A DNA stretch of 64,000 nucleotides, from positions 266,017 to 330,016 of the forward strand of contig MU053136.1 of the NCBI GenBank assembly GCA_013239625.1, given 5' to 3'. The DNA comes from Lama guanicoe (Eukaryota). Below, piece by piece: positions 1 through 64,000 of the stretch. The notes under the pieces are model-generated. The model had not been told where the DNA came from. It saw nothing but the letters and a program-made list of their open reading frames with translations, and did not search any database. Each line of letters begins with the position of its first letter. Position 1 is the stretch's first letter. A program made the position numbers and the translations under genes.

Positions 1-852
1 AGAGAAAGAGCACTAGTAGAGAGAAGTGGGATTGGGAATGGGAACCTGAAAATACACATTCTAAAAATACACCCATTACCTTTGACAATCTGCATGGCAC
101 ACGCATGATAGACTTGCTCCTGAGTCGTGTTTGGGGGGAATACACGGTCAAAGACATATGGCTTCCCCTGGAGTGGAAATAAAAGATGGCAGATGTCAGC
201 AGACAGGTGTGAGGGAGGAGAAATACCTGAGAAGGCACGTTCTTCAAACTTCAGTATGCACGGACAATTATAGGGATGAGAGAAACTAAAGAGAAACAAA
301 ATTTAGAATCGGCACCAGGAGCTGTGTCTGTAGCGGAGAGTGTCATTAAGGAGCATCACACAGTGGGACGGCGTGAGGGGATCTCAGGCTTGGTATGATG
401 ATTCAGCACTCACCGTCCCAGACCCCCTCCCTAGAAACCAAATGGGAAAAGACAACAGGGCCACAGGCTGTGGAGAATGAAGAACAATTTGTTAACTTAA
501 AAATCTACCACTAAGTTAAGAAATATCTTCCTTAATAGATCTATATGACTTGATATGGAAAGATCTTGAAGATGCATTAAATGAAAGATGCAAAGTTAGC
601 GATAAATGACTAGTATATTGCTTATTGCATAAATGAAATATACAAATACTGAGCAACTGAGCTGTTGTGGGACTATTAACACAAGCTTTCTCTTTGTGAA
701 AAGAACATATGGAGTTAGAAATACGGTTCTCCCTTTAGGGAATCAGCTTTAAGTAAAGAGACACTGTGAAGCATATCACCCAGACCTACAAGTTCTTTGT
801 TTAATTCAGGTCATGTGTTATGAATCATGTGTGCTGATAAGAATGCTGAAGT

Positions 853-1006
853 GGGGGGAGGGTATAGCTCAGTGGTAGAGTGTGTGCTTAGCATGCATGA
901 GGTCCTGGGTTCAATCCCCAGTAGCTCTGTTTAAGTAAATAAAGAAACCTAACCTCCTCCACCACCACCCCCAAAAAAAGTCAAAAAAAAAAGAAAAAGA
1001 AAAAAA
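853..1006 (+). mobile_element. tRNA-Ala-derived SINE (camelid Vic-1-like)
   Basis: Head with Pol III A and B boxes (TAGCTCAGTGG, GGTTCAATCC), C-rich body, A tail and a degenerate TSD (aagaatgctgaag / aaaaatgctaaag). Confidence 0.85.
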
Positions 1007-2599
1007 TGCTAAAGATATAAAATATTTACAACTCAGGGAGACAAACAGAATATATTTGCTACCTAATCACATTAACGGGAAGATCTCTGGTGAGATTAAA
1101 TGAGGCTACGCTTGTTCTCCATCGTAGCAAGTTTCTCAGTCATGTTTTCCTGTCATTCGGTATAAAGAGACTATGACTTAGTTGTCAAATTGCTTTACTA
1201 CAGAGACCACCTTTATTCAACTGATATGTAAAACTCCAGGTCCATGGACACCAGAGTTTGGGACACACATTGTAAATAAGTAAGAAAAGTGAAAAAATTT
1301 GGTTAAAACTGGAGACGTGGCTCTAGGTACACCCACAGTACTGCAACAACATATGTGGAATCTTTTTGCAGAAGCAATCATACAAAAGCACTAACAGGGG
1401 TTATTTTGGGGAGAGAAACTGGGAGAGGAGGCTTTCATTTTTCATTTTGTATCCTGGAAGGTTTACATTTTTAAACCATGTACAAGTTGTATGTTTTATT
1501 TTTTTAATGCCAAAGAGAGTGAGACAATAGTGTATTATTCTGTTTCCTTCTTTTTACTTCTCTGCAAAAAGGATATAAATATTTTTTGTAATATTTAAAA
1601 GATTTTAAAAGTCTGGCTCCTGATAAAAATCTACCTGGAATATTTACCTGCTCTCCCTGTGGGGAAAGTCTCCAAAGCCCAAAAAACAGAAACCACAAAG
1701 AAAAAGCAAAGGTGAAGGTGCCCTCTACAATGAAGGGAGTGCTGTAAGCAGACAGAGCCTTTCCAGAGGACAACATTATTAAATATTTAAACGTCCATAC
1801 TGGTCGTTCCCTGTACCAGCGACCCCAAAGCTAGGCATTCATTTTACATCACTTGCTTAAGCACTGAAAGATATATGTAGAAGGATGTTCACTGCAGCAG
1901 TATGTATATTAAAGAAAAACTGGAAACAATTCACACCTCCATCACGAACATGCTGGCTATGATACCTCCATAATCTATCCCCATTAAAATGAGGAAGGTT
2001 GGTTTGTGTATACTGACCTGTCCAAGATCGATTACGTGAAAAAAACAGACAACGTGTATAATGTGTTTTTATATTTTTAAAAAGCACATGGATAGAATAG
2101 CCTTAGAAAAAAGATATGGAAGACTATGTACAGATCCATTAATGGTGGTGATGGCCCGAGAGCAGAACGACAGGAACTCATACTTACTACACTTCTTCTG
2201 TGACACGTAAATGTTTTACAATGGCATCATACTGCTTTTAAATTAAAAAAAATAAAATAGTATAGATGATGTTAAAGAAAAATGTGTGATGACACGACAA
2301 GGTATGCACAAAATATTTTTTAAAGGTGGGTTTTAAAATAGTATGTGATGTAAAAACACACACAAAAAGTACATAAAGGATTATGCCATTTCTATAAAAA
2401 AAGATCATGTATACGTGCATAAGTGCATACCTTACATAGGAAAACATGTTAACTGGCTGTCTTTCAGCAGTGGGATTTTAGGAGTTTTTGTTGTTCTTTT
2501 TGATTTAGATTTAAAGCCATTCTAAAATGAAAATGCCTGATTTTTAAATAAGAAAAATTTAAATTTCTAAAACAAAGATATTAATATTCTTACTGTGTA

Positions 2600-4450
2600 A
2601 AGAACTCTCATAAGGTAGTAACAAAAAGACAAAGCTAACCAGAAAAATATGGGCAAGAGTTAGGTACTAACAGCAGAAGAAGAAATACAAATGTTCAATA
2701 AACATAAAGATACTCAACATTTTTGAAGAAAAAAATAGTAATGTCATTTTTCACCCATCAAACTTGAAAACAAAAACTTAATTGTAATACCCAGAACAGA
2801 TAGGGGTTCAAGAAGGTATAATTTCCTTGAAATGGGCACCTTCATGCTTTTCTGGTAGGACAGTACAGCCATACTTTTAAGGGGGCAATTCAGAAATACA
2901 TAATCAAAAGCCTTGAATTGTACATATCCACCGACCCAGATATTCTACTCCTGAGAATTCATACTATGGAAATGTTAGCTATAAGAATGTTTATCACACT
3001 GCTCATAAAAATGAGAAACGGAAAACAACTGAAAGGAGTTACATTTAGGGGACTAGTTAATGTAAGGAACTTAAACTATGGCACATACATATATTTTCTC
3101 ATTTACTGTTATTTAAAATGATGTCATAATAGGACATCAATAAATGTCAAAAATGTGTTGAGTGAAAGAATTCAAACTCAGAGAGTATGTACTGTACTAT
3201 TCTCTTTATATTAAGTTCAAGAATGGACAACACTTATGTGTTGTAATAGAAGTCAAAGCAATGATTGCCTTAGGGTAATGTTGACAGAAAGGGGGCAAAA
3301 GAGAGTTTTGAGGGGCAGTAAAAATGCTCTAGATCTCAGTCTGGGTAGTGGTTACACAGGTGTCAAAATATCTCATAAAATTCATCCAGTCATTTGCATA
3401 AGATTTGTGCACTCACTATGTAAATTGTGTCTCAGTAAGTGCTATCATAAAATATAACATCATAAAATGATGTGATAATGGCTCCTAAAAGATGAATTAT
3501 GCACAACCTCACTGTTAACGAGAAATGAATATTAAGACTATGAGGTATCATTTTAATGTATCAAAGTGGCCAAAATAAAATAGTTTGACGATGCATTGCA
3601 TTGGCTGGGCCCTTAAATATTTACATGGTCATTCAATTGTTTGTAACAGCAAATGATTGGAACAACTCTAAATATCCATATCCATCAATAGGGACTCAGC
3701 TAAGTAAATGGTGGCATATCCCTTTAGCTAATTATACAGTTGTTTAAAAGAATAAGATAGATCTTTATGTGCTGATATATAGAAGGATCTCCAAGACTCA
3801 TTGTTAAGTTAAAAAAAAAAACACCAAGGTACTAGGGCGTGGGGGTACAGCTTGTGCTTAGCATGCACGAGGTCCTGGATTCAATCCTCAGTACCTTCAT
3901 TTAAAAAAAAAAAAGCAAGGTACAGAATAGTATGTATATAGTATGCTACCGCTTGTATAAAAAAGTATATATATGTATAAATGTATTTGCTTATAAATGT
4001 ATGGTATGCCTTCAGAAGGATCCACAAGAAACTGGTTAATAAGGCTGCCTTCTGACAGGGGAACTGGTGACTACAAAAGAGGGGTAGGAAGGAGGCTTAC
4101 TTTTCCTTGTTCATTTTTTTATATCATTTGAATTTTGTCACATGTACATGTAAGGCATTCAAAAATTAAATCAAAGATTTTTAAAAATAAATGAAAGTAT
4201 GTAAAATTTTAATGATGGTAAGACAGTCAAAAATGGGTTTCAAAACAATATAGAATTTGTGATACACTTTTATTAAAATTCTTATTTATATATATTTAGA
4301 AAAAACCCACTGGAAACAAAAACATCAAATTGTTAACAGTGTTTTTCTTGGGGTGGTGGGATTTTGACTGATTTTTAGTTTCTTCTACGTGCTTTTCTTT
4401 GTTTTTAACTTTGTCAACAATTAAAATATATTAGTGTCGAAATCAGATTA
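2600..4450 (+). mobile_element. Degenerate ancient L1 (L1M-type) fragments in KIF5A intron 1
   Basis: AT-rich sequence with L1 3'-region-like phrases; boundaries approximate. Confidence 0.5.
3835..3914 (+). mobile_element. tRNA-Ala-derived SINE, internally deleted
   Basis: Same family head, A tail, flanked by the direct repeat caaggtac. Confidence 0.75.
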
Positions 4451-4941
4451 TGTTTAGTATTATTAAAGAAAAATCTACCTTGATTCTTTTTTTAAGGTTT
4501 GAGTAAGCTTATGAATTATTCATAGGACTTTAGTGAATTTTTCACCCTTTTTATCAATAGTTTGTCATTACACTTCATTACAAAGAATAAAATTCTTATT
4601 ATGTAGAGTAAAATCATACAGTGTTACAATGAACAGATTTAAAGTGGCCTTGATGCCTCACCTTCTCAGTGATAATATCTTTTCTTTCATTTTGTTTTAT
4701 TTCTTAATTGAAACTTGATTCTTGAATTGTAATCTAACTCAATATTTCTCCCACCCAGTGGCAAGGAAACAGAAACAAACAAAACACGTCCATCTCAGCC
4801 CAGTGACTCTCACCTATTCTCCACCAATGATGTCTATCCATGCTTCTTGAAGCCAGGCATGCAGCCAAAGGGGGTTAAATATAACGCTCGAGCCAACCTT
4901 GCCCCTCCCTTCTTCCCTTCTGGGAATGTGTGTATCAACTC

Positions 4942-4949
4942 CCTCTCTC

Positions 4950-4981
<32 letters not shown>

Positions 4982-5000
4982 CCACACCCACACCCACCCA
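4942..5000. repeat. Compound (CT)n(CA)n(CACACC)n microsatellite
   Basis: Read directly. Confidence 0.85.
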
Positions 5001-5873
5001 GTTGCAGGATTCCAGAGGTTGCTGCGGACGCATTAAAATGGAGGGCGCTCTCCAAGTGCTGAAGGCAGTTATCGCCTGAGGAACCCCTTTTCCTCAGCCT
5101 AGGCTGGAATGAAGGAAAAGCCTAGAAAGGGAGGAAGGGGAGCGTTCTGGGAACTGTGGGGATAAAAAATATCCAAGAGCTAAAAATGGGTGCACTTAGT
5201 AATCTCGTGAGCAGGGAAAGCCAATAGACATAATTCCAGGGTTTCTGGGAAGGCCTGCTACTCCTTCCCTACTCTTGGTTGAGCCCTTAGATCTAGTTCA
5301 TTACTTTTTCCTAAAATTTTTATGTCTGTTACAATATAAATGTCTTTTAATTTTCTATTGATCATAGTCAGGAAGAATTCGTTCTGTCAGATCTTTCTAT
5401 GAGAATAACGAGGCCGGTGGTTTTCTACATTTTCTGCCTCTGGATTACTCACTTGGGAAACATCACCAGTATTTACATCTCTGATGACACATAATGACTC
5501 TGAGTCATACTGTAGTATGTCGTGGGGGGTTTCTTATCAGAATCTGGGGAAGTATATGTACACTTAGCAAAAGCCATCTCTGATGCCCCTTCCCTGGACT
5601 CTGCCCAGGCCGCTCTGCAGCCCGGTTCACCATGGACACCAGGAATTTCCCAAAGTCAGGGATTCACTCTAAATCCCCAATATCAAGCACAGTCCTTGGC
5701 CCATAGGATGCTCTTCATAAATATTTGTTGAATAAACACAGACACTGATGGAAGAAGAGAGCATGAAGATACTGGGGACTGGACATTTGGATGAAACAAC
5801 CAGTAAAAGGGGAAAATGTTAACCACTTCGCAATTATGTCAAAGGCTAGCTTATGGGAAGATAGCATATACAA

Positions 5874-5910
<37 letters not shown>
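5874..5910. repeat. (AAT)n microsatellite
   Basis: About 12 AAT units at the end of a MIR. Confidence 0.9.
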
Positions 5911-6133
5911 TCATCTAACTCTCGTCGGGAGTTTATTATGTGCCTGTCCCTGGGCTAAGCAGCTTATATGCATTATCTCATTTAATGCTCATAGGAATCC
6001 TAGGGGGTAGGTACTATTATTATTACATTTTATTAATGGGGAAATTGAGGTTCAGAGAGGTAAGGTAGCTTCCCACAGTCACACAGCTGAGAAACGGTAG
6101 AGAACGGTTTCAAATGCAAGCAATCCGATTCCA
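5910..6133 (-). mobile_element. MIR SINE
   Basis: MIR core in reverse (ggggaaattgaggttcagagaggtaag...gtcacacagct). Confidence 0.75.
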
Positions 6134-8819
6134 TACTCATCCTGCCGAAGTGATCCCAGAACTGATGTGCCAAGAACGCATCAGAGCCTTATCATGGCTT
6201 TTCCTTCCCCTTGCCCACCTGGCCCCCTCCATTTGGGAATTTCTTCAAATGTTTCTGGACAGAACTAAAGCACTTCATCACTCCTCTTTTCCCACCTCAA
6301 CTCCCTTTTAGAAGAACGCAGTTCTCCCACTCATCCGGGGAGTCTCTTTCACCATCTCTACCTCCAGATAATCAAAGACCCTGTGAGTTAGTGCAGCCAG
6401 GGACTGGAAGATTGTTAAATTAGGAACACTCATAGAACCCTCTACCTTTGAGGAATGCCTCTGTGATCCACTCTCTCTCCACCCACAGCAGTCTAGGCAC
6501 TCCTCATAGCCTCCCCCGGAGGGCTTCTCTTCAGAGTCTCGCAACCCAGGACTCCCTGTTCTCCTCTGACCCACTCCAAGCTTCCCTGCGGTCTCCCATT
6601 TGGTCCTGTCTCCAGCACTTTAGGTAGTTTTCCATTATGTGTACTGACTAAAGCTAATGGGAGGACCTGACATCCAAAGATGACCAACCTTTTCAACCTT
6701 TACTAAAGCACTTGGTAGAGACTGAACTTCTGAGCACCGGGCCTGATTTCTGTAGTGACACTCCTGGGGACTGTTGCCATGGTAACACTGGAGAGGCACC
6801 AGCCACGGTGAACATTACCTCCCCTCTCCATTTTCCTTTATGAGGCTACCCCAAGGCTAAGGGGAGAACTGCTCCCTCTCTTCAGGTATCAAAGGAATCC
6901 CGGGTTACCCCAAACAGCGCTGACTCTGCTCCAGTAATCCTGCTGGTCCCAACCAGGGTTTTCTACATGAGGTACTTGATGGCCCTGTGTTTTTGCCTCC
7001 CTAAGAACCCACTTCACTATCAGGAGATAGAAGGAAGGTAGAATACTTGAATGAGAGAGGAAAGGAGAGGGGAAGAGAGAGAGGTGGGGGGAGGGGCTGT
7101 GTGTTTCCTTACTGTCATCCCTCCTGTCTGGTGCAGATGCAGCAGCAGAGAGCAGGCACCCTGCCCACCAGGACCAAGGCAGAAAGACACTTAAACAGGT
7201 CCGCTTAAAGTCACAGCGGATTCTGAGTGACACAAGAGCAAAACAAGGTACACAGTACGCACAGACAGTGACCCAGACACCCTTCTACTATGACTCAGGC
7301 CATGAATTGGGCTAAGCCCCATCCCAGATTCTTGGGAGAAGTCAGGGGAGTGGGGGAGGAATAAGGCTCACGGAGCTGTCTTCCCACCTTATTCTCCTAC
7401 ACTTTGCCAAGCAGAAAAAGCCCACGAACGTTAGGGACTCTGTAGCCCGAGCTAGCCGCATTGCTGCAGAGGCAGAGAGAAGAGCTAGCTGTTAGAGAAA
7501 GGAGCAGAGGCTGGGCTTGGAGAGATTATTCTTCCCTCACCTTCCCAGACATTCTGAAGCAGCCTCCTCTATTAATTCCTCAGACAGTTTCCCATACGCT
7601 GGGCCCCAAAAGGAGCTAGAGGAATACAGAGGAAAGGGGGTGGGAGATTTCTTTCCCTGTTGGGATCCTCAAGGTGCTCCTCAAAATCATCTCTCCTATA
7701 GCCCCCATCCTCCTGAATGAGGAATAAACAGAAAGCCTGGGAAGACAAGCTCCAAGGATGCTGCCTGAGACAAAATGGCCCCCCACAAGCACGTATCTTG
7801 GAGGAAGAGATTGACAGGAAGGGCTAGAGGAAGGGAAGATACAGAGCAGACAAAGGGACAGCCCTGCAAATTGCAGGCAAAACTGATAAGGAGGACCAGC
7901 TGTGGAGTAAGATAGAATCTGAATTGGCAGGGGGCCCTGGGCTGGCTTCTCTCCTCCCTCCCCACCTTCCACCACCACATCTCTCCTATTTAGCTGGGTG
8001 AATTGGACAGATCAACACAATTCCTTCTCCCAACGTCACCCCCACGCCCCGAGCATAGCACATCAGGATGGATGACCCAAAGAGCCTAAAGGAGTCGGCT
8101 CAGACTTACCTAAAAAACCTAGAGCAAGGAAGCTAGGCTTAAAAGTGGAAGCCATTTATGGATTTGCTCCTCCACAACCATCTCACTCATGTTTCTCAGT
8201 CTTTATGTCACAGGGGGCCCTCAAGCTCTAATTCTCCAGCTACTGCCCCACTGTCCAGACTATTCAGAAAGGAGGCCCTGAGGGCTGATTTAGACTATTG
8301 TAGCCTGGCCAGAGGGACCAGACTGCAAAGCCTAAGGTCCCTGAGACAAAGAGAGACAGGGGCCCTTTCTATGTGGCAAACACAGACATACATAAGCACA
8401 CACACAAGGCAAAACATCCATTTGAGTTCACAGTGTGAGTGAGAGAGCCCGGTGAAAGACTAGGGCCCTTGGGGACAGAACATGTAAGCAAGTGTCTTCC
8501 TAAGGCATGTTTACTCAAAGTCCCATTCTGCCTGATTCAGAAGGCCCAGGCTCCCTCCCCTCGTGCCAAGCACTATGGATCAAAGATACATAAGAAATGT
8601 CCCTGACCTTGAGGACTGCCCTTATATGTGCTCTCCCTCCTCAGACTGATTACAGTCTCCTGGCCCAGCACACCTCAAGCCTCACTGGACTGGACTGCAG
8701 GCCCTTTCTCCCCATAGCCTAACAGTCCCTACCAACCTAGGAAAGGGGAGGTAGGTGAGGAATTCCCAAGGAATCCCTATGGTGCCATCACAGAGAAAGG
8801 TCCAGAACAGAAATCTGCA

Positions 8820-9030
8820 GAGGCAACGTGATACAGAAGAAAAGACAGGAGCTTTAGAGTCACAGATTCAGTTTCAGATCCATGAATTAACAGTGTGACC
8901 TTGAGAAAATCAATCGAATTCTCTGGGCCTCAATTTCCTCATCTGTAAAATGGAAATATTAATACCTTCTTCAGAGTGTTGTTTTGAGGATTAAATAATA
9001 CATGCAGAGTAACGAGCACACAGTGACTAT
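8820..9030 (+). mobile_element. MIR SINE
   Basis: MIR core gtgtgaccttg...cctcaatttcctcatctgtaaaatgg. Confidence 0.75.
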
Positions 9031-9649
9031 TAGTTCTCCTTCTTCATAAGGTCTCCCGGGTGGGTAGGGGCTGTCATGATGAGGTGCAGGGGGTGGCCTG
9101 CTACTTTTTATTGGCTCATCAAGAGGGATGAATAAGCAAGTACTTGTTAGGATCTCAGGGTTTGGTTATTTTTATTTGTTTGGGGGAGTTGGGGGCGGGA
9201 GGTGGTCTGAAATCCTCTTCCTACCGTTCCATGGGAGGGAAAGGCAGACGTTTCCTTAGGACCCAGTGGCTCCCCCACCAAACTGGGTGTGGCATCAATG
9301 TATTTCTCAGAATACCCTTCATTAGATAGGTGCCCTTCCCCCACGTCCAGGCTGAAACTATTTCAGGGATGAGGGGGCCTTGGTTCTAGAGCCCACCCTC
9401 ATTTGTACCTCCGCAGAGACCTTGGACTGCCCACCTCCCACCAAGCCCAGCCACTAATCTTCCCCCTCCCTTCCTGGGAGGTGGGGGTAGAGATCTGAGC
9501 CAATAACAAAGGGAAGATGCGCTTTCCCTAGGGAAGAGGGAAAACATCAGAAAAACACGGGACTTACTCTGAGGGGTGGGGACGCTGCAGAGAACAGCAA
9601 AGGGGAATCGGGTCCCCTGATCGAGGGAAAGTAGCCCCCTCCCACTCTG

Positions 9650-10320
<671 letters not shown>

Positions 10321-11804
10321 TTGCTCTCTTCTCGCCTCCTCTCCCCACCCCTAATGCTCAGAGATTACCTTCCCCTTACCCCTACCCCACCCAAGTCACT
10401 CACTACGTCCCAGCCCCCACATGTCTGGCTCGTAAGTCCCTCCCTCGGACTCCACCCCCTTGGAAGGACTAAGGGGTCTGAGGTGGGCGGGTCTCCTGTT
10501 GGGGAAGAGAGTCAACAGCGCCTCCACCTCCTTCGTTCCAAGGCATCATCTACCCTCATCACAGGCCTCTCTCCAAATTGAGAGCACACCTCTCCTTCCC
10601 TTTTCCCGTAACGCACGCAAAGATCCGCAGCACACTCAACCTTCAAGGGCAGCTGCATGTAGCCCTATGGAGGTGGGTGTCCAGGTGCCATTTTTCAGAG
10701 AGGTGTGTCAGGGGAGATCTGCCTCTTCCCTTCCCCTTCTACATCTAAAGGTGCAGTCCACTCTCTCCCAACCAGGTCCCCGGTTGGAAGGAAGCCAAAC
10801 TCCCATTCTGGGCTATCAGAATTCAAAAGCAGATAAAATTCTCATTTTTGCCTCATAGGTTGGGACTGGAATGGAGGTGGGCAAGAGTAACTATTGCAAG
10901 AGGAAGGGTGTCAGAAAGCAGTGAGGGAAGGGTAATGATGAGGGTGGGTAAGACCAGAGGGGCTATGAAAAAGGACTTCTACAGCAGAATCTGCATTTGG
11001 GCTTCAGGCAGATTTAGGCACTTACGTGAGTGTGTTTCCTGTCCCAGTACTGTTGGACAGAATCCCAACACCCCAGCCCTTTCTGGGGCCTTTCTTCTCT
11101 GTTTCTCCCCCTTCCCTGCCACACCTAAAGATTCCTTGTCCTTCCTCCCCTCAGGTCATACTCCTGCTGCAGCCCCTGGGCAGAACCACCTAGAAGCTGG
11201 CTGGATTGATTTTTTTCTCCACATCACAGGGCCTCTGCTGGCCAACAGAGTTAGACTGCAGGAGTTGAGGCTCTAGGCCAAGGCGAGGAGCAGGGTGATG
11301 GGAGAAGGGAGGAGGGGATTGAGGTTAAGTCTAGACTGGTAAGTGTCTAAGTGACCTTAGACACTCTAAGACAAGGATGAGAGAATGATTCCTGGCGAGA
11401 CAAAACCTAACCACTCAGAACTGAGCTGAGGGGGTTTCCTGAGTTGAGCATATACCCCTAACCCACCTTTAATCTTAAGGAAACTGAAGGATAGGGGTTC
11501 AGCATAAGAAATTGGATGGGAAGGTAGTAAGACTATGGAGAAAGAAGGGTAGAGGCTTGGGGAGGAGCCAGGAAAGTATACATAGAATGACAATGAGTTC
11601 TAAACTCAGGAAAATAGGCATCTCTCCAGTCACTTGGTCTGGCACTATTTCTAATTGTTGCAGCATCCTGCAAGCTCAGGAAATATCCCAACCCCAGGTC
11701 CCCAGGGACTCCTGGGTAGCATCCTTAGTGGAGGGGTTTCAAAATGCTAATCCATGGAGGGTCACCAGTCAGAGACAAAAGTTTACTATATATGCACCTC
11801 CCCC

Positions 11805-11807
<3 letters not shown>

Positions 11808-11838
<31 letters not shown>
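11808..11838. repeat. (CA)n microsatellite
   Basis: Read directly. Confidence 0.9.
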
Positions 11839-11842
<4 letters not shown>

Positions 11843-12155
11843 TCGGTAAGTTTTTCATAAAGCTGGATTTGTTAAATTTCAAAGGACTATCTTTTTTTCT
11901 GAGAGTCCTAAATGTCCTTCTGTACTTTTCTACTAAATAATGATGATAATACAGAGTACATTTTCTTTTTTTTTTAACGTACTTATTCGGCAAAATATAA
12001 AAGTAGCAATACTATGTCTATCTTCAAAACACGTTGTTTTAATTGTATTGATCTGTGAAATTCAAAAGTTCGAAAACCATTAGTGAAGGGATTAGGAGCA
12101 CATAGGGCGTTCAGACAGACATAGTCCTACCAAGTACCTGTTTATGAACTTGACA

Positions 12156-12625
12156 TAGAATTGCCAGATTTGAAAAACAGAAACAGGATTTCTACTAAAT
12201 TTGAATTTCAGATAGGGGGAAGGGATAGCTTAGTGGTTGAGTGCCTGCCTAGCATGCACAAGATCCTGGATTCAATCCCCAGTACCTCCACTTAAAAAAA
12301 AAAAAAAGGTAATTACTTCCTCCCCTAAAAAAAATACAAGGGTAGATCATATCACTCCTCATCTCAAAATCTTCCAGTGTCTTCCCATCTCCTTCAGCAT
12401 AAAAGCCAAAAAAGTCCTTACTACAGCCTACAAGTCATTCCCTCTAGCCCTCTGACTTCATCTCAATTTGAATTTCAGATAAAATATTCATAGTTTTTGT
12501 AGGTGTGTTAGGATATCCCAAATATTGTATGGGACATACTTACGCTGAAGGAAAAAAACAACTATTAGTTGTTTATCTGAAATTCAAATTTAACTAGGCG
12601 TTCTGTACTTTACCTGACAGCCCTA
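12156..12625. mobile_element. MER53-like palindromic DNA transposon, interrupted by an insertion
   Basis: TTGCCAGATTT...AAATTTGAATTTCAGATA left arm and TATCTGAAATTCAAATTT...CTGACAGCCCTA right arm, with central ATCCCAAATATTGTATGGGACATACTTA. Confidence 0.8.
12215..12334 (+). mobile_element. tRNA-Ala-derived SINE inserted in MER53
   Basis: Same family head, body and tail as the copies at 853 and 44102. Confidence 0.85.
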
Positions 12626-13186
12626 AACAGCCCTAGCTTGAGAAGATTACTTAACTTTTTCATTCCTAACATGACTAAGCCTTTACTAAATTTTACTTCT
12701 TGTTACTGTTTTGAAGCCCTGTCTGTGCCACAGCATGCCTAGTTGTGTTGTTTCTATCTAGTCACTTAATTTCTGGGAGTCCAAATTTATTCCTCTGAAA
12801 AACAGGAATTATAAAAGCTCTTTCACAGACTTGACTTAAAAATGAAAGAAAAGGGGTGTGAAATCACGGTCCCCGCCCAAGCCCGGTGGACCAAGACTAC
12901 ACATCCCACAATCCCAGACGGCGTTTCCCCGCCATTACCTCATTCCCTAGCCTCGTTCTCGCCAATCCCTGCCTCTCCAGGGGTGTGGCAGCGGGCTGTT
13001 CTCGCGACTTTTGCTTTTCCCTTCTCTTGTACTACTTCTGTCGCGAGACTTCCTGCTCCTCCGCCTCCTCCGCCGCTCCCTTTGCGGCCGCCTTAGCCCG
13101 GGACCCGGACCCAGCCTCTCCCCTACCCGAACACCGGCCCCGGCTCCACCGAGGCCCCGGTTCCCCCACCCCGCCTCGCCGCCGCC

Positions 13187-26354
<13,168 letters not shown>

Positions 26355-26700
26355 GCACCTTTGGGAGGTGGAGAACAGGGGTAACCTGTACCCCTTTAAA
26401 CTCCGTTAACACCTGACACAGGGTTTCCCCTTAATCAAAACTCTTGCAACCCCATCCCATTTGACACTGGGGGCAAGGGGATCTTCTTGCATGTGGGGCT
26501 TACTCCCCTCCTCTGAAGAGTAGAGTGGTAGCTGAGGGGTGTTAGATGGTCTCCCCTCAGGCCACAGAGATGAGGACGTGGGTCCAGCCACATGCCAGCT
26601 CCTGTCCAGTACTGCTTTGCCTGGTGTGGGGAAGGACTGGGTCGTGTCCTCCAGCACAATTTCTGTGGCTGACTGTAATAATGTACAACTGTTTCTGACC

Positions 26701-26706
26701 ATTAAA
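26701..26706 (+). terminator. DCTN2 polyadenylation signal ATTAAA
   Basis: About 350 nt after the stop, preceded by TGTA elements and followed by GT-rich sequence. Confidence 0.7.
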
Positions 26707-27775
26707 TGCTGTTGTACTCTGCGCGGCCTCTGCTGTTTCCTGGGGAAGAGGCAGCACTGAGAGACAGACATTCACAGCGTAACAGGCAGTCTGAGCCACT
26801 CTCTATTACCAGAAAAGGATTTAAATTGTAACCTGTTCTTACCAAAGAACTAAGGAAAAAATGAGGACAGAGTCAGAACCAGAGTTTCAAAATATTCTCA
26901 TCTGTTAAATTAAGAGTGTCTCCCATAGAAAAGCAGTGGAGGCCCCACAGGGCAAGTACAAAACAGAATTAAAACTCCCAAGGGTCTTGTCTTTACAAAA
27001 GAAAAGGCAGGAGGCAGCCCCTGGACAGCTGGTCATGCTGGCCGCTCCGGTTGGACCACGTTGCATAATCCTCAGTCGCATCGTCACAACGTCTCTGAGC
27101 GTTTTGATGGGGGGAGAAGGGGCAGTGTAGTGTGTATGGGAGGCGAGACCCGGAGGGCTCTCTTTGCCCCCTTACCCCCTTTTTATATCCCAGAGGAAAG
27201 TAGAGGGAAGCTGGCTACACCTTGAAATGAGGCTATGTGTTTCAAACCTGGGGACAGGGGTAAAAGGGGATCTGTGCTTTGAGCAACCTGAGCCAGAGGC
27301 AGAGGGGTGTTGTAGGGGTGAGGGGAGGATGCATGATGCTTATTGCTTTGTACCTTTCACTGGGAAGGAGGGCAGCAGCCAACAGAAGCTCACAGGTTTG
27401 TAAACTGAGCCTGCTGGCTTCAAGAAGGGAGGCAATGAAGTCGAATTAAATATAAAAGAGTCATTTGTGCAAAAATAACTTAAACAAATAAAAGACCTGG
27501 GGAAGGGGGTGTTCCCCTTAGCCTGGTGGGGAGAGGGCCATATACCACCCCCCCAGGCCTTTTCAGTGACATGGCTTTGGGGGGGAGGGGGTGAGCTTCC
27601 CTACCCCCTGCAATGGCTCAGGATGGGATTGTGGGAGAAGGGGTTGCATTTGTGCTCCGAGTGGGGAGTAGTGCCCCCACCCACTGTCCACAGGTGCAGG
27701 TGGCTGGCAGGGGCTCCCAAGGCTCAGCACTCAGCTCTCCCCAATCAGGGTCAGATCCAGCTCCAGGTATGGCTG

Positions 27776-30700
27776 CTATGGGGCCAGTTTCCTCCTCTTG
27801 TTTTTGGCAGGACGGCCAGGGCGGGCCCGGGGAGGCAGAGGGACAGCCGCCTATACAGGAGGGGAAGTTGAAAGAAGTGATCAAACAGCTAGGCATCAAG
27901 AAGTCCTTTATTTTCTCCCCTCTCCCTCTAACCTTCTTCTCCTCTTGCCTCATCCCTTTTATACACTCCTACCCACCACGGTCACCCACATGGCGATGCA
28001 CACTTACTCGGGTTGTGGGGCTGGGGTCCAAGGTAACGTCCTGGCGGGAGCTGTTGCTGTTCCGAGTAGGGCTGCAACAAGGGCACAGATAATCAGGAAC
28101 ACCTTTCTGAGCATCAGGTGAATTTCAGAGTTGGAGTGGGAAACTTTCTCCATTTGGATAGTAACGGCATAATATCCTGATTCACACTCAAGTTAGTATC
28201 TGCCTTTTTGAAACCCAAGTCCCTCTTCAGGTATTTCTATAAACGCAACAAGAAGTAGGGAAAGGCCAGGATTGTGGTAGGCCCCATACTCACTTGTATT
28301 TTCTCCTCCGGCCACGACGAGACTTTCTGACTACCCCTGGGGGCACCTGAAAAAAGATGGACTCTGTGTGTAGGAAAAGGCACCCTGGCCTCAGCCTTTC
28401 CTTAGAGCCCTTGTGCCTGGACCTCCATCACTCTGCACTCACCTTAAGGTCCTCAGAATGGGGCCCAGGAGGGGATGGATCCTTGGGCTCAGCACCCCCT
28501 TCAGCCAGCTCCCCATTATGCTGCCAGTGGTGGGTCCTTCTTGGGGACCGTTCCATTTGTCCATTGAAGCCACCACGTGCCCCCCACTTGAGGGCCAGTC
28601 GGCCAGGCTCCCGCCGGCTGCCAGGCTTTCGGCCCCGGCCTGGCCTGGCCTCACCATTAATGCCCCTAAGTCCGCCTCCTCCCCTCCGGCCCCGTTTCCC
28701 TGACCCCCTCCCAGTGAGCAGCTCAGGGACTGGGGGGTCGGGAGAACCGTGGGGTGGGGCTAAGGCACTGAGGGGAGGCCGGGCAGGCTCCGGTTCAAGG
28801 GCTGAGGTGGGGCTCTCAGGGGGCAGACAGGGGGCTTCTGGCTGCTCTGGAGGGATCTGCAGGCAAAAAGGAAAATGTTGGTCAGTCTCAAACATGAGCC
28901 CTTTGCTACTATAACTCAAAACGTCTACATTTCCAGTTTGGGAAAAAATTCTCTTCCTAACAAGCACCCACCCACACGCTCACCTGGAGACTCTGTAGCA
29001 GGCAGGCTAGGGGACTAGAAGCCTCTGAGAGGGGTGGAGGAGCTGCCCCCCCAGGGAGGAGCTGCAGTCCCAACTGGCCAGAGAGAAGAGGACCAGGAGG
29101 CTGCAACAGACTGGGGAGGGTTCCAGGGCTGCTGGTCAGCGAAGACAAGTCACCTGTTGGGGAATTACAAAGTCAGGGGTCTCCCTAGGCACACCAAGTA
29201 GGCTTTACCCAGTGGTCAAAAGGCTTTCTTCCCCAATTTCTACTCCCAACTTTGCCTGCTTCCTTTCTTCTTTGCCATACCAAAGTCTTCCCTCAGACTC
29301 ACCCAGCAGGCTGGCACTCAGCAGAGGGCTAAGGAGTTGGGGGGGTCTCCCTGAGTTGGAGGGGGCCTTGCCCAGAGAGGAGGCCCCCGGGTCAGTAGTT
29401 GCCGTGGTGACACTGGAGGTAGGTGGTCCAGGTTGGGGGGCACTCAGGACACAGGGCTAAGGAAAAAGAATGGTTATAACACTTACATGTGTAAAGCAGT
29501 CAATAAATTTATAGAATTTACACACAGTCTCACTGAAGCCTCACGTGAAGTCGACCAGGTTTATTAAATACAGACCCACTTCTTGCAGCCATCCTGCCCC
29601 CAGCTAAGAAATAAGCCCTCCCCAAAGGCCCTAAGGAAGAGCTCAGATGTGAAACAAAGCCTTTGATTCCCAGCTCCCATTTCTGATTCTACCTCTTGTT
29701 CTAACCCACCCACTCATCCACTATCCTCACCTGGGGGGGTGTCCCCGAGGGGGGATCCAGGCTGGCAGCCAGCAGCGCAGAATTTAAAGCTATGAGGGTG
29801 GGGGGGGCTGAAAGTGGGGGGAACAGTAGAGGGGGCAGGTCTCCCAAACCTGAAAATGTGTCCCCACTTGGACCCCCGGCTCCCTCTGTAGATCCCTCCC
29901 CATCCCCAGCTGTGGGGCCCAGGGCCAACAGGGGTAGGAAAGAGGCAAGGAGGTTGCTAGGAGGTGCAGAAGGGGGTGGAAGAAGGTCTGAGGGGGCTGG
30001 TGGAAGCAGGGATGCCACCAAAAGCGAAGGCCCTTCGGGCTCGCCTGGGGCTAGGGGAGGGCCAGGTCCCCCTGGTGGGGGTAGCAGGGGCTCAGGGGGA
30101 GGTTGTCCACCTCCCCCAGCCAGCACGCCAAATAAACTGTGGCTGAGCAAAGGAGAAGGTGGAGGTTGACCCAGACTCAGAGGGAGAGGCAAGGCCCCTA
30201 GCATCCCTGGGAAGCCGGCTCCACTCAGCGCCAGGCCCTGCTCAGGGCTGGGGAAAGGGAAAGCCTCCCCACCAGCCAGGGGAGGCAGAGGGCAGGCTGG
30301 GCCCGCCCCCATCCCGAGCCCTTCGGTTGGGCTTTGAAGCACAGGGCTGGGGACTAGGGGGGCTTTGGAGGCAGCTGGTGGGGCAGGGGCACCTGGAAAG
30401 GAAAAGAGAGGTTCAGCTCAAAGATTGCCCTTTCTCCCAGCATCCAACCTCCCTGCCCCCAACCCAGAAAACCTCCACAGAGCTCTCTAAATTCTCCCCA
30501 GAAGTGCCCTGGCTGCCTCTTTCCAGCCAGCAGAGGAAGAGCTGTACCACACTCACATACCTGGCACACTGCTGAGGCTGCCACTGGTGGTCCCAGGCAG
30601 GGAGGGTGGGATGGGGTGCCTGGGCTGGGGAGGGCTCCCTGAGGAGAGGGTTGGGGGAGGAGGAAGGTGTGCATCTGACCCCAAAAGGTTAAAGCTTCCA

Positions 30701-32637
30701 TCAGAGTGGGAAGGGCCAGGGGTGGGAAGTCCCAGCAGGGACAGCACAGAAGGGAGAATTGGTTGGGATGGCTCAGGGAGAGGAAAGGGTTGGGGGGCAG
30801 GAGCAGGGGCCCGAGGACGGCTCCGTCTAGGGGCTTGAGGGCCTCCCCCTTCTAGCAAACGCAATACAGTTGGGGGTCGGCGGGGACGACGCTGAGAGGG
30901 ACGGGGTGATGAGGAGTGGGAAGCTGAGGGCGCCTGGGCACGGGGCCTTCGGCCCTGTAAAGTGCTGGGAGAGGGGAGCGGGGGGTGCTGTGCCTTGGCC
31001 GCTGCAGAGAGTAGGCTGCTAGCAAGGAAGGGGGGTGCCCCAGGCCCCTCCACCGTGGGGACCCCTCCCAGGGGCCCCAGGACCAGGGGCAGGTGCATAG
31101 TGGCTGAAGACACTGGTGGCTGAGTGGCAGGACCAGGGGGAGCTGGGGGACCAGGGAGATTATTGCTTGGGGGCAGGGGAGAGGGTGTTAAGGCATCACT
31201 ACAGTGGAAGAGAGGAGGGTCAGAAGGTGGTGAGGAGGAGACATGGGGGGCTGGAGGAGAACCCAAGTCAGGGGGCACCAGGCTGGATCGGAGGGCAGCT
31301 CCCCAGCTGTATGAGGGGGCATTGAGGCTGATAGCAGGTGGAGGAGGTGGAGCTGGAGAGGGGGCATTGCCTCTTGGGAGGAAACAGGGGCTGCTGCTGC
31401 CTCCAGAGGGGACTGGGTCAGGAAGCCTTGGCTGTGGGAAGAGCCCCCCAGGGCCTGTTAGAGGGGAGGGGAAGGCCTGTGGAACTGAGGGTGGTTCTGG
31501 GGGAAGGGAGCCAGGACCCCCATTAAGTGGAGTTGTAGGAGGGACTCGACACGGAGGGCGGACAGAGGGAGGCCCTGGGGACACAGTGTGGAACATTTGG
31601 GGGCTCGCTCCCTCTCCTGCAATAAATGAGAAAAGAAGGATCAACCTGTGGTTCCCCTTCCAGGAACTTTCTTTTGTTTTCTCCATCCCTTCTCCCATGA
31701 ATTCCCAGCCTCCCTGTGCCCGCCTCTCACCAAGCAGCTCCCCACTCCACCCTTCTTTTGCTCCCTCTCACAGAGCTCCTCCCACCATCCCTCTTCCAGG
31801 CCCTTAAGTTTTCCTCAGTCTTCCATAGAGTGGAGAAAACTCACCAGGAGAAGAGTGTGAGCAGGTGGTCTCCATGCTGCGGTATAGAGTTGCCATGGCA
31901 ACGGCTTTCCGCCGGTGGTTGCACAGCTTGGTCATGTCCTCCTCTGATGTTGGCCCCACCCCAGCCCCACCCAGGGTCACCGGGGCCAAAGGGTCAAAGT
32001 TGAAAACCTGTAAGGTAGAAGGCATAGACAGGGACCCTGAAGAGGTGGAATCTCTGAGAAGGGCTGCCACAGTCAGTGATTTGCATTAAGTCTCTCAGCT
32101 TATCCCTGTACTCTGGCACTGCTCATCACTCTGACCTTGGGGACATTGAGTGGACACTCCAGACCGCACTTGCAGGTCCCATCGCTGAGGAGGTAGCTCC
32201 GGGTTTGCTCCAAGGAAGACAGCTCTGTGCCACTTGGGCTGGGAGAGGACAGGATCAGAGAGTATGGATCACTGAATTGGGAGACACTCTTAAAGGACAG
32301 TTCATTAGTCAAAGACCTTCCTAGGAAAGCAGAGAGTAGGGAAGAGACAAGGAGAACAGATTCAAAGAGCCTGAGATAGAGCAAAAAGGCTGAGGGAGGA
32401 AAACAGACAGAAGAGAGGAATAGGGCACTAGAGATATGGCATTTGAGAGGACAGGTGGGAGAGAAATAACTTAGGCAACTGAAGCGCCTGGGGATAGAAA
32501 CTGGGGAACTCTGGGGAGCTGTACCTGATATAGAGCACAGCACCCTCTCGAACACAGCGCTGCCAGCCGATGGGGACAGATGTGGCCACAGGGCCCCCAG
32601 CTCTGTCTGCTCCACTGCTCTCATTGCCCCCATTCAT
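27776..32637 (-). CDS. MBD6: Methyl-CpG-binding domain protein 6, 1008 aa
   Basis: Exons (-): 32637-32525, 32238-32136, 32007-31845, 31616-30561, 30392-29731, 29456-29303, 29153-28984, 28856-28443, 28346-28294, 28071-28008, 27850-27776. Sum 3027 nt in frame. MBD N-terminus ([21 protein letters not shown]), Pro-rich middle, ends ...KNKRRKLAP*. Confidence 0.94.
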
Positions 32638-32838
32638 TGTGTGTAATCAGCTCCCACGTGCCTGATAACACAGACATCCATGTGGGCATTAGGAGGATTA
32701 AACTGGGCTGGGTACCTGAGGGAATACTCCAGAAAGGCAAAGGTTGTGGGGAGACCCAAGAGAACTTGGGGGCAAGATGAAACCCTCAGCTGAGAGCGAG
32801 AATGAGGAAGAAACCCTCTGCCATCCCACCATGGCTAC

Positions 32839-32902
32839 CTGAACATCTCTGCAAACATTGTGGGGTCCAGTCTAAGGCCGGGGCCGCCGGCTTAGCCCAC
32901 AC
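32839..32902 (-). other. MBD6: MBD6 5' UTR exon containing upstream ATGs
   Basis: tgttgcag acceptor, exon 32902-32839, CAG|gtagcc donor. The next acceptor (tatcag) opens the start-codon exon at 32661. Confidence 0.65.
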
Positions 32903-33838
32903 CTGCAACACAGAAGAGACAAGGGACCATAAGAAATCTGCCCAACCTAGGAGAGTACCACAGCCTAGGACACTCTCAAAGGAAAGATCCTTAATAATAT
33001 GAGGTCATTGCCCATTAAAGATCCCAGGAATCTGCCCACCGAGTCCACAACCATCTTTTTCATGTCCAGCCCCTAGGGACCAGAAGGTCAAAGCCTCAAC
33101 TCCCAGGGACCAAGGAATCACAGCCCAATCCCTAGACATAAAAGGGCAAGGCCCCTTTGTCCCATCGAGGACAGAAGCCTTCACCCAGGAGTGTGGGCTA
33201 ATTCCCATAACATCAGGCTACTAGGAAGTTTCCCAAAGTCTGACCCCGTTGTTCCCTTCCCCTCAGGAAGATCATATAAAATGTACAGATTGCCCCACAG
33301 GTCACCAGACAATTGCCCAACTGCCCGCTGGGGTGGTACCCCAGCGTAACTCCCCCCATGCCTGGCTCCATTTGACAATCACTGATCTAGTTCATTTGGG
33401 TCTTAAGGAAGGTTGGAATCACAGCTCTGTCTTCTCCTACGATTCTCAGAAGCTCCTGATTTTCCCCCAGCCTAAGACAAGGGGATTCAGCACCTCCTGT
33501 CCACTGACTTCAAATTAGTTCCAAGAGAGATTCTCCTGTGATATATGGGGACGTCCCACAAACCTGCAAATATCCTCCCCAACCTTACCATCGCTACCAC
33601 CCCACACCAGCGGCTTCTAAACTTTCCTCTCATAACAAGGCGCCCTGTCACCCAGCCTGCTTCCCTCAGCTTGGGGAGGAGGGGAAGGCGCACGAAGTAG
33701 GAAGGAACTTGGGGAGAGGGCGGGCGGAGGGTGGGCGAAGCATTGAGGGGAGGGAGGTGAAGAAGGCAAAAGTCCAGAGGTGAGAGAGAGAAAACGGTGG
33801 GGGCAGGTGAGGGCGGGGGAGTGGGGATGGGGCCAGGG

Positions 33839-33873
33839 NNNNNNNNNNNNNNNNNNNNNNNNNNNNNNNNNNN
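33839..33873. other. Assembly gap (N run)
   Basis: 35 N bases. Confidence 0.99.
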
Positions 33874-34247
33874 CAGGCCTGCGTCGCGGCCCAGAGGGTG
33901 AGTGGGAGGGAGTGGGAGGAGGGTCGGTGGAGCCCGAGCCTCCTGCGGTACGGCCCTGGCCGGTCCTAGCAGGAAGCGCCGCCGCCGCCGCCGCGGATCA
34001 CCGAGCGGCCTCCCGCGCATGCGCCATGGGGGCCAGGGGCAGCCCTGGGGATTCCGTTCCCAGAAGGCACCGCGCAGGCTGCTGCCGCCGCCGCCGTCGC
34101 TGCCGCCGCCACCGCCGCAGCCGCCGAGCGCCGCCGCCACTGCCCGGACGGGAGAGGGGCGGGGCCGGGCCCCCGCCCAGCGGGCAACGACGAGCCAACA
34201 GGAGGGGCCGCAGTGCGCATGCGGGAGCGCGCACACCCCTCCCCCTC

Positions 34248-34269
34248 NNNNNNNNNNNNNNNNNNNNNN
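34248..34269. other. Assembly gap (N run)
   Basis: 22 N bases. Confidence 0.99.
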
Positions 34270-35748
34270 CCCCACGCGGCCCCCCCACCCCCGCCTCCCG
34301 CGGAAGGATCCGAGCCTCTTCCCAGGCCACTGGTGGCCAATCCCAGCCCTCCCCGGGGAGGGGGCCCCCTCCGAAACCACAATCTGCTGGGGGAGCCAGG
34401 AATGCCAGGTCCGGGAGGAGCCGGCCCCAAAAGATGAAAGTCGCGACTTGCCCTGCCCCGCCTCAAAGGCTTCTCGGGTAGTGTGCTGGGACTTGACCCG
34501 CCTCCCCAGGTCAGCATGTCACAACACGATCTCGGCCTGTCAAGTCACATGACCTCTGGCTGTCACTGACAACCTGGCCGTGTCTTTGGGCCAGGCGAGA
34601 CCATCTGGTCCGTCCAACCTACCCCACCCCCATTTACAGAAGGAGAAATGGAGGTCTGGAGCAATGGTGCAGGCCTGGCTAAGGACCTGTCACCGTCACA
34701 CCACCGCCTATACCTGCCATCTAGCCACAACCGGCCTTGTGACAGTTTCTACTTAGGACAAATTCTGGCTCCCCCATGAGGGTATGACAGGATACCTAAC
34801 AGGCCACCACATGTTTTCTACCTAATGGCACTAGAAAAATACTTTGCATTTTACATGGTGCTTTTCACTTTCGTTCAAGCTGTCTCCAAGTTCATAGTTC
34901 TCTCATTTTACCTCCACAACTCATTATCTCTCATTTACGAACGAGACCGGTGAGGCAGGGAGAGATTAGGTGGCTGGCCTAGGAGCCCTGAGCAAGTGAG
35001 GGACAGCTGAGTCTAGAATGTGGGCTCCTGACAACCGAGTCCAAAGCAGTCGTGCGCTCAGGTGCACGCAGTGTTCCAGGCAACAAGGCTCTACTGTAGC
35101 CCAAGCACCTATAAGGCAGGCGGCCTGTGCTTGGCTCATCACAGCCGGCAGTCACAGGACTGGCTGATCTAGCAGTGAAAAGGGCGGGCCTGGTCTTCAG
35201 TGAAGGGCACGAAAGCACCACGGTGGGAAATGATAGGGAGAAATAGTGGGACTCGAGTCCACCCGGCAAAGAGGAGGAATTCTGGCATGCTGAAGGCTCA
35301 TCAGAAACATTACAAAGATAAAAGTCTAAGGGTGCTCTTCAGAGAGGAGCTGAAAATGACTATCAGGGGGATTCAAGTTCTTCGGCCCTTTTAGGGGGAG
35401 TCCGGGGCTAAAAGAGAAGATCCCTTTTAGAGGACTCGAGAAGATGCAAACAATCCTGGTGGACGAATGCAAATTTTCAAAGAAAAGAGGTTTAAAAGAC
35501 CTGTGTCCATTAGCTAGGAGCGAGGGGGCCAAAGAAAACGAGAGCTCCTTATGGAGGAAGTAAAACGCGGGCTAAGCCAGGTGGGCAGAACAAGAGCTCC
35601 TGAAGGAGACAAGCTACAGTAAGGCTTCACACCGCAGCCTAGGGGCAACCACAGTCGATAGCCGTTGGCGCTGTTGGGTGCCCGGAGCTGGCGCCCCGCC
35701 CTCTCTACCTCCCCTCCCCCCTCCAGCTCTCCCCTCCGCGCGCGCGCA

Positions 35749-35755
35749 TGACTCA
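35749..35755 (+). promoter_or_regulatory. AP-1 site TGACTCA of the DDIT3 promoter
   Basis: Perfect AP-1 consensus about 240 bp upstream of the inferred TSS (about 35986), the position known for CHOP. Confidence 0.75.
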
Positions 35756-35899
35756 CTCACCTCCTCCGCGAAGCCTCGTGACCCAAAGCCACTTCCGGGT
35801 CCAACACCAAGTCGACCCCCAAGCGGGAGGGAGCGGGGGGGGCGGTGCCACGGGGCTCCTGAGTGGCGGATGTAAGGAATGAGGCGGGGCCAACGCCGG

Positions 35900-35918
35900 C
35901 GTGCCGCTTTCCGATTGG
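35900..35918 (-). promoter_or_regulatory. ER stress response element (CCAAT-N9-GCACG) of the DDIT3 promoter
   Basis: Minus strand reads CCAAT CGGAAAGCG GCACG, the known CHOP ERSE layout (NF-Y with ATF6/XBP1). Confidence 0.85.
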
Positions 35919-36022
35919 TAGGCTTCTGGATCCGCCCCCGAGAGGAGGACAAGGCCACGTTAAAAGATCTCTGCTCCGAGCTACGGAGGTCAGAGGCTTG
36001 AGTCTAAGGCATAGGGTATACC

Positions 36023-38368
36023 ATGTTGAAGATGAGCGGGTGGCAGCGACAGAGCCAAAATCAGAGCCGGAACCTGAGGAGAGAGGCGAGTACTGATTCC
36101 CCCCTCTACCTTTTACCCTCCTATCCTCGCGACACCAGTTGTCCTCTCAAAGTTAGGGCATCCGCTCTTTAGGATGTGGCCCCACCTCCTCCACGATGAA
36201 GTTAAGTGACCGTCCGGGGGAGGGATGAGGAGAATCCTTTATTCTGAAGTGGTGCTCACAGACCCTTCTTCCTTCGCGCGACAGCATCACTCCATCCCTG
36301 CCCGAGTACAGGCCCTGCTCTATGCTGTTCGGCGAAGGGGCCGCAGCCGCCCTTGGGAGGTTTATTCTCGCGTTGCTGACCCAAGGTCTCCTAGTTAGGC
36401 CGGTCCGGTGGGAGGCGGGGCAGCAGGACACACCCCCGCGCCGAGAACCCGTGGCTCAGGCCGCTGCCGCCGTTTTGCCAACAGCGGCCCTACCCCACCC
36501 CTAATCCTCTTTCCGCCGCGTCTCAGGGCCTGTATGGCCACGTCAGTAACTTGGGCTTCTGGATTCTCCGCAGGACATTCATTCTGCACCCTTGCAGAGA
36601 ACAGAACCTTAAGGAGACTGACATAAGCTTTTGGGAAAAGGGTGTTGATGGACAGGTGGTGATGGGTTTTCCTTTTCCCGCAGAGGCCCCTGGGCCTCCT
36701 GCACAAGAGAGCATCCTGGATCTTTTAAGTATGGGAAGCCATTTGGGGTCTCCCCAGTGGATTGTCCTTCCCCTGGGATCGGTCCCTGCCTCTTTCTCCT
36801 TGTCCTGTCTCCATCTAATCTCCGTGTAACCATTGCATCAGGCTAGCCCCCTGCTTGGCTCCGCAGCCCTCTGGCCCGGGGCTCCACTGCTGATGAAAGC
36901 TACGTCCCACACACTGGAAGGCAAGGAGGGTCCCCCAGGGAGGACAGCCCTGCAGAGAAACACTCAGGACGATATTGCATCTACAGTCTCCAGGGATAGG
37001 CAGCTGCCTCTCTGCCTCTGGGCTTCGTTCTTTCCCTTTGAGGGATTGGAGAGAATTTATCCATTCATTCCTAACAAATACTTAACTAGCACCTACTATG
37101 AGCCATTCAGTTTGGGGCCCAGGATACATCCATGAACAAGAGAGGAAAAAAGCTCTGCTCTCACAGAGCTTACAGTGGGAAGAGTAGACTAAGCAAATAC
37201 TTAAGTGCCACGCAAAAAACTAAAGCACAGAAGGGTGGAGAATGCTGCGTGGAGGTTACAGTTTACATTGGGTGGTCAGGGATCCCCTCACTGAGGTGAC
37301 ATTTAAATTGAAAGACCTAAAAAGAGGCAAGGCAGTAAGCCATGCAAAAAGATATGTGGAAGAGCTTTCCAGGAGAAGGAACAGCAAGAGCAGAAGTCCC
37401 AAGGTGGGAGCCTGCATAGTATCTAGGGAATTGGAGGCTGGTTGGCTGGAATAGAGTGAGCAAGGGGGAGAGTGGAGAGTGGCCAGTGAGAAAAGCAGGG
37501 CAAGGAAAGAACAGACTGTGTCCGACCTTCTAAGCCATTTTAAGGACTTTAGCCTTTTACAGGTGTGAAATTAGAAGGTTTTGAACAGAGGAGTGACACG
37601 ACCTGGCTTAAGTTTTAACAGGCTCACTTTGGCGGCTGTTGTGAATAGACTCTGGGAAGGGTGGCAGGAGCAGAAACTGGGAGACCTGCAGTCAAGGGAC
37701 TTCTGCGTTGGTGAGAAGATTCTGGGGTTTTGAAGAATGAGTTTAGAAATTTTGCTGCCGATCTGGATTGGATTGTGGGGTGTCAGAGAGGAATTAAGGA
37801 CAATACCAAGGTTTTTGGCTCAAGCAACTAAAGCTGCTGTATACTGAAATGGGAAAGACTTTGGAAGGGGAAGATTAGCAGGAGTTTGTCTTTGGGCATG
37901 TTAAGTGTGAGACGCCTATTCAATATCCAAAAGGAGAATGGCAAGTAAGCAGCTAAGAGTTGGGAGGTCCAGGCTGGAAATACACATTTGGAGGATGTCA
38001 GTGTGGGAATGGAATTAGGAAAAGGCCACTTGATTTGTTTCCTCCCCTGTAGTCCAGTCCTTACCCTGGCAGGTTTGAACCCTGCCTTGAATTTAGAGAA
38101 AGCTGAGTTGGCCACGATTTTGCTATTATGTAATCAGTACTACAGATGTCAGCAACTAAAAATAAAGGAAGTCAGGCTCTTCTCTGTCCTTGGAAATGGC
38201 TACAGGGACCAATAACTATCCATACTCTATAGGACAGGATGTAAGAAGGACCAGTAGGAAGCGGAAGATAAAAGAACCTGCCCCTCCCTTCCAAAAATGG
38301 CTAACATTTGTCTTTGATCCCCACAGTGTTCCAGAAGGAAGTGTATCTTCATACATCATCACACCTGA
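36023..38368 (+). CDS. DDIT3: DDIT3 inhibitory upstream ORF, 34 aa (MLKMSGWQRQSQNQSRNLRRECSRRKCIFIHHHT*), split over exons 1 and 2
   Basis: 36023-36085 joined to 38327-38368. Exon 2 is 38327-38374. Matches the well-known CHOP uORF, including the IFI stall motif. Confidence 0.92.
37062..38010 (-). mobile_element. L2 LINE fragment in DDIT3 intron 1
   Basis: Starts with the reverse L2 3' tail (cattcattc...aaatacttaactagcacctactatg) and continues with L2-like purine-rich sequence. Confidence 0.7.
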
Positions 38369-38825
38369 AAGCAGGTAAACGTAACCGGCCCTTTCCCAAA
38401 ACCAACCTCTAAGAGATGCTGCTTAGGCTCTCTTCACTGGGACCCTAAGAAATTATGAAAACACCTAGAGAAGGTGGAAGAGGAGGGTTAGAATCTGAGC
38501 AGACTTTTGTTGTCAGGCTACATCCAGCCTCCTGGCCTGCCCCCAACAAAGTGACCAGATCACTATTCTTAGAGCATGTCATAATTCAAAGGTGGCTCTG
38601 AGTGAGCGGTCAGGTGAGGTCTCACCACACCACACCTCAGTTCCCATCAAGGCTAGACTGACCCAAAGGACTGTGTGCCCAAACTCCCCATACAGGAGGA
38701 GAAGGAAGCACAGATGGTCTGGAGATGACCAATGGAGTTCCCCAGGGGGGCTGAGGACTTTTACCAGGAACTCATAGGAATGTATCAAGTGCTGGGCAAA
38801 GCAAGGAGGGAATATCATTGCCGAT

Positions 38826-38998
38826 AAGAGGTTGGTAAATTTTAAAGAGCCAGTTAGCAAATATTTTAGATGTTGAGGACCACTATTGGAGCATGAAAGC
38901 AGCCGTAAACAGCATGTAAATAAGTGGATGTGGCTGTGTTCCAGTAAAACTTTATCTGCCATAACAGGGACAGGCAGCAGGCCAGTGTGCCAACCTGG
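38826..38998. mobile_element. MER58-like DNA transposon in DDIT3 intron 2
   Basis: gaaagcagccgtaaacagcatgtaaataagtggatgtggctgtgttccagtaaaactttat is a MER58 hallmark. Confidence 0.65.
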
Positions 38999-39081
38999 AG
39001 CCTGACTGCTCTGTGGAGCGTCTTCCCCACCCACCACCATCCTGGGTATGTCCTTTTCCAGAGCCTGATCCAGCCGTAGAG

Positions 39082-39683
39082 ATGGCAGCTGAGTCACTGC
39101 CTTTCTCCTTCGGGACACTGTCCAGCTGGGAGCTGGAGGCCTGGTATGAGGACCTGCAGGAGGTGCTGTCCTCAGATGAAAATGGGGGTTCCTATGTCTC
39201 ACCCCCTGGAAATGAGGAGGTGAGAATGCTAGGCCAAAAGCTACCGGGGTGGGGGTGGAACTGCCCCTCACTTCTCAACTAAGAGCTACCCTGCCTTTCC
39301 TCATTCCCTTGAAGGAAGAATCAAAAACCTTCACCACTCTTGACCCTGCCTCTCTGGCTTGGCTGACTGAGGAGCAAGGAACAACAGAGGTCACAAGCAC
39401 CTCCCAGAGCCCCTGCTCTCCAGATTCTAGTCGGAGCTCTCTGGCTCAAGAGGAAGAGGAGGAAGACCAAAGAAGACCCAGGAAACGGAAACGGAGTGGC
39501 CAGTCCCCGGCCCGGACTGGAAAGCAACGCATGAAGGAGAAAGAACAAGAGAACGAAAGGAAAGTGACACAGCTCGCCCAAGAGAACGAACGGCTCAAGC
39601 AGGAAATCGAGCGCCTGTCCAGGGAAGTGGAGGCGACTCGCAGGGCTCTGATTGACCGGATGGTTAATCTGCACCAAGCGTGA
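39082..39683 (+). CDS. DDIT3: DNA damage-inducible transcript 3 (CHOP/GADD153), 168-aa bZIP protein
   Basis: Coding exons 39082-39219 and 39315-39683: [29 protein letters not shown]...[33 protein letters not shown]. Exon 3 acceptor at 39061. Confidence 0.97.
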
Positions 39684-39854
39684 ACAATTGGGACCAGCAC
39701 TTCCCCTCAGGCCACTACTTACCTTTCCTAGAAGAGGCTGTGGACCACCTGCTCACCAGTGCCGACGATGTACCCTCAACCCCATCTGTTCAGCAGGGAG
39801 AAAGCTTAGGGTCGACAACAGGAAAGGGTCGCAGCATGTATATAGAATTGTGTA

Positions 39855-39860
39855 TTTATT
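39855..39860 (-). terminator. MARS1 polyadenylation signal AATAAA
   Basis: TTTATT on the plus strand, about 53 nt past the MARS1 stop. Confidence 0.75.
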
Positions 39861-39877
39861 GATTACTGTTCCTGTCC

Positions 39878-39883
39878 ATTAAA
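39878..39883 (+). terminator. DDIT3 polyadenylation signal ATTAAA
   Basis: About 195 nt after the DDIT3 stop. Confidence 0.75.
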
Positions 39884-39912
39884 GTGACTTTCTATGAGTC
39901 AAGTTCTCACTG

Positions 39913-56545
<16,633 letters not shown>

Positions 56546-57429
56546 TTCGCCGTGGATTCCACGCTGATGCAACCGGAACCGGCCTCCCGCCAGTGGGCTG
56601 AGCGACCGCCGCGAGGCACGCCGGGAAATGGAGTTCGGAACTAGGCGGTTCCCCGCGCCCGGCTCCCGGAAAGTAGGGTGTTTTTCCCATCATGCAACAC
56701 TAGGAAACAGGAAAAGAGTGTCATAGAGACGGAGAGGCCGTCGATGCGGTGCCAGAGCGGCACTTTCCTGGTGGGCGGGCCGGAGGAGACCTCTACGTGT
56801 ACGGCGCGGCGCACTTTAATCCTCCGACGCAGCCCGAAGGCGCTGACGGAAACTAAGGGCTCCACTTGACTGGCTGAAGTGCCGATGTCCGGACAGTGGC
56901 TCTTCGCAATGGTCGACTCTCGATTCGAGTTCATAAGAATCAGACCTCTGGAGTTGAGAGTTACGATAGACTTAATTTAGTGACGCAATGAAAATTAGTG
57001 TGGATAGCCTATTAATTTTTTAAAATGTGACTATTAAATATTGATTTAATACCAGTCTGCAGCGCATAATCAGCCAATCTCATTAAACGGGAGGAAACAT
57101 GTGTAGGGAAAAGGTCAGACTGAGGAGAAGTAAGAAGGCTCAGAGTTTGGCAGTAAGTATATATATATTTCAAAGAAACATATCAGTCAATGAGAAAGGG
57201 ACCCTTCTTAATCATCTTTGTATCCCTTTAAGAATAATACTTGATAGTACTTACGAGCTAAGCGTTGTTCTAAGCCTTATGTATATATACGTAAATTTAT
57301 GTGTAATAATAATTCTCTTATATGTGAACATAAGTTTAATTCTAAAAAACTCTGGAGGTTCTGGGCCTTTTGAATCTAAGCTATAAGAAGGCTTGCAGCT
57401 TCTCCCAGTCTTCTTGGAAAACTCTAATA

Positions 57430-57715
57430 GCCCTGAGATACCTTGCAAGAAGCCTTACTACCCTGAGATTGCCATGCTGGAGAGGTGTCCTGTTGACACT
57501 CTGGCTGACAGCGCCAGCTGATCCCAGCATTCCAGTCAGCCTCATCAAGGTGTCAGGTGAGTGAAGCTCTCCAGACCAGCCTGTCTATCTACCTGCTGAA
57601 TACCACCAAGTGGCCCTAGTCAATGCCACAAGGGACAGAAGAATCACCCAGCTGAGCCCTGCTGAAATTTCTGCCCTGTAAAATTGTGGGCTATGAGAAA
57701 ATAGTTGTTATTTTA
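57430..57715 (+). mobile_element. MLT1 (MaLR) LTR fragment
   Basis: cagaagaatcacccagctgagccctgc...aaaattgtg...aaaatagttgttattttaa, a typical MLT1 3' end. Confidence 0.65.
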
Positions 57716-57799
57716 AAAATTACAAACAAACCATGAGATAGCTTCTCTCATTCTCATTTTTTAGATGAGGAAACAAGCACAGAGAGATTACTTCGCACT

Positions 57800-59350
57800 A
57801 CACAAGGCATTGAAGATACGATACAATTATTCACAAAATAGATACAGGCTGCTTCCTTGGCAGAGCTTACAGTCTTCCTGGAAAGTCAGAAAGTCAAAAA
57901 CTTTAAAGTATCCTGAAAGTTATCACGGTGGAATGTAAAACTTGCTGTAGGATCTTCTAGTTAGGGCCTCTATGGGACTCTAAGGGTTTGAGAGGCCTTC
58001 ATGTGCAAATGACCTTTCCACTGAGATCTGGCTGATAAGTAAGAGTTCACCAGGTGAAGGCTAGTAGGAGTGGAAAGAGGAAGTGTTTCTAGCAGAGGAA
58101 ACAACTTCTGCAAAGGACCAGAGGCCTCAATGCACTTTAGGAATGTGAGGAATTAGTGTGTGGCTGGCTTATGGAGTTTGTGGTGGGGAGTGTGAAAACG
58201 CTAGGCTAAAAGGAGAAAGTCTCTTAAACCATATTGTAGAACTTGGACTTTGAGAAAAACTGGAAGCCTTTGAAAAGTTAAGTCAGGAGAGTGGCAGGGC
58301 ATTTTTGTGTTTTAGAAACTTCACTCTGGCTGCTATGCCAGGAATGGACTGGAAGCAGAGCTCTATGCAAGGAGACTAGTTCAAAGATGGTATCATGTGG
58401 GCTAGTTGTAGATAGACTGGAAAGATTTAGTAATCAATTAAATGTGAGTGGGGAGGAAACAAGAGAAGTTAAGTTTGGCTGCCAGATTTCTGACCTGAGC
58501 AGCTGGGTATACCCTGTGTGTGCTCCAACAGATGATCATATTTCCCCTCTCATACTGGTTAGCACACTGTATTTTAATTGTTATGAGAGGGCACCTTGAT
58601 TGACAATGCCTAGCTCACAGTTCTTGCCTGGCACCCATGGTAGTAAGCATTTACTAAATGTTTATAAATTTAAATTTAACTTAATGGTGGGACTGAAAGA
58701 GAAACTGGTTTGTGGAAAGCTGACAAGTTCAGTTCAGAACACAGTATTTGTGGTACCTGTGAAACACCCAGGTGGAGATTTTCAGGGGACAGCGGATTAG
58801 ATTGGAGCTCCAAAGAAAGATCTGGACTGGAGATATGGTACCAGCAACATATGGAGGTCATCTGAACTGGGGAGAGAATAAGACCACCTTTGGCTTATAG
58901 AGTGCAAATGGCACGGAATCTCAGTCAGACCTCTGGGGTTTAAGAAACAAGCAAAGTCCTTCCTTATGCAACAGAAAAGGAACTGCTAAAAAGATAAGAG
59001 GAATGCCAGCAGAGGTTGTAGAAGGAAAGAAAGGTCAACTGTGTTGGCTGCTGCTGAGATGTAGAGCAATGTAAGGACAGCAAAGTGTCCCTGCAGAGTC
59101 AGAGGTGACCCTATGAGGAGTGAGCTTGCAAAGGTGATGGAGTGAGGGGAGAGGAAATGGGGACCCCCATGTGTAGGCAAAAAAGCTTGGCTGTAAAAAG
59201 GAAGAGAATGCTAGGGTGGCAACTGGAGAGTACAGCAGGAGGAGGTTTGTCTAAAGATGGGAGAGACTTGGATATGTTTAAAAACTAACGGAAAGGAGTC
59301 AATAAAGAGGAAAAAGATAAAGTGCATGTGCAGCAGAGAAAGCAGAAGAG
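57800..59350 (-). mobile_element. Degenerate L2 fragments between MARS1 and ARHGAP9
   Basis: Purine-rich L2-like phrases; boundaries approximate. Confidence 0.5.
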
Positions 59351-60771
59351 GCTGAGATTTGAGCACAAACAACCACTAGATGAATGAACGAATGAATAAA
59401 TGAAGTTAGTCACTCTTTTGTAAGTGGGAGGGAAGAGTTAAGGGTAGAGTTCTCCACATACTGAAAGTGGAGCAAACCAAGGAGGAGTATCACTGAGGCC
59501 GAATCCCAGTACTGGCTACCCAGCCCTCAGATCACGTGTCCGGGGAGGAGAGCTAGTTCTCAGATGTCATTAAGGGGGAGGGGCACTCCCCACCCCACCT
59601 CTCCAAAGCCAGACAGAAAGCCTCACGTTGTGCAGTGGAGAAACCGAGAGATGGGGGAAAAGGTGGTCAGGTAAGGAGAAAGCACAGGTATGGGTTTCAA
59701 AGCTTTGGCAATCGACAGGGGAGGTCAGTTCCTACCTTTCACTCCCACGTGCTGTCAAAGCATCCTGTACTGCTTATCCATAGCCCCTGATTCAGTTGTG
59801 GTTAATACATTTATGATGCCATCAGTTAAGATCTGTCTTTAGCTTTCAAGAGGGCAAGGGCTATGGCTACGTCTCTCTCTTTCCCTTCTCTTATCTCAAG
59901 TAGCTGACACTGTTTTTCACATAGGACCTGCTCAGCCAATCCTTGTTAAGAGCATGAATGAATGAACCCACACACTAAAGTAGGGTCCCACTTGAAAGGT
60001 TTGTATGCAGAGGATCATATCAAGGCTTCTCAGCTCCCCAAAACACATCCCAGATTCAGAAGAAGATCTTTTCACCTCTTCCTCAAACTCTGAACCCCTC
60101 TGTGTTTCTCCCAGCCAGTTTCTCTTTCTCTCTAGTTTGGTTTTACTATTTTTCTGGCTGTCTGTTTCTCTGTCTTTATGGTGTTTTTTTTTTTTTCCTG
60201 AATTTGCACAGGAAGCACGCAGCTTTAGGTCTGAGACGATTGGTAATGGAAACATTGGTGCCTATGTAAATTTAATAAAGTGTCACGAATATTTGTATCT
60301 TTGTCATTAATGCCTGTCTCTTTGCCTGTGTTCTGTCTCAGACCTGATTCTTTCTCGACATCTTCCCGTGTCCAGCTCAAGAGTCCCACCACCACCCAGG
60401 ACCAGCTCCTCCTGCCCCTGGATCTTCTGATGGACCCCAAAAGGTACTCAGAGGAAAATTTCTGAGCTAGACCCTCTCCTCTGATTTCCTGCCTTGCTGG
60501 TCTCGCAGGGCTGCTGACCACATCCTCTCTCACCTTACTGACATACTTCCTCATTAGTCACAGCACCCAGGACTTCTCAGCCCCCAAAACCTATTACTGA
60601 CCCTCACCCGGGCCCTCTGCCTTACCCTCTTCTCTCACCCCAGGGTTCCTGTTTTTACCTTCCACCCTACCCTGCTCTTAGAACAATGTCTGTCTGCTTG
60701 CAAGCAGCCGGTCCTGTCCTTTTCTGGTTCTCCAACACCCCTTTTTCCCGTAGGTGGCAGTACTGACGACA

Positions 60772-64000
<3,229 letters not shown>

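Follow-up and report, generated by a model that had tools for sequence, protein, structure and literature searches.

The window, the 64-kb stretch of DNA that was analysed, carries the DDIT3 (CHOP) gene on its plus strand with both coding exons open (Table 1). The product of the last coding exon matches C/EBP bZIP chains (C/EBP beta, E 7e-5), while a match of the DDIT3 product to Pfam bZIP_2 was found below the cut-off only. By synteny, the upstream gene in opposite orientation to DDIT3 is presumably MBD6, and the minus-strand gene at 39935-41500 is taken to be MARS1; the latter ends about 60 nt or less from the DDIT3 poly(A) signal (~39878). Joined over intron 1, with its second part at 38327-38368, the upstream reading frame of CHOP stays intact and has 34 codons from its first ATG. 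Its codon 16 encodes Arg where a published human primer has Trp, and the continuity of this frame makes the start of intron 1 (36086-36091) appear to be GC rather than GT.

Table 1. Features of the DDIT3 locus, with positions counted in the window
Feature	Position	Strand	Remark
Assembly gap 1, 35 N	33839..33873		~112 nt in the printed human sequence (hand count)
Assembly gap 2, 22 N	34248..34269		~31 nt in the printed human sequence (hand count)
Empty site of the human AARE2-bearing Alu	35410..35440		approximate; placed by eye against the printed human sequence
CARE-like site AGATGCAAA	35442..35450	-	one mismatch to degenerate consensus
Lone remaining CCCCGCCC copy (SP1-type box)	35694..35701	+	two copies in the printed human sequence
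Junction zone	35694..35721	+	left-copy sequence to ~35706, right-copy C-rich tract from ~35708
AP-1 site	35749..35755	+	motif match; human position from PMC6581940
c-Ets-1 site	35791..35799	+	identical to printed human sequence; 42 nt past AP-1 start, as in human
ERSE block	35890..35918		3 mismatches in 29 to human
TATA-like box and transcription start	35960..35992	+	predicted; start at ~35992, from human +1
DDIT3 upstream reading frame, exon 1 part	36023..36085	+	predicted splice; resumes in frame at 38327
Perfect AARE core ATTGCATCA, intron 1	36832..36840	+	~+841; identical to CHOP AARE core
Second C/EBP-ATF-type site TGATGAAAG	36891..36899	+	opposite orientation, 59 nt downstream of 36832
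AARE core with one mismatch	36974..36982	+	motif match
DDIT3 first coding exon	39082..39219	+	open
DDIT3 last coding exon, C/EBP-type bZIP	39315..39683	+	open to stop

The promoter of the window was compared by eye, with distances counted by hand, to the human CHOP promoter sequence as printed in PMC6581940 Fig. S3, and together with the motif matches this comparison found the two to be colinear. The human promoter has been described as carrying AARE2 at -778/-770, AARE1 at -310/-302, an AP-1 site at -246/-240, a c-Ets-1 site at -205/-199 and ERSE at -103/-76 (PMC6581940, PMC3179511, PMC1851658). The window resembles the human and mouse promoters, as far as these are printed there, in its AP-1 and Ets sites, its ERSE1, its TATA-like box and their spacing, and differs from them in lacking 100 nt that include AARE1, in lacking the Alu and hence AARE2, and in its degenerate ERSE2. 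AP-1 (35749) and ERSE (35900-35918) had been placed at the expected spacing by an earlier reading of the sequence alone (hereafter the sequence-only reading), and motif matches and the printed human spacing bear this out. Both half-sites of ERSE1 (minus strand, 35900-35918) are kept; in ERSE2 (35890-35908) CCAAC stands for CCAAT and the second half-site is altered. The mismatched site that the same reading had reported at 35442 was also found there, as the CARE-like AGATGCAAA. As a replacement for the AARE this site was rejected, since its mismatch falls in the core.

The AARE1 segment is absent from the assembled sequence. No copy of the perfect core ATTGCATCA is present on either strand of 34500-36000, in agreement with what had been claimed from the sequence, and the window has no AARE1 core at its canonical place about 56 nt 5' of AP-1. 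The 20-nt AARE primer printed for human and mouse (PMC1851658) has 8 mismatches in its best match anywhere in 34600-38400. The sole perfect ATTGCATCA of the 64-kb window lies instead in DDIT3 intron 1. A perfect core arises in only 0.7% of 3000 shuffles of the 1 kb on either side of the transcription start, so that absence of the 9-mer is unsurprising alone and the claim of a loss depends on orthology.

In the printed human promoter two copies of CCCCGCCC lie 100 nt apart, and AARE1 lies within the 12 nt that immediately precede the second copy (PMC6581940), in agreement with the published human coordinates of AARE1 and AP-1. The one copy in the window is preceded by the human left flank, about 23 nt of which are identical to the printed human sequence, and is placed 55 nt ahead of AP-1 like the second human copy. 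The net loss relative to this human sequence is 100 nt by hand count, and by eye no other indel in the 1.7 kb upstream exceeds about 35 nt. The breakpoint repeats in the printed human sequence consist of an 8-nt perfect repeat with a similar C-rich continuation (by eye). The left copy still agrees with the window over the five bases past the 8-mer, and the right copy agrees with it over 14 bases from 35708, which places the crossover probably at ~35702-35711. The sequence-only reading had proposed a deletion between two CCCCGCCC microhomologies; the sequence of Fig. S3 agrees with this by eye, with the crossover now refined.

The human sequence that holds AARE2 is one that we take to be an Alu. 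Human AARE2 therefore appears to be Alu-derived, and hence probably primate-specific rather than a general mammalian element. The loss of AARE2 was accordingly rejected as a camelid event. Within 34600-38400 the best match to the AARE2 9-mer has 2 mismatches. With both the Alu and AARE1 missing, the assembled promoter is left without either AARE.

Two origins for the missing 100 nt had been put forward in the sequence-only reading, namely a real rewiring of CHOP induction and an assembly collapse. Both remain the right alternatives, and the evidence leans towards the assembly, short of settling the matter. We give somewhat better than even chances to the loss being an assembly mis-join in an animal with an ordinary CHOP promoter, a weighting which, like those of all the readings below, is a matter of judgement. 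The AARE1 segment is thus probably not absent from the animal itself. The segment would lie between two similar C-rich tracts of a GC-rich promoter, at which short reads would thin out and the size of a gap would be underestimated. The two tracts could then have been merged in register, either by gap closing or by PCR products slipping from tract to tract. A third drop-out in this region, with a similar underestimate, would have brought two look-alike ends close to touching and ready to merge. That reads dropped out here, that a mis-join followed and that the animal has the segment are all inferred.

The neighbourhood of the junction is consistent with such an error. GC-rich N gaps had been noted nearby, and the two that were found, at 33839-33873 and 34248-34269, are the only ones in the window and lie 1.8 and 1.4 kb upstream of the junction, so that two assembly failures at similar tracts are seen less than 1.9 kb away. 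The human counterpart of gap 1, as printed, is some 77 nt longer; unless the camelid sequence is truly shorter, gap sizes here can thus be wrong by an amount close to that of the loss. C/G-run tracts were scored with a G4Hunter-type score, and a score of at least 1.6 gave 121 tracts in the window, with the junction region 35690-35741 scoring 2.44. A score of at least 2.2 together with a local GC of at least 0.65 is reached by 3 of the 121 tracts, namely both gap flanks and the junction, under thresholds chosen post hoc (9 tracts at a score of at least 2.0, 15 at a GC of at least 0.6). By these post hoc thresholds, the junction has the setting of a false deletion, a GC-rich promoter with neighbouring gaps at like sequence. 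Hidden in the first of the two gaps is probably also a first-exon splice donor of the upstream opposite-strand gene.

Several observations count against a mis-join. The C/G-rich exons of the presumed MBD6, 4-7 kb off, were assembled with open frames, and N was put by the assembler at the other tracts and not at the junction. A plain de Bruijn mis-join also needs more than an overlap of 8-20 nt; k-mer graphs do not normally mis-join on short overlaps. On the other side, Kim et al. (2022; PMC9516821) report that, in Sanger and Illumina assemblies, false indels and missing sequence are enriched in proximal promoters rich in GC. The false promoter deletions of that study resemble the present case in their GC-rich 5' regulatory DNA and in gaps at like tracts, and differ from it in that the loss here is seamless, without N, and is known from the assembled sequence alone. 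The AARE is in addition deeply conserved, a single 20-nt primer serving for human and mouse (PMC1851658), which also speaks for its presence in the animal.

The same anatomy could be that of a true deletion. Rather unlikely, in our judgement, is a real deletion common to camelids, or to South American camelids, which would have arisen by slippage or microhomology-mediated repair between the C-rich repeats and would have left ATF4 input intronic or weakened, with AP-1, Ets and ERSE1 kept. Direct repeats around G-rich DNA are true deletion hot spots, and repeat- or microhomology-mediated deletion at G-quadruplex-prone DNA proceeds by polymerase theta end joining and replication slippage. The present loss is similar to such deletions in that short direct repeats flank the roughly 100 nt removed and the DNA is C/G-skewed, and by eye against the printed human sequence it is a clean, in-register loss of one repeat spacing. 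PCR slippage and gap closing yield the same signature in vitro, and the signature is therefore no proof of a germline event. Mice null for CHOP are viable, from which it follows that a loss of AARE1 would not be lethal. CHOP promoter fragments without AARE and ERSE are still inducible through AP-1 and Ets (PMC6581940), which would fit a shared deletion, and AP-1 has been described as conveying the mitochondrial stress input to CHOP (PMC1950685).

The difference between human and camelid could also have arisen in the opposite direction, through a gain of sequence on the way to human and mouse, or the element could have moved to another upstream place. This reading is given very little credence, AARE-dependent control of CHOP being found in other mammals; it is left some room by the bovine alignment in PMC1950685, which as printed spans -278 to -222 only, and is opposed by the want of a close match to the printed human and mouse 20-mer in 34600-38400 and by the upstream sequence being colinear with the printed human sequence by eye.

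Public sequencing runs were consulted for the stretch 34500-36000, which 20 of the 24 listed runs hold (8 studies, 4 organism labels), the four runs with a share of 0.00 being excluded from the holder counts. Among the 20 holders, nine are flagged as possible sources of the sequenced DNA. None of the 20 contains all of the 147 sampled words, and the shortfall has no assignable position. The share of words is 0.99 in one holder, 0.97 in 12, 0.96 in one, 0.95 in three and 0.94, 0.91 and 0.90 in one each, with no run at 1.00 or 0.98; if the shares are rounded, 0.99, 0.97 and 0.95 correspond to 1-2, 4-5 and 7-8 missing words. These steps fit a constant of 1-2 words plus about 3 per SNP, and 1-2 words are also what would be lost at a junction that has 8-16 nt of microhomology. 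Runs under four organism labels reach word shares of up to 0.97-0.99, which is in favour of a deletion shared among camelids; that all words occur in no run is against it.

The run data bear equally on the possibility that the sequenced animal carries a real deletion allele, rare or segregating, most camelids being intact. Such an allele would show the same repeat-bounded anatomy, and we assign it a lower chance again than a shared deletion. Run X1 (0.99) stands about 3 words above the 0.97 plateau, the footprint of one SNP or of a junction. A SNP accounts equally well for this step, and X1, itself flagged as possibly the source of the window DNA, is yet 1-2 words short. A new 100-nt deletion at exactly AARE1 in one animal is furthermore rare a priori.

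A toy coalescent population model (16 settings, 400 trials each) was used to weigh the shortfall. The best holder was missing 1-2 words in 51-88% of the trials with a private junction versus 0.3-15.5% of those without, in a model that left out homopolymer or base error, shared drop-out and the removal of human-identical words. When the 0.97 plateau was added as a second condition, 1 of the 16 settings favoured the shared case. As regards a mis-join, homopolymer or base error elsewhere in the stretch or a shared drop-out would give an equal shortfall of words, and the stretch contains the homopolymers G8 at 35835 and C6 at 35716. Removal of human-identical words from the index would also give a shortfall, and the junction would then be present in the best run; a stretch identical to the printed human sequence is present, for example, at 35770-35802 (by eye). 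The run words consequently count with little weight for a private junction, about 1.6 to 1 by our own estimate.

Expression data from a camelid were also considered. In the supraoptic nucleus of water-deprived dromedaries ATF4 and CHAC1 rise (PMC9508118), and DDIT3 does not appear in the sheet of that paper taken as its list of 209 changed genes, whereas a CHOP rise in rat is stated by the authors, which would suit a shared deletion. TRIB3 and ASNS are also absent from this list, the groups comprised n=5 animals each, and the dromedary may be another species than that of the window. The dromedary data are close to uninformative on the question. The term CHOP does not occur in PMC6965514 and is mentioned in passing only in PMC12937260 and PMC10621195. 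The literature search, to which subscription papers were mostly external, gave among the papers listed no report of AARE loss in camelids and none of an intronic site in CHOP. A search for a mammalian orthologue by the AP-1 motif gave 0 matches in metagenome, viral and genome contigs, and plasmid contigs gave no motif match. The only metagenome match to the AARE motif (L001, 601-620; 20 nt) was rejected as chance, lying by eye in a bacterial transporter-like gene.

The C/EBP-ATF consensus is TGATGNAA, and the second of the intron 1 sites in Table 1 fits it. The sequence-only reading had named the site at 35442 as the nearest to an AARE core; that statement stopped at the promoter and overlooked both the perfect core and this second site. 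The two are the closest pair among the 12 C/EBP-ATF-type sites of the window. When the intron was shuffled, 0.12% of 5000 shuffles had two sites within 60 nt and 1.2% of 3000 had a perfect core, both tests having been chosen post hoc. The cluster 36832-36982 is a possible ATF4 enhancer that has been overlooked, with or without a real promoter deletion. It follows from the pair that even a real deletion in the promoter need not abolish ATF4 control, and the pair could buffer the loss of AARE1 if that loss is real.

A perfect core with a second site 59 nt off in intron 1 is in favour of a deletion shared among camelids, although the cluster test was picked after the sites had been seen, and the sites would have little bearing on turnover if they are present in human or mouse too. 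ChIP in human intron 1 (+1163 to +1372) found no ATF4 (PMC1851658), which also speaks against intronic input after a shared deletion; its forward primer maps to 37204 in the window, about 370 nt from the 36832 site. No match to ATF4 peaks in DDIT3 intron 1 was found in 12 of the 24 supplement files of PMC10637723, and the supplements of PMC12569010 name Ddit3 without coordinates. The locus resembles the SNAT2-type intronic C/EBP-ATF elements cited in PMC8150958, according to which such elements act independently of position and orientation, in that DDIT3 is an ATF4 target whose intron 1 holds a perfect core; it differs from the SNAT2 element in that the DDIT3 pair is recognised here purely from its sequence. 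That camelids truly lost the founding CHOP AARE and never had the Alu-borne one, with ATF4 control passing through the intron 1 pair or being weaker, we regard as doubtful, a shade more so than the shared deletion as such.

If the mis-join that we favour is correct, the locus is a clean case of a seamless false deletion in which a textbook element of regulation vanishes, and comparative screens for lost elements would be misled by it. If the loss is real, camelid cells would allow a natural test of how strongly the induction of CHOP and cell death under stress rely on AARE1, and of whether a site in an intron can take its place. Were ATF4 control then to run through the intron 1 pair, or more weakly, the locus would represent a natural knockout of a promoter element, accompanied by enhancer turnover, in animals that are adapted to scarcity of food and water. 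The intron 1 pair is a cheap lead whichever reading holds. Elsewhere in the window, a long pure C run at 21113-21165 reaches the maximum score of 4.0 and may be a sequencing or assembly artefact.
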